This document shows positions 1 through 64,000 of a stretch of DNA of 64,000 bases, piece after piece (position 1 is the first letter of the stretch; every line of letters starts with the position of its first letter). Below the pieces are notes generated by a model. It was not told the DNA's origin and made no database searches. It saw nothing but the letters and a program-made list of their open reading frames with translations. The stretch covers positions 1,960-65,959 of the forward strand of contig SICP01000004.1 in the NCBI GenBank assembly GCA_009691415.1. The letters run 5' to 3'. Origin of the DNA: Candidatus Margulisiibacteriota bacterium. Its GTDB lineage: Bacteria > Margulisbacteria > Marinamargulisbacteria > SXXA01 > SICP01. The position numbers and the translations under genes were made by a program.

Positions 1-293
1 GCTTGGGCATAAGATAGTGTAAATTGTTTGGCCGGATCGATTTTGGCCCCATGAGATGACGAGAAAGTGGGTGCGGGAGAGTCGTCGTTAGTTGTCGCTA
101 AAGGAGCAAATGGATTTCCTTTGAGGCTAGGATGTGGTGTGGGCAGTGTCGGTTTTCGAATGGAGAAGGACATATTAGAGGGCTCCTTTTTCTGCGAATG
201 GGTTTATCTACATTGTATGACTACAATTAATAGCATAGAAATCTTTATTTTACCCAAAAATGTAACCGGGTAATGGGGCCATAACTTTAAAGC

Positions 294-674
294 TTATCTT
301 TGCAACAATTCTACTTTATATCCGTTGGGATCTTCTATAAATGCCAAAACTGTTTTTCCGTGTTTCATAGGTCCGGGTTCGCGAATAATTTTCCCACCCT
401 TTCCACGAATGTTCTCACATACAGCATAGATATCATCCACACCGATTGCGATGTGCCCATAGGCCGTTCCAATATCATAAGAATCAACCCCCCAATTATA
501 GGTGAATTCTAAAACCGTGTTAGTCGTTTCGTCTCCGTACCCCATAAAGGCCAAAGTAAATTCCCCCTCCGGGAAATCTTTTTTTCGAAGCAACTTCATC
601 TGAAAATGGGTTTCATAAAATGTGATAGATTCATCTAAATTTTTAACACGAAGCATTGTGTGGAGGAATCTCAT
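294..674 (-). CDS. gloA: Lactoylglutathione lyase (glyoxalase I)
   Basis: 126-aa ORF with VOC/glyoxalase I hallmarks: MRFLHTMLRV, LEFTYNWG, YGHIAIGVDD, GYKVELLQ. Confidence 0.9.
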   Translation of the reverse strand: MRFLHTMLRVKNLDESITFYETHFQMKLLRKKDFPEGEFTLAFMGYGDETTNTVLEFTYNWGVDSYDIGTAYGHIAIGVDDIYAVCENIRGKGGKIIREPGPMKHGKTVLAFIEDPNGYKVELLQR

Positions 675-749
675 GTGGCCAGTATACTATGAAAGTTAAT
701 CCAAAACTTAAGTGCCATTGTGAACGTCTTTCATAAACAAGGAGTTAAT

Positions 750-1091
750 ATGCCACATTGTGTTGTTGAGTTATCAAAATCGTTATCTCCACATAGAAAG
801 AATCTTTTAGACGTAGTATTTAATGCTACTTTTGCCAGCACGCTTTTTAAAGAAGCAGATATTAAAGTACGTATTTTAACCTACGAAGCGTATCGTGTTG
901 GGACAATGAACGATGAATTTGTACATGTAACAGCTTCTATTCTTTCGGGCAGGACCGTGTCACAAAAAGGACATCTTTCTCAACAAATTGCTTCAGCATT
1001 AACGCGCTATTTCGCAGACCAAAAAGGCCTTTCAATAACAGTCAATATTGTCGATATGGATTTAGAGACTTATCAGAAAATTCGGTTGTAA
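750..1091 (+). CDS. Tautomerase-superfamily protein, 5-carboxymethyl-2-hydroxymuconate isomerase-like
   Basis: The ORF track starts at GTG 720. AAGGAG at 739-744 precedes ATG 750, which gives N-terminal Met-Pro (MPHCVVELS...). Pro1 is the catalytic residue expected in this superfamily. Length of about 113 aa fits. Confidence 0.6.
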   Translation: MPHCVVELSKSLSPHRKNLLDVVFNATFASTLFKEADIKVRILTYEAYRVGTMNDEFVHVTASILSGRTVSQKGHLSQQIASALTRYFADQKGLSITVNIVDMDLETYQKIRL

Positions 1092-1162
1092 AGTAATCGC
1101 GTAATTATACAGCGATAGAATGTTCCGGAGTAATGGTTCTATCTATAACCCTGGCGCCATAT

Positions 1163-1378
1163 CCCCATGATTCTAGCCCCGTACCTGTAAAATAAATGTC
1201 TGAATCAGGATTAGTTGGATTAACGGATTAACGGATTAACCAGGATGAATTACGTAAAAAAATCGGTTCAATACCATCTAGCCATTTCTCCCATCCAATA
1301 AATCCCAATTAGACTGTTCTTGTATAGTTATTTCAATGACTTCAGGAATGGCTAAAATTCAGTTTGTGGAAAGAAAGT
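1163..1378. repeat. Repeat family A, copy 1 (about 216 bp)
   Basis: Shares ccccatgattct(a/g)gccccgtacctgtaaaataaatgtctgaatca...gtttgtggaaagaaagt with 3575-3815, with indels. Has three copies of the 9-bp unit ggattaacg where copy 2 has two. Contains a degenerate family-C element at 1198-1314. Confidence 0.8.
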
Positions 1379-1382
1379 ACAA

Positions 1383-1408
1383 GAGAACAGGGGATCCTAG
1401 CTACTTGA
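1383..1408 (+). repeat. 27-bp core repeat (gagaacaggggagcctggctacttga-type), forward copy
   Basis: gagaacaggggatcctagctacttga has two mismatches to the copies at 3536-3562 and 6168-6193. Reverse copies lie at 3816-3842 and 3848-3874. Confidence 0.75.
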
Positions 1409-1622
1409 AAATATTTACCCTGTAATTAAGTCTTCACAAAGAAAAGGACTAGTATGAGCTGAAATTATTTTTTTATGGCGCATCGAAGCTCAGTATATTA
1501 CATAAATTATTAACGGTTTGATATACAAAAAAACAAATTTATTGATACCATCTATTAACTAACCCCCCCACAGATTAAGCACAGGAGCAGTCTATTTTGA
1601 GAAATCGTAGCCTTTCAACGCT

Positions 1623-3020
1623 ATGTTAAAAATTATAGCAAGCACCTTATTAGAGGATATAGCCCAATACATCCACACCTGGAGCCCTACCTTTCCATCA
1701 GGTGGTTTTTCGGGGGCAACCGTCATCAAATTTACGACTCCTGACACTGTACCGCCGCGTCTCTTGGCCATAGGTTTACAACCCAATACCAGTTACATTT
1801 TCAAATCCATGCCCCCCAGTCCTCTACGAAATATGAGCGAAGAGATTAAAGCCTACGATGCCATTGAAGAACACCACTTAACCGATTTATACGTTAAGAA
1901 AATCGCCTCAGGTACAGACTGGCTCATTCTGACCGTGGCTCCAGGACAACTCTTGTCAACTCGACTCATTGAAGGCGATTTATCCGTAGAAGACTATGCC
2001 ACTCTTTCCAAAAAAAAATTAACCATTCTATTCAACCATTTTAGAAAACTTGAGACACCACTTCTATTAGAGGATAAAGAACATCTTCAGAAGGAAACGA
2101 TTCTAAAAGTTCTAAACAGAATGTCGGAAGTAGAAAAACAAACCACCTCCCCTGATTATCTCACAGCATCAACAACCAAAATCAACCAAGTAGACTACCA
2201 AAATCCACTAGGATTTTTCTTAGCCCTCTGTAAACCTGAAGACATACCAGAAAATTTAGCCCACATCCCTAGAGATCAAGAAACTGCCCACAACATTGAA
2301 AAATTACTACTTCTCCTAAGACCCAGAACACTTTCATTCATCCCAACCGATCCTAATCCGTTAAACGAAACGGACCAGATACATCTACCCAGTTGGTTCG
2401 ATCCAGGTAGATTTGAAGTATGTCAATTGAGTTACCCATTATGCAAAAGAGAAGGCCCCTTCGCACATTATTTCTTATTATTAGCTGAAAATCGATTTGA
2501 AATTAGTGACAACGAAGAAAATGGACTAAGTATCACATTTAAAATCAAAAAAGAAGCCTGGGACATTTTACATAAAATTCATGACTTATCTGCCATTGAG
2601 AATCGGTTATTGAATATACAATGCCTTGATCCATCCGAAGAGGATGCCTCAACACACACGCAAAATCAAAATCCGATACTTGGCAAACCCTTTTTTATGA
2701 CCCAACTAGACTTTTTTGGATGGCGTCAATTTGGCTCAGATTTCCCATACAGAAAAACAGAAAAATCCCAAAAAGCCGACTGGATTCTCTTTGCTCTCGG
2801 AATTAATTACATCAAAAACGTCCTGCTCACTTTAATTGCGAAAATTGACAACGCTTACCCCGAAATCCACTTCGGAACAGTCATTGATTCGCCAGACAAT
2901 TTTGAGAAATTACGGCAACTTACTCTAGAGAGTTTTGAAACCTGCGATCGCCTCAAACTTAATCCCAAAGACAGTCTTTTTCAGTCTGAGCCGTCTCCGC
3001 CAAACACTCAAAGCTCGTGA
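1623..3020 (+). CDS. Hypothetical protein with possible protein-kinase-like (APH/choline-kinase) fold
   Basis: Clean 465-aa ORF. Gly-rich loop-like GGFSGATVIKF, then IFK, a catalytic-loop-like FIPTDPNPLNE (His replaced by Thr) and WFDPGRF. No family recognised with certainty. Flanked by repeats. Confidence 0.35.
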   Translation: MLKIIASTLLEDIAQYIHTWSPTFPSGGFSGATVIKFTTPDTVPPRLLAIGLQPNTSYIFKSMPPSPLRNMSEEIKAYDAIEEHHLTDLYVKKIASGTDWLILTVAPGQLLSTRLIEGDLSVEDYATLSKKKLTILFNHFRKLETPLLLEDKEHLQKETILKVLNRMSEVEKQTTSPDYLTASTTKINQVDYQNPLGFFLALCKPEDIPENLAHIPRDQETAHNIEKLLLLLRPRTLSFIPTDPNPLNETDQIHLPSWFDPGRFEVCQLSYPLCKREGPFAHYFLLLAENRFEISDNEENGLSITFKIKKEAWDILHKIHDLSAIENRLLNIQCLDPSEEDASTHTQNQNPILGKPFFMTQLDFFGWRQFGSDFPYRKTEKSQKADWILFALGINYIKNVLLTLIAKIDNAYPEIHFGTVIDSPDNFEKLRQLTLESFETCDRLKLNPKDSLFQSEPSPPNTQSS

Positions 3021-3069
3021 TGCTATGTTAAATTTATAACAATTAGAATTTAGAAGGATTGAATGAAGA

Positions 3070-3441
3070 ATGAAAAAATATTTTATTTATATACTTTTAT
3101 TAGTTTTGATCACAGGCTCTCGACAAATCTTTGCGGCTGATCCGGCTGATCCTGAAGTTGTACGGTTTGTGGATTTGAACCGCTATATTGGGAAGTGGTA
3201 CGAAATTGCGAGATTACCGAATAGTTTTGAATCTAAGGATGCCCGAAATATGGTGGCTAGTTACAGCCTTAATTCAGGGGGCACTATTCGTGTAGAAAAT
3301 TCTTGCATTGAAAAGAATGGCGCACTCAATAAAGTGGTGGGGTTAGCCAAGGTATCCGATCCGGTTACAAATGCAAAACTGGCTGTGAATTTAGCAACCT
3401 GGACACTAAACGACAAAAGGGGACAGGTGCACTTTTTTTGA
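3070..3441 (+). pseudogene. blc: Outer-membrane lipocalin (Blc-like), 3'-truncated by a repeat insertion
   Basis: Signal peptide plus lipocalin motifs (DLNRYIGKWYEIARLPNSFE, ASYSLNSGGTIRVENS) run to ...AKLAVN at about 3387. The reading frame then enters repeat B1 and stops. About 70 C-terminal aa expected for Blc are missing. Confidence 0.65.
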
Positions 3442-3562
3442 GTGTAGTGTCCACGTACCTATGATTCCTATGTATGGTTCCCCTGTAGCCAAGGGAGCCA
3501 TACATATGTCTTCGTTTTGATAGTATGGATACCTAGAGAACAGGGGAGCCTGGCTACTTGAC
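3385..3562 (+). repeat. Repeat family B, copy 1 (about 176 bp, hairpin-rich)
   Basis: Nearly identical to 6017-6193 (I count two substitutions). Contains the 14-bp-stem hairpin tatgtatggttccc...gggagccatacata followed by a T-rich tract. Ends in the 27-bp core repeat. Confidence 0.9.
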
Positions 3563-3842
3563 TTGGCTACTTGACTTTCATGCTCCCCATGATTCTGGCC
3601 CCGTACCTGTAAAATAAATGTCTGAATCACGATTAGTTGGATTAACGGATTAACCAGGATGAATAACGTAAAAAAATCGGTTCAATACCATCTAGCCATT
3701 TCTCCCATCACATAAATCCCTAAATCCTGAAAATTCCAATTCAGACTGTTCTTGTATAGTTATTTCAATAAATTGATGAATGGCGAAAATTCTGTTTGTG
3801 GAAAGAAAGTGCCAAGTCAAGTAGCCAGGCGCCCCTGTTCTC
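3536..3842. mobile_element. MITE-like element: 27-bp terminal inverted repeats enclosing repeat family A copy 2
   Basis: gagaacaggggagcctggctacttgac (3536-3562) is the inverse of gtcaagtagccaggcgcccctgttctc (3816-3842). TA dinucleotides lie immediately outside both ends (3534-3535, 3843-3844). There is no ORF inside. A degenerate family-C element sits at 3620-3746. Confidence 0.55.
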
Positions 3843-3847
3843 TAAGA

Positions 3848-3874
3848 GTCAAGTAGCCAGGCTCCCCTGTTCTC
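3848..3874 (-). repeat. Extra reverse copy of the 27-bp core repeat
   Basis: gtcaagtagccaggctcccctgttctc lies 5 bp after the previous reverse copy and is an exact complement of 3536-3562. Confidence 0.8.
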
Positions 3875-4075
3875 TTAATAGGTTCCATCTCGGATCCGGA
3901 GACCGAAGTTCCCATTAAACTAACCACTAAAAACATCATAATTACTCTTATTGCCATGGCCTCGGCCTTCTTTCGATCTATTTTTGGTGGCTACTTTTCA
4001 TTTGTTTGTTTATTTTTCTATTTAAGGTGCCTTGTTTAGAACAAAGTTTCTATAAGCTACTCAAAATGGCTCGTT

Positions 4076-4576
4076 CTAAATAGAAAGACCAATATTATAC
4101 CCAATCGCTACGTGCATTGGTGATTTATCGTTAAAAATCCGACCGATCCCAATGCCGATTTCCTGAAAAGCGAGGCCGCCAAAACCATTCGTTGCGCCTA
4201 TCCACAGCTCAGCAGACGGAGATAATTTATCAGCAAATGAAGCTCCGAAGGTACCTTGCACATACGTTTTCCAGGATGCTTGGCCAAACTCTTTTACCGT
4301 ATAGGTATTCATGTAGACTCTAAGCGAGGTATAAATCCCTCCGTCCCCAAGTATGGAACGGTTGCTCTTGTCCGCATTGATATGACCGCCAAATAGAAAG
4401 CTGGAATCGCCACTCGGCTTTTCAAAATTCAAATTGAGATCTCCTAAACCAATCAATGTGACGACATTGGTGCTGATCTTCATGGGGGCGACAGTGTCTG
4501 GTGCTGCCAAAAGTGCTTGAGCTTGTGTGGTGAGAATTGTTGCAATGACTAAAAGAAATAAAATAGAATTTTTCAC
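4076..4576 (-). CDS. Secreted beta-rich protein, probable small outer-membrane beta-barrel
   Basis: 166 aa. Signal peptide MKNSILFLLVIATILTTQAQA. Alternating Gly/aromatic beta-strand pattern. Family not recognised. Confidence 0.5.
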   Translation of the reverse strand: MKNSILFLLVIATILTTQAQALLAAPDTVAPMKISTNVVTLIGLGDLNLNFEKPSGDSSFLFGGHINADKSNRSILGDGGIYTSLRVYMNTYTVKEFGQASWKTYVQGTFGASFADKLSPSAELWIGATNGFGGLAFQEIGIGIGRIFNDKSPMHVAIGYNIGLSI

Positions 4577-4635
4577 GGGATGTTCCTCCTAAAGTTGTGT
4601 GTGGATCGGGGTAATAAAATGGTAGCCTCCTTTTT

Positions 4636-4654
4636 AATTAAACATTGTTTAATT
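4636..4654. promoter_or_regulatory. Perfect 19-bp palindrome (9-1-9), candidate TetR operator
   Basis: aattaaacaTtgtttaatt lies in the divergent intergenic region between the OMP gene and the TetR operon. An imperfect second copy, ttaaacattgttcaa, is at 4681-4695. Confidence 0.45.
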
Positions 4655-4816
4655 GACACCTGGGATAATGTATCAGTCATTTAAACATTGTTCAATAGCT
4701 AATTTTTCTGTTATGATTTTGTTGTATATGAAAAAGAAATATTTTGTTGGTATGTTGTTAGCCGTTGGATTGTTTGTGGCTACTCCACCTCTCGGTGGAC
4801 TATTGGTTCGAAGAAC

Positions 4817-5074
4817 ATGTTATTGAAGGACGACTGGACGTTCTCGACCGCCAAGGTTTATAAGTCGAAACAGGACAACGTCGTCGATCCGATTAGCTCG
4901 CTTCTGATTTATAAGGGGACGAAAACAGCCACTCGTTCAAAAATCGACGTTGAGATGGTCGATTCCAATTTGCATGTGTTTACGCGGTTGAAGGGCCGAG
5001 AGTCCTACTCCACACAAGATGTCGCGACCCAAAAACGTGTCTTAAGTGAAATTCTGACGCGAGCGAGCAACTAA
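4817..5074 (+). CDS. Hypothetical protein, possibly the 3' part of a frameshifted secreted-protein gene
   Basis: 85-aa ORF abutting the TetR start (stop/start ATGA-type junction at 5072-5076). An out-of-frame ORF at 4728-4826 encodes a signal-peptide-like MKKKYFVGMLLAVGLFVATPP and overlaps its start. Confidence 0.35.
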   Translation: MLLKDDWTFSTAKVYKSKQDNVVDPISSLLIYKGTKTATRSKIDVEMVDSNLHVFTRLKGRESYSTQDVATQKRVLSEILTRASN

Positions 5075-5652
5075 TGGGTCGCCGCTACGATCACACTCCG
5101 GATGCGTTGCGAAATCTGATTTTAGATACAGCCGAGGCAATCGTCGAAAAAAAAGGCCTTCAATGCCTTACCGCAAGGAAAATTGGCACCAAGATCGGCT
5201 ACTCGGTGGGAACGCTTTACCACAGCTTTAAAAACCTGGATGACATCAAGGTGCATCTCAGACATCGGACCCTAGAAGCGCTTCTCGAAACTCTGGAAAC
5301 TGCGCGTAGAGCAACGACGAAACCTGAAGAGGCTCCGTTCACGATGGGCCATGCGTATCTTCAATTTGTTCGCAAGCATTCGAACGCGTGGAGGACGATC
5401 TTGGAAAGTCGCCTTGAGGAATACCCAGATTGGTACTTAAAAACGATTCAATCGATTCTAAGTTGCGTCAAGGAAGGGCTGAGGCCGAGTTGGAAAAAGA
5501 GCGATTCTGAATTGGATAAGATGGTTGTTATGACTTGGGCGGCTCTACAAGGATTGGCGGTGTTGTCAGACTATAGAAAAATCACGTTGACGTCGGCCTA
5601 TTCGGAATCGGAGCTTTTGGAATCATTTTTAAAGGCGATTATTTCAAGCTAA
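5074..5652 (+). CDS. TetR/AcrR-family transcriptional regulator
   Basis: 192 aa. N-terminal HTH LTARKIGTKIGYSVGTLYHSFKN with typical TetR length and architecture. Confidence 0.85.
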   Translation: MGRRYDHTPDALRNLILDTAEAIVEKKGLQCLTARKIGTKIGYSVGTLYHSFKNLDDIKVHLRHRTLEALLETLETARRATTKPEEAPFTMGHAYLQFVRKHSNAWRTILESRLEEYPDWYLKTIQSILSCVKEGLRPSWKKSDSELDKMVVMTWAALQGLAVLSDYRKITLTSAYSESELLESFLKAIISS

Positions 5653-5690
5653 TGGCCCTCCACCGTCCAGGCGCAAAAACCTAAGAACGT

Positions 5691-5897
5691 ATGAAGGGGG
5701 GCAGCGTATCAGTGTCTTCAAAAGAGCAGGAAATTACGGATTTAGTATCACACGATTTTATTGAAAAGCACTCTATACATTCAAGTAGGGTGTATGGCAC
5801 GGCTATTCACGAGCGAGGAGCAGTAAATATCATTGCTTCTGACGATATTCGAGTCGAGGCTTGGGTTGACGGGCTGGATGGGAAAGTTATCGAGTAA
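5691..5897 (+). pseudogene. N-terminal gene fragment (possibly SWIM-zinc-finger-family N-terminus) cut off by repeats
   Basis: 68-aa ORF. ...RVYGTAIHERGAVNIIASDDIRVEAWVDGLDGKVIE resembles the N-terminal beta-domain of bacterial SWIM proteins. It ends where repeat fragments begin (about 5900). Confidence 0.3.
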
Positions 5898-5956
5898 TGG
5901 TGCCAGGGTTATAAGAGAAAGAAAGTGCCGGGGTAATAGATCTGCTTATAAAACCC

Positions 5957-6017
5957 TTTCATGCTCCCCATGATTCTGGCCCCGTACCTGTAAAATAAAT
6001 GTCTGAATCAGGATTAG
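5957..6017. repeat. Repeat family A, copy 3 (5' 60 bp only), interrupted by family B
   Basis: ctttcatgctccccatgattctggccccgtacctgtaaaataaatgtctgaatcaggattagt, then it switches to family B. A fragment of the A right end (gagaaagaaagtgcc, 5915-5929) lies just upstream. Confidence 0.8.
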
Positions 6018-6193
6018 TAAATTTAGCAACCTGGACACTAAACGACAAAAGGGGACAGGTGCACTTTTTTTGAGTGTAGTGTCCACGTACCTATGATTCC
6101 TATGTATGGTTCCCCTGTAGCCAAAGGAGCCATACATATGTCTTCGTTTTGATAGTATGGATACCTAGAGAACAGGGGAGCCTGGCTACTTGA
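6017..6193 (+). repeat. Repeat family B, copy 2
   Basis: Near-identical to 3385-3562 and in the same orientation. Its left junction lies 17-18 bp inside a family-C-type inverted repeat. Confidence 0.9.
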
Positions 6194-6206
6194 TTATTGA
6201 TTATGG

Positions 6207-6633
6207 CTACTTGATTAAATCAAACTGATTAGTGAGTAGTGTTAGAGTTGGAAGTCTACCTTCAATATAATGTGTGGGATGGTTTTGATAATCCTCTAAA
6301 AAGAGGGATGATGCCTTTTTTCGAAAGACAAATAACTGATCTAGATCCTTATAAAAAGACCAATCAAATAAATCTTTAGCTTCAGAAAATCCATGATTCA
6401 ATTTCTATTTCGCATTTTTCAAGAAATTTTGAGAGTGCTAATCCATACTCGCAGTCTACTGCAGTAGCTTGAATATTTCGCTTATGAACTTCTGCAGTAA
6501 AACTACATGCGCCCGCTGGACAATCTAAAAATGAATAGGAACTTAACTCATCATCCGTAAGATTAAACATCTCACAGTATTCAAGAAATGTCCGGCCTAT
6601 AAATGCAAAGCCTTCAACATTATTTTTTTTCAT
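6207..6633 (-). pseudogene. Class I SAM-dependent methyltransferase, frameshifted and 3'-truncated
   Basis: Two overlapping ORFs (6382-6633, 6207-6401). The first has the SAM motif I-like FLDCPAGACSF. The second continues with ...YIEGRLPTLTLLTNQFDLI and ends at the repeat boundary. Confidence 0.6.
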
Positions 6634-6692
6634 TTTAATCGTTCATCTTAGATTCTTCTCGGAAACAAAACCTTGAATAGGAATTGTATTGT

Positions 6693-6767
6693 TGGCTGGG
6701 GTGGAAGGATTCGAACCTCCGAATGGCGGTACCAAAAACCGCTGCCTTGCCACTTGGCGACACCCCA
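6693..6767 (-). tRNA. tRNA-Gln (anticodon UUG)
   Basis: Reverse complement TGGGGTG TC GCCAAGTGGCAAGGC A GCGGT TTTTGGT ACCGC CATTC GGAGG TTCGAAT CCTTC CACCCCA GCCA folds as a cloverleaf. It has the U1-A72 pair typical of bacterial tRNA-Gln, anticodon TTG and an encoded CCA. Confidence 0.9.
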
Positions 6768-6866
6768 AAAAAGAAGAAAACAGTTGTAATTATACCGAAG
6801 AATGATTCGAGCGTGAAGAGCGAGAATCTTTTTTGCCAAAGCACTTATATTGAGTTAGTTTGCACA

Positions 6867-7505
6867 TTAAATTTGAAGCTGCTCCAAAACATCCTGAACT
6901 GTTTTTTTGAAGTCTGGATCAACAGAAAGTTCATCGGCGATTTTTAAATGACGAATTGCCATGGACAAACGTCCTGCAAAATAATGGGCAACCGAAAAAT
7001 CAAAATGGAGCATCGGATCTTCAGGAATAGCGTGTATAACCTGATCCAGATGACGAATCGCATCTTCAAAACGATGTTCGCTCAAACAAATCTCGGCCAT
7101 GCGCAGGCGGGCATCTACATGGGTTTCGTCTAGCGACAAAATTTGTTGATATGATTCTTTGGCCTGCATAAATTGAAAACGGGATTGATAAAGGCGACCC
7201 AATTGATAAAGCACCGGAATATTTTGGGGGTTGTACCGTAAGAGTTCTTCACACTCTAGCCGATGGATATCTTCTGTGAAAGGCGTCTCAATATGTCCAA
7301 TGCCCCCTTGATAATTGGAAAGGGCAGATACGGCATAAGAACGATCATCATACTCCGAAAAAACTGACGGATGAGAAAGTCTAACCGCTTCTTTGCCCAA
7401 GTAATACAGACGATCCCCACAGCGTGGACACCGAATATCTCCATGCTGTTTTACGGCAAGATTATCAGGAACAGGGTTCGTGCATTTGAGGCAATAACGA
7501 ATCAT
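6867..7505 (-). CDS. Zinc-ribbon plus TPR-repeat protein
   Basis: 212 aa. N-terminal CLKC...CPRC zinc ribbon and C-terminal TPR-like helical repeats. Confidence 0.6.
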   Translation of the reverse strand: MIRYCLKCTNPVPDNLAVKQHGDIRCPRCGDRLYYLGKEAVRLSHPSVFSEYDDRSYAVSALSNYQGGIGHIETPFTEDIHRLECEELLRYNPQNIPVLYQLGRLYQSRFQFMQAKESYQQILSLDETHVDARLRMAEICLSEHRFEDAIRHLDQVIHAIPEDPMLHFDFSVAHYFAGRLSMAIRHLKIADELSVDPDFKKTVQDVLEQLQI

Positions 7506-7507
7506 GA

Positions 7508-8218
7508 TTATAAGAGGGGCTGGATCACGCGATACAACGCCTGTGCAGCTGACTGTTCGGCATCTTTTTTGGTTTTTCCATGGCCTGATTGGGCATGTAT
7601 AACGCCTTGAATAGTTGTACGCGCTTCGACCTTGAATTCTTTTTCATGATCAGGCCCTGTTTCTTCGAGAACCCTATAGGAAGGTAGACTATGTTGCGCC
7701 CTTTGCAGTGTTTCTTGGAGCAACGTTTTGTGATCTTTTTGAAGAGGACTGCATAGCAAGTCAGGAAGTTCTCTTTCGAGCAGAGGAATGAAAAAATCTT
7801 TAACGGCGGGAAGCCCTTGATCCAAATAATATGCCCCCAAAATGGACTCCATCACATTGGCCAAATTTGAGGCTTTGATAGCCCCACCCGTATTGCGTTC
7901 TCCATAAGAAAACTGCATATGCTCACCTAAAGAAAGCGATTGAGCTACAACGGCCAAGCTGCGATCCGAAATCACATGTGACCGAATCGTGGTAAGAGTT
8001 CCTTCGTCCAGGGTGGGATAGCGGCGAAATAAATATTCTGAAACGATGAGTTTTAAAACGGCATCCCCAAAAAATTCGAGTCGTTCATTATCTTCAATCC
8101 TAACTTTTTTATCCCGTCTGGCATAAGAACTATGTGTCAACGCCGTTTCTAAAAGCGCCAAATTTTTAAATGTGATTCCAAGTAAATTTTCTACAGCTTG
8201 CAATGCTTCTTTAGTCAT
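7508..8218 (-). CDS. rnc: Ribonuclease III
   Basis: 236 aa. RNase III signature NERLEFFGDAVL and a C-terminal dsRBD. Confidence 0.92.
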   Translation of the reverse strand: MTKEALQAVENLLGITFKNLALLETALTHSSYARRDKKVRIEDNERLEFFGDAVLKLIVSEYLFRRYPTLDEGTLTTIRSHVISDRSLAVVAQSLSLGEHMQFSYGERNTGGAIKASNLANVMESILGAYYLDQGLPAVKDFFIPLLERELPDLLCSPLQKDHKTLLQETLQRAQHSLPSYRVLEETGPDHEKEFKVEARTTIQGVIHAQSGHGKTKKDAEQSAAQALYRVIQPLL

Positions 8219-9606
8219 CTAAATAATCTCCTTATCCATAAATAGAATGCACCCACAATCAGTCCTAGGCCCAAGCCTAATACCGACCGATACGTCGACA
8301 CCCATAACGGTGTGTGCAAATGACAAAAAGAATTTAAAAGCGACACGAGGGCAATACTTCCCATGGCAGCATAAAGCCAACTGTAACGAGACTGAGGAAA
8401 CATAAACGCCAACATCAACGCTGGATACCCAAATAAAAATTCTTTAGTACGCGGCCTAACACTAAAAATATGTTCCAAAAACGATCTAAAATGAACCTCC
8501 AAAATAGGAATGCTTCCCACACTAGAATGTCCACTGCGCATAACATAGACACCTATAATGCCTACACATAAAAGCCCGCATACTAAATGCGAAATCAGTA
8601 AAGGCTGTTTCAAAAAATCTATAAACTTTCGGTCCCGAAAATATGAAAATGCCCCAATAAATAAGGCCGGTATAACAAGTGCTCCAGAAATAAAAGGAAA
8701 CCTAATAATTCCTAATAAAAAAACAGGGTCCAACAATAACGCCGACACCATCACCGCACCACCCGCCGTGATTAAAACCGAAACTAAAAAACCGGCCCAC
8801 CAACGTTTCATAGCAAGTCCCGTTAGTATCGCCAAAATAGGAATCACCAAGACAAGAAGCCACGCACTATATTGCAAGAAATACATCCTAAAGATAGCGT
8901 GAAGATAAAGCGGCTCTGCTTTTGTAAGCGCATAGCCTTCTTGATGAATATGTAAAGACAACTGTGTTAAATAGGTTGTATTTAAAGTAATCAAATTTTC
9001 AGAGGAAAGTCGGCGATGCATATAGGGGTGCAGGAATAACATGTTCACCCGTCGTTCTCGAATCGCACGCATATACCGACTGATTGCTGCATCAGGTGTG
9101 AGTAAATGGATTTCTAATTCGGGAATACTATGCACGCGTATGATCTGAGAAGGAAGAGCTTTTGCCAACGTCTCTATACCTGCCTGTGGATATAGCTCCA
9201 CCATGCCCAAACGACATCCAGACTGTTGTAAAGCCCGGCCGACATCTTTAAGTAAAAAAGGATAGCCATAGACTTCCGGGCCATCAAAAAGAAGCGTGTC
9301 ATTTTTACTGAGTACCGGAAGTTTTGAATCTGTATTACTCACTCTTAAGACAATAAAAAAAGACTCCTGAATCTGAATATTAGAAGATGCAGGCGTGAGC
9401 GAAAGACTCGTAAGTCCCGCGTGTTTAAAGCGCGCCAAAATCACGGGGATGGGTAGTTTTTCAGACTCAGAAAGCCGGACGATATCACTATAAGCCATGA
9501 CTGTTTCTATCGGTCCATGAAGCCGTTCTTGAGAAATACGAGGCCAAATTAAAACAAGAGAAAGTGCGACAAGGCTGCCATATAAAACCCAAAAAAATGT
9601 CTTCAT
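8215..9606 (-). CDS. Polytopic membrane protein with a large N-terminal extracytoplasmic domain
   Basis: 463 aa. N-terminal TM helix, about 230-aa soluble domain, then about 8 TM helices. It may be a DUF5693-type protein (unverified recollection). Coupled to rnc and prfB by 4-nt overlaps. Confidence 0.5.
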   Translation of the reverse strand: MKTFFWVLYGSLVALSLVLIWPRISQERLHGPIETVMAYSDIVRLSESEKLPIPVILARFKHAGLTSLSLTPASSNIQIQESFFIVLRVSNTDSKLPVLSKNDTLLFDGPEVYGYPFLLKDVGRALQQSGCRLGMVELYPQAGIETLAKALPSQIIRVHSIPELEIHLLTPDAAISRYMRAIRERRVNMLFLHPYMHRRLSSENLITLNTTYLTQLSLHIHQEGYALTKAEPLYLHAIFRMYFLQYSAWLLVLVIPILAILTGLAMKRWWAGFLVSVLITAGGAVMVSALLLDPVFLLGIIRFPFISGALVIPALFIGAFSYFRDRKFIDFLKQPLLISHLVCGLLCVGIIGVYVMRSGHSSVGSIPILEVHFRSFLEHIFSVRPRTKEFLFGYPALMLAFMFPQSRYSWLYAAMGSIALVSLLNSFCHLHTPLWVSTYRSVLGLGLGLIVGAFYLWIRRLFR

Positions 9607-10713
9607 TTTTTCAAGGTTTGACGTAATGATGCATTAATATATTCGTCCAAATCGCCGTCCATCACCGTTTGTAAATCAGTCCGTTCTACTTGCGTGCGTA
9701 AATCTTTTACCAGTTTATAAGGATGATACACATACGAGCGAATCTGATTGCCCCACGAAATATCTCGTGTGATACCCCGTAGTTCTTTGATATCTGATTT
9801 ATGCTCTTCTTCCAACAAATGAATAAGCCGAGATTTTAAAATCGTAAGCGCCGTTTCTCTATTATCAATTTGCGATCGACTATTTTGAGATTGTGCCACC
9901 AGCCCCGTAGGCAAGTGCGTAATACGAACCGCCGAATCGGTTTTGTTAACATGCTGACCACCCGCACCAGATGCTCGAAATGTATCCACTTTGAGATCTT
10001 TAGGATCCACTTCGATATCCCCAAAATCTTTATTAATTTCGGGCATGACATCCACAGACGCAAAAGAGGTCTGGCGTTTGCTATTGGCGTTAAACGGTGA
10101 CAGACGCACCAAGCGATGAATGCCGGTTTCATGTTTTAATAAGCCATACACAAATTCACCCGTAACCCGTATTGTTACCGATTTAATGCCCGCCTCTTCT
10201 CCCAGTGTTTCATCCAAGACAGCATAGTCCCATTTTTTAGAATCGAAATACCGTGTGTACATCCGAAATAAAATCTGAGTCCAATCCTGGGCATCTGTTC
10301 CACCAGCACCAGAGTTAAGTGAAAATAACGCGTTAAACGTATCGTATTTTCCAGACAACATAGACTTTATTTCGAGTGTGTCGACTTTGGATTTTAATGT
10401 AGCGAGAAGTGTTTTGGCTTCGTTAAGGGGCTCCTCGTAATCATCACCTAACTCTTCTGCAAGCTCAATATAGACTTTGATATCGTCGCATAGGGCTAAA
10501 TTATCTTCGTAGTCAGCCACCGCATTTTTACATTTGTTAAGACGTGTAAAAATAGCTTGTGCCTGATCGTTTTGTTCCCAAAAACTTTCTTGGCCGATCT
10601 CAGATTCTAAATTCCGAATCGTATCCCGTTGTTTGGCAATGTCAAAGATAGTCTCCGAGGTGATGAAGTGCTTCCTGAGTTTCTTTTAATGCGTTTTTTA
10701 CTTCATGCACCAT
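9603..10713 (-). CDS. prfB: Peptide chain release factor 2, with programmed +1 frameshift
   Basis: The 305-aa ORF (9603-10520) carries the SPF and GGQ motifs. The upstream frame from ATG 10713 encodes MVHEVKNALKETQEALHHLGDYL and ends at TGA within TAT CTT TGA C. Shifting +1 joins DIAKQRDTIRN... in frame with the ORF, for about 369 aa total. Confidence 0.92.
10641..10650 (-). promoter_or_regulatory. prfB +1 frameshift site (TAT CTT TGA C)
   Basis: An exact match to the canonical RF2 autoregulatory shift site, preceded by the SD-like GGAG (CTC GGA GAC TAT CTT TGA C). Confidence 0.85.
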
Positions 10714-10714
10714 G

Positions 10715-13102
10715 TTATTCTCCTTCTTCCTCGTCTTCTTCTTGTATCACAAGTTCTGCCTTATTAATCATCGTAAGAGACTCTTCAGAAACATCCAACA
10801 ACAATTGCTGGAACATTTCAAACCCTTCAATCTTGTATTCAATCAAAGGGTCTCTTTGGCCATAGGCACGAAGACCAATTCCTTCTCGCAAAATATCCAT
10901 ATTATGCAAGTGATCCATCCATCTGCGATCCAATGTCATCAAAATGGCACGTCTACAAATCACAGCATCAAACAGTCCTTCTGGTAGCTCTGCTTTACGT
11001 GCTTCATACAATTTAATAAAGCCTTCAGATAAATCCGCAGCCAAGATAGCTCTGTCCGTATTTTTAACAATCTCACTCAAATTATTAATCGGGAAAATAA
11101 CTTTTAATTCGCGCGCAAATTCTTCCAACTCTTCAGCATCTACAGGTATGTTTGGAGTAGGGTAAAGTTCTGCAATACGTTTTTGGACATACTCGGAAAT
11201 CATTTCTTTTATTTTTTGAGAAATCTTTGCCGCGTCTAAAATCTGATGACGAATGCCGTAAATCGTTTTGCGTTGTTTATCCATGACATCGTCGTATTGC
11301 AAAATCTGTTTACGAATAGAGAAGTGGTATTTTTCAACTTTACTCTGCGCTTTCTCAATAGAACGTGAAATCAGAGGATGCTCAATCGGTGTATCTCCAG
11401 GAACCCCCAACGTATCCATTACACGCGCAATACGATCCGATCCAAACATGCGCATCAAATCATCGTCTAAAGCCACATAAAAACGGGATTTCCCCGGATC
11501 ACCTTGACGACCAGAACGACCGCGCAACTGGTTATCAATACGACGTGACTCATGCCGTTCACTCCCAATAACATACAGACCACCCAATTCTGTTACACCG
11601 TCACCAAGTACAATGTCCGTTCCACGACCGGCCATATTAGTGGCAATAGTCACGGCATCTTTTTGCCCCGCTTTAGCAATAATTTCTGCCTCACGTTCGT
11701 GATATTTGGCATTCAAAACATTGTGTGTGATGCCTTTTGCTTTTAACAACTTAGACAATTTTTCTGAAGACTCAATCGAAATCGTCCCTACCAAAACTGG
11801 TTGTCCCAGCGTATGAACCGTTACAATTTCTTCAATAATCGCTTTAAATTTCTCTTCTTTTGTTTTGTAAACCAAGTCCGCATTGTCTGCCCGAATCATA
11901 GGCTGGTTAGTAGGTAACTGCACAACAGACAAACTATAAATACTGTTAAATTCGTCGGCCTCAGTTGCGGCGGTTCCTGTCATACCAGCTAATTTTGGAA
12001 ACATACGAAAATAGTTTTGATAGGTCACACTCGCAAGAGTCTGGCTCTCTTCTCTAATCGATAAATTTTCAACCGCTTCTATCGCTTGGTGTAATCCATC
12101 AGAATAACGACGCCCTTCCAAAATACGGCCCGTGAATTCATCAACGATTAACACTTCACCCTCTTTCACAACGTAATCTACATCACGCTTATATAAATAC
12201 TGGGCCTTTAAACACTGCACCGCCATATGGGCAATTTCCATATTTTCTAAAGAATAAATCGTATCCAAATTGAGCTTGGATTCTATTTCCTGAATACCCG
12301 CTTCAGTCAAAATAATATTTTTATGTTTTTCTTCAACAGTAAAATGCGTTTCTTTTTCTAAAGATTTCACGATTTTGCTAATAGGCAAATAACGCTCAGA
12401 AGAAACTTGAGCCGCACCAGAAATAATCAGTGGCGTACGTGCTTCGTCAATTAAAATACTATCCACTTCATCAATAATGGCAAAGTGACGACGCAACTGA
12501 CAGCACTGCCCCAAATCCCAAGACAAATTGTCTCTCAAATAATCAAACCCAAATTCATTGTTAGTGCCATACGTAATATCACACGCATATGCCGCAACCC
12601 GTGTCTCCGTCTCTAAATTGGCCTGAATCAGCCCCACACTCAACCCCAAAAACGAATAAATTTTACCCATTGATTCACTGTCACGTTTTGCCAAATAATC
12701 ATTCACAGTAACGATATATACGCCATTGCCTTCGAGCGCGTTCAAATAAGCGGGTAGGGTAGAGGCCAGCGTTTTACCTTCACCCGTTTTCATCTCAGCA
12801 ATCTTGCCCTGGTGCAAGACAATGCCGCCCATTAATTGCACATCAAAATGCCGCATACCCAAAACACGCTTGCTCGCTTCTCTAACAACTGCAAACGCTT
12901 CTGGCAAAATAGTATCCAATGTTTCCCCAGCCGCTAAACGAACTTTAAAACTATCCGTTTTGGCACGAAGTTCTTCATCTGACAAAATAGAAACAGAAGA
13001 CTCCAACGAATTAATTTGCGCAACAATCGGGACTATCTGCTGAACTTGTTTTTCATTGGGATCACCAAAAATAGTTTTGTAAATAGTTTGTAACATGCTC
13101 AT
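10715..13102 (-). CDS. secA: Preprotein translocase ATPase SecA
   Basis: 795 aa. Walker A MKTGEGKT, DEAD-like IIDEVDS and conserved SecA motifs throughout. It ends in an acidic tail (EEDEEEGE) with no Cys-rich zinc-binding C-terminus. Confidence 0.95.
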   Translation of the reverse strand: MSMLQTIYKTIFGDPNEKQVQQIVPIVAQINSLESSVSILSDEELRAKTDSFKVRLAAGETLDTILPEAFAVVREASKRVLGMRHFDVQLMGGIVLHQGKIAEMKTGEGKTLASTLPAYLNALEGNGVYIVTVNDYLAKRDSESMGKIYSFLGLSVGLIQANLETETRVAAYACDITYGTNNEFGFDYLRDNLSWDLGQCCQLRRHFAIIDEVDSILIDEARTPLIISGAAQVSSERYLPISKIVKSLEKETHFTVEEKHKNIILTEAGIQEIESKLNLDTIYSLENMEIAHMAVQCLKAQYLYKRDVDYVVKEGEVLIVDEFTGRILEGRRYSDGLHQAIEAVENLSIREESQTLASVTYQNYFRMFPKLAGMTGTAATEADEFNSIYSLSVVQLPTNQPMIRADNADLVYKTKEEKFKAIIEEIVTVHTLGQPVLVGTISIESSEKLSKLLKAKGITHNVLNAKYHEREAEIIAKAGQKDAVTIATNMAGRGTDIVLGDGVTELGGLYVIGSERHESRRIDNQLRGRSGRQGDPGKSRFYVALDDDLMRMFGSDRIARVMDTLGVPGDTPIEHPLISRSIEKAQSKVEKYHFSIRKQILQYDDVMDKQRKTIYGIRHQILDAAKISQKIKEMISEYVQKRIAELYPTPNIPVDAEELEEFARELKVIFPINNLSEIVKNTDRAILAADLSEGFIKLYEARKAELPEGLFDAVICRRAILMTLDRRWMDHLHNMDILREGIGLRAYGQRDPLIEYKIEGFEMFQQLLLDVSEESLTMINKAELVIQEEDEEEGE

Positions 13103-13541
13103 GAGCGAAGTCCTTTTTAAAACAGAATAAGTAACATTCTATTCGAGACCGCTAGCGCATGACAAGAAAATTTATAACCTAGCACCTTCAGTCCATAATG
13201 AGGATATCGTTTGCGTTTTGAACGGGCTGGTATTTGTGCGTGCACTAGAAAAAGATCAACAAGAAATTATGCCACATGAGGAATCTTCTGCAAATTCCAG
13301 TGTGAATAAAATCACATTTTGTAAGCTTGGCATCATCCCATTCAGACTGGCTGTTATAGTTTTCTATGCTTTTAGTTTTTCTATATTTCGAGGTAATGGT
13401 TTGTGTATTTAAAATCATATATCAAGTAGGGCCAACACCTAAATATCCAGAAGTTGGTTTTGAAAATGAGTTTGATATAGCAATAAGTTTAAAAATCATA
13501 TTAAGTAATCGTTTTTTTTGAATAAAAAATTACAAGAATCT

Positions 13542-13569
13542 TTGCAACTTGCAAAATTTTTACTACAAT
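13542..13569 (+). promoter_or_regulatory. Candidate sigma70-type promoter for the ppiC-like operon
   Basis: TTGCAA (13542-13547), a 16-nt spacer, then TACAAT (13564-13569), about 45 nt upstream of ATG 13614. Confidence 0.35.
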
Positions 13570-13613
13570 AAAGATCTAGTAATAATCCTATCAAAAATTG
13601 TAAGGGGTACATC

Positions 13614-14444
13614 ATGACATCAAGTAAAGCACTATTTACACTGGCCATTTTAATGAGTAGCACGATTGTTGTTGCTTCTGAACCAAAAAACATTATTGCA
13701 ACAGTTGGCAAAACGAAGATAACCATAGAAGAGTTAAATTCACGCATCAGTGGATTTCCCCCTCAGTACTCAGAAGCACTTAAACAAAAAGAAAATAAAG
13801 CGAAATTATTGGATCAAATGATTGACGAACAGCTCTTAGTAAACGCAGCAAAAAAATCTGGAGAAGACAAATCAGCCAGCTACAAAAAACAAATTCAAGA
13901 CGCACAAAAACAAATTTTGTTAGATGCACTAATTAAAGATAAAATCGATAAAAATATTACTGTGACTGACGAAGATGCTCAGGCCTTTTACACCAGCAAG
14001 CCAGAGCAATTTCAAGCAACAGAACAACGAAATGCCAGCCATATTCTAGTAAAAACAGAAGCTGAGGCAAGCGAAATTAAAAAAGCAGTAGATAAAGGCG
14101 CAGACTTTGAAGCCCTTGCAAAAGAAAAATCACAAGATCCTTCAGCAGCAAGTAACAGTGGAAGTCTAGGGTGGTTTGCACGCGGGCAAATGGTTCCAGA
14201 ATTCGAACAAGCTGTTTTTGTTCTAACAAAAGGACAAATTTCAGGTCCAATTAAAACACAATTTGGATACCACATTATTAAATTGAACGATACACAATCA
14301 CGTCAAAAAACAGAATTTACACCACAGCTTGCACAACAAATAAAAGAAGGTCTACAAACAGAAAAGAAACGCTCACTTCTTGCACAGTATCTTGAAGAAC
14401 TACGCAAGACTACAACAATTTCTAAAAACGTAAGCAAACTGTAA
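13614..14444 (+). CDS. Periplasmic parvulin-type peptidyl-prolyl isomerase (PpiC/SurA/PrsA-like)
   Basis: 276 aa. Signal peptide. Parvulin domain ASHILVK...GSLGWFARGQMVPEFE...FGYHIIKL. Confidence 0.85.
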   Translation: MTSSKALFTLAILMSSTIVVASEPKNIIATVGKTKITIEELNSRISGFPPQYSEALKQKENKAKLLDQMIDEQLLVNAAKKSGEDKSASYKKQIQDAQKQILLDALIKDKIDKNITVTDEDAQAFYTSKPEQFQATEQRNASHILVKTEAEASEIKKAVDKGADFEALAKEKSQDPSAASNSGSLGWFARGQMVPEFEQAVFVLTKGQISGPIKTQFGYHIIKLNDTQSRQKTEFTPQLAQQIKEGLQTEKKRSLLAQYLEELRKTTTISKNVSKL

Positions 14445-14447
14445 TAC

Positions 14448-14969
14448 ATGCACAAATTTGAGCTTCCAAAAAGAATATTGGGAACTCCCCCTGACATTCA
14501 CCCATCGGTATTCGTCGCTCCAAGCGCGGATATCATGGGCGATGTCCGAATCAAGAAAGACTCCTCAATTTGGTACAACTGCGTTTTAAGAGGCGACATT
14601 AATTATATTCAAATCGGCGAACGCACCAATATCCAAGACGGCACCATCATCCATCTAGAAAATGACATTCCCTGTATCGTCGGAAACGACGTCACGGTAG
14701 GACATCGCGCACTCCTACATGCGTGCACTATCGAAGACGGATGTCTCATTGGTATGGGCGCGATTATTCTAAACGGGGCCGTGATAAAACGTGGCAGTGT
14801 CGTTGGTGCCGGCGCAGTGGTGACCGAACATACCATCGTTCCAGAAAACACCCTCGTCGTCGGCATCCCCGCAAAAGCCATCAAGCAACTTCCAGAAACA
14901 AGCTATGACACCAACAAGGCCTGGTCCGAAAAATATGTACAACTAGCAAACGCACATCGCAAAAAATAA
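14448..14969 (+). CDS. Gamma-carbonic-anhydrase-family / left-handed beta-helix protein (YrdA-like)
   Basis: 173 aa. Hexapeptide repeats and the conserved IGERTNIQDGTIIH...VTVGHRALLHAC. Confidence 0.85.
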   Translation: MHKFELPKRILGTPPDIHPSVFVAPSADIMGDVRIKKDSSIWYNCVLRGDINYIQIGERTNIQDGTIIHLENDIPCIVGNDVTVGHRALLHACTIEDGCLIGMGAIILNGAVIKRGSVVGAGAVVTEHTIVPENTLVVGIPAKAIKQLPETSYDTNKAWSEKYVQLANAHRKK

Positions 14970-15053
14970 GTTAATTTTCTCAAGCGACACAATACCCCAT
15001 TTTTGATAGACTTTGTCTTTAAGATTCCGCACAGCGGGCGAGGAGTGACTTAC

Positions 15054-15452
15054 ATGAATTCATTTAGAGATAACAGATCAGGTGCACCAAGAGGTCCTAA
15101 AAAAAGCTTTGGAGGCGGTGGTGGTGGATTTAGTCGTGGAGGATCTTCATCAGCTATGCATCCCGCAACCTGTACAAGTTGTGGCGCAGCATGTGAAGTG
15201 CCTTTCAAACCCACTGGCATGAGACCTGTTTTATGTGGTGCATGTTTTAATAAAGACGGGGCTTCAAGACCTTCTTGGGATTCTTCGGAGCAACGCGGCC
15301 CCAAAAGAAGCTTTGAAGAAAAACGGGCATTCAACAAACCCAATCGGGATTTCAGAAACTCAGATATGCCACAGGCAGACAACTCCAAAAGACAGCTAGA
15401 TATCATAGAGGCTAAACTTGACCAAATTCTCAGGCTTCTTTCAGACGACTAA
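15054..15452 (+). CDS. CxxC-x17-CxxC domain protein with Gly/Arg-rich flanks
   Basis: GAGGAG precedes ATG 15054. Motif CTSCGAACEVPFKPTGMRPVLCGAC (CxxC, 17 residues, CxxC). Disordered GGGGGFSRGG region. Confidence 0.7.
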   Translation: MNSFRDNRSGAPRGPKKSFGGGGGGFSRGGSSSAMHPATCTSCGAACEVPFKPTGMRPVLCGACFNKDGASRPSWDSSEQRGPKRSFEEKRAFNKPNRDFRNSDMPQADNSKRQLDIIEAKLDQILRLLSDD

Positions 15453-17244
15453 ATTAGTTGAGACACTTCGCGTTAGTTTTCAATATAGCTTACCAAGCTT
15501 AGGACTAGCGTGGAGATCGTCTAAAAAATTATGCGTCCTCGTTGCAACCCTTACGTTAATCGCATCAGGGTTACCGTTGGTAATTGCCTATATTAGCAAA
15601 GTCATTATAGACGCTATAGTTGCAAAAACGGTTAGTGCCAGTTTGGCATGGGTATGTATCGAAGGCGCTGTAGTCATTATTCAAACAGGCGTGTTGCGAT
15701 TTCTATTTCTCTGCCAATCGTTATTGGGCGCTAAATTGGGTGCAGACGTTAATATTCTTATATTAGAAAAAGCGGTGACCTTAAACCTAAGTCATTTTGA
15801 AGATTCCGAAGTCTACGACCAACTCACCCGGGCACGTCAACAAGCTTCTGTGAGGCCAGTCGCTATGGTCACTGACACGTTGCAGTTGGTGCAAAACACA
15901 CTCACTTTTTTTGGATATGTTGGCCTTCTATTTTCCTGTAGTCCTTGGATGGTCTGTGGTTTAATTTTGGCCGCAATCCCTGCCACTGTATCCGAAATGC
16001 GTTTCTCAAATAGCGCCTTTCGATTACGAAATAGACGTTCGCCTGACACGAGACGTCTCAATTATCTGGAATATGTTTTAGCAACCGATGAACACGTCAA
16101 AGAAGTCAAAGTATTAGGTCTGTCAGAGTTGTTTTTGGGACGGTACAAAGCCCTCGCTAGACAGTTTTATAGCGAAGATAAAACACTATCCGTACAGCGC
16201 TCAAAATGGTCCTATTTCTTATCGCTTCTCGCAACAGGAACATTTTATACCTGTTATGGATTTTTAGCGCTATGGACTGCACTAGCCAAAATTACACTGG
16301 GTCAATTAACGTTATACATCATGGCGTTTAGGCACGGACAACAAACGTTTCAGACTGGGTTAACTGCTGTCGGAAACATGTACGAAGGCAACTTATACAT
16401 GTCCAATTTGTTTACTTTTTTATCTATACCGACATCTATAAAAGAGCCCATAAGTGCGACAAATTTTTTGTCCACAGAATTTTTTGAATATGGCATTCGA
16501 TTTGAAGATGTTGGATTTCAATATCCTGGCAAAACCAATTGGGCACTACGACACATCTCTCTTTTTATACCCAAAGGCCAAAGTTTGGCATTGGTCGGAC
16601 ACAACGGCGCAGGAAAATCGACATTGATTAAATTAATTTTACGGCTCTATTCTCCTACAGAAGGTCGCATTTTATTAGATGGCATAGATATTAGGCATTG
16701 GCCTTCAGACCATCTCTATAAACGCATGGGAGTGGTCTTTCAAGACTTTAATCAGTACCAACTAACAGTAAGAGAAAACGTCGGAGTCGGCAGCGTCCCC
16801 GACATGTCAAATGACACGCGCGTAAAAAGTTCTATAGAAAGAGGGGGGGCCGATCCCGTAATCGAAGAATTGCCTCAAGGCATCGAAACACAATTAGGCA
16901 GATGGTTTAATGCAGGCATGGAATTATCCGGTGGCCAATGGCAAAAAATAGCGTTGTCACGAGGATTTATGAGAGAAGACGCCGATATTTTAATTTTGGA
17001 TGAGCCAACAGCAGCACTCGATGCGGAAGCAGAACAAGCCGTATTCCAACGCTTCTCAACCCTAACAAAAGGCAAAACCAGTCTTCTTATATCCCATCGT
17101 TTCCCCACAGTACGCATGGCCGATCGAATCGTCGTCATCGAAGGCGGACAAATTCTAGAAGAAGGAACTCATGAGACACTCATGCAAAAACAAAATGGCC
17201 GATACGCGCATTTATTTACTCTGCAAGCGCAGGGGTATTTGTAA
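15418..17244 (+). CDS. ABC exporter, fused permease-ATPase (MsbA/type I exporter-like)
   Basis: 608 aa. Six N-terminal TM helices. Walker A GHNGAGKST, signature LSGGQWQKIAL, Walker B ILILDEPT. Confidence 0.9.
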   Translation: MTKFSGFFQTTKLVETLRVSFQYSLPSLGLAWRSSKKLCVLVATLTLIASGLPLVIAYISKVIIDAIVAKTVSASLAWVCIEGAVVIIQTGVLRFLFLCQSLLGAKLGADVNILILEKAVTLNLSHFEDSEVYDQLTRARQQASVRPVAMVTDTLQLVQNTLTFFGYVGLLFSCSPWMVCGLILAAIPATVSEMRFSNSAFRLRNRRSPDTRRLNYLEYVLATDEHVKEVKVLGLSELFLGRYKALARQFYSEDKTLSVQRSKWSYFLSLLATGTFYTCYGFLALWTALAKITLGQLTLYIMAFRHGQQTFQTGLTAVGNMYEGNLYMSNLFTFLSIPTSIKEPISATNFLSTEFFEYGIRFEDVGFQYPGKTNWALRHISLFIPKGQSLALVGHNGAGKSTLIKLILRLYSPTEGRILLDGIDIRHWPSDHLYKRMGVVFQDFNQYQLTVRENVGVGSVPDMSNDTRVKSSIERGGADPVIEELPQGIETQLGRWFNAGMELSGGQWQKIALSRGFMREDADILILDEPTAALDAEAEQAVFQRFSTLTKGKTSLLISHRFPTVRMADRIVVIEGGQILEEGTHETLMQKQNGRYAHLFTLQAQGYL

Positions 17245-18426
17245 GTGAAAGTACTAATTATTGGTGGCGGTGCTGCAGGATTTTTTTCTGCGATTCAGTG
17301 CAAAACAGAAAACCCTGACGCACAGGTAGTCTTGGCTGAAAAAGCAACATCAGTTTTAGCTAAAGTTAAAATTTCGGGTGGAGGACGATGCAATGTTACA
17401 CATGCGTGTTTTGACCCGCGTGACTTATCTGGGTTTTATCCTCGTGGAGGCAAAGCCGTAATTGGGCTGTTTCATACGTTTCAATCCCGCGACACAATGG
17501 CCTGGTTCGAATGCCACGGAGTGCCTTTAAAAATAGAACCTGACGGCCGCGTATTTCCTGTAAGTAATTCTTCTCAGTCTATAGTTGATTGTTTGTGTAA
17601 CACCGCAAAAACACTAGGCGTGCAGCTATGGACAGGCTGCGGAATTAATTCGCTCAGCCGTGAAGAAGCTCATTTTCTAGCAACGCTATCTGACGGAAAC
17701 AGTCATCGGTTTGATAGGGTGATTTTGGCAACAGGCAGTAGTCGTGCAGGTTATACGTTAGCAGAAAAACTGGGGCATACCATCGTCCCGCCGGTACCTT
17801 CATTGTTCACTTTTACTATACAAAACTCAGATCTAAGAGCGCTAGCCGGAGTGTCCGTCCAACAAGCGCAGGTGATGATTACGGGCATGCCAAAACTAGC
17901 TCAATATGGGCCTATACTCATTACACACTGGGGAGTTAGTGGGCCTGCCATTATTAAGCTTTCCGCATGGGCTGCTCGAGAAGTATCAGCCTGTTCCTAT
18001 CAATTTGAAATTAAAATAACATGGATAAATGCCGAAAATATGCTCAGCACAAACAGCAAAAAAATTATTTCGGGAGACAGTCCATTCCCAGAAATCCCCT
18101 CAAGACTATGGCGTTATTTGGTGCGAAAATCCGATATTTCAATTGAAGCCAGATGGTGCGATCTCACTTCAAAATCTATCAATAAACTGACAGAAACACT
18201 AGAAAGTGATCGGTATAAAGTCTCTGGAAAAGGCGTCTTTAAAGAAGAGTTTGTAACAGCGGGAGGCATCTCTTTAAAAGAAGTCAATTTTAAGACAATG
18301 GAAAGCACCCTATGTCCAGGCCTCCATTTTGCGGGAGAAATTTTAGACATAGACGGCATTACCGGCGGATTTAATTTTCAAAATGCTTGGACAACGGGAT
18401 ATATCGCAGGCTCTAGTTTGCTTTAA
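17245..18426 (+). CDS. NAD(P)/FAD-dependent oxidoreductase, HI0933/YhiN-like
   Basis: GTG start directly after the ABC stop. 393 aa. VLIIGGGAAGFF dinucleotide motif and ISGGGRCNVTH typical of this family. Confidence 0.8.
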   Translation: MKVLIIGGGAAGFFSAIQCKTENPDAQVVLAEKATSVLAKVKISGGGRCNVTHACFDPRDLSGFYPRGGKAVIGLFHTFQSRDTMAWFECHGVPLKIEPDGRVFPVSNSSQSIVDCLCNTAKTLGVQLWTGCGINSLSREEAHFLATLSDGNSHRFDRVILATGSSRAGYTLAEKLGHTIVPPVPSLFTFTIQNSDLRALAGVSVQQAQVMITGMPKLAQYGPILITHWGVSGPAIIKLSAWAAREVSACSYQFEIKITWINAENMLSTNSKKIISGDSPFPEIPSRLWRYLVRKSDISIEARWCDLTSKSINKLTETLESDRYKVSGKGVFKEEFVTAGGISLKEVNFKTMESTLCPGLHFAGEILDIDGITGGFNFQNAWTTGYIAGSSLL

Positions 18427-19875
18427 CTAAATTTTTACTCCACGTATAAGATCCAATCGATTTTGAAATTCTAATAATATCCGTTCATAAAGCGACTCTT
18501 TTAGCACTTGATCTTCAACGCCAGAGTCAATACTAGGATTGTCATTTACCTCTATGGCGTAGATGCCATCCTTGGTTTCTTTAATATCCACACCATAAAG
18601 TCCACGGCCAATAAGCTCGCTAGTTTTTAAAGCCATGTCTATAACATGCGGAGGCACTTTTTCGATAGCCAAAGTCTCATGCCTTCCCTGAACATAAGCC
18701 CCCCCTTTAGTTTGTTTAATCGTCTGCCAATGACCTTTTGACATTTCATATTTACACGCAAATAAAGGCTCTTGATTGAGTGTGCCGATGCGCCAGTCAT
18801 ACGCGGTATACAAAAATTCTTGTGCAATCAAAAGCTCCGTATTTTCAAACAGTTGATCCGAAACACGTACCAATTCTTCAGGAGAATCCACTTTTTTAAC
18901 CCCACGCGAAAAATTACCATCAGGAATTTTCAGAACCAAAGGAAAACTAAATGTATCCAATACTTCAATCAAATCTTTCCGGGCAAATATTAATGTTTTA
19001 GGACTACTGATATTGTTTTCTTTAAATAGTTCGGCTAAATATATTTTATTGGTGCACCTCAAAATTGACACCGGATCATCTATAACCGGCATCTCTTCTG
19101 ATTCGGCCTTGAGAGAAAATTGATAGGTGTGATCATTTAGATAGGTTGTTTCACGAATAAAAAGTGCATCATATTCTGAGAGATGGTAATAATCTTTTTT
19201 GCCAATAAGTTCCACACTAACATTTAGTTTCCGGCCGATATTTATAAACTTTTCGAGCGCTGCTTTGTTAGATGGGGGTAGGGGGTCTTCAGGATTTTCT
19301 AAGATAGCCAAATAAAAACGAGGGGGCATTTTGGATCGCAACTTGGCGAATCTTTTTTGTGTATACGCTGTGAGTGACAAAACAAAAAAGGACAGTTCTT
19401 CGGGTGTGAGTTTAGCGATACTAAGGGCTTTAAGGCTCTCAATTTCTGCATGAGTAATCACAGCTAAAATAAGGGGGCAACGAAACTGATCAAATATATT
19501 TTTAGCTAACTCTTCATATATAGGATCTTTGCAACGACCCAAAATAATCAGGAGATATTTTTTTTCGGAAATAGCTTTAGGTAAGAGTTGATTCAGTCCC
19601 TCAAGTTGGGACTTATACAAACGTGGATGACTCAGTTTTAAAAGGGTCTTTGCGGAAGGGATCACTCTGTCTTCTCGCGCTTCTGCAAAAAGAGAACAAT
19701 AATAACCCGTCGTTAAATATTTATATCGCCTACAAAGATTAATTACTTTGTTGTCAGACCTCTTGGCATTTCTAATATACGTTCTGACAGTAATCACCTC
19801 ATAGTTAAGCGTGTCAGCTTTGATTTCTTGAGGAATGTCCGATAATTTATCAACAACAATAAGATGCTTACTCAT
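18427..19875 (-). CDS. RimK-like ATP-grasp amidoligase with an N-terminal RLAN-type domain
   Basis: 482 aa. The C-terminal ATP-grasp region (...LVLKIPDGNFSRGV...IAQEF...DWRIG...GLYGVDIKE...IEVNDNP) is RimK-like. The N-terminal ~190 aa (NLCRRYKYLTTGYYCSLFAEAR...) resembles the RimK-like ATP-grasp N-terminal domain. Confidence 0.7.
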   Translation of the reverse strand: MSKHLIVVDKLSDIPQEIKADTLNYEVITVRTYIRNAKRSDNKVINLCRRYKYLTTGYYCSLFAEAREDRVIPSAKTLLKLSHPRLYKSQLEGLNQLLPKAISEKKYLLIILGRCKDPIYEELAKNIFDQFRCPLILAVITHAEIESLKALSIAKLTPEELSFFVLSLTAYTQKRFAKLRSKMPPRFYLAILENPEDPLPPSNKAALEKFINIGRKLNVSVELIGKKDYYHLSEYDALFIRETTYLNDHTYQFSLKAESEEMPVIDDPVSILRCTNKIYLAELFKENNISSPKTLIFARKDLIEVLDTFSFPLVLKIPDGNFSRGVKKVDSPEELVRVSDQLFENTELLIAQEFLYTAYDWRIGTLNQEPLFACKYEMSKGHWQTIKQTKGGAYVQGRHETLAIEKVPPHVIDMALKTSELIGRGLYGVDIKETKDGIYAIEVNDNPSIDSGVEDQVLKESLYERILLEFQNRLDLIRGVKI

Positions 19876-20321
19876 ACGTGCTCCACTTTTATGTGATACC
19901 TAATCGCATCTGTACCGTCCTTATAATAAACACGATACGTCCCAAAAACGTTCCACCCCGCATTCTCAAATATGTGCTGCATCGCTTTATTCGTATGTTT
20001 GGTTTCGGCAACAACTTCAGTACAGTGTTTTTGTTTCGCACAGGCATAAATATCTTCTAACAAAGCCGCGCCCACCCCTTTACCTCGAGCGCTATCAGAA
20101 ACAGCAAGAGAATAGAGACGAGCCTTAGCGCTATTCTTTCTAAAAAAAAGTAACGCATACCCATCATTATCACACGTCAAACGCACGGTTGCGTTGGCCT
20201 TTGTCAAAATATATTTCCATTGACGCGGCGAAATTAGATCGTAAGAAAAAGCATCTTTTTCCAGTGCTGCCAAAGCATCAAGATCAGAGAGAGACGCCGT
20301 TCTTAATAGGTGCGATGCCAA
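19872..20321 (-). CDS. GNAT-family N-acetyltransferase
   Basis: 149 aa. Acetyl-CoA motif ARGKGVGAALLE. 4-nt overlap with the downstream ATP-grasp gene. Confidence 0.85.
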   Translation of the reverse strand: MASHLLRTASLSDLDALAALEKDAFSYDLISPRQWKYILTKANATVRLTCDNDGYALLFFRKNSAKARLYSLAVSDSARGKGVGAALLEDIYACAKQKHCTEVVAETKHTNKAMQHIFENAGWNVFGTYRVYYKDGTDAIRYHIKVEHV

Positions 20322-21382
20322 AGAACTTTACCTTTTTTGCTATAGGCTGTTCGCTCGACCCTCAGGCCACGCTTATACTGATCTTTGTAGAGTAGTTGTC
20401 CTTTTTCATAAAACTTCCAGAGGCCTTCACGTTTATTGTTTGTATAAGACCCAATAGCAACCGGAACGCCTGTTGCATCATAGCTTTTGAATAGACCATT
20501 TAACTTATCATCATCATAGTGACATTGCATGAGCAACTGCCCCTCAACATCATATTCTTTAGAAAGATTGAAACGCTTTCCAGCTTTAAAAAAATCTTCG
20601 TATTTAAGCTGTCCATTGGAAAAATACATATAGAAAAAGCCTACTGAGAAATCATCTTTAAGTAGGCATGTTGTTCTAAGCCCACCTGTTTCATAGTAAG
20701 TATTTACGGGGCCATTTTTATGATCATTTTTATAGGTGATTTCAGATTTTATTTTTCCACTGGGGTAAAACTCTTTGATAACACCGTTAGTCGTTTGTGC
20801 CCAAGAAGTACTCGCCAAGAGGATGAAGCAAAAACACGTCAGTACCATTAAATTTCTTATGGCGCTTTCGAGTATAGACGTAAGTCCTTGTGTCTCTTGA
20901 TTTTTTGAGTTTATAGCATCACCAATAGTCACTTCTATCTTTCTAGGTCTCATTATTTTTCTCCCCTTTGGCCACGATTCAAAACTGCCCTTTATATAAA
21001 TGGGTACAATCGGAATATTTAAATCAATCGCTAATCTTGCCGCACCCTTTTTGAATGCTAAAAGCTGTCCATCACGCGATCGTGTTCCTTCTGGATACAC
21101 CACTAAAATTTTACCTGTATTAACAAAGTTTTGACAACGCCTATTCGTTTCTTCTAACGATAATTCCCTTTCGCCTTCGGGACGTCGGTCAATAGGTATA
21201 AGATGAAACACAGAATGCATATGAAAACGACGATTTTTAGCATACCAATAATCATAAGCCGCCAAAAAACCATAGTCCGAAAAGGGACGTCCAAGCGCCA
21301 TAGCAATAATAGCTGAGTCCATGTGACTAGAATGATTGCTACAGGCTATAAAAGCTCCCTGAGGAAGTTTTTCTGCACCCAT
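20303..21382 (-). CDS. PlsC-type acyltransferase fused through a hydrophobic segment to a MORN-variant repeat domain
   Basis: 359 aa. H(X)4D motif NHSSHMD and VYPEGTRS in the N-terminal half. MVLTCFCFILLASTSWA at residues 179-195. The C-terminal half carries MORN_2/YwqK-type repeats (YPSGKIKSEITYKNDHKNG...). Confidence 0.7.
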   Translation of the reverse strand: MGAEKLPQGAFIACSNHSSHMDSAIIAMALGRPFSDYGFLAAYDYWYAKNRRFHMHSVFHLIPIDRRPEGERELSLEETNRRCQNFVNTGKILVVYPEGTRSRDGQLLAFKKGAARLAIDLNIPIVPIYIKGSFESWPKGRKIMRPRKIEVTIGDAINSKNQETQGLTSILESAIRNLMVLTCFCFILLASTSWAQTTNGVIKEFYPSGKIKSEITYKNDHKNGPVNTYYETGGLRTTCLLKDDFSVGFFYMYFSNGQLKYEDFFKAGKRFNLSKEYDVEGQLLMQCHYDDDKLNGLFKSYDATGVPVAIGSYTNNKREGLWKFYEKGQLLYKDQYKRGLRVERTAYSKKGKVLWHRTY

Positions 21383-21633
21383 TACAGTGAGGGGGCAGTA
21401 CCAACGAAAGATATATTTACAAAATTGATAAAAAATATAATTCTCCTGAAATTTTTTAAATTATTTTAGACAACTCATTGAAACACAAGAGTATACATTT
21501 TAGGAGTATTTTTTATGTCTGCTCTATTGTCCATACGAGTTGTACGATTATTGCCAATCAAACAAATTCCAGAGAGTCATAAAAAGTTAAAAATAGACCT
21601 CATGGAAAGAAGCATCCAAACCTCATTAAGAAA

Positions 21634-22062
21634 ATGCAGGAAGGGCATGTAATATCTACACAATGGTGGAGTACCTCGACTATTTGGAAAATTGTTGGAC
21701 ACCAGCTAATCCAAACCCAAATCCAGTACAATGGACGCAGATGTATGGATACATCAATGGCCGTTAATCAAGCGACAACAAAGCTCGCCATAGGTGATAT
21801 CGTGAATGCCATACCCGTTTTTAAAGCAGATGAAATAAAACCGGAACAAACTTTAGCTATGATGCAGGTTTTAGGCTTCCAAGGTGAACAAGATCAGAGT
21901 ATAGCCACCAATGAAATTAACAAATGGAAAATGAGGTTACTAAAGGTAGCCAATACGTTTGATTGCACTGCTGTCTTATTTGGCATTATGAAAACTCAGA
22001 TTAAGTTAACCCCTTTTGTGGAAATAACTGCGAACAAGGGAAAGAGGGTATCGATACCCTAG
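21634..22062 (+). CDS. Hypothetical protein (orphan)
   Basis: 142-aa ORF with no recognisable motifs. A 45-aa ORF (21515-21652) overlaps its start in another frame. Confidence 0.25.
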   Translation: MQEGHVISTQWWSTSTIWKIVGHQLIQTQIQYNGRRCMDTSMAVNQATTKLAIGDIVNAIPVFKADEIKPEQTLAMMQVLGFQGEQDQSIATNEINKWKMRLLKVANTFDCTAVLFGIMKTQIKLTPFVEITANKGKRVSIP

Positions 22063-22063
22063 C

Positions 22064-22927
22064 TTAGAGACAGCTTCTGAGATGACTACTTATGAGTCCT
22101 GGTTTACCCGTTCCAATCACTTGTCCATCAATTTTGACAATGGGCATTACCTGTCTAATAGACGATGTTAAAAAGGCTTCGTCATAGTCCGATATAGAAG
22201 AAAGCAAGACATTTTGCTCACAAACTTTGTAGTAATTTTTGGCAATAGTGATAACCGATTGGCGCGTAATACCTTCTAGAATTCTGCCGTTTGTAACAGG
22301 GGTGTAAATCGTATTGTTTTTGACAAAAAATACACTAAAGGTATCGCCTTCCAAAAAACACCTAGGTTCTTCTGGCGTTACAAACACAGGATAATCTGCT
22401 TCATACTTAGTCAAATTTTCTTGAGCCAAAAGACTGCCAATATAATACGTTAGTTTTACGTCTGGCAAATCTCTTTGATATGGAAACGTCGCAACTGAAA
22501 CCCCTTTTTCATAATATATCTCAGGTGGCCTCACAAACGCAGAAACCATAATATATAGCAACGGACAACTCACCGCTTGCGCCGTTTTAGAACCGGCTTT
22601 CCCACCACTCAAAATAATTTTAATAACCCTGATTTTTTCCGGAGCCAAATCATGATTTCTCTGTGCCGTTTCTTCTATAAGCGCAGCCAGTTTATCGGCA
22701 GGCAACATATCTAAAAAGCCCAAGCGATTTCCAGAGTTTATCAGTCGCTTAACATGCTCATGCAAATAACTTACTTTGCCATCAACAACGAGACCCGTTG
22801 TAAAAATACGCAGACCCCGAATAGACCCTAACGTATCAGCATCAACAGGAATAGCAACGTCTTCTGTAGCAATAAATTGGCCATTAGCATATGAAATCAT
22901 AAGTAAAGAGTATATAATTTTTTCCAC
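22064..22927 (-). CDS. Aminotransferase class IV (branched-chain/D-amino-acid aminotransferase or ADC-lyase-like)
   Basis: 287 aa. The fold-type IV PLP pattern runs through the ORF (...EGDTFSVFFVKNNTIYTP...GRILEGITR...AFLTSSIRQVMPIV). The start may be an internal Met. Confidence 0.75.
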   Translation of the reverse strand: MEKIIYSLLMISYANGQFIATEDVAIPVDADTLGSIRGLRIFTTGLVVDGKVSYLHEHVKRLINSGNRLGFLDMLPADKLAALIEETAQRNHDLAPEKIRVIKIILSGGKAGSKTAQAVSCPLLYIMVSAFVRPPEIYYEKGVSVATFPYQRDLPDVKLTYYIGSLLAQENLTKYEADYPVFVTPEEPRCFLEGDTFSVFFVKNNTIYTPVTNGRILEGITRQSVITIAKNYYKVCEQNVLLSSISDYDEAFLTSSIRQVMPIVKIDGQVIGTGKPGLISSHLRSCL

Positions 22928-22932
22928 ACTTT

Positions 22933-23871
22933 ATGCAAATACTCATGCACCGTTTAATTAAGAAAAATAAACATCTGGCAAAATGGGCCAAGCGCAATCA
23001 CATCTCCTGTTATCGTGTATACCACAAAGAAATCCCCGAATACCCCCTCACCGTAGATTGGATAGATGGCAACATCGTGGCCTGGTGGCATGAGAGAACC
23101 CGAGACGATACCGAAGAAAAAATAGCAGCCTATATCACGGACATTACCACCCAATTAATCACCGCATTTTCAATGGCACCTGACCGTTTATATCTAAAAA
23201 AACGCGGCATTCAAAAAGGCGCAGAACAATACCAACGCCTAGATCAGCAACACACCATAATCACCGTGCAAGAAAACGATCTCAAATTTGAAATAAATCT
23301 ATCCGACTATTTGGACATCGGATTATTTCTTGACCATCGCCATCATCGGCAAGCCATCAAAAATCTATCTCAGGGAAAACGTGTTCTCAATTTATTTGCC
23401 TACACAGGATCGTTTACTTGTTACGCCATAGCAGGGGGCGCCAAAGAAACTACCACTATAGATATGAGTCCCGTCTACCTACATTGGACGGAAAGAAACC
23501 TAGAATTAAACAACTTTAGAATAGGCCCTTCGCATCATTTAATTAGTGAAGATTGTCTGCAATTTTTAGAAAAAGATACCCAAAAATACGACATTATCAT
23601 TTGTGATCCGCCTACATTTAGCAATTCAAAACGCATGAAACAAAGTTCTTTCTCTATAGAAAGAGACTATCCAGAATTAATCGCAAACTGCGAACGTCTC
23701 TTGGCACCATCGGGATTATTATTATTTAGCACCAACGCCAAAGGCTTTAAGCTAGATCAAGAGCTACTTCCAAAAAATCTCACAATTACAGAAAAAACCA
23801 CCCCGCACGCTTCAGAAGATTTCAAAAACTGTCTACCTCATCGGTGTTGGTATCTGACAAAGATAAAGTAA
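22933..23871 (+). CDS. Class I SAM-dependent RNA methyltransferase (RlmK/RlmL C-terminal-domain-like)
   Basis: 312 aa. VLNLFAYTGSFT (motif I) and IICDPPTFSNSK (DPPxF motif IV). Confidence 0.8.
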   Translation: MQILMHRLIKKNKHLAKWAKRNHISCYRVYHKEIPEYPLTVDWIDGNIVAWWHERTRDDTEEKIAAYITDITTQLITAFSMAPDRLYLKKRGIQKGAEQYQRLDQQHTIITVQENDLKFEINLSDYLDIGLFLDHRHHRQAIKNLSQGKRVLNLFAYTGSFTCYAIAGGAKETTTIDMSPVYLHWTERNLELNNFRIGPSHHLISEDCLQFLEKDTQKYDIIICDPPTFSNSKRMKQSSFSIERDYPELIANCERLLAPSGLLLFSTNAKGFKLDQELLPKNLTITEKTTPHASEDFKNCLPHRCWYLTKIK

Positions 23872-23894
23872 TGATTACCATACTTTATTTAGTA

Positions 23895-25247
23895 CTACTT
23901 TAGTAAAAGCAATCGATACCGATCCCGATCTTTAGTATCTCCAAGTGTATCCTGAATTACAATGAGTTTCGACAAGATTTCATGACGTTTAGGCGACCCA
24001 TAGTAAAGTGCTTTTTTAAAAGCCCATCGGGCAGATTCCAAATGATGCCGCAGTTCATAAAGTAATCCCAGTTGGTAATATGCATCGGTATAGGCAGGAT
24101 AAAGCCTTGTGGCTTCTAAAAACTCGCGGCCCGCAAAATCTACTGACGACATCGCAAGAAAATAGTTTCCAAGCCTATAATGATACATCGCATTGCGTAC
24201 CATAAATGGCGCACTAGACTCTAAAAGGTGCTGTTCATTTTCCCAATCAAATGTACGATTTACTGTGCAAATAATGTGAATGGCAAAAATAGCAATCACA
24301 AGCCACATCAAACATAAACCAAATCCATAACGCCATATCGGTTTCTCAAGCGACTGACATTTTGTCCAAAGTGCCATGATCAACCATGCCACACTCCATG
24401 AAAACCCAAACGAAGAAAAATAAAGTAAAGATTCGGACAATCCAAATCCCGTAATAAACGAATATAACCCCAAGAGAACCGTCGGAACTAAAAAAAGAAA
24501 AAGCCCAATGCACAGCCAACGGTAACGTCGCCAACCCAAAATAGCGAAACTTAATACCCCTGAATAGGCTACAACAGATAAACAGAGCTTGAGACTCCCT
24601 TCTTGCCACGTATACAATGGTAACTGTTGCCATCCATAATTAAATAATAAGGGATGTGGGATCACCATCATATAAAGAGATTTGCCCAAAATGTAAATCA
24701 CCGTAGGAATACGATCCCAAAGATCAAGATGTCGTAAAGGAAATAAAACCCCATCGGAGAACAGTTCATTCGGAAACCAAAAAACAGAAAGCCCCGCAAC
24801 TACAAACGCTAACACAGACATCAGCGCATAACGTAAATATCGCGTATGAAAGTAAGTAAATCCCTTCAAAACTGCCAGCAAAATAAATAAAAATGCCAAG
24901 ATAACACCCCGATGACTGACATAACAAACAGCCTCCGTATGAAGCGGATGAACAGCAAATAAAAGTGATGTCAAAGTTGGGAATGCATAATATTTGCTAC
25001 CAGAAAGATGAAAGAGCAGCGCCCAAATCACCGTCACCGTGTAAGCAAAGACGAGACTATTAATCCAATGGTTAAGAGTGGGGGAGAGATGTAGAAATCC
25101 AGGAGTATCATTGAGAACATACCCGTTATGCCAAGTAGCGGCATAGAGTAAAAAAGCAAAAACCCCCACCAAAAGCATCAAGCTATATCTGCGAATGATG
25201 GGGGTTTTTAGTATTTGCAAAAAATTAACGATCAGATTTAGCCTCAA
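23895..25247 (-). CDS. Polytopic membrane protein with C-terminal TPR repeats (TMTC/ArnT-like glycosyltransferase architecture)
   Basis: 450 aa. About 10 TM helices followed by TPR-like ...YHYRLGNYFLA...LYPAYTDAYYQLGLLY.... The family assignment is an architectural inference. Confidence 0.5.
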   Translation of the reverse strand: MRLNLIVNFLQILKTPIIRRYSLMLLVGVFAFLLYAATWHNGYVLNDTPGFLHLSPTLNHWINSLVFAYTVTVIWALLFHLSGSKYYAFPTLTSLLFAVHPLHTEAVCYVSHRGVILAFLFILLAVLKGFTYFHTRYLRYALMSVLAFVVAGLSVFWFPNELFSDGVLFPLRHLDLWDRIPTVIYILGKSLYMMVIPHPLLFNYGWQQLPLYTWQEGSLKLCLSVVAYSGVLSFAILGWRRYRWLCIGLFLFLVPTVLLGLYSFITGFGLSESLLYFSSFGFSWSVAWLIMALWTKCQSLEKPIWRYGFGLCLMWLVIAIFAIHIICTVNRTFDWENEQHLLESSAPFMVRNAMYHYRLGNYFLAMSSVDFAGREFLEATRLYPAYTDAYYQLGLLYELRHHLESARWAFKKALYYGSPKRHEILSKLIVIQDTLGDTKDRDRYRLLLLK

Positions 25248-25614
25248 GAATACCCTTAAAGGCTTCTCGGTAGGAATAAATTAAATATAATTCGACTACG
25301 AGAATCCCTATTGCCATTGGTAATCCTTCTGGTGCCATAAAAAAATGAAAAAGAAAAATATTAATCACAATAGGAAACAACATCACTATACATAGTGGCG
25401 CATAAAGTCCCAGAACAAGTAAGGCTCCCGAAAGCACCTCAATAGATTTAAGCATAGGTAAAAAATAACCGGACTGCATCAGAGCAATTTCAAAAGATGC
25501 TGCACGTTCTGGCATGGGGGAGATAGGTAAAAAATTAAAAAAACCATTTAACCCAAATACAAGAAAGACTAACCCCAAAAGTACTCGCGCTACAAAATGA
25601 AACTTTTGATTCAT
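25225..25614 (-). CDS. DoxX-family membrane protein
   Basis: 129 aa with four TM helices. RVLLGLVFLVFGLNGFF is typical of DoxX. Confidence 0.7.
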   Translation of the reverse strand: MNQKFHFVARVLLGLVFLVFGLNGFFNFLPISPMPERAASFEIALMQSGYFLPMLKSIEVLSGALLVLGLYAPLCIVMLFPIVINIFLFHFFMAPEGLPMAIGILVVELYLIYSYREAFKGILEAKSDR

Positions 25615-25668
25615 ATAAAATCTCCTTTATAGATGAAATTAATGATGCTGATTTTAGTATGCCATAAG

Positions 25669-26010
25669 TTATAGATACCTCAAAAACTTGTTCTGAGAAT
25701 CTACTAACACCAATTTAGGGTTAATAGGTTGCGGCGAAAGTGTATACCCCATAATAATCAATTCTTCCCCGGTTTTAATCTTGTGTGCGCAGGCGCCATT
25801 CATGCAAATGACACCAGAATCGCGTGGCCCTTCGATAACATACGTTTCTAATCGTTCACCTGTTGTATTACTCACGACCTGAACTTTTTCTCCGGGCCAA
25901 AAACCAACACGTTCCATTAACGCCACATCTATAGTGATGCTACCAACATACGATAAGTCTGCATTTGTTACAGTGGCTTGGTGAAGCTTAGAACTCAAAA
26001 CCCATTTCAT
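25669..26010 (-). CDS. panD: Aspartate 1-decarboxylase proenzyme
   Basis: 113 aa. KLHQATVTNADLSYVGSITID includes the Gly-Ser self-cleavage site. Confidence 0.92.
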   Translation of the reverse strand: MKWVLSSKLHQATVTNADLSYVGSITIDVALMERVGFWPGEKVQVVSNTTGERLETYVIEGPRDSGVICMNGACAHKIKTGEELIIMGYTLSPQPINPKLVLVDSQNKFLRYL

Positions 26011-26087
26011 AGCCCACTATTATATGCGCAACACAAGAGTTGAATCAACTTGCTCATCAATAGCCCCATAGTTATACTACGGTTAAT

Positions 26088-26327
26088 ATGAGAGGGCTCT
26101 GTATTTTTCTGGTTTTAATCCTCTCGACAGCCTGTGCCGCAGAAGGCTTTGTCTACCATCATTATAAAATCCATCCAACCAACATAGACGTACCTCCCCT
26201 CTCACTAGAAAACATAACAGCAGCCACCGATTATAACCAAGAGAGACTAGACGAATTAAAAGTTAAAATGGCAGATCTTGAAAAAGCTTTAGAGCGATTT
26301 AAGACCTATTATTTTAGACGATTGTAA
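26088..26327 (+). CDS. Small secreted or lipoprotein-like hypothetical protein
   Basis: 79 aa. Signal peptide ending ...LSTAC, with a coiled-coil C-terminus. Confidence 0.4.
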   Translation: MRGLCIFLVLILSTACAAEGFVYHHYKIHPTNIDVPPLSLENITAATDYNQERLDELKVKMADLEKALERFKTYYFRRL

Positions 26328-26349
26328 GAGGAGTTAAAGAATTAAAAAA

Positions 26350-27282
26350 GTGGCTGGATTTATTATTGTATTACTCCTGAGCACAGGTGTTCCAACGAGT
26401 GCAGATATTAAAGGTGCCGGCGCCACTTTCCCAGAACCTTTATTTAAAGAAATGTTTAAAGAATATACCCATGTCACGGGCCAAGACATTACGTACGAAG
26501 CCACCGGATCTGAAAGTGGATTAAAAGAATTAAAAAAGAAAAATGTACAGTTTGCATCCATTGATTTACCACCCGATACAGACCCCATTTTTACATATAT
26601 TCCGATTACGATTGAAGCGGCAAGTATCATCTTTTCACTACCAGGAAATCCCGAGCTTAAACTGACACCCGAAATCTTAAACGGCATCTTTACCGGAAAA
26701 ATAACCCATTGGAACGCCAAAGAAATTCAAGAAATAAATCCAGAAATTGCATTGATCGATCTACCCATCATCGTTTTTAAACGCGCCAATAACAGCGGCA
26801 CCACCTCATTGGTTACAGACTATCTCACAAAAGCACTCCATAAAAAAAATCTTAATTTTATAGGTACCTCTCTAGAAACCAATGAAGAGATGTGCGAAAA
26901 AGTTTTTGTGACAGTTGGCGGAATCGGATACGCAAGCTTACATCAGGCCATTAAACAAAATATTACCTACGCCTCTATTAAGAATCAAAAAGGTCGTTTT
27001 GTAGCACCAACGGTCGATACAATTTTACTCTCCGCCACTACAAAATCCGCCCAAAAAAGCCCCTACGCACTCACCAATACATCCGCAGAATATGGGTATC
27101 CAATTTGTGGACTATCCTGGCTTGTAACCTACAAAAAGCAAGACACAAAAGTACTAGATCTTTTGAAATGGATGACGCAAGAAGGACAACTGCTAGCAGA
27201 AGAAAATGCCTATCCCCCTCTTCCAGAAAATTTTATCCGACTCGCTAAAACTCGGATCAATTCTATTTCAAAATTACGATAA
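26350..27282 (+). CDS. pstS: PstS-family phosphate-binding periplasmic protein
   Basis: 310 aa, GTG start, signal peptide. GAGATFPEPLF and NNSGTTS motifs are typical of PstS. There are no adjacent pstCAB genes. Confidence 0.75.
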   Translation: MAGFIIVLLLSTGVPTSADIKGAGATFPEPLFKEMFKEYTHVTGQDITYEATGSESGLKELKKKNVQFASIDLPPDTDPIFTYIPITIEAASIIFSLPGNPELKLTPEILNGIFTGKITHWNAKEIQEINPEIALIDLPIIVFKRANNSGTTSLVTDYLTKALHKKNLNFIGTSLETNEEMCEKVFVTVGGIGYASLHQAIKQNITYASIKNQKGRFVAPTVDTILLSATTKSAQKSPYALTNTSAEYGYPICGLSWLVTYKKQDTKVLDLLKWMTQEGQLLAEENAYPPLPENFIRLAKTRINSISKLR

Positions 27283-29148
27283 AAAACGTTCCTGAATAAG
27301 CGTCATAACATCAGGATTCCCCAGTGTCGTCACATCGCCAATGGGCTTGCCTTCTACCACATCTTTTAAAAGACGACGCATAATTTTTCCGCTTCTTGTC
27401 TTTGGTAAGTCTGGTGTAAAAATAATGCGTTTAGGTTTTGCAATCGCACCAATCATTTTAGACACATGACTGATCATTTCTTTTTCTAAAGCAACATTTC
27501 CTAAATAGCCATCTTTAAGAGTCACAAATGCAATAATGGCCTGCCCCTTGATATCATCTGGCATACCTACAACAGCAGCCTCCGACACACCTTGGAAATC
27601 CACTAAACTACTTTCCACTTCCATAGTACCAATACGATGACCGGCCACATTTAAGACATCATCCACTCGACCCAAAATCATATAATACCCATCGGCATCA
27701 ATCGTGGCACCGTCGCCTGCAAAATAAGTAGAAAAAGTTTTCCAATACACTTCTTCGTACCGTTTATTATCTCCCCAAATCCCACGCAACATAGAAGGCC
27801 AAGGCTCCATTAAAGAGAGCAGGCCACCCCCTTGGGTAACCGGTGTCCCATCAGGCATGAGTACAGAAGCCGTAATCCCCGGTAACGGAAGACCCGCATG
27901 TCCCGGACGCATCAAATGAATGCCAGGCAAGGTCGTAATCATAATGCCACCTGTTTCCGTCTGCCACCACGTGTCTACAATTGGACATCTGTTTTTTCCA
28001 ATCTGTTCATAATACCAAATCCAGGCCTCGGGATTAATCGGCTCTCCCACACTTCCCAGCAAACGCAGTGATGACAAATCATGTCTAGCTGGAAGCTCGT
28101 CGCCCCATTTCATGAACGATCTAATCGCAGTAGGGGCCGTATAAAAAATACTCACTTTATGTTTTTCAATCACGTCCCAAAATCGATCTTGTTCGGGATA
28201 GTCAGGGGTCCCTTCAAACATCATGCACGTCGCACCATTCGAAAGGGGCCCATAAATTAAATACGTATGCCCCGTGATCCACCCTACATCCGCAGTGCAC
28301 CAATAAACATCTGAATCTTTTAAATCAAAAACGGCATGTGTGGAATATTTGGCATGGGTTAAGTAGCCCCCAGTTGTATGCACAATACCCTTAGGTTTTC
28401 CCGTAGTGCCAGACGTATATAAAATAAAAAGAGGATCTTCACTCATCATAGGCTCTGCTTGATGCGATGAAAAATTACCTTCAAGTTTAAGTGTGTCCAC
28501 AACCACAATATGTTTGACGTGTGTATCATGTTGAGACACAGCTTCTTCTACCACGTCGTTAATTGGTAGAGGTTTGCCACGGCGAGTCCCTGCAGAGGCA
28601 GTCAGTACAACTTCTGACTTAGAGTCTTGTAGACGGTCTCGCAAAGAAGAGGCGCTAAACCCTCCAAAGACAACGCTATGAATGGCACCTATACGCGCAC
28701 ACGCCAACACGCCTATTACAAGCTCCGGAATCATGGGCATATATAGCGTGACACGATCCCCTTTTTTGACACCTAATTCATTTTGAAGATATGTAGCTAA
28801 CCGACAGACTTCTTGATGAAGTTCCTCATACGTAAACGTCCTAACGTCACCGAATTCCCCCTCCCAAATCAGCGCTTTCTTATCTTTCCGATGGGTAACC
28901 AAATGTACATCCAAACAGTTATAAGCCGCATTCAGTTGGCCTTCTTGAAACCACTTTGCATATGGACGATTCCATTCCAAAACCGTTTCAAAAGGCTTAA
29001 ACCAATGCAGCTTTTTAGCCTGCTCCGCCCAAAATTCAAGACGATCTTTATCTAGATCAATTGAGGTAACATTGGCTAGTTTTTTGAATATGTCAGAAGG
29101 CTCAAACTGTCGATTTTCAATGAGTAACGTTTCTATATTTTGGCTCAT
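27274..29148 (-). CDS. acs: Acetyl-CoA synthetase
   Basis: 624 aa. AMP-binding signature YTSGTTGKPKG, YWCTADVGWITGH and C-terminal PKTRSGKIMRR. Confidence 0.95.
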   Translation of the reverse strand: MSQNIETLLIENRQFEPSDIFKKLANVTSIDLDKDRLEFWAEQAKKLHWFKPFETVLEWNRPYAKWFQEGQLNAAYNCLDVHLVTHRKDKKALIWEGEFGDVRTFTYEELHQEVCRLATYLQNELGVKKGDRVTLYMPMIPELVIGVLACARIGAIHSVVFGGFSASSLRDRLQDSKSEVVLTASAGTRRGKPLPINDVVEEAVSQHDTHVKHIVVVDTLKLEGNFSSHQAEPMMSEDPLFILYTSGTTGKPKGIVHTTGGYLTHAKYSTHAVFDLKDSDVYWCTADVGWITGHTYLIYGPLSNGATCMMFEGTPDYPEQDRFWDVIEKHKVSIFYTAPTAIRSFMKWGDELPARHDLSSLRLLGSVGEPINPEAWIWYYEQIGKNRCPIVDTWWQTETGGIMITTLPGIHLMRPGHAGLPLPGITASVLMPDGTPVTQGGGLLSLMEPWPSMLRGIWGDNKRYEEVYWKTFSTYFAGDGATIDADGYYMILGRVDDVLNVAGHRIGTMEVESSLVDFQGVSEAAVVGMPDDIKGQAIIAFVTLKDGYLGNVALEKEMISHVSKMIGAIAKPKRIIFTPDLPKTRSGKIMRRLLKDVVEGKPIGDVTTLGNPDVMTLIQERFLS

Positions 29149-29153
29149 GCAAG

Positions 29154-29501
29154 CTACTCCATAGAATTTAATTTAGATAACATGACTGCTAATTTTTCTT
29201 TTAATTTTGGCAATTCATTTTCGATTGTTTCGTAGAGAATAAATAAATTAACACCTGCATAATGATGAATTAACTTATCTCTCATTCTTGCTATTTCTTT
29301 CCAAGGAATTTCTGGAAATTGAGACTGAATTTCAGAAGGAACTTGCTTCGCTGCTTCACCCATAATTTCAAATTTCCTGATAACAGCACTGCTTGTTTTG
29401 TCATCTGACAAAAAGGATTTGATATCCATATTTTCAACAAATTTCTCAATCGCATTTACAGCTTTTATAATATCTTGAATATAGACCTTATATTGTCTCA
29501 T
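29154..29501 (-). CDS. hepT: HepT (DUF86) RNase toxin of a HepT-MNT type VII toxin-antitoxin pair
   Basis: 115 aa. Rx4HxY motif in RDKLIHHYAGV. 4-nt overlap with the upstream nucleotidyltransferase gene. Confidence 0.85.
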   Translation of the reverse strand: MRQYKVYIQDIIKAVNAIEKFVENMDIKSFLSDDKTSSAVIRKFEIMGEAAKQVPSEIQSQFPEIPWKEIARMRDKLIHHYAGVNLFILYETIENELPKLKEKLAVMLSKLNSME

Positions 29502-29779
29502 AGTCGAATCATCGTACTTAAGATTTCAGATTTGAATTCGGGGCGCAAGGTAGATTCATCAACCAAATCTACTTTCCGATGAAGTCTTTCTTCCAACAAT
29601 AAAGTGAGTCGAGCATCATCAAATAAAGACATGCCTGCGCCATAAGAAACGAGAAGATCAAGATCACTATCCGAATGTTCTGAATGTTTAGCATATGATC
29701 CAAAGAGACCTAACATCTTAACATTGTAATGATTTTCTACTTCAATCTTTAATCCTTTTAAAGTTTGCGTCAAATCCAT
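29498..29779 (-). CDS. mntA: MNT-type nucleotidyltransferase antitoxin
   Basis: 93 aa. GLFGSYAKHSEHSDSDLDLLV (GS...DxD minimal nucleotidyltransferase motif). Confidence 0.85.
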   Translation of the reverse strand: MDLTQTLKGLKIEVENHYNVKMLGLFGSYAKHSEHSDSDLDLLVSYGAGMSLFDDARLTLLLEERLHRKVDLVDESTLRPEFKSEILSTMIRL

Positions 29780-29780
29780 T

Positions 29781-30158
29781 TTATTTCTCCATAGCCACCG
29801 CTTCTATTTCAATTTGAAATCCTCTCGGCAAGTCTTTTGTGGGTACCGCTGATCTTGCTGGCTTATGATCACCAAACACTTCACCATAAACACGATTAGC
29901 TTCTGCCCAAAGCCCAATATCCGAAATAAAAATAGTCGTCTTTAACACATGATTCAAATCACTGCCCGCCGCTTTCAAAACTGTTTCCAAATGCTTCAAT
30001 GTCAAACGCGTTTGCTCTGCAATACTACCTACAGGCGCATCTGGGTTTTCAAGATTAATCGGCAATTGTCCCGAAACAAAAATAAGGCCATTGTGAACAA
30101 TAGCTTGTGAATAATGACCAAGAGGGAGTGGCGCTTCTTTTGTTGAAATACTAATCAT
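29781..30158 (-). CDS. ridA: RidA/YjgF-family reactive-intermediate deaminase
   Basis: 125 aa. YSQAIVHNGLIFVSGQLP...ARSAV...LPRGFQIEIEAVA. Confidence 0.9.
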   Translation of the reverse strand: MISISTKEAPLPLGHYSQAIVHNGLIFVSGQLPINLENPDAPVGSIAEQTRLTLKHLETVLKAAGSDLNHVLKTTIFISDIGLWAEANRVYGEVFGDHKPARSAVPTKDLPRGFQIEIEAVAMEK

Positions 30159-30295
30159 ATCAAATCTCCTAAATTTAAATTTATTTTAGTATACCCTGTA
30201 AATTCAATTAAAACTTACGTTTAAATTGAATTGACATAGCTAGCAGTCCATAATTTTATATCATTTTACGTAATAAAAACTAAGGGGAAACACAT

Positions 30296-30925
30296 ATGAA
30301 AATCAGTAAGATTATAGTAACAGGAATGATGCTAATGGTTATAGCAACACCTTCAATAGCAGAATTTAAAGCAAAAGAAATTGCGATTTTAGCCGGCGAA
30401 ACATTATTTAGTACCAAGTTAGAAGATCAGTATAAAACTTCGGATACACTTGACTTTCATGAACAAGTTACTTTCGGTATTGAAGGTGTACTCGGAGATT
30501 CGAATAGCTCAACTGATCTTGTAGTAGGGATAAATCTAGCAACAAAATCAAAAACCTTCTCTGAAGATGAAATAGATGTTACAGGCACTCTTGATACCTC
30601 ATTTGCAAAACTAGGTGCTAGAACACACCTCGCAGACTGGTTTTTTGTAGGAGCAGGACTCAATTACACAACCATCAAAGGAAGTTTTACTGTATCAGAA
30701 ATTAATGTTTCCTCATCTAAAAGTGCGTTTGGTTTTTATGGTGAAGCAGGTATTGAGGCTAAATTTGATCACATGAAAATTGGCACAAAATATGTATACA
30801 ATAATTCTGAAAAAGTAGCACTGTTTGGAAGCACTACTACCAAGGTTAATCCAACTTCAAGCAGTATTCTTGGATTTGTGTCGTACGTATTCTACCCATT
30901 TAACAATTCGCCCAGTGAGGCATAA
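30296..30925 (+). CDS. Small outer-membrane beta-barrel protein (OmpW/OmpA-barrel-like)
   Basis: 209 aa. Signal peptide with alternating beta-strand pattern. The aromatic-rich end ...GFVSYVF lies near the C-terminus. Confidence 0.55.
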   Translation: MKISKIIVTGMMLMVIATPSIAEFKAKEIAILAGETLFSTKLEDQYKTSDTLDFHEQVTFGIEGVLGDSNSSTDLVVGINLATKSKTFSEDEIDVTGTLDTSFAKLGARTHLADWFFVGAGLNYTTIKGSFTVSEINVSSSKSAFGFYGEAGIEAKFDHMKIGTKYVYNNSEKVALFGSTTTKVNPTSSSILGFVSYVFYPFNNSPSEA

Positions 30926-31482
30926 GAATTTCCAAGTCGGGCTAGTGGATCTAGCCCCTTGGGATCTACCGAAAGCTTCCCCTCAGATAGCGTAGCAATC
31001 GTATCCGACACATAAGAAGAAACAATTTCCCCCAAAATCATCGCCTGAGTACCAATTTCAACAATGTCAAAACGCTTACACAAAAATGCAACTGTCACAT
31101 TTGCAATACGTGGGAGCGGCCAATCCAATTCTTCATTTAAGACAACACCAAACTTAGCGGCTTCTGATTCTCCAAAAGGAAGTGCGGCAGACGTTTCTGT
31201 TACTAAAGATAGGTCTGCAACAGACGGAATATGCACCACAAAATGAGAACGTGCTTCTATGTTTTTTAAAGTATCTTTTTTAAAGCTGTCCTGTTTTTTG
31301 CCAGCAGAAATATATAAAACCGGAGGAGACGTAGACACAGCATTAAAATATGAAAATGGCGCAATGTTATAAGATGTGTCCCCATTGTCAGACAAAACCC
31401 ATGCGATAGGTCTCGGAATAATCGTTTGAGACATAAGCGCATACATCAATTTGCTTGAAGTTTCGTTACTTTGAAAGACCAT
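30892..31482 (-). CDS. Flavin reductase-like FMN-binding domain protein
   Basis: 196 aa. IIPRPIAWVLS...YNIAPFSYFNAVS is typical of the flavin reductase domain. Confidence 0.8.
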   Translation of the reverse strand: MVFQSNETSSKLMYALMSQTIIPRPIAWVLSDNGDTSYNIAPFSYFNAVSTSPPVLYISAGKKQDSFKKDTLKNIEARSHFVVHIPSVADLSLVTETSAALPFGESEAAKFGVVLNEELDWPLPRIANVTVAFLCKRFDIVEIGTQAMILGEIVSSYVSDTIATLSEGKLSVDPKGLDPLARLGNSYASLGELLNG

Positions 31483-32338
31483 ATACAGCTCCTAGCATGA
31501 GTGACCCACCTACTAAAGTATAAATCGTAATGGGTTCCTGCAAAAAAAGATAGCTCGATATTACAGAAACCACTGGCACCATAAACGCAAATGCAGAAAC
31601 AGGTTTTGCACCTAATTTTGAAGTAGCATAAAGAAAAACACCCGTTGCAAAAACAGTCCCTAAAATTGAAAGATACAAAAGTAATGTCCAAAAATCAAGA
31701 TGCCCCAACGTGGGAGTATGCAGCGTAATATCTTTAAAATAAATACAGGCAGAAAGAAGAGCCGTACAGGTATATAAATAAAATGCAAATACAAAAGGAT
31801 GCAAACGATGGGGCTCCACCGCCAAAGAAAAAAGAGACCAAGCCATAGCCGAACCCATAAAATAAACCAATCCCGCACTGAGAATCAATCGAGGATCGAC
31901 AGCCCAAAGATGGACTAAAATAACCATGCCTATAAGGCCTAATATAATCCAAACTATTTCTTTAAAATGAAAAGGTTTCTTGAAAAAAAGTGCACATAAA
32001 ATAAACGTAAACATAGGGCTCAACGTACACACCAAAACCCCACCAATCCCTGCGAAGCCTCCCTGACTTAGCCCACGTAAAGACAGCCATTGCTGTAAGA
32101 ATTGAAGAAATACACCCATCAGTATAAAAAAGCCATCTCGTACTGAAATTCTAAGTGAGGATTTTGTCCACAAAAGTATAGGAATACAGAAAACAGAAGA
32201 TATAAAATAACGCCAAAAAATCAAAACATGAATAGGTGACATCGAGGTAAGTAGCTTAGAGACCGACCAAGTAATTCCCCAAAACAACATGGCAAAACAC
32301 ATGCCAACTGTGAGTAAAAAACGTGAAGTGACCTTCAT
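31466..32338 (-). CDS. EamA/DMT-superfamily transporter
   Basis: 290 aa with ten TM helices in two EamA-like halves. Confidence 0.8.
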   Translation of the reverse strand: MKVTSRFLLTVGMCFAMLFWGITWSVSKLLTSMSPIHVLIFWRYFISSVFCIPILLWTKSSLRISVRDGFFILMGVFLQFLQQWLSLRGLSQGGFAGIGGVLVCTLSPMFTFILCALFFKKPFHFKEIVWIILGLIGMVILVHLWAVDPRLILSAGLVYFMGSAMAWSLFSLAVEPHRLHPFVFAFYLYTCTALLSACIYFKDITLHTPTLGHLDFWTLLLYLSILGTVFATGVFLYATSKLGAKPVSAFAFMVPVVSVISSYLFLQEPITIYTLVGGSLMLGAVYGLSK

Positions 32339-32340
32339 GT

Positions 32341-33639
32341 TTACAATAAAGTAGCGAGTAAATCGTACCCTTTAACAGCAGTGATTTTTACGGGATAAAA
32401 ATTACCAGACACCAAAGACTCCGATTGTTTGACCAAAATGCGTCCATCTACATCCGGCGCTTCTCTATAGGTGCGCCCCTCTCCATTGCCTTCGTAAAGC
32501 ATATCAAATGTTTTTCCAATAAGCGCTTCATGACGCTTGGTCACCAACTCATACTGATGTTTCATAATGCGACGAATACGTTTTTGGATAATAGCGGGAT
32601 CCACTTTGTCAGCCATACGGGCAGAACGCGTTTCCCTTTCTTCAGAATAAGGAAAACAACCCAACTGTGTAATCGGATACTGGCTCATAAAGTCCATTAA
32701 TTCCTGAACATGTTCTTCTGTCTCACCCGGAAATCCAACGATAAACGTCGTGCGCCACGTAAAGTCTGGAATCTCAGCAAAGAGCTTATCCAAGATCGAA
32801 GTCAAAAAAACTTTGTCATGTTTACGATTCATTTTTTCTAGTAACATCGAATTAACGTGTTGAATGGGCATGTCCATATAACGACACAATTTGGGTTCAT
32901 CACGAAGCACAGAAATTAACTCAGCATCCACACGAGATGGAAAAATATACATCGCTCTTATCCAAGGCACATCCACTTTTGCCAGCTCTTTTAAAAGCAT
33001 CGGAAACGACGGCTTTCCATAAATATCTTCACCCCACGCCGTTGTGTCTTCAGCAATCACAATCAGCTCTTTTGCACCAAATGAAAGTTGTAAATTGGCT
33101 TCTTTAATAACCTCTTCAGACGTCTTACTCGTATGTTCTCCACGAATTTTAGGAATCGTGCAAAACGAACACCAATTATTACAACCTTCAGAGATTTTAA
33201 GATACGCAAAATGAGAGGGCGTCAGCTTGGTATACGGAACGCTAGCAGAGGCAGGTCTGAATTTTTTTTCAAACACAAGCGCGGACAATTTCTGCTGGAC
33301 TTGCATTTCATCTTTAGTTGTAATCCAGAGATCGACATCCGGAAATTTGGCCTGAAGATCAGGCTCTTTAAACCGACTAGGATAACACCCCGCAACGACT
33401 AAATATTTGATATGTCCGGCCAGTTTCCGCTCACTTAATTGACGAATATTAGCCTCTGTTTCATCTATAGCCGCCTGAATAAACGAACACGTATTTAAAA
33501 TTGTAATGCGCTCCCCAGAGCCTTCAGCCGTAAGCTGAAAGCCCCCCTGTTGTAACAGATCTACCATTTTCTCGGTATCTACAAGCGTACGCGCACACCC
33601 TAGAGAAACAACGCTAAAAAGAGGTTTTGGAGGCGACAT
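32341..33639 (-). CDS. rimO: Ribosomal protein S12 methylthiotransferase
   Basis: 432 aa. UPF0004 N-domain (SLGCARTLVDTE), radical-SAM CNNWCSFC and a C-terminal TRAM domain. Confidence 0.9.
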   Translation of the reverse strand: MSPPKPLFSVVSLGCARTLVDTEKMVDLLQQGGFQLTAEGSGERITILNTCSFIQAAIDETEANIRQLSERKLAGHIKYLVVAGCYPSRFKEPDLQAKFPDVDLWITTKDEMQVQQKLSALVFEKKFRPASASVPYTKLTPSHFAYLKISEGCNNWCSFCTIPKIRGEHTSKTSEEVIKEANLQLSFGAKELIVIAEDTTAWGEDIYGKPSFPMLLKELAKVDVPWIRAMYIFPSRVDAELISVLRDEPKLCRYMDMPIQHVNSMLLEKMNRKHDKVFLTSILDKLFAEIPDFTWRTTFIVGFPGETEEHVQELMDFMSQYPITQLGCFPYSEERETRSARMADKVDPAIIQKRIRRIMKHQYELVTKRHEALIGKTFDMLYEGNGEGRTYREAPDVDGRILVKQSESLVSGNFYPVKITAVKGYDLLATLL

Positions 33640-33642
33640 CGA

Positions 33643-34173
33643 TTATGCCTTTGAAAACTTGGCGATCACAAGTCCTGCAAGAGTAAATCCTATGACTGTG
33701 TCTACAATACCTACCACTGTATAAGCGCAAGTAAAGCCAAACCAATTATACATTGGCACATAAGAAGCCACACCGATCACAAGGCCAATCTCAGAAACAA
33801 AACAAACTTTCTTCCAATAAGAAAGTCCAGATGTTCTAGACAATAAACAACCTACAAACCCGGCAAGAAGTAATTGCGTCAAAGCGGCAATACCCATCAT
33901 TTTTGGCATGGACTGGGTCATGCCTTGAGGACAAAATGCAATAAACGCACGCGGTGCTTTGGGATTACACTGAGAAGAATCGTGTGATATCTCACCAGGA
34001 ATCATATACATAGCTCTTTCTGTTCCACCTTCCATCATAGCCGTTACAACCGCAGGCTCATTGGTAAATTTAGTAAACGTTTGCATATGCCAAGGAAGTA
34101 CCGACCAAGAAGCCATTCCCCAAACAAATAAAACAACCGCGCCCAACAGTGTAGATGTGTAATTACATTTCAT
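33643..34173 (-). CDS. Membrane protein, unknown function
   Basis: 176 aa. Four predicted TM helices with a Met-rich loop (MTQSMPKMM). Confidence 0.5.
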   Translation of the reverse strand: MKCNYTSTLLGAVVLFVWGMASWSVLPWHMQTFTKFTNEPAVVTAMMEGGTERAMYMIPGEISHDSSQCNPKAPRAFIAFCPQGMTQSMPKMMGIAALTQLLLAGFVGCLLSRTSGLSYWKKVCFVSEIGLVIGVASYVPMYNWFGFTCAYTVVGIVDTVIGFTLAGLVIAKFSKA

Positions 34174-34228
34174 TTAATAACCCTCCAGATATCTTGAAAA
34201 AATATTTAACGGAAATTATACCAGACAT

Positions 34229-34729
34229 TTATTTACAAAGACCAATAACCCCAACCCCAATACGTGCGCCAGCATTTCCTGCAGGTCCAGACCCATCATC
34301 TTCTTTCACATGCAAAACAACAGAGCGACCCATAATCGGATGAAAACTACCAGAAACAGAAATCGTATCATCCAACATTTCCAAAGTCGCATTTCCTGAA
34401 ACATCCGCCACTATATTTCCGAAAGAGCCAGCATGTCTTTCATGCACTGGAGGCAAGCCATGCTTATGATGATCAGGATTATAATGGCCTCCCGCACTTG
34501 TACCATCCGCACTGGTGATATCGCCATATTCATGAATATGGAACCCATGTTTACCCGGCGTCAGACCCTGTAATGTCGCACGGACGCGAACTTTGTCACC
34601 TTCTTGAGAAAATCGAATCAGGCCCGATGCCCTATGACCCGCAGTAGGCTGAATAACCGCTATCGCATCTGCATATAACTGCACAGAAAAAAGCCCCAAA
34701 ACAGACATAATCAACACATATTTTTTCAT
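34229..34729 (-). CDS. sodC: Periplasmic Cu/Zn superoxide dismutase
   Basis: 166 aa. Signal peptide. GFHIHEYGD, GGHYNP and HVKEDDG motifs. Confidence 0.92.
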   Translation of the reverse strand: MKKYVLIMSVLGLFSVQLYADAIAVIQPTAGHRASGLIRFSQEGDKVRVRATLQGLTPGKHGFHIHEYGDITSADGTSAGGHYNPDHHKHGLPPVHERHAGSFGNIVADVSGNATLEMLDDTISVSGSFHPIMGRSVVLHVKEDDGSGPAGNAGARIGVGVIGLCK

Positions 34730-35544
34730 GAAATACTCCTATGAATAAGCTTTATTCCTAGCGGAATAATAAACACAAATTCTCCGTAAATTCTGTATCG
34801 ATCAGATATACGAAACCGTGAGGAAAAGCATAACATACCTCCGGTACACACAGCCATGAGAAGAAGTCCCCGATACGAACATAAAAGACCGACAAGAATC
34901 AAACTAAACCAAAGACATAGTCCTAAAAAACGCACACGCTTTGCTCCTATCCAAAAAGATAAAGAGGGCAGGGAATCTAATCTATCCACTACATCATCCA
35001 AATACGTATAACACCACAAACTCAACAAAACGATACCAAAAAAATAGACAATAGCCCCAAACGGAATAGACCGACTTTGCATAGAAAGTAGGGGGCCCAA
35101 AAAAATGCCCCCCGTATAAAGAAACGCAATGACAATTTCTTTTATAAAGCCATACCAACGAAAACGGGCAATTGCTACATGTAGTAATGCAAATAATCCC
35201 AAACATAAACTGGCAAATAGTAGTGGCTTAGAAAAAAATAAAATCGCTAAAATAAATACACAGGTAAAGCCAACTAACGACAATAATAAAAATAGATGCC
35301 GATGAGTATAATGAAAACGATGTCGAGCCGAATGACTATCTTCCTTAGCATCTAAAACACGATCCAAAGAATAAATTCCAAAAACCGATAAAGACAAAGC
35401 CCCCCACCAACTCCAGTGCATAGAGACCCCCACAATCTGACATGCCAATAACGCGCTACCCAGAGACCCCAAAACAGTATCCAAATTTAAATGCCTAAGA
35501 AAACTCATTAGCCTATTGTATACTTCCTGCATGAAACAAAGCAC
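34726..35544 (-). CDS. Polytopic membrane protein, possible UbiA-superfamily prenyltransferase
   Basis: 272 aa with about 8 TM helices and two Asp-rich motifs (YSLDRVLDAKED, YLDDVVDRLD). ATGA overlap with sodC. The start may be Met13 (35508). Confidence 0.4.
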   Translation of the reverse strand: MLCFMQEVYNRLMSFLRHLNLDTVLGSLGSALLACQIVGVSMHWSWWGALSLSVFGIYSLDRVLDAKEDSHSARHRFHYTHRHLFLLLSLVGFTCVFILAILFFSKPLLFASLCLGLFALLHVAIARFRWYGFIKEIVIAFLYTGGIFLGPLLSMQSRSIPFGAIVYFFGIVLLSLWCYTYLDDVVDRLDSLPSLSFWIGAKRVRFLGLCLWFSLILVGLLCSYRGLLLMAVCTGGMLCFSSRFRISDRYRIYGEFVFIIPLGIKLIHRSIS

Positions 35545-35977
35545 ACAAAATTATTTAAAAGCTATGGTCGCACTTTGTGGCCCAGAGTCTTTTCGGAGAC
35601 TCAAAATAAATGAAATTTCAAAAAAATTAGAGATCTCTCCAGCCGCTGTAAATGACATGGTCAAAAAGCTCGAAGTAGAAAAGTTTGTAACTTGCCTACC
35701 CTACAAAGGCGTAACACTTACTAAAAAAGGCTGGGAAATTGGGTGTAACATGATACGCCATCATCGTCTGTGGGAATCTTTTTTATATACAGAGCTAGGA
35801 CTCTCTTGGGACAAAGTTCACGAAGAAGCAGAGCGTCTAGAACATGCATGCTCCGATGAAATCATCAATAAAATTGAAGAGAAATTAGGGTTTCCAAAAG
35901 AAGACCCACATGGCAATCCTATTCCCGATCGAAATGGAAAAATACTTTACAAAACTAAATACACCCCCCCGATTTAA
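35531..35977 (+). CDS. mntR: DtxR/MntR-family metal-dependent transcriptional regulator
   Basis: MKQSTQNYLKAM... HTH (INEISKKLEISPAAVNDMVKKL), a dimerisation/metal-binding domain (IRHHRLWESFL...EAERLEH) and PHGNPIP. Near mntH. Confidence 0.8.
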   Translation: MKQSTQNYLKAMVALCGPESFRRLKINEISKKLEISPAAVNDMVKKLEVEKFVTCLPYKGVTLTKKGWEIGCNMIRHHRLWESFLYTELGLSWDKVHEEAERLEHACSDEIINKIEEKLGFPKEDPHGNPIPDRNGKILYKTKYTPPI

Positions 35978-36466
35978 ATATGAAATACGCACATCCCAAA
36001 GGGTGGGTACTGACACTAGGTTCTTTTGACACGCCTCTAGGCGAAGAAGAACTAAGTAATAACGCTGACATATTTTCTAACCTATTCATCTTTAACTCAT
36101 TGCTTTATTCAGGCCTCACAAACAGTCCCCTATCAACCCATTAACACCCTAGATCTAAGAGGCTATAACGGCACACTTCATTTCGATAACAAGACTAAAA
36201 CTATATGGATGGCTGAAGCAGTGATCACCCCACACATCTATGGACACGATACTCCGCATGGGAAACCACAGGCGATCTCACGACAAAAGTGAATCCAGGA
36301 CCTCATTAGCCCCACAAGCAGGCTCCGCACACCGACTACAAGTCAATCTACAGTACGCTCTAGAAGACAATTTGATTGCAAAAAAAGAAGACGTCTGGAT
36401 CACTATAAAAGCGGAGAAGAGATTAATGGCGTGGTCTTAGCGCTAAATGGGAAGTTCTGCCCCCCC

Positions 36467-36886
36467 TCAACTCCTCACCATCAAAACCGGAACCACAACA
36501 CTGTGCCGAACTTTATCTGCTGTACTACCATAAATAAAATCCGCAATAATGCCGTGTCCATGTGTCGACATCGCAATCAAATCTACGTGATACGCTTTAG
36601 ACAATTTAATAATTTCTTGAGACGGCTCACCCGTAGCTAAAAAATACTCAACAGAAAACCCTTCATTAATAAGGCTATCTGACTGCATTTTAAGATAAAG
36701 TTTATCCGCTTTCATTTCTTCACTCTCAGCCAAATGTAAGCGCTGAAAATTGCGTGCAGCCCACCCATCTGCAACATGCACCAATACCAATGCCGCACCG
36801 GTTAGCTTAGCAAGCGGACGAATATGGTCTAGTACAGCTTGATCTGCTGATGAATTCTCAAGTGGTATTAGTATTTTTTTATACAT
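36467..36886 (-). CDS. Universal stress protein (UspA family)
   Basis: 139 aa. KKILIPLENS..., LVLVHV... and STHGHG.... 8-nt overlap with mntH. Confidence 0.85.
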   Translation of the reverse strand: MYKKILIPLENSSADQAVLDHIRPLAKLTGAALVLVHVADGWAARNFQRLHLAESEEMKADKLYLKMQSDSLINEGFSVEYFLATGEPSQEIIKLSKAYHVDLIAMSTHGHGIIADFIYGSTADKVRHSVVVPVLMVRS

Positions 36887-38234
36887 GAAGAAACTCTCCC
36901 AATTTGCCCCATAAAAACTGAAGATTCAATCCTACTATAATAATCGCCGTACCCCAAGCCAATACCTTAATCCACAGTGGATTTGTAAATTCGCCCATCT
37001 TTGCCCGTTCGCTCGTAAAGTGAATAAGTGGAATAACCGCGAAACTCAATTGCATACTTAAAATAACTTGACTCCAAACCAACAAGTCCATTGTATGACC
37101 TTCGCCATAAACCAAAATAACACCTACGGCAGGTACAATCGCAATAAGTCGAGTAAGTAATCTTCGCAGCCATGGCCGAAGGCGAATGTTTAAAAACCCC
37201 TCCATGACAATCTGACCCGCCAATGTCCCCGTCAATGTAGAATTTTGTCCTGATGCCAATAGCGCCACTGCAAACAGTGTACTCGCAATGGCGACGCCTA
37301 CGAGTGGACTTAATAGCTTATAGGCATCTTGAATTTCGGCAACTCCATGATGCCCTGAATTATGAAATACGGCAGCGGCCATAACCAAAATACCGCCATT
37401 GATAAACAGAGCAAACATCAACGCCAAGGTCGAATCTATCGTTGCAAACTTAATGGCCTCTCGTTTCCCTTCAGGAGTTTGTTCTACACGCCTCGTCTGC
37501 ACAATGGACGAGTGCAAATATAAGTTATGAGGCATGACGGTAGCCCCTAAAATCCCAATGGCAATGAACAACATATTTTTGTTATGCATAATATCAGAGT
37601 GGGGGACAAAACCTTGTAAAACCAACCCTATATCGGGCTTAGCATACAACAATTCCAAAGCAAAGCACCCACCTATGGTGACGATTAGCGTAATAACAAT
37701 GGCCTCAATATACCGAAACCCTTTATTTTGAAGCCACAACACGATCATGACATCCAAACTCGTAATCACACAGCCCCACACGAGTGGAATGCCGAACAAT
37801 AACTGAAGCCCAATCGCAGAACCCACCACCTCCGCCAAATCACACGCAGAAATTGCTAGCTCACATAAAACCCATAATAACCAGACAACGGGCTTAGAAT
37901 AATGATCTCGACACGCCTGTGCCAAATCTCTCCCCGAAACAATGCCCAACTTTACACACAAATGTTGCAGCAAAATAGCCATCACATTAGAAAGTAAAAT
38001 AACCCACAACAACGAATAGCCATACTGTGCACCGCCCGCCAAATCCGTCGCCCAATTGCCAGGATCCATATATCCCACTGCTACTAAAAATCCAGGGCCA
38101 GAAAACGCCAACATCTTACGCCAAAACGACATATTGGCACCCACAGGAATACTATGGTGCACTTCAGAAAGAGAAGCTGTTTCACTTTCTTGTCGCCATC
38201 CCAAGTACTTTTGGTTTTTGCCAAAAAAGTTCAT
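36879..38234 (-). CDS. mntH: Nramp-family divalent metal (Mn2+/Fe2+) transporter
   Basis: 451 aa. GPGFLVAVGYMDPGNWATDL and ATVMPHNLYLHS motifs. Confidence 0.93.
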   Translation of the reverse strand: MNFFGKNQKYLGWRQESETASLSEVHHSIPVGANMSFWRKMLAFSGPGFLVAVGYMDPGNWATDLAGGAQYGYSLLWVILLSNVMAILLQHLCVKLGIVSGRDLAQACRDHYSKPVVWLLWVLCELAISACDLAEVVGSAIGLQLLFGIPLVWGCVITSLDVMIVLWLQNKGFRYIEAIVITLIVTIGGCFALELLYAKPDIGLVLQGFVPHSDIMHNKNMLFIAIGILGATVMPHNLYLHSSIVQTRRVEQTPEGKREAIKFATIDSTLALMFALFINGGILVMAAAVFHNSGHHGVAEIQDAYKLLSPLVGVAIASTLFAVALLASGQNSTLTGTLAGQIVMEGFLNIRLRPWLRRLLTRLIAIVPAVGVILVYGEGHTMDLLVWSQVILSMQLSFAVIPLIHFTSERAKMGEFTNPLWIKVLAWGTAIIIVGLNLQFLWGKLGEFLHV

Positions 38235-38254
38235 AAATATAATCCTCTCGAAAG

Positions 38255-38270
38255 TTTAAGCATACTTAAA
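38255..38270. promoter_or_regulatory. Palindrome upstream of mntH, candidate MntR operator
   Basis: tttaag-cata-cttaaa (6-4-6 inverted repeat) lies 21-36 nt upstream of the mntH start. The sequence is AT-rich, so chance occurrence is possible. Confidence 0.3.
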
Positions 38271-38317
38271 TAACATGGAATATTAAACAAGAAACACATA
38301 CCTTGCAAGAAATATTT

Positions 38318-39256
38318 TTATCTAATAAAAAAAGGAACAAACCACTGAAACAAAATCCCCGAACATACAGCAAGCACTACATGAGTCACAATATACAAAA
38401 CGGTAGGCCTCATACCCAAAACTTTTTTAGCTAAAATAATAGTTGGAATCCCTGTCCCAACAGAAGTCACCATAAAACAAAAAACGGGACCTGTGGGCAT
38501 ACCCAATTTAAGCAAAGAAAAAATAATGGGCACTTCTTCACCCGCACACGCGTGAAAAGGAAGTCCACATAATATAGCAATGCCATAAGACAATACCTGA
38601 GAATGACTCATGTATGATTGCATTAACGTTTCAGGCAAAAGCGTCATCACCAAACTGGCAACAACAAGAGCAAGAATCAAATAGGGCCCTAGAGTCGATG
38701 CGATGCGAAATACACTGGCCAAAAACGAGGGACGCGCTTCCTGAACAGCAGAAACATCACCATGATGATGATAATGCGCGTGTGCGGGATTATGACAGGT
38801 ATGATCAGGCAATGGGGGAGGGGACCAAGCAAAACCTTGTACACCCATATCTTGCAAGAAATTAAAAAGGTATCCCAAAATAAGTGCCGAACATAAAGCA
38901 AAGATTAAGTGCCCAACAACAAATGAAAGTCCCAACAAACTATAAGTCAGCATTAATGAATATAACCATGAAAACGGTGTGATCATGAGAAGCGCAACAA
39001 TGACGCCGATGCGCGCACCCTTTGCCTTAAGTGCTTGCGCGATAGGCATAGACGTACAAGAACATAGGGGCAATAACATGCCTATAAAACAAGCTGCCAA
39101 AACCGATTGAGATTTATTTTGAAAATAGGACAGAAGCTTAGAAGAATCCAAACGCGAATCTAAAAAAGCTCCCACCAAAATACTAATCGCAAAGAAAGGG
39201 AGAATGTCTTTAGCTAAATGAGAAAGTTCATGAAAAAATAAACCAAAAAAATGCAT
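38318..39256 (-). CDS. Permease-family (ArsP/DUF318-like) membrane protein with a His-rich loop, probable metal transporter
   Basis: 312 aa with about 8 TM helices. Cys pair LPLCSCTS. Central loop PDHTCHNPAHAHYHHHGD. Confidence 0.55.
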   Translation of the reverse strand: MHFFGLFFHELSHLAKDILPFFAISILVGAFLDSRLDSSKLLSYFQNKSQSVLAACFIGMLLPLCSCTSMPIAQALKAKGARIGVIVALLMITPFSWLYSLMLTYSLLGLSFVVGHLIFALCSALILGYLFNFLQDMGVQGFAWSPPPLPDHTCHNPAHAHYHHHGDVSAVQEARPSFLASVFRIASTLGPYLILALVVASLVMTLLPETLMQSYMSHSQVLSYGIAILCGLPFHACAGEEVPIIFSLLKLGMPTGPVFCFMVTSVGTGIPTIILAKKVLGMRPTVLYIVTHVVLAVCSGILFQWFVPFFIR

Positions 39257-39264
39257 AAGTCTCC

Positions 39265-39310
39265 AAAAAAAAACAGGGAACCAGATCTAAGTCTAATTCC
39301 CTGTTTTTTG
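39265..39310 (-). terminator. Rho-independent terminator after the small basic-protein gene
   Basis: The minus strand reads aacagggaa-(16 nt)-ttccctgtt followed by nine T. The plus strand also has a T-run, so it is structurally bidirectional. Confidence 0.75.
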
Positions 39311-39330
39311 AAAAATTTAAATTAAATAAT

Positions 39331-39528
39331 TTATAGTGCGTTCCAATCTTTTTCGCTGCAAAACTTTGTTAATTTTGTACCATCATCATCAACTGCTTTA
39401 AAAGCAAAGCGACGTTGTACTTTACCGTCTTTCAATGTTCTGTCGTAAGTTACTTTCTCAACTTTAGCTGGAGAAATTTTTACCTTTGCTTTCTTTTTAA
39501 CATTATAGAATTCAATAGATGCGCTCAT
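39331..39528 (-). CDS. Small basic protein (65 aa), unknown function
   Basis: Strong SD (AAAGGAG) 8 nt before the ATG. Lys-rich. Its own terminator suggests a monocistronic, highly expressed gene. Confidence 0.6.
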   Translation of the reverse strand: MSASIEFYNVKKKAKVKISPAKVEKVTYDRTLKDGKVQRRFAFKAVDDDGTKLTKFCSEKDWNAL

Positions 39529-39610
39529 TATAAATCTCCTTTGATTTTTAGAAATGTCCCCACTAGAGGCTAAAATTTAGCATAATTTCTGAGTTTGGCA
39601 AAGACAAAAT

Positions 39611-41638
39611 CTAATCGACTTTTACAGGGAGAATCACAAATGAAATACCCTTAAGATATAAATCACGTTGAATAGCCAGTACCATAGAGTTGTGAAGAAG
39701 GCGTGTAAAGAATGTATCTTCATGGAAAACGAGCTTGCCGCCAAAGAAAACCGTATGACTAAATCGATTAACAATGACACCTGACATTTTCAACATTTCA
39801 GAAACAATATCCACACCAATCACACTATGACCTTCTGCGTAATAGCCGTAGTCTTTCATAAGCTCAACGTACTTGCTAACATCTTTCTGGGATTTCTCCT
39901 GTAACTTGTCGACCGCATCAGCACCCTTAAACACGCCGGCGTCAATAAGTCCCACTTGAATAAACACAAAGTTTTTAAAAGTATTACCAAATAAATCAAT
40001 AATGCTATTGAGCGTATACAATCCAATCCCAGTAAAACCATTTACAAACATCACCGCAGTTCTTGCATCAGAATCAAAAACAATATGCTCTGACGCAGGA
40101 CAAGCACGGGGAATAAAGTTAGGAGCATTGGCGGCAAAAATCATCTTGTCGAATTTCTTAAGTGTTTTCGCTGTTTCTAAATAGTGACGCTTAATAACCA
40201 CAGAAATCCCAATAACAACTCCTGTAATAATAAGCGTAATCCAACCCCCGTCATGAAATTTCAGAACTACCATAGAAACTAAAATGAAAAAACAAAGCGT
40301 AAGCCCAGAAAAACTTACAAATAATTTACGTTTCCAATGTTCAAGTTTTTTTCTAGAGCTAATCCAATGTCGTGTCATCCCAGCAAGAGAGAGTACAAAC
40401 GTTATAAAGACATTGATACTATATAAGACAACCAAAAAGGCAACAGACCCTTTGGTTAATATCATCATGCCAATAGCACCAATACCCATAAACAAAACGC
40501 TATTTTGAGTAATTAATCGATCACTTAACATAGCAAATTTTGTAGGGAACCAGCGATCAATAGCCATATTAGCCAAGACGCGAGGCCCACCCATAAAACC
40601 AGTCTGTGCTGCAACAAACAATATAACCGCTTCTGATATAAGCGTGACGAGAACAAATATATAGCCTACATTTTTGGGCCATGAAGCGGTCATAGTCGCC
40701 AATAATGTAGCATTGAGTGTTTTTCCAGGTTCTACATGAACACCATATAAGAGATACGCAACCATTAAACCAACAACCATAAACGCAAGAGAGATTGCCA
40801 TGTAGTGCATGGTACGTTTTCCAGTTTGTACTCTGGGTTCTCTTAGAATAGAAACGCCATTACTAACCGCTTCAATACCAGTATACGTTCCAGCGCCCAT
40901 GCTATAGGCTTTTAGTATCACGATGAACATACCAAACATACCTAGTTCAGATCTCGATCTTGAGAGATCTATAACTGTATTTTGAACCAAATCAGGGACG
41001 ATCGATAAGTGTGTGAAAAAAGTATAGACTATGACAAAGGCATGCGTGAAAATAAAAAGTAAAAAAATAGGCACTAAGGCCATGACAGATTCTTTGGCCC
41101 CACGCAGATTTAAAATAGTGAGAACAAAAATCGCAAGAATACCAACAATGAGCTTGTAGCTAATAAAGTGTTCTGGTAAAAAACTAAAAATTGCATCAGC
41201 GCCACTGGCTATAGAAATGGTAATGGTCAGAATATAATCAATAATTAGGGCGCAACCAGAGATCATGCCTAATGTAGGCGACAACAATTTACTGGCAACC
41301 AAATAGCCACCACCACCAGAAGGGAAAAGTTCAATAATTTGAGAATAACTGGCGCTAATTACAAAAATGGTAATCGCAGAAGCTAGCGCTACAAAAATAG
41401 AGAGATAGGGATGATGGCTTAAAGCAATAAAGGCTTCAGAAGGACCATATACACAGGAAGAAAGACCGTCGGCGCCTAATCCGACCCAAGCAAAAAAGGC
41501 GATCAAAGACAGATTATGAAACACCGAACGGTCTAAAGGATTTTTCGCATCACCAATAATGATGTGTTTAAGGTATGAAGTAAATTTTTTGAACATAGGG
41601 TACAATTCTATCTTGGAATTACAAGAAAAAACAGACAA
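39611..41638 (-). CDS. APC-superfamily amino acid/polyamine permease with a ~200-aa cytoplasmic C-terminal domain
   Basis: 675 aa. Twelve TM helices with APC-like GADGLSS..., then a soluble tail. The start may be Met14 (41599), which would avoid overlap with the divergent gene. Confidence 0.75.
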   Translation of the reverse strand: MSVFSCNSKIELYPMFKKFTSYLKHIIIGDAKNPLDRSVFHNLSLIAFFAWVGLGADGLSSCVYGPSEAFIALSHHPYLSIFVALASAITIFVISASYSQIIELFPSGGGGYLVASKLLSPTLGMISGCALIIDYILTITISIASGADAIFSFLPEHFISYKLIVGILAIFVLTILNLRGAKESVMALVPIFLLFIFTHAFVIVYTFFTHLSIVPDLVQNTVIDLSRSRSELGMFGMFIVILKAYSMGAGTYTGIEAVSNGVSILREPRVQTGKRTMHYMAISLAFMVVGLMVAYLLYGVHVEPGKTLNATLLATMTASWPKNVGYIFVLVTLISEAVILFVAAQTGFMGGPRVLANMAIDRWFPTKFAMLSDRLITQNSVLFMGIGAIGMMILTKGSVAFLVVLYSINVFITFVLSLAGMTRHWISSRKKLEHWKRKLFVSFSGLTLCFFILVSMVVLKFHDGGWITLIITGVVIGISVVIKRHYLETAKTLKKFDKMIFAANAPNFIPRACPASEHIVFDSDARTAVMFVNGFTGIGLYTLNSIIDLFGNTFKNFVFIQVGLIDAGVFKGADAVDKLQEKSQKDVSKYVELMKDYGYYAEGHSVIGVDIVSEMLKMSGVIVNRFSHTVFFGGKLVFHEDTFFTRLLHNSMVLAIQRDLYLKGISFVILPVKVD

Positions 41639-42257
41639 ACTTCAAAAACTCTTTCAAAAAGTTGATCAACAAACCCATGACCTTTCTTGCAAGGCCTCTC
41701 TACACTGCCTGCCTGGGTGCGGGGCCTGTTGCGAAAACCCCAACGTCGAAAGCACAGTCCTAGAATTTTTGCCTCTAAGCATAGAATTATGGCAAAAAAA
41801 CCAATCCGAAGATCTTCTAAGATTACTCAACAAGACAGAAGAGGGCACATCCTGCATTTTATACAAAGCAGACCCAAATATTCCAGGAAATGGTCGTTGT
41901 ACACAATACGAGCTTAGGCCCCTGCTATGTCGCACGTTCGGTTATGCAGCACGCCTAAATAAATACGGGGAAAAAGAATTAGCCACATGCAAAAAAATCA
42001 GTTTAGACCAACCCGAATCTATAAAGCGGGCACAAAAATTAATTGATGAGGGCCTAGACGTCCCAGTTTTTTCAGAAGCATGGCTAGCATTATTAGATAT
42101 TGATCCCGGATTAGCTACAGACCGATACCCCATGAACGTAGCCTTAAAAACAGCTCTAGAAAAGATAGGATATTGGAGAGACTGCTCCCAATCTGATACA
42201 CTCGAAAATCATGACTACAGCAATCAAAATTCAAGATCTAAGAAAAATCTATTCTAA
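41559..42257 (+). CDS. YkgJ-family (CxxCxxCC) zinc/iron-chelating domain protein
   Basis: CLPGCGACCENP motif. The start is uncertain, and an alternative TTG at 41613 would avoid the divergent overlap. Confidence 0.65.
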   Translation: MMCLRYEVNFLNIGYNSILELQEKTDKLQKLFQKVDQQTHDLSCKASLHCLPGCGACCENPNVESTVLEFLPLSIELWQKNQSEDLLRLLNKTEEGTSCILYKADPNIPGNGRCTQYELRPLLCRTFGYAARLNKYGEKELATCKKISLDQPESIKRAQKLIDEGLDVPVFSEAWLALLDIDPGLATDRYPMNVALKTALEKIGYWRDCSQSDTLENHDYSNQNSRSKKNLF

Positions 42258-43131
42258 TGATTTTGAAGCATTAAAGGGCATTAATCTAAGCGTAGAAAAA
42301 GGCGAGTTCTTTGGCCTGCTAGGCCCAAACGGTGCAGGAAAATCAACTATTATTGGCATCATTTGTTCTCTCGTTAGCAAAACATCCGGTGACGTCAAAA
42401 TAGCCGGATATGATATTGAGAAAAACCCCACAGAAGCCAAACGAAAGTTGGGCGTTGTACCTCAGGAATTTAATTTTAATATTTTTGAACATTGCGAACA
42501 TATTGTAATCAATCAAGCAGGTTACTATGGGGTACCAAGAGCCATCGCAAAAGCTCGAGCCAAAATTTTATTTGAAGAATTGGGACTCACCGATAAAAGC
42601 CACGTAGCCGCCGGAAAATTATCGGGAGGACTCAAACGTCGTCTCATGATTGCACGCGCACTCATACACGAACCAGAAATCCTTATTCTCGACGAACCCA
42701 CAGCCGGTGTTGATATCGCACTCAGACGTTCCATGTGGCAGTACATTTCCGGGCTCAACCAAAAAGGACTCACCGTTATTCTCACTACACATTATTTAGA
42801 AGAAGCTGAAGCCCTCTGTAATCGACTTGCCATCATCGATCAAGGCCGTATTATTGCAGACAGCCCAACCCAAGAACTTCTGCAAAAATTACACTCCGAA
42901 ACCATTATTCTCTACGGAGAGTTTCCCGAAATAATTCCAGAACTTGTAGGTTTCAGCCTACGAAAAATAGATGATCAAACCCTTGAGGTTGATCTATTGA
43001 ATCAACAATCGATCGACATAGTCATGGCCCATCTAAGTCATCATAATATTCCCATTCATCGCATGAAAAACAAAGCAAATCGACTCGAAGAAATGTTTGT
43101 ACGTCTCGTAGAGGAAGCCCATGTCCAATAA
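42211..43131 (+). CDS. ABC-2-type transporter ATP-binding protein
   Basis: 306 aa. GPNGAGKST, LSGGLKRRLMIARAL, ILILDEPTAGVD. Confidence 0.9.
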   Translation: MTTAIKIQDLRKIYSNDFEALKGINLSVEKGEFFGLLGPNGAGKSTIIGIICSLVSKTSGDVKIAGYDIEKNPTEAKRKLGVVPQEFNFNIFEHCEHIVINQAGYYGVPRAIAKARAKILFEELGLTDKSHVAAGKLSGGLKRRLMIARALIHEPEILILDEPTAGVDIALRRSMWQYISGLNQKGLTVILTTHYLEEAEALCNRLAIIDQGRIIADSPTQELLQKLHSETIILYGEFPEIIPELVGFSLRKIDDQTLEVDLLNQQSIDIVMAHLSHHNIPIHRMKNKANRLEEMFVRLVEEAHVQ

Positions 43132-43897
43132 CAACATACAATGGATCGCCTATAAAACTGTCCTTTATAGAGAACTTCATCGTATTTTTCGTATCTGGAA
43201 ACAAACACTCCTACCACCCGCCATCACAATATCCCTCTATTTCCTCATCTTCGGCAATTTTATAGGACAACGAATCGGGCAATTCCAGGGCGTTCCCTAT
43301 ATTAATTTTATAGTCCCGGGTTTAATAATGATGGCTGTCATCACCAACTCTTTCGGCAATGTGGTGGCATCATTTTACGGTGTCCGATTCCAAAAAAATA
43401 TCGAAGAAATGCAGGTCTCTCCCATGAGTAGCGCCGTCATGCTCTTAGGGTATATCACTGGCGGCGTGGCACGAGGCATGATGATTGGCGTAATCGTCAC
43501 CTTCATCTCGCTTTTCTTTTCCAAACTGACTATTTTCAGCTTAGGCGTCACCATATACACCATGGTTTTAACATCGACACTGTTTGCTCTAGCCGGATTA
43601 ATCAATGCCATTTTTGCCAAAAGTTTTGACGACACCACCATCGTCCTCAACTTCGTCCTCACCCCCCTCACTTATTTAGGCGGCGTTTTTTATTCCATTA
43701 AAATGCTCCCTCCCATCTGGAAAAAAATCTCTCTCCTCAATCCAATCTTGCATCTGGTTAGTATTTTTAGATATGGATTTTTAGGTATTGCAGACGTCCC
43801 CGTTTACGAAACGCTCACAGGCTTAACACTCTTGATCATTGCGCTAGGCATATGGACACATTGGCTTCTTAAAAAAGGCGTAGGTATTCGGACGTAA
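43121..43897 (+). CDS. ABC-2-type transporter permease
   Basis: 258 aa with six TM helices. 11-nt overlap with the ATPase gene. Confidence 0.85.
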   Translation: MSNNNIQWIAYKTVLYRELHRIFRIWKQTLLPPAITISLYFLIFGNFIGQRIGQFQGVPYINFIVPGLIMMAVITNSFGNVVASFYGVRFQKNIEEMQVSPMSSAVMLLGYITGGVARGMMIGVIVTFISLFFSKLTIFSLGVTIYTMVLTSTLFALAGLINAIFAKSFDDTTIVLNFVLTPLTYLGGVFYSIKMLPPIWKKISLLNPILHLVSIFRYGFLGIADVPVYETLTGLTLLIIALGIWTHWLLKKGVGIRT

Positions 43898-43959
43898 TAG
43901 TAAGACACAAAAATCAACCATACCGTTATACGCATTCTTTTTAAAAAACTCTACACTAC

Positions 43960-44065
43960 TCGCATCTTTGTTTAGGGAAATTGGGTCACCCCCAGCTGTC
44001 GCGCAACCGTTTCAAAAGTCGGAATGCCTAACCAAAAGAATCATTAAAGACGTCTCGCGAAAGGA
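43960..44065 (+). promoter_or_regulatory. Cobalamin riboswitch (compact form)
   Basis: TAGGGAAATTGGGTCACCCCCAGCTGTCGCGCAACCGT parallels the E. coli btuB leader core as I recall it (AGGGAA...GCTGACGCGCAGCGGT). AAGTCGGAATGCCTAACC parallels the B12 box. It sits directly upstream of a TonB-dependent receptor. Confidence 0.7.
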
Positions 44066-44079
44066 CGCCGGAGAAAAAC

Positions 44080-45933
44080 ATGAATAAAAAAAGCAGCATA
44101 CTCGCATTCCTATTACTAGGAGCGATCACAACCTATGCAGACACACAAGTCACACTTCCCACCGTCTATGTCACCGCCGCAAAATACCAACAAAGCGCAA
44201 CTGATAATACCAAAGTCGTTGAATCAATTACCGGGGAAACACTCCGAACATTGGGCGTTATTTCTGTTCAAGAAGCACTCTCACTATTTTCAAACATTCA
44301 CGTAGTAAATGCCTCAGGCGTACAAAGTGTCTTTATGCAAGGAGTGGGGTCAAATCAAGTTAAAATTTTATTAGATGGCGTCACGCTAAAAGATCCAACG
44401 ACACCTCAAGGCACGCCCTTAATCAATCACATCGACATTGATTATATAGACCGAATTGAAATCGTATCAGGTGGCCAAAGTACATTGTACGGTTCTGGCG
44501 CAATGGCCGGAGTCATCAACATCCTCACCAAAAAAAATACAGAAAAAAACATTCTACTACAAACAGCTATTAAGGGGCCCCACGACCGAGCCGGATTTAG
44601 TTATGGCCAAGATATTGCCGGCTACTTATTCTCTTTATCTGCAAAGCTGGACAATGATAGGTCTCATTCTGCCATACAAGGATTGGCAGAAAAAGACGAA
44701 GTAAAAGCCCACTCCCTACAAGTAGCACTGAACAAAGAGTTGCCAATAGGAAACCTAGATCTTACTTATAGACAACATCGGGTTGAAGAAGGCTTAGATT
44801 ATAATAACAACTTTAGCCCTCTTTATGACGACCCCAATAACACCTCTACTACACAACAAAATACAACGTTCGCCAAATGGTCACTGCCATGGAAAGACAA
44901 CACCACCAACCTTATATTTACAGCATCATATACATCTAGACATGCAATTAATTTGGCAGACTCTGGGTCCTCTAGTTTTTCTGATGATATGCATACAGGG
45001 CAAACCAGAAGCATCGACTTTCAAAATATTTTCAAATTAGAAACGGATCACACCATATTAATTGGCCTAGAACACTCACATGAAAACGGATCATTTAAGA
45101 GTAACTACAATGGATTTACAGATACACTTACAAATAAAAATCTAGACACCCTAAGTACCTATTCACAATGGGAATGGCGCAATCCAATGGTTACATCTGT
45201 TATTGGAGGACGATATGAATCTTTCGGAAATAAACATGTCAACACCTACGATTTAAGTTTTTCTAAAGAAATCATTCCTAGCGTGATCACAAAATACAAT
45301 GCAAGTTCTGGACATCGTGAACCGTCCTTATACGAAGCGTATGCCCAAGATGCCTACACTATTAACAACCCAAATCTAACAGCAGAAAATTCCTATAGCA
45401 GACAATATTCTATTTCTCATGCCATCAATAATTTTGAATACGGTGCAACCATTTTCGAACAAGATGTCTACAACAAAATTACCTATGTCACCATTAATCC
45501 AACCCTCTTTACAAGTAGCTATAAAAATATTGCCGGTAAAACAAAATCCAGAGGAACCAACTACCACATCAAAGCCTTTCAACTACCGTATCTCTCTTAT
45601 CTTTTATTAGGATATACGCACACCCATTCAAAAAATACAGACGGAACCCCCACACTAAGAATTCCCAAAAACGAACTCTCTCTTTCTGCCGTCATACCAA
45701 TAGGAAAATTAACAACCGGAATCACCTTGAAATACAGAGGGGAAATTCAGGATACAACGACTAAAAAAGCAAAAGAATATACCGTCATCGATACGCATAT
45801 GACCTACAAACTCACCTCGACTCTACAGGCCAATATCACCGTTTACAATTTGCAAGACAACAAGTATTTTCCGCTGAATAACTACCAAGTATCAGGCAGA
45901 GAAATTCTCGCAGGGGTTACTTACTCGTTTTGA
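44080..45933 (+). CDS. btuB: TonB-dependent outer-membrane receptor, probable cobalamin receptor
   Basis: 617 aa. Signal peptide, TonB-box-like TLPTVYVTA, plug domain (IEIVSGGQSTLYGSGAMAGVINI) and C-terminal ...AGVTYSF. Length and riboswitch context fit BtuB. Confidence 0.75.
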   Translation: MNKKSSILAFLLLGAITTYADTQVTLPTVYVTAAKYQQSATDNTKVVESITGETLRTLGVISVQEALSLFSNIHVVNASGVQSVFMQGVGSNQVKILLDGVTLKDPTTPQGTPLINHIDIDYIDRIEIVSGGQSTLYGSGAMAGVINILTKKNTEKNILLQTAIKGPHDRAGFSYGQDIAGYLFSLSAKLDNDRSHSAIQGLAEKDEVKAHSLQVALNKELPIGNLDLTYRQHRVEEGLDYNNNFSPLYDDPNNTSTTQQNTTFAKWSLPWKDNTTNLIFTASYTSRHAINLADSGSSSFSDDMHTGQTRSIDFQNIFKLETDHTILIGLEHSHENGSFKSNYNGFTDTLTNKNLDTLSTYSQWEWRNPMVTSVIGGRYESFGNKHVNTYDLSFSKEIIPSVITKYNASSGHREPSLYEAYAQDAYTINNPNLTAENSYSRQYSISHAINNFEYGATIFEQDVYNKITYVTINPTLFTSSYKNIAGKTKSRGTNYHIKAFQLPYLSYLLLGYTHTHSKNTDGTPTLRIPKNELSLSAVIPIGKLTTGITLKYRGEIQDTTTKKAKEYTVIDTHMTYKLTSTLQANITVYNLQDNKYFPLNNYQVSGREILAGVTYSF

Positions 45934-46358
45934 GAGGCTCCAGATCCTTTATTCGATAACAAGTCATCCATTAGTGCATTTAAATCCGCATCCAACGCAT
46001 GACGTTTCAAATCACCTAAAAAACAAAAATCTAAAGCCCGTTCATGCGTTGATGCCAAAATGACAAGAGGGGCACATCCCGCTAAAAAAGCTTCTTGCCA
46101 ACGAGACGCACACAAACACCAACGATCTCCAGGTTTTAAACCAGAAAATCCAAACATCAAATTAGGCGTCGATAAATTATTTCCCGCTGCTTTTGAAAAT
46201 ACCAAAAAATCTTCCGTCGCTTCTATACACACCGCATGCACACCTGCATCATCCGGGCCCACCTGACACGATCCTGTCCGATAAAACCCCGTCACAGGAT
46301 CCATACAACACGAAATCAACGCAGTACCTAAACAATTCACTTCGGAGCCCATATACAT
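45921..46358 (-). CDS. DUF2237-family protein
   Basis: 145 aa. ...DPVTGFYRTGSC...DAGVHAVC...GDRWCLCASRW... is typical of this small conserved family. Confidence 0.7.
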   Translation of the reverse strand: MYMGSEVNCLGTALISCCMDPVTGFYRTGSCQVGPDDAGVHAVCIEATEDFLVFSKAAGNNLSTPNLMFGFSGLKPGDRWCLCASRWQEAFLAGCAPLVILASTHERALDFCFLGDLKRHALDADLNALMDDLLSNKGSGASQNE

Positions 46359-46510
46359 CTCTAAACATTACCACAAAATTAGTGCCCCGTCTCATAAAAC
46401 AACACCCCATTAAATCGACTAAACCAAGACCTCTCATGGAGCATTTTATAGCCCTCAAAATTTTGATAATAAGCTACAAATTCAACTATGCACTCACGAG
46501 GATTCAAAAT

Positions 46511-46687
46511 TTACAACTTATCCCAAGATGTTACCTCCGACATCCACACAGCACTCTGTGCGCCATTATTTGGGTTTAAATAAGCAGTATCAGGCAAACG
46601 CAAACTCAAAATAAAAGGTTCACAGCAATAAGAAAATAATTTCCCTAAGCAACAGGGACAAATAAGGTCATCTTGCCATCTAGTCAT
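46511..46687 (-). CDS. Candidate small Cys-rich protein (58 aa), below the ORF-track cutoff
   Basis: MTRWQDDLICPCCLGKLFSYCCEPF...AYLNPNNGAQSAVWMSEV.... The CPCC...CC pattern is loosely reminiscent of Trm112/UPF0434 zinc ribbons. It has no convincing SD. Confidence 0.25.
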   Translation of the reverse strand: MTRWQDDLICPCCLGKLFSYCCEPFILSLRLPDTAYLNPNNGAQSAVWMSEVTSWDKL

Positions 46688-46754
46688 ATTCTAAGTATAA
46701 TTTAAGCCTTTACACTTTACCTATACAGAAACTCTCTCCAACTAAGGACGTCGT

Positions 46755-48569
46755 ATGAAACTCAAGAAAATCAGAAATGTCGCCATTATCGCCCACGTTG
46801 ACCATGGCAAAACCACAATGGTAGATATGCTATTTAAACAAACCGGTACTTTCCGTGAAAACCAACACGTAGAAGAACGTCTAATGGATTCCATGGACCT
46901 TGAAAAAGAACGCGGAATTACCATTATGGCCAAAAACGGTTCATGTGTTTATAACGACTACTTAATTAATATTGTTGATACACCTGGCCACGCCGATTTT
47001 GGTGGCGAAGTAGAACGCGTACTCAACATGGCAGACGGTGCCGTTTTCTTAGTAGATGCCGCAGAAGGGCCTATGCCACAGTCTTACTTTGTACTCAAAA
47101 AAGCCGTTGCCAGAAATATTCCTGTCATCGTAGTTGTAAATAAAATAGACAAACCAGCAGCCAGATGTGATTGGGCAATCGACCAAGTATTCGACCTTCT
47201 GGTTACACTCAACGCACCAGATCACATTTTAGATTTCCCTGTACTTTACGCATCAGCGAAACAAGGTTTTGCCAAACATAAATTAGAAGATGCAGATATC
47301 GACATGAACCCACTTTTCGACACCATTATCGAACGGGTTCCGCATCCAAAAGGCAGTCCAGATGAACCACTTCAATTGCTTGTAAGTACACTAAGTTACT
47401 CCTCATTTTTGGGGCGCTTAGCCATCGGGAAATTAACCTCCGGGAAAATTAAAATCAATCAAAACGTTGCCATCGCAAAAGGGATGGAAGACATGGCGCC
47501 AAGACAAGGCCGGATCACTAAAATATATAAATTCAAAGCCAACAAACAAGAAGAAGCAACAGAAGCAGAAGTAGGCGAAATTATTGCAATTGCTGGTATA
47601 GAAGATATACGAGTAGGGGAAACCATTACAGATATTGCCAACCCTAAACCACTGCCCTTTATCCCTGTAGATCCACCTACTATTTCAATGAATTTCCTTC
47701 CAAACGATTCTCCGTTTGCAGGAAAAGAAGGCGAATTCGTTACCTCACGTCACTTAAAAGAACGTCTGCAACGCGAAATATTGTCCGATGTTGCGTTAAA
47801 CGTTGAAGAACTTACAACCTCATCTGGCTACAAAGTATCAGGACGCGGTGAGCTTCACTTATCTATTTTAATCGAAAAAATGCGACGTGAAGGATATGAG
47901 TTTCAAGTATCCCGGCCCAACGTTATTTTCAAAGAAGTAGACGGTAAAAAAATGGAACCATTCGAAGAATTGACTATTGATGTTGGTGAAGAATCCATGG
48001 GAACCATTATTGAAAGTTTAGGCATTAGAAAAGGACAACTTCTTGAAATGTCTCAAGAAAATGGACTCGCCAGACTTAAATACAAAATCCCAACACGCGG
48101 CATTTTGGGATATCTATCAGAATTCATGACCCAGTCAAAAGGCTTGGGAGTTATGAACTCTGTCTTCTTAGAGTACGCCCCATTCTCAGGCGAAATTAAA
48201 ACACGTAAAAATGGCGTTCTCATCTCCTGCGAAAATTGCACTACAGTAGCTTATGCACTCGACAATCTACAAGAACGAGGCAAACTCTTTATGGGGGCGG
48301 GTGTCACCGTCTACGAAGGACAAATTATTGGAGAATGCAGCCGAGAAGATGACATGACCGTCAACCCAGCAAAAAGCAAAAAACTCACCAATATGCGTGC
48401 TTCAGGTTCTGATGACGCAGTGATGCTCATACCCGCAACACAACTGAGCCTCGAACAATGTATGGCCTTTATTACTGATCAAGAATTGGTAGAATTAACA
48501 CCCAAAGCCATCCGTCTTCGCAAAATAAATCTTAAAGAAAACGATCGCAAGCGTGGGGTAAGAAACTAA
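46755..48569 (+). CDS. typA: Translational GTPase TypA/BipA
   Basis: 604 aa. [28 protein letters not shown]. BipA-like throughout. Confidence 0.95.
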
Positions 48570-49601
48570 TTGCAAACCGCTTGCCTGTCGTTTCTTTACC
48601 GACATATTCGTCATTTTGTTATTACGCAGACAAAAGATTTAGAAAATGCAATCGAAGTAGGGGATAAGTGGCTACATCGCTTATACCCTATCTTCAAATA
48701 TATTGCCTTCCATTTTAAAATCCCGCCATCACTAGAAACCAAACTCTACGACCTCACCTTTTCATCACCGCTTACTATCGCCTCATTCAAAGATGACTGG
48801 ACCGTTTTTCGCATCTGGCTCGACATGGGCATGGGCGGCGGAACGTTCAAAACCATCATGTCTCACCCTAGAAATGGAAACCAAAAACCCAGAATCATCG
48901 AAACAAATATAGACGGGAAAAAAGGTCTGATCAATGCGATGGGACTTCCAGGGAAAGGCGTATCAGGCCTCATTGATTATCTCCAAAAACAAGACCTCAC
49001 CACGATTAAAAAACCCATCGGATTTAGCGTCGGGGGCAATAGTACCACTGAATATTTACAAAACCTAAATAGACTCGATGCCTTTCTAGCCAAGAAAAAT
49101 ATCTCCTATTATTTAGAAATTAATATCAGCTGTCCAAACACACCCTATGGACAAGACATGATCAAACACCCTAATCTATTAGAAAAACTATTAGAAGACT
49201 TTCGAAGAACTAGCCAAACCATATTAGGCGTCAAACTTTCACCCGATCAAAACAACGAAGACCTCCTAGAATTTGCAACGCTCATCAAAGAAATTCCAAG
49301 AACATATATCAACATCGGCAACACTAGCTACATAAAATCCACCGAACTCTTTATTGGTGGTGGAGGCCTCAGTGGCCCAGCTTTATTTCCACGCACACTA
49401 GAAATAACCCAGCTACTCAGTCCTATAGGTGTACCTCTCATCGCAACAGGCGGGATTTCATCAGCAAAAGAAGTTACACAACTTTTAGAAAGCGGCGCAA
49501 CACTCGTCGGCATTGCAACACAGCTTGTATTAGACCCCTATCAAATTCCCATAATAAATAAAAAGTTGGTGAAACATGGCCATTTGGAAAAAAGAAACTA
49601 A
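48570..49601 (+). CDS. Dihydroorotate dehydrogenase-family protein
   Basis: 343 aa, TTG start directly after the typA stop. ...NAMGLPGKG..., EINISCPNTP and GGGGLSGPALFP motifs. The N-terminal extension resembles class 2 enzymes, but the active-site residue is Cys. Confidence 0.65.
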   Translation: MQTACLSFLYRHIRHFVITQTKDLENAIEVGDKWLHRLYPIFKYIAFHFKIPPSLETKLYDLTFSSPLTIASFKDDWTVFRIWLDMGMGGGTFKTIMSHPRNGNQKPRIIETNIDGKKGLINAMGLPGKGVSGLIDYLQKQDLTTIKKPIGFSVGGNSTTEYLQNLNRLDAFLAKKNISYYLEINISCPNTPYGQDMIKHPNLLEKLLEDFRRTSQTILGVKLSPDQNNEDLLEFATLIKEIPRTYINIGNTSYIKSTELFIGGGGLSGPALFPRTLEITQLLSPIGVPLIATGGISSAKEVTQLLESGATLVGIATQLVLDPYQIPIINKKLVKHGHLEKRN

Positions 49602-49995
49602 TTTAGAAACCATCAACGAAAACTGTAAAAAAACAGTCGCCAATCATCTTGGTATCGTCTTTACAGAAGTAGGCCCCAACTTCCTCATCGCAAGCATGCC
49701 CGTAGACCAACGCACCATACAACCCGCTGGCATTTTAAGCGGTGGTGCAACCTTGGCTCTCGCTGAAACCGTTGGAAGCGTCGCCGCCCTCATGGCCGTA
49801 GACAACGAGACAACCTGTGTAGGATTAGAAATGAACGCCAATCATCTCCACTCAATCAAAGAAGGTTTTGTATTTGCCAAAGCGAGTGTATTTCATATTG
49901 GGAAAATGACACAAGTTTGGCAAATAAAAGTTAATGGAGCAGACGGAAAATTAATTTCTATCTGCCGACTTACATTAGCAAATTTAGCGATTTAA
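49576..49995 (+). CDS. PaaI/YbdB-type hotdog-fold thioesterase
   Basis: 139 aa. ...QPAGILSGGATLALAETVGS... is typical of the family. Confidence 0.8.
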   Translation: MAIWKKETNLETINENCKKTVANHLGIVFTEVGPNFLIASMPVDQRTIQPAGILSGGATLALAETVGSVAALMAVDNETTCVGLEMNANHLHSIKEGFVFAKASVFHIGKMTQVWQIKVNGADGKLISICRLTLANLAI

Positions 49996-50409
49996 AATCT
50001 CGTCTAAACTCAATTTTCCAGCACCATAAAAAACCAAAATCCCAAACATAACCAAATAGCTCCACTCTTGTAAGCCAAAAATATCCCAGATGCGATGCAC
50101 TTCAGCCAACTCAGCAGTAATGATAGCCACAACCATCGTTGAAGCAAGTAATGCCGCAAACAAACGTGTTCCTAATCCTAAAATAAGAGCAATACCACCT
50201 ACAAATTCAAGAGTAGAAATAAAGATCGCGTTGTAGTAAGGAAACGGTATGCCTAGCAATTCAAAAAACATCGTTACATCAGATAAATGATGAAGCTTTG
50301 CCCAGCCTGTCTGAATAAAAATAACAGCCAATGTCAAACGCAATAAAAATATCCAACTAGCTGTACCTTTATTTAGTAAACCAAAAACTTTTTTGATTAT
50401 TACAGTCAC
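49984..50409 (-). CDS. DoxX-family membrane protein, last gene of the MNIO operon
   Basis: The ORF track begins at 50457. GTG 50409 overlaps the upstream TGA (GTGA) and follows GGGGA, giving VTVIIKKVFGLLNK... with four TM helices. RLTLAVIFIQTGWAKL is DoxX-like. Confidence 0.75.
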   Translation of the reverse strand: MTVIIKKVFGLLNKGTASWIFLLRLTLAVIFIQTGWAKLHHLSDVTMFFELLGIPFPYYNAIFISTLEFVGGIALILGLGTRLFAALLASTMVVAIITAELAEVHRIWDIFGLQEWSYLVMFGILVFYGAGKLSLDEILNR

Positions 50410-51125
50410 GATATTTCCCCTTCTGATTTTTGACACAATAATCCATATTGTATACAAAAAGAAAACAAAGCTTCAATCTCTTTCGTACACAATGCCGTAC
50501 TAATGTGATCAAACGCAAGATCTAACGACGTTCCATTTTGAAGTTGTTGTAACAAATCCTTGAAAACTCTAGGTATCATTTTTTCCTGTACTTTAGAATC
50601 ATGTCGATAAATCAGTCGAAATTGTTTTTTATAAGAAACAAGTTGAACATGTGGCTGAAACTGCAACACAATTTTCATTAAGTCGTCTTTAGAAAAAAGA
50701 GAAGGATCAAGTAATGGTAGTTGAGGAGCAAAAAAACACCAGGCCCTAGCCCATTCATAATCAACAGTTTCTAAAACAGTTTTTTTATTTTTCTGATGAT
50801 ATCTATTTCTCAAAAAATAAGGAAATCGGTTGCCGAGATAAAATAAACTAAAATGCTGTGACCTATAGCTCTGCAAATATTCTTCAGCTAATTTATATAA
50901 AACGTCTTCACCTAAATAAGCCTGAAGAATAGGGAAATCTTCAATCAATGCATCCAAAATTCTAGCCCAATAATCATCCGCATAAATATCCAAACGTTCG
51001 GCCGGCGTTAACGTCTTCGAAGGTTTAATATGAATAGTCGCATTCAAATTTTTTTGCACAATAGAGGCCGTAATATCTACCTGAATTTGAACTAAAAATA
51101 CAGGTGGACTTGGGTTAGATACCAT
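50406..51125 (-). CDS. DUF2063-family protein (MNIO partner, BufC/MbnC-like role)
   Basis: 239 aa. ...RLDIYADDYWARILDALIEDFP... is typical of the DUF2063 N-domain. 11-nt overlap with the MNIO gene. Confidence 0.75.
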   Translation of the reverse strand: MVSNPSPPVFLVQIQVDITASIVQKNLNATIHIKPSKTLTPAERLDIYADDYWARILDALIEDFPILQAYLGEDVLYKLAEEYLQSYRSQHFSLFYLGNRFPYFLRNRYHQKNKKTVLETVDYEWARAWCFFAPQLPLLDPSLFSKDDLMKIVLQFQPHVQLVSYKKQFRLIYRHDSKVQEKMIPRVFKDLLQQLQNGTSLDLAFDHISTALCTKEIEALFSFCIQYGLLCQKSEGEIS

Positions 51126-51963
51126 GTGGTTTCATCACATCATCATAAATAGATTTTGCAAAAGCTAATTCTGAAAGAAGATCGGGAAGGGGAGGGATAT
51201 GATCATCTCGCTCCAACATCAGAGAGACTTGGTCAAAAAGAGGAATGGTCTTACGATACAAGTCCCAAACATCCTGTTGAATTTCATGATCATGAGTATC
51301 CAAAATATACTTGCCTTTATCATCATGGCCCGCAATATGATACTGAACCACACGATCTTTTGGTACATTTCGCATATACTCCATTGGATCAAAATGATGG
51401 TTTTGTGAAGAAACAAATACATTATTTACATCCAATAAAATACCGCAATCAGCCGTTTCTACAATCTCCGTCAAGAAATCCCATTCCGTCATAGTAGACG
51501 TTTCAAATTCTAAATAACTAGACACATTTTCTAAGATAAAAGGCTTTTCAACAAAATCTTGTACAATACGCACACGCTCAGCAACATACTTCGCGACTTC
51601 GGATGTATAGGGGAGCGGCATTAAATTATGAAGATTTGTACCACCAGACGAACCCCAACAAAGATGATCTGAAAACCATGGCGTATCAAGCTTTTTCACT
51701 AAGTTTTTAAGCCGTTTTAAATAATCCATATTAAGAGAATCAGAACTGCCAATAGAGAGCGAAACACCATGAGGCACAACCTTGTAGCGTTCCATAATTT
51801 GATCTAAGTAATAAAGGGGTCTAGCAGATTCCAATAGGAAATTCTCGGAAATAATTTCGAGCCAATCTACTTCAGGCGAAGTAGCTATGAAATCCTCGAA
51901 ATGGATTGTGCGCAGACCAAGGCCAAAACCTAAATAAGGAAGAGAGGAAAATTTTATTGTCAT
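51115..51963 (-). CDS. Multinuclear non-heme iron oxidase (MNIO, DUF692/UPF0276 family)
   Basis: 282 aa. GLGLRTIH, WLEIISENF, HGVSLSIGS, WFSDHLCW, ILENVSSYLEF, LLDVNNVFV, YHIAGH, LDTHDH, LERDD. Confidence 0.9.
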   Translation of the reverse strand: MTIKFSSLPYLGFGLGLRTIHFEDFIATSPEVDWLEIISENFLLESARPLYYLDQIMERYKVVPHGVSLSIGSSDSLNMDYLKRLKNLVKKLDTPWFSDHLCWGSSGGTNLHNLMPLPYTSEVAKYVAERVRIVQDFVEKPFILENVSSYLEFETSTMTEWDFLTEIVETADCGILLDVNNVFVSSQNHHFDPMEYMRNVPKDRVVQYHIAGHDDKGKYILDTHDHEIQQDVWDLYRKTIPLFDQVSLMLERDDHIPPLPDLLSELAFAKSIYDDVMKPHGI

Positions 51964-51978
51964 TATCGTTTAAAATTC

Positions 51979-52008
51979 CAAAAAAAATGGCGGAATCGAA
52001 ATTCCACC
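51979..52008 (-). terminator. Intrinsic terminator/attenuator between the precursor and MNIO genes
   Basis: The minus strand reads ggtggaat-TTCG-attccgcc (8-bp stem, UUCG tetraloop) followed by a, then eight T. It lies in the 74-nt gap between the precursor stop (52038) and the MNIO start (51963). Confidence 0.7.
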
Positions 52009-52037
52009 ATCTGATTTAATAAGCAACTAAAAATTAT

Positions 52038-52325
52038 TTAGTGAGCTTTTTTTTCTGAAGATTTGCAGCTAGCTTCTTTCTTTTCTGCTGTATTTTTTGA
52101 TTTGCATGAAGCTTTACCTTTGCATGCAGCTTCTTTTGCTACTGCGTTTCCTGTAGAAACTGTTGCTGCTTTTTTTACTTTTTTAGAATGTTTTTTTGCT
52201 GCTGATTTAGCTGTTTTCGCTGTTGCTGATTCATCTGCTTTAACTTCTTCAGCAAATGTTCCTACTGCTAGGTTTGCAACAAATAGTCCAGCTACTGCTG
52301 CTGTTAATAGTGCTTTCTTGTTCAT
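52038..52325 (-). CDS. Secreted Lys/Ala-rich three-Cys peptide, putative RiPP precursor for the MNIO system
   Basis: 95 aa. AAGGAG lies 6 nt before the ATG. Signal peptide MNKKALLTAAVAGLFVANLAVGTFA. The core has no aromatic residues and three Cys in the contexts EAACKGK, KASCKSK and EASCKSS. Confidence 0.7.
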   Translation of the reverse strand: MNKKALLTAAVAGLFVANLAVGTFAEEVKADESATAKTAKSAAKKHSKKVKKAATVSTGNAVAKEAACKGKASCKSKNTAEKKEASCKSSEKKAH

Positions 52326-52436
52326 TTGTATCTCCTTAAATTTAATATAGTCTAGTTTAAAACCAAACTCTTAACCAAAAAGATACCATGAAAAAATCAG
52401 TCGATCAAACAAGTGTTTCATGATTAAATTAAATAT

Positions 52437-53366
52437 ATGAGCATTGAAACTCTTCCTATACAACATAATACAGATGCCTACTTAGAACCTTTTTTCACAG
52501 ACATAAAAAAGATTTGGTACGAAAACAATGGCGGCCCCGGCATCGAAGAAATTTTGCTCAAAAAAACAAAAGATCTTAAGGACGGCACACAAGCCGGTGT
52601 GTTTCTAATAGATAATAAAGTCCCAAAAGGAATGGCCTGGATGGAACCTACGGGTGAGCATTACGGCAGCATGCTACTCCATGTCCTCGACAAAAAGTAC
52701 GAACACGCGTTAGCCAAAGCCTATCTAACTAGCGGCGCCAGCAACGGACGTCTACTCGAATTAATTACCTTTTATAAAGATCACCAATATTCAGACTATC
52801 TTCTGCAAGAGGGTCTTCACACACTCCCGAGAAAACGCTTGGCCTTATATCTCGACCAGTGGGAATCCAAAAATCTATCAGATAACGCCATAACCATAAC
52901 CCGATTAACCAAAGAAGACGCCGCAACAACATCAAAATTAAGCAATAAAGCACATGCCATTAGCGGAGATCAGGTGCTCTCTCTTGACATGACGGTTTTT
53001 GAACACCGCTTCAAATTAGAAACGGCCCTATACGAAGGAACCCATGGCCACCTTATCGAACCTGCCACATTACAACTTTCCATCAACAATCAAATGATAG
53101 GTATTTGTAGTGCGGTAGAAGTAAATTGTTGGGGATTCGAAAAAGCAGCTTGGATATTTGACATGTGCATCCATCCAGATTTTCATGGAAGGGGACTTGG
53201 GAAATCCCTCTTCTACAAAACACTAGATGCCCTAAAAGACATGCAATACCCCATCGTTGGATTGGCTGTAACAGAAGGAAATACCTATGCAGAACATCTT
53301 TATGAAACCTGTGGATTTTTTTGGGTCGAAAATTTTTCAGAATTCGGATATCCTATTCAACCATGA
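52437..53366 (+). CDS. GNAT-domain protein (C-terminal acetyltransferase fold)
   Basis: 309 aa. The C-terminal part carries FHGRGLGKSLF (acetyl-CoA motif) and ...AEHLYETCGF. Confidence 0.65.
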   Translation: MSIETLPIQHNTDAYLEPFFTDIKKIWYENNGGPGIEEILLKKTKDLKDGTQAGVFLIDNKVPKGMAWMEPTGEHYGSMLLHVLDKKYEHALAKAYLTSGASNGRLLELITFYKDHQYSDYLLQEGLHTLPRKRLALYLDQWESKNLSDNAITITRLTKEDAATTSKLSNKAHAISGDQVLSLDMTVFEHRFKLETALYEGTHGHLIEPATLQLSINNQMIGICSAVEVNCWGFEKAAWIFDMCIHPDFHGRGLGKSLFYKTLDALKDMQYPIVGLAVTEGNTYAEHLYETCGFFWVENFSEFGYPIQP

Positions 53367-53758
53367 CTAACACAATGATTTCAGTACCCGTCGCCCCAGG
53401 CGAATTAATCGATAAGCTAACTATTTTAGAAATAAAATTAGAGCGCATTTCTGACGCAGAAAAACTAAAAAATATTCATCTTGAAAGAAACTTACTCACT
53501 CAAATTCTAACCAAAGATGTCACCACATCCCAAATTTTATCCAACCTCTCAAAAGAACTTAAAAAAATCAACGAAACTCTTTGGGTAATAGAAGATGATA
53601 TTAGAGATTGTGAGCGACAAAAAGACTTTGGAAATAGATTTGTTGAACTCGCACGCGCAGTTTATTTTACCAATGACAAACGATGTGAAATAAAACGAGA
53701 TATTAATCTACACCTGGGATCTCAGATCATAGAAGAAAAATCATACCAGGCGTATTAA
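53363..53758 (+). CDS. Small conserved hypothetical protein (coiled-coil), translationally coupled to the GNAT gene
   Basis: ATG 53363 overlaps the upstream stop (ATGA). MTNTMISVPVAPGELIDKLTILEIKLERI.... I recall similar proteins (DUF6165-type) beside LPS glycosyltransferases (unverified). Confidence 0.55.
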   Translation: MTNTMISVPVAPGELIDKLTILEIKLERISDAEKLKNIHLERNLLTQILTKDVTTSQILSNLSKELKKINETLWVIEDDIRDCERQKDFGNRFVELARAVYFTNDKRCEIKRDINLHLGSQIIEEKSYQAY

Positions 53759-53764
53759 ACTTTC

Positions 53765-55189
53765 ATGAATAAGCGCCTCACAAAACACTTTCAAAAAACC
53801 GGCGCAAAAATTCTGATTCAAAGAGCCGATAGATTGGGCGACATGGTTTTGGCCTTGCCTGTCATAGAAGCACTCAAAAAACAGTACCCCGACTTAATCA
53901 TACATGTTTTAGCCTCTCCTATTAATGCAAACTTGCTAGCCATGCATCCCCATGTCGAAAAAGTGATTCAGGTCACGTGGAAAGAGGGCCAAAAAGTAAC
54001 CAATAAAAAAGAACTCATTTCCCAACTACGCGCAGAAAACTACACCGCCTACATCTCATTATGGAATCATCCCTATATGGCCTACCTTGCATGGCGCGCC
54101 AAAATCCCTATACGTATCGGAGATGTAACAAGCCTATTATTTCTCACACATAAAATAAATCAATATAGTCACGACATTACCCAACACCAAATTGAACAAA
54201 ATCTACGCCTCATTAAAGATCTTATTCCAGAAAATCAATTACCTATAAAACGCCTCTATCCAGACCCTGCCTGGGAAGAAACAGTACAAACTGCTTATAG
54301 AAACTTTAAAGATCCAGGCAAAAAAACCGTCTTCATTTTTTGTGGCACAGGAGGATCTAGTCACGATATCCCCGAAGCAGCCATTCTTGGATTTATCAAA
54401 AAATTAGCCGACTCTCACCAAGTAATTTTGTCATATGGTGAATTACGCGTTGATAGCATCTTAATAGGTTTAGAACTAAATCATCTCTTAAATATACCCA
54501 GACGATTGTCATTCCCAGAACTGATCTCATGGATTAACCAGTGTGACTATTATGTAGGGGCAGATACAGGCCCCACGCATCTCGCCTCTTTTCTAAACAA
54601 ACCCGTCCTTAATTTTTCGCCCAAAAAAAACCAATTCCCTACTAGATGGGGACCGACGTGTGACTATTTCAAAATTATCAGAGATGATATTCAGTGCAAA
54701 AAACCATGTCTCTCTATTTGTAGGCCAGAAAGAGAATGCGCTTTCCTAGATTCAGACCACTTAACCAATGCATTTTTTGATCTGGTTTCTAAAGTCTCTC
54801 TCCAGGAGTCCTTTAATCCAACCAAAAGAAAACGCGAACATCTTCGACATACTTTTCGTATCGCCTACATCGTGCGAACAAAAACCGAATACACTGCCAT
54901 CCTACCAACGATAGAAAGCCTCCAAGAAAAAAACATTCTGCTATTCCCAGTTTATTTTTCACTAAATCCATACACAAGCTTAAGACGCATACTCACTCTA
55001 GTCACGCGCCGCAACATCACCATTATCCATGGAGAAATTCCCTGTTTTATCGTATGGGCTATTCGTTTTTATATGGCAACCATCAAACAATACGTAGCCC
55101 CAGTACATCTAACACTTCCACTACATCAGTATCTTAAGGGTAACGATTTAATCGATCTCTATCATCTTGCATGGAAAAAAACACGATGA
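53765..55189 (+). CDS. Glycosyltransferase family 9 (heptosyltransferase-like) with a C-terminal extension
   Basis: 474 aa. ILIQRADRLGDMVLALPVIEALK (GT9 N-terminal motif) and ...YVGADTGPTHLAS.... About 130 aa lie beyond the usual GT9 length. Confidence 0.8.
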   Translation: MNKRLTKHFQKTGAKILIQRADRLGDMVLALPVIEALKKQYPDLIIHVLASPINANLLAMHPHVEKVIQVTWKEGQKVTNKKELISQLRAENYTAYISLWNHPYMAYLAWRAKIPIRIGDVTSLLFLTHKINQYSHDITQHQIEQNLRLIKDLIPENQLPIKRLYPDPAWEETVQTAYRNFKDPGKKTVFIFCGTGGSSHDIPEAAILGFIKKLADSHQVILSYGELRVDSILIGLELNHLLNIPRRLSFPELISWINQCDYYVGADTGPTHLASFLNKPVLNFSPKKNQFPTRWGPTCDYFKIIRDDIQCKKPCLSICRPERECAFLDSDHLTNAFFDLVSKVSLQESFNPTKRKREHLRHTFRIAYIVRTKTEYTAILPTIESLQEKNILLFPVYFSLNPYTSLRRILTLVTRRNITIIHGEIPCFIVWAIRFYMATIKQYVAPVHLTLPLHQYLKGNDLIDLYHLAWKKTR

Positions 55190-56547
55190 ACATACTCGTC
55201 ATCAGGCCAGACGCCATAGGCGATGTGATTCTGACACTTCCCCTCATAACGGCATTAAGACAGCTACATCCGCAAGCCCACATCACCTTATTAGCACAAG
55301 CCTATATGAAAGATCTCGGACTACCTATAGACGCACTCATCCCCGCCCCCAAACATAAACGCTACACCATAGAGAATTTTCTTAAAACACGCGCCACTCT
55401 AAAAAAAGAACGATTTGATCGCGTCATTCTTCCTTATTTAGACCTCTATTATGCGCTACTCGTATGGTCACTTAGAATCCCAGTTAGAATCGGTGATAAA
55501 AATCAGTCCATTCCAGCACTTTTTCTAAACAGAGCCATCACACTAAACTACCGAAATATTTGCAAGCACGTCGTAGAGCAAAATTTGGCTCTTGTGAAAT
55601 TTACATCTGTGCCCAAAATAAGTTTGTCCGAAAGTGATGACGAACCATTAAACCAGTACCTTTCAGAACAAGGATGGAAAGGGGAGCCGCTCATTGTCAT
55701 CCAACCGTGTACCGGAGGAAGCGATCAATCTTGGCCATGGAAACACTACGTCTCACTCATCAGAGAAATCCACTTACGTCATCCTCACCATATTGTCCTG
55801 ACCGGGGCAGGAGAGAATGAAGAACGCGTCATGGACATGATTGATACAGGTTGCAGCCAACCCTGTTACCGCATCTCCGGATTTGGAACATTGGGGCTTT
55901 TAAAATCTGTTTTAAAAAAAGCAGAATTAACGATTGGCACCAACACAGGCCCTCTGCACATGGCAGCTATTCTAAAAACACCCGTACTCTCACTTTTCTT
56001 ATCCCCAAAAGTGAAGCCGCTACAATGGGCCCCCTGGAAAACCAGACATATTTGTTGCAGACAAACCCGCAACAAGCCCCTCACCGTAGAAATGGTAACC
56101 CACGCCGTAAATGCCATACTAAGTCCTCAAACACATTTAGATGACACTGCCATGTGGCAACAAGATTTTGCCAAATCAAACAGTGTATTATTTTTAATTT
56201 CTTCAGAAAAAGACTGCAGATATTTCAAATCACTAAGCCCTCATTTTAAAGAGCTCGGCTTACAAATCATCGTCATTGATCCACACAAACGCGTTAAAAC
56301 CTGGGATCATACACCCGTTTATATCGTGTCTAAATGGAACATCGCTACACTATTTCATCTCATCATAAAATACGATGTCACTATCTTGCATCTACCCTCT
56401 ATAAAAATGAAAATAATCTGGTCACTATTACGACACCTCTCTTCATTAAAACTCTATGTGCCACCCATTATTGTCAGCCATGAAAAAGCACTCGAAACCC
56501 CAGAAGAACTAATCGCCGTTTATAAAAATGCATTTGAAAAAGGATAA
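55186..56547 (+). CDS. Glycosyltransferase family 9 (heptosyltransferase-like) paralogue with a C-terminal extension
   Basis: ATG 55186 overlaps the upstream stop (ATGA). The ORF track offers 55171. MNILVIRPDAIGDVILTLPLITALR and ...IGTNTGPLHMAA.... About 120 aa of extension. Confidence 0.8.
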   Translation: MNILVIRPDAIGDVILTLPLITALRQLHPQAHITLLAQAYMKDLGLPIDALIPAPKHKRYTIENFLKTRATLKKERFDRVILPYLDLYYALLVWSLRIPVRIGDKNQSIPALFLNRAITLNYRNICKHVVEQNLALVKFTSVPKISLSESDDEPLNQYLSEQGWKGEPLIVIQPCTGGSDQSWPWKHYVSLIREIHLRHPHHIVLTGAGENEERVMDMIDTGCSQPCYRISGFGTLGLLKSVLKKAELTIGTNTGPLHMAAILKTPVLSLFLSPKVKPLQWAPWKTRHICCRQTRNKPLTVEMVTHAVNAILSPQTHLDDTAMWQQDFAKSNSVLFLISSEKDCRYFKSLSPHFKELGLQIIVIDPHKRVKTWDHTPVYIVSKWNIATLFHLIIKYDVTILHLPSIKMKIIWSLLRHLSSLKLYVPPIIVSHEKALETPEELIAVYKNAFEKG

Positions 56548-56551
56548 AGAA

Positions 56552-57448
56552 ATGCCAAAGATATCTGTTGTACTAGGAACATTAAATCAGTGTGATAAAT
56601 TAGAAAAAGTCTTAGTCTCATTCGAAACCCAATCTCTATCCCCCGACGACTACGAAGTCATTGTGGTTGATTCTACGTCTTCTGATAGCACAGAAAATTT
56701 CCTAAAAAATTATCACCCGACCTACCACTTTCAATACCGTATACAAGAAAATAAAGGGAAAGCCGCTGCAAGAAATCGTGGTGTTGAAATGGCCACCTCG
56801 CGGCTCATCATGATCACAGACGCAGACATGATAGCCCATCCCAATCTACTTAAAACACATCTAGATGCACAAGAACATGCCAAAGAACCCTCAAGCTTTG
56901 AAGGCCTTACTTACAACATGGAAAACTATGATTGGCCCCCAAAACCCGAAACACTCTCACCCTACATCCAAAAAAATTACGACGATCACGCCAAACTAGG
57001 CTGGTATTATTTCTTAACAGGCAACATTTCTTTTCCAAAATCACTCTTCGAAAAAATGGGCCCGTTCGATGAAGCATTTAAGGGGTATGGATGGGAAGAT
57101 TTAGAGTTAGGTTACCGATTTTTCAAAGCCAAAATCACACACTCCTATCTGAAAAACGCCATCAACTATCACTATCACGTTCTAGATAAAAACGAAGAAA
57201 TAACCCGCAACTATCACAAAGGGAAATCGGCCAGACTTTTCCTAAAAAAACATCCTGAACTTAAATGGTTTCTAGGCCTCAACCCACTCTCCGTTTTTGT
57301 CTTCAAACAAATTTCTGACGAAGGAACCATTATCACATTTTTTACCAAATGGTTAAAAAATCCAGAAGCCTCTATACGAAAAAAATTCGCTATCTGGTTT
57401 TTAGGCGAGTACAGTTATCTTTCCGGAATACTTAGTATAAAAAACTAA
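56552..57448 (+). CDS. Glycosyltransferase family 2
   Basis: MPKISVVLGTLNQ..., VVDSTSSD and ITDADM (DxD) motifs. The start was chosen to avoid overlap with the upstream stop. Confidence 0.85.
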   Translation: MPKISVVLGTLNQCDKLEKVLVSFETQSLSPDDYEVIVVDSTSSDSTENFLKNYHPTYHFQYRIQENKGKAAARNRGVEMATSRLIMITDADMIAHPNLLKTHLDAQEHAKEPSSFEGLTYNMENYDWPPKPETLSPYIQKNYDDHAKLGWYYFLTGNISFPKSLFEKMGPFDEAFKGYGWEDLELGYRFFKAKITHSYLKNAINYHYHVLDKNEEITRNYHKGKSARLFLKKHPELKWFLGLNPLSVFVFKQISDEGTIITFFTKWLKNPEASIRKKFAIWFLGEYSYLSGILSIKN

Positions 57449-58359
57449 GATTTAGAAGAACCTGAAAAATAATTCATAGTCACACAATAAATCACTGAAA
57501 ACCCAGCCTGCGCTATCGACCTAAACGGAGAAAATTTAAGCCAAGCCCCCTCTTTTAAAGTGGCCGTAATCGCAGGAATCGTATCAGGCCAACGACTTGT
57601 GTTACAAAAAGTAGCATAGGCATCCACACGGGCTTTTTGAAGTGGAGAACTAAGAAATCCGCCAATTCCACCTCCCAAAGCAGATGCTAAAGATTGATAT
57701 AAAAGCTGAGTTGAGGGCTCGTCTGATTTAGGAATCAAACCAATTTTATCTGCCTGAAGCCCAAGATTTGTACCTAAATAATTAATGACATTTCGAAAAA
57801 ATGCCAACAGAAAACCAGAGTTTCTATCCATGTAAGTCGCAACAGGAAATCGAGCATATTTATTTGCAATAGCTTTATAACTCATTAGCATAGGATCATT
57901 TAACTGCTTACCCAGACGCAAATTATCAACTGTCATACCGCCCATTATTAGAAAGGCTGCCGTTAATCCGGTCGTTTTAACAACAGTATCTGCCAAGTGA
58001 TTTGGAAGAAAAGGAGGGAGAACATTAAGTCCATATATAGAAACTTGTCGAGAGGCCAGACGATAAACAGCGCCAGCTTCAACACCCTTCCAAAGCAGTG
58101 ACGGTACAATTGGAAGTCCCTTTGTCTTAAGAATCCCTAATTTTTCGATAGGATATCCAAACGCTACCTCACCACAAAACAAGGCAGCGGCGGATACAAA
58201 AAACTTTTGGGTACCAGGAGAGGCACGATAGGGTGCAATAAATGAGTTAATAATCCAATTAGGGTTTTTTGAACTACTTGAACTAGATTTAACTGATTTC
58301 GGTGCGACAACGTTTACAGCCGGGGTCGGGGGAGTGTTTCTATTGATTGTTCCTGACAT
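57445..58359 (-). CDS. Six-helix membrane protein resembling the eukaryotic mitochondrial carrier family (tripartite repeat)
   Basis: GGAG lies 7 nt before ATG 58359. Three ~90-aa repeats each carry a degenerate carrier signature: YPIEKLGILK...LLWKG; TVDNLRLGK...FFRN; SPLQKARVD...LKEGAWLKF. The N-terminus is Ser/Pro-rich. Confidence 0.45.
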   Translation of the reverse strand: MSGTINRNTPPTPAVNVVAPKSVKSSSSSSKNPNWIINSFIAPYRASPGTQKFFVSAAALFCGEVAFGYPIEKLGILKTKGLPIVPSLLWKGVEAGAVYRLASRQVSIYGLNVLPPFLPNHLADTVVKTTGLTAAFLIMGGMTVDNLRLGKQLNDPMLMSYKAIANKYARFPVATYMDRNSGFLLAFFRNVINYLGTNLGLQADKIGLIPKSDEPSTQLLYQSLASALGGGIGGFLSSPLQKARVDAYATFCNTSRWPDTIPAITATLKEGAWLKFSPFRSIAQAGFSVIYCVTMNYFSGSSKS

Positions 58360-58439
58360 AAGGATCTCCATTCTACATGAGTAAGTATAAAACAAACTCT
58401 AATGGAGTATGAAAATGTGGTCAACAATAAAGATTGAAC

Positions 58440-58473
58440 GTCATCTATTTATGATCTAATATAAATAGATGAC
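58440..58473. promoter_or_regulatory. 13-bp perfect inverted repeat spanning the radC start codon
   Basis: gtcatctatttat-(8 nt)-ataaatagatgac. The right arm contains ATG 58469. Confidence 0.35.
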
Positions 58474-59161
58474 ATACAAAAAAGGCGCGACAACTCTTCG
58501 GTTAACTGACATCGATAGCAATGATCGTCCAAGAGAAAAACTAAGAAACAAAGGTGCACTATCACTTTGCGACGAAGAACTACTCGCCATCTTACTTGGT
58601 AGCGGATCAGCAACGCAGGACGTTCTTAGTCTATCCAAAGCCATTCTCAAGGAAATTACCCCCGACACACCCACCCCAAAATTTGAAACGCTGTGTAAAA
58701 TCACAGGCATAGGCCCCGCAAAAGCCTCCCTTATACTTTCCGCCATAGAATTTGGACGTCGCCGCACACAAGAATCCAGCATCAAAATTCTCACACCCAA
58801 AGATATCTACGGCATCGTCATACCCTATGCCAACAAAAAACAAGAACACTTCATCGTCATCTCCCTAAACGGTGCGCAAGAAGTCATCGCCATTCGCGTC
58901 ATTTCAGTAGGCCTCGTCAACCAAACCCAAGTCCACCCGCGAGAAGTTTTCGCAGATCCACTCACCGACAGAGCCTCCAGCATCGTCGTAGCACACAACC
59001 ATCCCTCAGGATCGCTCACTCCAAGCCAAGAAGATCTCGAAGTCACAGAAAAATTAATACAGGCGGGAAAAATACTTGGAATTCCATTGTTGGATCACAT
59101 TATTTTTAGCACAAAGGGATTTTATAGTTTTACAGAAGAACAATCAAAAAACACTGTCTGA
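58469..59161 (+). CDS. radC: RadC-family JAB-domain protein
   Basis: 230 aa. RPREKL, ELLAILLGSG, HNHPSG(S)LTPSQED (JAMM motif). Confidence 0.9.
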   Translation: MTYKKGATTLRLTDIDSNDRPREKLRNKGALSLCDEELLAILLGSGSATQDVLSLSKAILKEITPDTPTPKFETLCKITGIGPAKASLILSAIEFGRRRTQESSIKILTPKDIYGIVIPYANKKQEHFIVISLNGAQEVIAIRVISVGLVNQTQVHPREVFADPLTDRASSIVVAHNHPSGSLTPSQEDLEVTEKLIQAGKILGIPLLDHIIFSTKGFYSFTEEQSKNTV

Positions 59162-59301
59162 ATCAGGATTTACAGGATTATAGGATGAACAGGATGAGGA
59201 GCAAGGGCGTGAGCTTGTAATAAATTTGGGAACAACGCGCTTACAATTAAAAAAGTCTTTAATCCGGCACATCCTAAAATCCTGTAAATCCTGATTCAGA
59301 C
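59156..59301. mobile_element. 146-bp MITE-like element (repeat family C) with perfect 24-bp terminal inverted repeats
   Basis: gtctgaatcaggatttacaggatt (59156-59179) is the exact inverse of aatcctgtaaatcctgattcagac (59278-59301). Degenerate relatives sit inside family A at 1198-1314 and 3620-3746, and truncated at 6001-6018. Confidence 0.7.
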
Positions 59302-59398
59302 AAAAAAATTTAAACATAATTTCTCTCTGAGAGATACCCGATTTTTTCTTGTCTTTTTTTTTTGAAAAAACTCAGCGCTTCCGCTATCATCTTTCCAT

Positions 59399-61630
59399 AT
59401 GAATCTCTCATCCCAAGAACTTTCGCAAATCGAAACCCTTTTAGATCGAAAACCTACCCTCGTCGAAACCTACATTTTTGACACGATGTGGTCCGAGCAT
59501 TGCTCTTATAAAAGCACCAAAGACACCCTCAAAGAATTTCTACCTACAAAAGGCTCAGAAGTAGCCTTGGGTATTGGAGAGGATTCTGGCATTATTCGAT
59601 TTACCAAACACAATGGCAAACAATATTGCATCGCCATCTCTCACGAATCCCACAATCATCCCTCACAAATACTTCCCGTAGAAGGCGCAGCCACCGGAGT
59701 AGGGGGCGTTGTACGTGATGTGTATTGCATGGGCGCAGATGTTATCGGGGTTTTAAATTCTTTGCACTTTGGAATCAACAAAGACAACCAATCACCACTC
59801 GTCGACGAAATTGCAGAAAATGTGGTTCTCGGTGTTTCCGACTATGCCAATCCACTGGGCGTTCCTGTGCTTGGCGGAGAAACGTTGTATCATCCGTCAT
59901 ACAATGACAACTGCCTCGTCAACGTCGCAGCACTAGGTCTAGTAGACGAAGCTAAAATCATTCACAGCTTTGTGCCTAAAGAAGCAGAGCATGAGCCTTA
60001 CGATGTGATCTTGATCGGAAAGTCAACAGACGCAACCGGTTTTGGTGGTGCGAGTTTTTCTTCTGCAACATTGGATAAAAACGACCAGGCGACCAATATT
60101 GGTGCGGTACAAGTTCACGATCCGTTTTTAAAACGCGTGATTGTTGAAGCTTTAAAAGTTCTTTTTAAAACGATAGACGACCAAAAAATTTCTGTGGGGT
60201 TTAAAGATTTAGGCGCTGGTGGAATTTCATGTGCAGCTTCTGAAATAGCAGTGGGTGGCGGCTTCGGAGTCGACGTGAATTTAGATCACGTCAATGTTGC
60301 AGTAGACAATCTGTTGCCAGAAGTTATCGCCTGTTCTGAAACACAAGAACGGTTCTGTCTTGTCGTACCAGAAACGTTTACACAAACGGTTCTAGATATT
60401 TTTAATATTCAATTTGAGATGCCAAAGCTGTATTTAAAAGCAGGCGCATCTGTCATCGGAAAAGTCACCAAAGCCCAACAGTTTATTCTTCGGCATAAAG
60501 GTGAAATCGTCTGTAACCTTCCTGTCACATCAATCACTACGGAAGTCAAAGCAGACCGCCATGCAACAGACCGCCAAATTCCAAAAACGACTACAGAAAT
60601 TTTTCCAGAAATTTCACTAGAAAAAATTCAAGAAATTGGCTCCAAAATTCTTTCTAATCCTAACAATAAATCCAAACGGCCCATCTATCGCTTTTTTGAC
60701 AACGCAGTTCGTGGCGATAGCATTCTCTATCCAGGCGAAACTGATGCCGTAGTCGTCACCCCAATCGAAGGGTGTAATACCGGGCTAGCCGTGAGCATCG
60801 ACAGCAATTTATATGGCCATCACGATCCGTATGTCAGTGGAGCTGCAGCTGTTGCAGAAAGTATTCGCAATGTCATCGCTGTAGGTGCCAGACCCATCGC
60901 TGTCACGGATTGTCTCAACTACGGAAACCCACAAAAACCTGACGTATTTTTTGATTTCCGAGAAGGCGTCAAAGGTATCGCTGATGCATGTAATGCACTA
61001 GGATTTATTCCCAACGAACCGATACCCATTATTTCCGGAAACGTGAGTTTGTATAACGAATCCAAAACGGGGAGCGCTATTATTCCGTCGCCTGTTATCG
61101 TTGTAGTCGGAAGAATAGAAGACTATAGAAACGTCTGTCTCATGCAACTTCAAAAAGAAAATCAAACACTCATCCTAATCGGAAAACGCTATGCAGAATT
61201 TGGCGGCACACAAATTAGCACCATCCTAAATCAGCCTTTTTCAGTTGCACCACAAGTACGATTTGACGAAGAAGCCGCACAAAATCAACTCATCCACACC
61301 CTCATCACACAAAAAAATCTCACCGCATGCCACGATATTTCAGCGGGAGGACTTTGGGTGACGATTACAGAAATGCTACTAGGCGAACGAGGCAGAACAC
61401 GGGTAGGCGCAGAACTTACGTTGACAGACTCTCTTGTCACCACATTATTTTCAGAAAACGGCGGCTATGTCATTGCCATAAATGCCGACAACAAAGAAAC
61501 GGTCATTCAAACTCTCAAAACCTCGGACGTTACCTACCAAGAAATCGGAAAAACTATTCCCGAAAAAACACTCACAATTAATAGCGTTAGTATTCCACTC
61601 ACCACACTGAATAACTACAGAGAAAACTAG
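59399..61630 (+). CDS. purL: Phosphoribosylformylglycinamidine synthase subunit PurL (FGAM synthase II)
   Basis: 743 aa. EHCSYK, ESHNHPS and duplicated AIR-synthase-like domains. Confidence 0.93.
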   Translation: MNLSSQELSQIETLLDRKPTLVETYIFDTMWSEHCSYKSTKDTLKEFLPTKGSEVALGIGEDSGIIRFTKHNGKQYCIAISHESHNHPSQILPVEGAATGVGGVVRDVYCMGADVIGVLNSLHFGINKDNQSPLVDEIAENVVLGVSDYANPLGVPVLGGETLYHPSYNDNCLVNVAALGLVDEAKIIHSFVPKEAEHEPYDVILIGKSTDATGFGGASFSSATLDKNDQATNIGAVQVHDPFLKRVIVEALKVLFKTIDDQKISVGFKDLGAGGISCAASEIAVGGGFGVDVNLDHVNVAVDNLLPEVIACSETQERFCLVVPETFTQTVLDIFNIQFEMPKLYLKAGASVIGKVTKAQQFILRHKGEIVCNLPVTSITTEVKADRHATDRQIPKTTTEIFPEISLEKIQEIGSKILSNPNNKSKRPIYRFFDNAVRGDSILYPGETDAVVVTPIEGCNTGLAVSIDSNLYGHHDPYVSGAAAVAESIRNVIAVGARPIAVTDCLNYGNPQKPDVFFDFREGVKGIADACNALGFIPNEPIPIISGNVSLYNESKTGSAIIPSPVIVVVGRIEDYRNVCLMQLQKENQTLILIGKRYAEFGGTQISTILNQPFSVAPQVRFDEEAAQNQLIHTLITQKNLTACHDISAGGLWVTITEMLLGERGRTRVGAELTLTDSLVTTLFSENGGYVIAINADNKETVIQTLKTSDVTYQEIGKTIPEKTLTINSVSIPLTTLNNYREN

Positions 61631-61635
61631 ACCCC

Positions 61636-63681
61636 GTGTCTACGCCTCAAACAAAACGTCTTGAAAAACTCGGTCTTTTCACTCCGAAAGACATTCTTTA
61701 TTATGCCCCAAAGTCCTACGAAGACCGGCGCCGCTTACCCAAAATATACCAACTCAAAACGGGCGAAACGCAAACTTTATTAGGGTCTATCACACACCTA
61801 TCCGAAACTAACCCAAGACCCAAAATATCTATTCTCAAAGCCGTCATAAAAGATGACACCGGCACGTGCATCGCCATATGGTTTAACCAAGCTTATTTAA
61901 AAAAAATTATGAAAATAGGGACTAAAATTCTCATCAAAGGCAAGTGCGACATTAACGCCTACAGCGCAGAAAAAGAAATCACCGTGATCTCTACAGACTT
62001 TATTTTATCTGCAGAAGACACCTTAAAAAACATAAACTGCATCGTCCCAAATTATCTCTTAACCCAAGGCCTCTACCCAGGACAATACAGAAATCTCGTC
62101 CAAGCCACTCTAGACAAATATCTCCCCAGCATTGTCGATCCTCTCCCCATCTCACTACGCCAAACCTACGACCTTATTCCACTTCGAACCGCACTCACAC
62201 ATATCCACTTTCCCGAAACAGAACAAGATCTGACACTCGCTAGAAAACGTCTTGTTTTTGACGAATTCTTTTTCTTCCAACTCACACTGGCCTCACACTA
62301 TACCAACAGGAAAATCCAAGAAACTTCAATCCCTCTCACCACAAAAAGCCCCCTAATAGACCACTACAAAACACAAATTCCCTATACCCTCACCAACGCC
62401 CAACAACAAGCCATTAAAGACGTCGAAAACGATGTCTCCCAACCTATTGCGATGAACAGACTTTTACAAGGTGACGTCGGATCCGGCAAAACAGACGTAG
62501 CCGTAATGGCACTCCTATTTGCGATCAACAGTCAAAAAAAAGGTGTCATCATGGCCCCAACAGAAATCCTAGCCGTCCAACATTATTTAAAATTCAAAAC
62601 TTATTTTGATCTCCACAACATCCCTGTTTATCTACTCAAAGGCGGCCTAAAAAAGAAAGAGAAAGAAGCCCTTCTCAACCTCATCAAGCAAGACGACCCC
62701 TGCATCATTGTCGGTACACATGCCCTCATTCAAGCCACCGTAGAAATAACACATTTGGGCCTAGCCGTCATCGACGAGCAACACCGTTTTGGCGTCATGC
62801 AACGACTCGCCCTAAAGCAAAAAGGCCTCATGCCACACTGTCTTTTCATGACAGCAACACCCATACCCAGAACACTGTTAATCACCAGCTTCGGCGACTT
62901 AGACAAATCCATTATTAACGAAATGCCCCCCGGCAGAACCCCACCCAAAACTTATTTTTTCAAAGAGAGCTCCCTCGCATCCGTCTATGGGTATTGCAGG
63001 GACGAACTTGCTAAAGATTATCAAATTTACATCGTGTATCCACTTGTAGAAGAATCCGAAAAACTAGATCTCACATCAGCCATTGAAGGCTGGACAGACC
63101 TACAAAAAAACATCTTTCCCGAGCACACCATAGGACTTATCCATGGACGCCTCACCCCCCAAGAAAAAAGTGACATCATGGCCAAATTCAAACAAAAAGA
63201 AATTCCAATTTTAGTAGCAACAACGGTCATCGAAGTAGGCATCGACGTACCCAACGCAACGATCATGATTATCCATCACGCAGAGCGATTCGGACTTTCC
63301 CAACTCCACCAATTACGAGGACGCATTGGACGTGGGGCAGGGGAGTCCCGCTGCTTTCTCATTGGTGACCCCAAAACCACCAACGCCAAACAACGCGTCA
63401 AAGCGATGCTAGCCACTGCAAACGGATTTAAAATTGCAGAATACGATCTAGAAATCAGAGGCCCAGGCGACATGTTAGGAACACGCCAATCCGGACTCCC
63501 CGATTTCAATCTTGCGCATCTTATTAGAGACGAAGCCATTTTAATACAAGCCAGAAAAGCGGCCATAGATCTTATAGAATCTGATCCACAGCTAGAACAT
63601 CCCCATCACCAAGCCATTAAACACATACAAAAAGAAAAACAACTACGGACCCTTAGTATCCAACAAAGTACATTGAACTAG
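61636..63681 (+). CDS. recG: ATP-dependent DNA helicase RecG
   Basis: 681 aa, GTG start. Wedge/OB domain, GDVGSGKT, DEQHRFG, QLHQLRGRIGRG. Confidence 0.93.
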   Translation: MSTPQTKRLEKLGLFTPKDILYYAPKSYEDRRRLPKIYQLKTGETQTLLGSITHLSETNPRPKISILKAVIKDDTGTCIAIWFNQAYLKKIMKIGTKILIKGKCDINAYSAEKEITVISTDFILSAEDTLKNINCIVPNYLLTQGLYPGQYRNLVQATLDKYLPSIVDPLPISLRQTYDLIPLRTALTHIHFPETEQDLTLARKRLVFDEFFFFQLTLASHYTNRKIQETSIPLTTKSPLIDHYKTQIPYTLTNAQQQAIKDVENDVSQPIAMNRLLQGDVGSGKTDVAVMALLFAINSQKKGVIMAPTEILAVQHYLKFKTYFDLHNIPVYLLKGGLKKKEKEALLNLIKQDDPCIIVGTHALIQATVEITHLGLAVIDEQHRFGVMQRLALKQKGLMPHCLFMTATPIPRTLLITSFGDLDKSIINEMPPGRTPPKTYFFKESSLASVYGYCRDELAKDYQIYIVYPLVEESEKLDLTSAIEGWTDLQKNIFPEHTIGLIHGRLTPQEKSDIMAKFKQKEIPILVATTVIEVGIDVPNATIMIIHHAERFGLSQLHQLRGRIGRGAGESRCFLIGDPKTTNAKQRVKAMLATANGFKIAEYDLEIRGPGDMLGTRQSGLPDFNLAHLIRDEAILIQARKAAIDLIESDPQLEHPHHQAIKHIQKEKQLRTLSIQQSTLN

Positions 63682-63684
63682 TTC

Positions 63685-63968
63685 CTATATAAGGACAACT
63701 ATCCCCATACGAATTACGTTTCCAAATGTTTTAAGACCAGCCTTTTTTGCACCCACAATATCTGTACACCAATATAGATAGACATACTATTTTCAACACC
63801 CAATTGAGGAGTAGCTTTATTGAAAATAGCAGGATCAGTTTTTTTCATCCCTACTTTTTCAAAGACCTAGATAACAGAGAAATAAGTGGCCGTTACAAGA
63901 GAATCAATCACATCCATATGAAAGGGATACAAAGTGCCATCTAAATCAAATAAAATAGCTTTTAACAT
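63685..63968 (-). pseudogene. HAD-superfamily hydrolase remnant (internal deletion plus frameshifts)
   Basis: From ATG 63968: MLKAILFDLDGTLYPF (HAD motif I), then a stop after 33 codons. Other frames read ...KKTDPAIFNKATPQLGV... and ...DIVGAKKAGLKTF (motif IV region). The whole span is about 280 bp, versus about 650 bp for intact HAD genes. Confidence 0.5.
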
Positions 63969-64000
63969 GTGATCTTCAGAATGACACAAAAGCATTAATA

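What the first reader, a model, noticed from the sequence alone, without database searches (positions are those of the whole stretch)
49984..52325. MNIO (DUF692)-DUF2063-DoxX operon led by an unrecognised Lys/Ala-rich three-Cys secreted peptide, a candidate new precursor class of bufferin/Hvf-type RiPP metallophores
Seen in sequence:
- Four co-directional minus-strand genes have coupled junctions: an 11-nt overlap at 51115-51125, and a GTGA stop/start overlap at 50406-50409.
- The first gene (52325 to 52038) has a strong SD and encodes a Sec-type signal peptide, then an aromatic-free Lys/Ala/Ser/Glu-rich core. The core has exactly three Cys, all in one local context ([AS][AS]CK[GS]: EAACKGK, KASCKSK, EASCKSS).
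- The second gene carries essentially every DUF692/MNIO hallmark. The third is DUF2063-like and the fourth is DoxX.
Established knowledge: MNIO plus DUF2063-type partner pairs oxidatively rewrite Cys in ribosomal peptides. Known examples are methanobactins, Caulobacter bufferins (precursors of the DUF2282 or 6/12-Cys type, with a DoxX gene) and Haemophilus HvfA with EGKCG repeats.
Inference: this locus makes a periplasmic Cys-derived heterocycle or thioamide peptide, probably metal-binding. Its precursor fits none of the motif classes I know, so the product, and perhaps the recognition sequence, may be new.
Basis: partly seen in the sequence, partly recalled or inferred. Interest (0 to 1): 0.85.

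Follow-up and report, generated by a model that had tools for sequence, protein, structure and literature searches.

The report
Bufferin-type copper-peptide operon, minimal precursor
This is an ordinary bufferin/captophorin-type gene cluster from an uncultured Margulisbacteria genome; its small secreted three-cysteine peptide matches no curated family model but belongs to the already described "Cys-Lys" class of precursors, so it is a new member, not a new class.

Summary
Four co-directional minus-strand genes encode a 95-aa signal-peptide precursor with three Cys, an MNIO, a DUF2063 partner and DoxX. The MNIO passes NCBIfam's BufB equivalog cut-off (335.8 vs 310 bits). The claim of a new precursor class does not hold. 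Gadgil et al. 2026 ("captophorins") sort MNIO-partner precursors into DUF2282, Lys-Cys repeat (EGKCG) and Cys-Lys groups. This peptide has three Cys-Lys dyads, the 5-mer ASCKS twice and 3.2% Cys. Its MNIO has the reported Cys-Lys signature: Asp254, not Phe, after the catalytic Asp253. The closest MNIOs (56-64% identity, mostly candidate-phylum MAGs) sit beside signal-peptide precursors made of [G/S/A]-C-K-G-x-x hexads. The window peptide is a three-unit, Lys/Ala-rich version with no aromatic residues. It hits no Pfam or NCBIfam precursor model and has about three detectable sequence relatives among 1.84 billion representative proteins. The most likely product is a periplasmic peptide with up to three Cys-derived 5-thiooxazoles that binds copper; this is inferred and untested. 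Modest extras are a conserved terminator-like hairpin after the precursor gene, a signal-peptide motif (A-[AS]-[LVI]-A-G-[LIVM]) specific to this precursor subgroup, and DoxX co-occurrence. Interest is low to moderate.

The parts
52387..52422 (.). Inverted repeat CATGAAA-N22-TTTCATG in the divergent intergenic region between the GNAT gene and the precursor gene. It is a possible operator. It is short and AT-rich and was not tested.
   Evidence: The L007 orthologue has a matching pair, AACATGGAAA-N20-TTTTCATGTT, at the same place.
52332..52337 (-). Shine-Dalgarno sequence AAGGAG, 6 nt upstream of the precursor ATG.
   Evidence: Read directly from the sequence. Conserved in L007.
52038..52325 (-). 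bufA-like precursor gene (95 aa). The Sec-type signal peptide is aa 1-25 (nt 52325-52251). The Lys/Ala-rich core is aa 26-95. The Cys codons are C68 (52124-52122), C74 (52106-52104) and C87 (52067-52065), each followed by Lys and then Gly or Ser.
   Evidence: Orthologue P0001 keeps all three Cys. Relatives carry CKGxxx hexad repeats. No Pfam or NCBIfam precursor model is hit.
51985..52012 (-). Intrinsic-terminator-like hairpin (12-pair stem, TTCG loop, T8 tail) between the precursor and MNIO genes. It is a probable attenuator that gives more precursor than enzyme transcript (inferred).
   Evidence: It is conserved in L007 with two one-sided, pair-keeping changes, G-U to A-U and A-U to G-U.
51115..51963 (-). 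bufB-like MNIO (282 aa). Putative iron ligands and the catalytic Asp253 are conserved. Asp254 marks the Cys-Lys substrate type.
   Evidence: Pfam PF05114, E = 8e-104. NCBIfam MNIO_BufB 335.8 bits against a cut-off of 310; HvfB 264 against 360. 3BWW alignment. Column counts over 81 MNIOs.
50406..51125 (-). bufC-like partner protein (239 aa) with an N-terminal DUF2063 domain and a divergent C-terminal half. It overlaps the MNIO gene by 11 nt.
   Evidence: Pfam PF09836, E = 5e-16. NCBIfam HvfC gives only 37 bits against a cut-off of 142. A profile of 25 partners hits PDB 3DEE at E = 1.7e-4 over residues 27-225. A partner gene directly follows the MNIO gene in 75 of 80 related loci.
49984..50409 (-). 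bufD/HvfX-like DoxX membrane protein (141 aa). Its GTG start overlaps the partner's TGA stop.
   Evidence: Pfam DoxX, E = 1.5e-19. NCBIfam HvfX family 71.5 bits against a cut-off of 80. Hydrophobic segments.

Best explanation
This is a bufABCD-like (bufferin/captophorin) biosynthetic operon of a Candidatus Margulisbacteria MAG.

Proposed sequence of events:
1. The 95-aa peptide is made in excess. A strong Shine-Dalgarno sequence and a leaky terminator hairpin placed before the enzyme genes would favour this.
2. In the cytoplasm the MNIO-partner heterodimer uses O2 and its multi-iron centre to oxidise up to three Cys by four electrons each. Each Cys sits in a small-residue-Cys-Lys-Gly/Ser context, and the product is a 5-thiooxazole.
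3. The Lys after each Cys is read by Asp254, next to the catalytic Asp253.
4. The Sec signal peptide then takes the peptide to the periplasm and is cleaved after TFA25.
5. A ~70-aa, polycationic, unfolded peptide remains. Its thiooxazole thiolates (C68 and C74 as a pair five residues apart, plus C87 and possibly the C-terminal His) chelate copper and buffer it.
6. DoxX is an accessory membrane protein and is not needed for the modification.

Shown here: gene content and order, family membership of the enzyme, conservation of the Cys and their context, and the Cys-Lys-type active-site residue.

Inferred from characterised homologues: the chemistry, the number of Cys modified, copper binding, and the roles of the hairpin and of DoxX.
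For: - The MNIO passes the BufB equivalog cut-off.
- Conserved His/Asp/Glu/Asn columns H65, H100, E145, D178, N181, H209, D222, H224, E251 and D253 are near-invariant in 81 MNIOs. They align with MbnB and 3BWW.
- LERD253-D254 contrasts with LERDF in the Lys-Cys-type 3BWW. Asp occupies this column in 55 of 81 relatives and Phe in none. This matches the Phe-to-Asp rule of Gadgil et al. for Cys-Lys MNIOs and their modelled Lys-Asp contact.
- The R18-T19 pair contrasts with RR in 3BWW. I read this against one search's account of FonB Arg15/Arg16 in Lys-Cys enzymes.
- The order precursor-MNIO-partner(-DoxX) is kept in the orthologous MAGs and in relatives.
- The Cys and their CK[GS] context are conserved and non-random.
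- In 19 related unfolded CK-type precursors, 85 of 131 consecutive Cys pairs (tally) are exactly 5 residues apart. Position +1 is most often Lys and position +2 most often Gly.
- In Caulobacter Buf1 and Buf2 the central Cys are converted to 5-thiooxazoles by BufB and BufC. The products bind copper in the periplasm after Sec export, and DoxX is dispensable (PMC11626156).
- 5-thiooxazole chemistry was generalised to HvfA, NgoA and FonA by PMC13097082.
Against: - There are no experimental data for any unfolded CK-repeat precursor.
- The peptide fails the BufA2 model, and it has 3 Cys rather than 6, with no disulfide-stapled fold.
- The partner fails NCBIfam's HvfC cut-off (37 vs 142 bits). Its C-terminal RRE-like domain is supported only by a profile hit to 3DEE at E = 1.7e-4; the AlphaFold model was unusable (pLDDT 40).
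- No copper-responsive regulator, cop/cue gene or SigF/NrsF pair lies nearby.
- The signal-peptide cleavage site is predicted by eye only.
- Whether C87, which is separated by a 12-residue spacer in this genome, is modified is unknown.
Confidence: 0.75

Rival explanations
1. The cluster and chemistry are the same, but the physiological role is not copper buffering. The thiooxazole peptide might handle another thiophilic metal or a redox or oxidant stress, or its polycationic tail might give it an envelope-associated role.
For: - There are no copper genes or copper regulators near the operon, whereas Nramp, an ArsP-like permease and a TonB-dependent receptor lie within 6-15 kb.
- Antoine et al. 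note MerC fusions and likely roles in other metal stresses.
- The Lys/Ala-rich half of the peptide (net charge about +11) has no counterpart in characterised bufferins.
Against: - Every characterised member (Buf1, Buf2, oxazolin/HvfA, fontiphorin) is linked to copper.
- The nearby transporters are separated from the operon by housekeeping genes (BipA, DHODH) and are not co-oriented with it.
Confidence: 0.15
2. One reading: a genuinely new precursor class whose recognition sequence and/or post-translational modification differ from those of bufferins and oxazolins.
For: - No curated HMM matches the peptide.
- Only about three sequence relatives turn up among 1.84 billion representative proteins, and one in the word-indexed search.
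- The partner protein is highly divergent.
- The signal-peptide motif A[AS][LVI]AG[LIVM] occurs in 10 of 19 CK-type unfolded precursors and in 0 of 44 Buf2-fold precursors.
Against: - The MNIO is a BufB equivalog.
- The Cys context C-K-G/S is the same one found in Buf2-type cores, and Buf2's central Cys are the modified ones.
- The Cys-Lys group, its repeat ORFs and its MNIO signature are already published.
- The low sequence-search yield is expected for a short, low-complexity, fast-evolving peptide.
Confidence: 0.08
3. The 95-aa ORF is a bystander: a secreted Lys-rich protein that is not the MNIO substrate. The real substrate would be encoded elsewhere.
For: Some bufferin precursors are encoded away from MNIO genes. 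The peptide has only 3 Cys.
Against: - A signal-peptide, CK-rich small ORF lies directly upstream of the MNIO gene in most related loci across several phyla.
- The Cys are invariant while the rest of the peptide drifts.
- No other ORF with two or more CK[GS] motifs exists in the window.
Confidence: 0.02

Closest known systems
Bufferin 2 system of Caulobacter vibrioides (BufA2/BufB2/BufC2; BUF_6/12Cys; NCBIfam NF050166 and NF050167). This is the 'Cys-Lys' captophorin group of Gadgil et al. 2026.
   Same: - The MNIO is a BufB-class enzyme and passes the equivalog cut-off.
- A DUF2063 partner gene lies directly downstream.
- The precursor carries a Sec signal peptide.
- The target Cys are followed by Lys-Gly.
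- The MNIO has Asp after the catalytic Asp.
- The predicted product is 5-thiooxazoles that bind copper in the periplasm.
   Different: - The peptide fails the BufA2 HMM (no hit at E <= 1).
- It has 3 Cys, not 6 or 12.
- It lacks the flanking disulfide pair and the C-terminal G[FW]V...C..GG fold.
- Its mature part is Lys/Ala-rich and free of aromatic residues, so it is probably unfolded.
- This cluster has a DoxX gene; the Caulobacter buf2 cluster has none.
- The host is a Margulisbacteria MAG, not a member of the Pseudomonadota.
Bufferin 1 system (BufA1 = DUF2282, bufABCD with DoxX)
   Same: The four-gene architecture A-B-C-DoxX, Sec export, and MNIO plus DUF2063 chemistry on Cys.
   Different: The peptide has no DUF2282 match. 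There is no SigF/NrsF regulator pair nearby. The peptide does not have the four-Cys folded mini-protein form.
HvfA/oxazolin, gonophorin and fontiphorin (Buf_EGKCG; 'Lys-Cys' group) with HvfB, HvfC and HvfX
   Same: A repetitive, largely unstructured Cys-containing core made of short repeats. The MNIO-partner-DoxX gene set. A thiooxazole copper-binding product.
   Different: - The register is reversed: the Cys is followed by Lys here, rather than preceded by it, and the peptide has no KC dyad.
- The repeat is a hexad rather than a pentad.
- The MNIO has Asp254 where the Lys-Cys-type 3BWW has Phe.
- It has R18-T19 where 3BWW has Arg-Arg.
- It scores below the HvfB cut-off (264 vs 360 bits).
- FonBC did not process a NACKG substrate.
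Unclassified signal-peptide ORFs with 1-18 Cys that precede mega-cluster MNIOs (Antoine et al. 2025, Table S2), and the 'CxxxxC' family
   Same: A small ORF with a signal peptide and Cys, directly upstream of a bufferin-clade MNIO, with no family signature. This is the bin the peptide falls into in that survey.
   Different: The Cys spacing here is C-x5-C and C-x12-C, not CxxxxC. No Lactamase_B_2 gene is present. The authors' HMMs could not be run here.

Membership tests
Bufferin/captophorin BGC (MNIO-PME1 cluster) | MNIO of the BufB/HvfB clade | tested here: met
   NCBIfam MNIO_BufB scores 335.8 bits against a cut-off of 310. Pfam PF05114 gives E = 8e-104.
Bufferin/captophorin BGC (MNIO-PME1 cluster) | Conserved multi-iron ligands and the catalytic Asp | tested here: met
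   H65, H100, E145, D178, N181, H209, D222, H224, E251 and D253 are near-invariant in 81 aligned MNIOs and align to 3BWW and MbnB. The assignment of these residues as ligands rests on published MbnB structures and is recalled, not recomputed.
Bufferin/captophorin BGC (MNIO-PME1 cluster) | Partner protein with a DUF2063 domain plus a C-terminal RRE-like domain, encoded directly after the MNIO | tested here: inconclusive
   The N-terminal DUF2063 domain is clear (E = 5e-16) and the position is right (11-nt overlap). The full-length relationship to PME1 structure 3DEE is seen only with a 25-sequence profile (E = 1.7e-4, residues 27-225). NCBIfam HvfC gives 37 bits against 142. The AlphaFold model was unusable (pLDDT 40).
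Bufferin/captophorin BGC (MNIO-PME1 cluster) | Cys-containing precursor with an N-terminal export signal, encoded directly upstream of the MNIO | tested here: met
   The arrangement is conserved in the orthologue and in relatives. The signal peptide was judged by hydropathy and by the TFA|EE cleavage motif only.
Bufferin/captophorin BGC (MNIO-PME1 cluster) | Cys converted to 5-thiooxazole, and copper binding by the product | not testable with these tools
   This needs co-expression, mass spectrometry, NMR and metal titration.
Cys-Lys precursor group (Gadgil et al. 2026) | At least 2 Cys, at least 2.5% Cys, and a repeated Cys-containing 5-mer with a Cys-Lys dyad | tested here: met
   The peptide has 3 Cys in 95 aa (3.2%), 3 CK and 0 KC dyads, and ASCKS twice. 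The authors' own Dataset S2 was not available to check whether the peptide is listed there.
Cys-Lys precursor group (Gadgil et al. 2026) | The cognate MNIO has Asp instead of Phe at the FonB-250 position | tested here: met
   The window has LERD253-D254 and 3BWW has LERDF. Across relatives the column is Asp in 55 of 81, Ala in 15, Glu in 6, Gly in 5 and Phe in 0. The rule is quoted.
BufA2 / BUF_6/12Cys (NCBIfam NF050166) | Match to the BufA2 model; 6 or 12 conserved Cys with a disulfide-stapled fold | tested here: not met
   There is no hit at E <= 1. Positive controls from related loci score 74-80 bits, and hexad-repeat relatives score only 12-27 bits against a cut-off of 60. The peptide has 3 Cys, and no aromatic, Leu, Ile or Met residues in its mature part.
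BufA1 / DUF2282 | Match to the Pfam DUF2282 model; four conserved Cys | tested here: not met
   There is no Pfam hit other than a chance-level DUF7266 match (E = 0.024).
HvfA / Buf_EGKCG (oxazolin, Lys-Cys group) | Repeated EGKCG pentads (Lys before Cys) and an HvfB-type MNIO with Phe after the catalytic Asp | tested here: not met
   The peptide has no KC dyad and no EGKCG. HvfB scores 264 bits against a cut-off of 360. The MNIO has Asp254.
CxxxxC precursor family (Antoine et al. 2025) | Conserved CxxxxC motif, often with a Lactamase_B_2 gene in the cluster | tested here: not met
   The Cys spacings are 5 and 12 residues, and there is no Lactamase_B_2 neighbour. This was a motif-level test only, because the authors' HMM was not available.

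The most novel reading that the evidence does not exclude
The unfolded CK-hexad precursors, including this minimal three-Cys one, together with their MNIO clade and a co-occurring DoxX gene, may form a distinct and experimentally untouched captophorin subfamily. It is found mainly in candidate phyla: Margulisbacteria, UBP8-labelled MAGs and other unclassified MAGs.

In this subfamily, copper sites would be built from thiooxazole pairs five residues apart on a disordered polycationic chain, rather than inside a mini-protein fold.

The unusually conserved signal-peptide h-region, A-[AS]-[LVI]-A-G-[LIVM], would double as the element recognised by the divergent partner protein. This motif is also present on the twin-arginine-type signals of some relatives.
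Probability: 0.25. Interest if true: 0.45.

Novelty: new member of a known kind. Interest (0 to 1): 0.27.

Why it matters
The finding extends bufferin/captophorin clusters to a Margulisbacteria lineage and documents a near-minimal precursor: three Cys on a disordered Lys-rich chain. That could make it a convenient small substrate for studying how Cys-Lys-type MNIOs choose their Cys.

It also independently supports the published Phe/Asp specificity rule on sequences outside the Pseudomonadota-dominated training set.

It opens no new biology. The enzyme class, the chemistry, the export route and the precursor category are all already described.

Tried and rejected
1. Sequence searches with the peptide.
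- The word-indexed search of 5.8 billion proteins found one homologue.
- The full HMMER search of 1.84 billion representatives with a two-sequence profile found 3 hits.
- A 13-sequence profile found 16 hits, all unnamed or 'hypothetical'.
- This shows the peptide is an orphan at sequence level. It does not speak against class membership, because the peptide is short and low in complexity.

2. AlphaFold2 of the partner protein from 4 close homologues gave pLDDT 40, which is unusable, so no fold search was run.

3. AlphaFold2 of the peptide gave pLDDT 50, with only the signal-peptide helix above 65. This is compatible with disorder but weak, because the alignment had only two sequences.

4. phmmer of the partner against PDB sequences found nothing. 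Only the 25-sequence profile reached 3DEE.

5. Searching the supplements of Antoine et al. for the strings CKGK, CKSK and CKGA found nothing. Searching those of Gadgil et al. for CKGK found nothing. No peptide carrying these strings appears in the held text.

6. The sigma-70 promoter scan found no site upstream of the precursor gene.

7. A literature search on 'UBP8/UBA817' returned only yeast Ubp8 papers.

8. P0006, the next-closest peptide, sits on a 728-bp contig, so no gene context could be obtained.

9. I considered a lipoprotein and rejected it: there is no lipobox Cys in the signal peptide.

10. I considered the CxxxxC family and rejected it on Cys spacing.


Full report
**Observation**

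- a 95-aa peptide at 52325-52038;
- a 282-aa MNIO at 51963-51115;
- a 239-aa partner at 51125-50406, overlapping the MNIO gene by 11 nt;
- a 141-aa DoxX from the GTG at 50409 to 49984, giving the GTGA overlap.

Gene callers on the same contig use these boundaries. An AAGGAG sequence sits 6 nt before the peptide's ATG.

The peptide begins MNKKALLTAAVAGLFVANLAVGTFA|EE. Its 70-aa remainder has 19 Lys, 16 Ala and no aromatic residue. Its three Cys lie in the contexts AACKGK, ASCKSK and ASCKSS. In 200,000 shuffles of the mature peptide, all three Cys fell in CK[GS] 12 times and in [AS]CK[GS] never. The pattern is therefore not a by-product of composition.

**Family assignments**

- The MNIO covers the whole Pfam MbnB_TglH_ChrH model (E = 8e-104). 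It passes NCBIfam's BufB equivalog cut-off (335.8 vs 310 bits) but not HvfB's (264 vs 360).
- The partner has a clear DUF2063 N-terminal domain (E = 5e-16). It scores only 37 bits on HvfC against a cut-off of 142.
- DoxX is clear in Pfam and just below the HvfX cut-off (71.5 vs 80 bits).
- The peptide hits nothing meaningful in Pfam or NCBIfam. Positive controls from related loci reach 74-80 bits on the BufA2 model.

**Source organism and conservation**

NCBI labels the identical MNIO and partner proteins (MSR88371.1, MSR88370.1) as coming from a Candidatus Margulisbacteria MAG.

A 76%-identical peptide, P0001 (88 aa), lies in a fully syntenic locus of a MAG labelled 'bacterium UBP8_UBA817'. 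The first 31 residues, signal peptide included, are identical. All three Cys are kept as ASCKGK, SGCKSK and ATCKSS. The only indel is an in-frame 7-codon difference between Cys 2 and Cys 3. In the orthologue the three Cys form a regular C-x5-C-x5-C hexad array.

**Relatives**

I scanned one genome per GTDB species with the MNIO. This returned 277 relatives, of which 80 were kept.

The closest MNIOs (56-64% identity) come from unclassified candidate-phylum MAGs, a Marinamargulisbacteria MAG and a second UBP8_UBA817 MAG. Each is preceded by a signal-peptide ORF built from tandem [G/S/A]-C-K-G-x-x hexads with 2-8 Cys. An example is NSCKGKNGCKGKEACKGKEGCKGKHSCKGK.

Across the 19 unfolded CK-type peptides of this kind (2-17 Cys), 85 of 131 consecutive Cys pairs (tally) are exactly five residues apart. 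Position +1 is most often Lys and position +2 most often Gly.

More distant MNIOs (50-57% identity, mostly Gammaproteobacteria) sit next to typical 6- or 12-Cys Buf2-fold precursors. These carry the same local CKG motif.

On a rough neighbour-joining tree, the MNIOs that neighbour unfolded CK-type peptides group apart from those that neighbour Buf2-fold precursors. A partner gene follows the MNIO in 75 of 80 loci. A DoxX gene follows in only 9 loci, all of the unfolded CK type.

**Comparison with the literature**

- Leprevost et al. 2024 (PMC11626156) showed that BufB and BufC convert the central Cys of Buf1 and Buf2 into 5-thiooxazoles. The products are Sec-exported and bind copper. DoxX and the signal peptide are dispensable for the modification.
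- Antoine et al. 2025 (PMC12452194) defined the Buf1, Buf2, Buf_EGKCG and CxxxxC precursor families. They also reported hundreds of further small signal-peptide ORFs with 1-18 Cys in front of MNIOs of the same mega-cluster, as probable new precursors.
- Gadgil et al. 2026 (PMC13097082) unified these systems as 'captophorins' with three precursor categories: DUF2282, Lys-Cys pentad repeats, and multiple Cys-Lys motifs. Their Table S2 lists 1,172 BGCs with Cys-Lys repeat ORFs and 2,681 with other Cys-rich ORFs. They found that Cys-Lys MNIOs carry Asp where FonB has Phe250, next to the catalytic Asp249. FonBC did not process a NACKG substrate.

**Testing the published rule here**

The window MNIO reads LERD253-D254, whereas the Lys-Cys-type structure 3BWW reads LERDF. 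The window has R18-T19 where 3BWW has RR. Among 81 aligned MNIOs the 254 column is Asp in 55 and Phe in none.

By Gadgil's stated criteria the peptide counts as a Cys-Lys precursor: 3.2% Cys, ASCKS twice, three CK and no KC dyads.

The narrower statement, that no curated model recognises the peptide, is true.

**Mechanism**

The most likely course is modification in the cytoplasm by the MNIO-partner pair on the Cys of the CK[GS] units, followed by Sec export, cleavage after residue 25, and copper chelation in the periplasm by a disordered polycationic peptide. C68 and C74 are the invariant pair in the 13-sequence alignment.

The gene order, the enzyme family, the active-site residues and the Cys conservation are shown here. 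The chemistry, the number of sites and the metal are inferred from homologues.

A 12-pair hairpin with a T8 tail lies between the peptide and MNIO genes. It is conserved in the orthologue with two pair-keeping changes. It probably sets a high ratio of precursor to enzyme transcript.

**Weak points**

- The partner's C-terminal domain is supported only by a profile hit to 3DEE (E = 1.7e-4).
- Both AlphaFold runs had shallow alignments and low confidence.
- No copper regulator or copper-efflux gene lies nearby.
- No unfolded CK-repeat precursor has been characterised in the literature I could search.

**Verdict**

This is a real bufferin/captophorin cluster of a known kind. It has a sequence-orphan, near-minimal member of the known Cys-Lys precursor group, in an under-sampled phylum.

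The mildly new points are:
- the signal-peptide motif specific to this subgroup (10 of 19 unfolded CK-type precursors against 0 of 44 Buf2-fold precursors);
- the DoxX association;
- the twin-arginine-type signals on some relatives.

Noticed in passing
L020, L034, L046, L049, L070 (peptide ORFs upstream of the MNIO match): CK-repeat precursors in Planctomycetota, Acidobacteriota and unclassified MAGs begin with twin-arginine-like N-termini (MNRREFxxxL, KRRDFSKL, DRRDFNKL). This suggests Tat rather than Sec export. The main text of the three key papers mentions neither 'Tat' nor 'twin-arginine'.
   Followed up: partly
L009:1469-3097: A single 542-aa ORF matches both the MNIO and the DUF2063 partner, so it looks like an MNIO-partner fusion. 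It was not checked for an assembly frameshift.
   Followed up: no
L007, L010-L013, L015, L016, L026, L073 compared with the other related loci: A DoxX gene follows the partner gene in only 9 of 80 related loci. All 9 have unfolded CK-type precursors, and none of the Buf2-fold loci has one.
   Followed up: partly
window 52251-52325 (signal peptide) and the N-termini of the L007-L016, L046, L070 and L073 peptides: The signal-peptide h-region motif A-[AS]-[LVI]-A-G-[LIVM] is conserved, mostly in register (residues 9-14), across MNIO clades that are only ~60% identical. It occurs in 10 of 19 unfolded CK-type precursors and in 0 of 44 Buf2-fold precursors. It may be a recognition element as well as an export signal.
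   Followed up: partly
window 52038-52046; C-termini of the L007, L009 and L010 peptides: Four precursors from different MAGs end in Ala-His (EKKAH, EKKAH, NEAH, KAAH). This may be an extra metal ligand at the C-terminus.
   Followed up: no
window 52387-52422: An inverted repeat, CATGAAA-N22-TTTCATG, lies in the divergent promoter region and has a counterpart in L007. It could be an operator or could be chance in AT-rich DNA.
   Followed up: partly
P0015, P0017, P0019-P0021, L015:1161-1394: A separate, well-conserved ~85-aa precursor family, HACKGxNSCKGxGGCAxEGKNACKGxNACKGxGGCATDGSK, with an MKKNKI signal peptide. Its members are unnamed in all sources.
   Followed up: no
window 36879-39256 and 44080-45933: An Nramp transporter, an ArsP-like permease and a TonB-dependent receptor lie 4-13 kb from the operon. 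They are separated from it by housekeeping genes, and no copper-specific genes were seen.
   Followed up: partly
Peptides of L010, L011, L012, L027 and P0020: These give sub-threshold hits (13-20 bits against a cut-off of 28) to Pfam DUF7640, a family I could not place.
   Followed up: no
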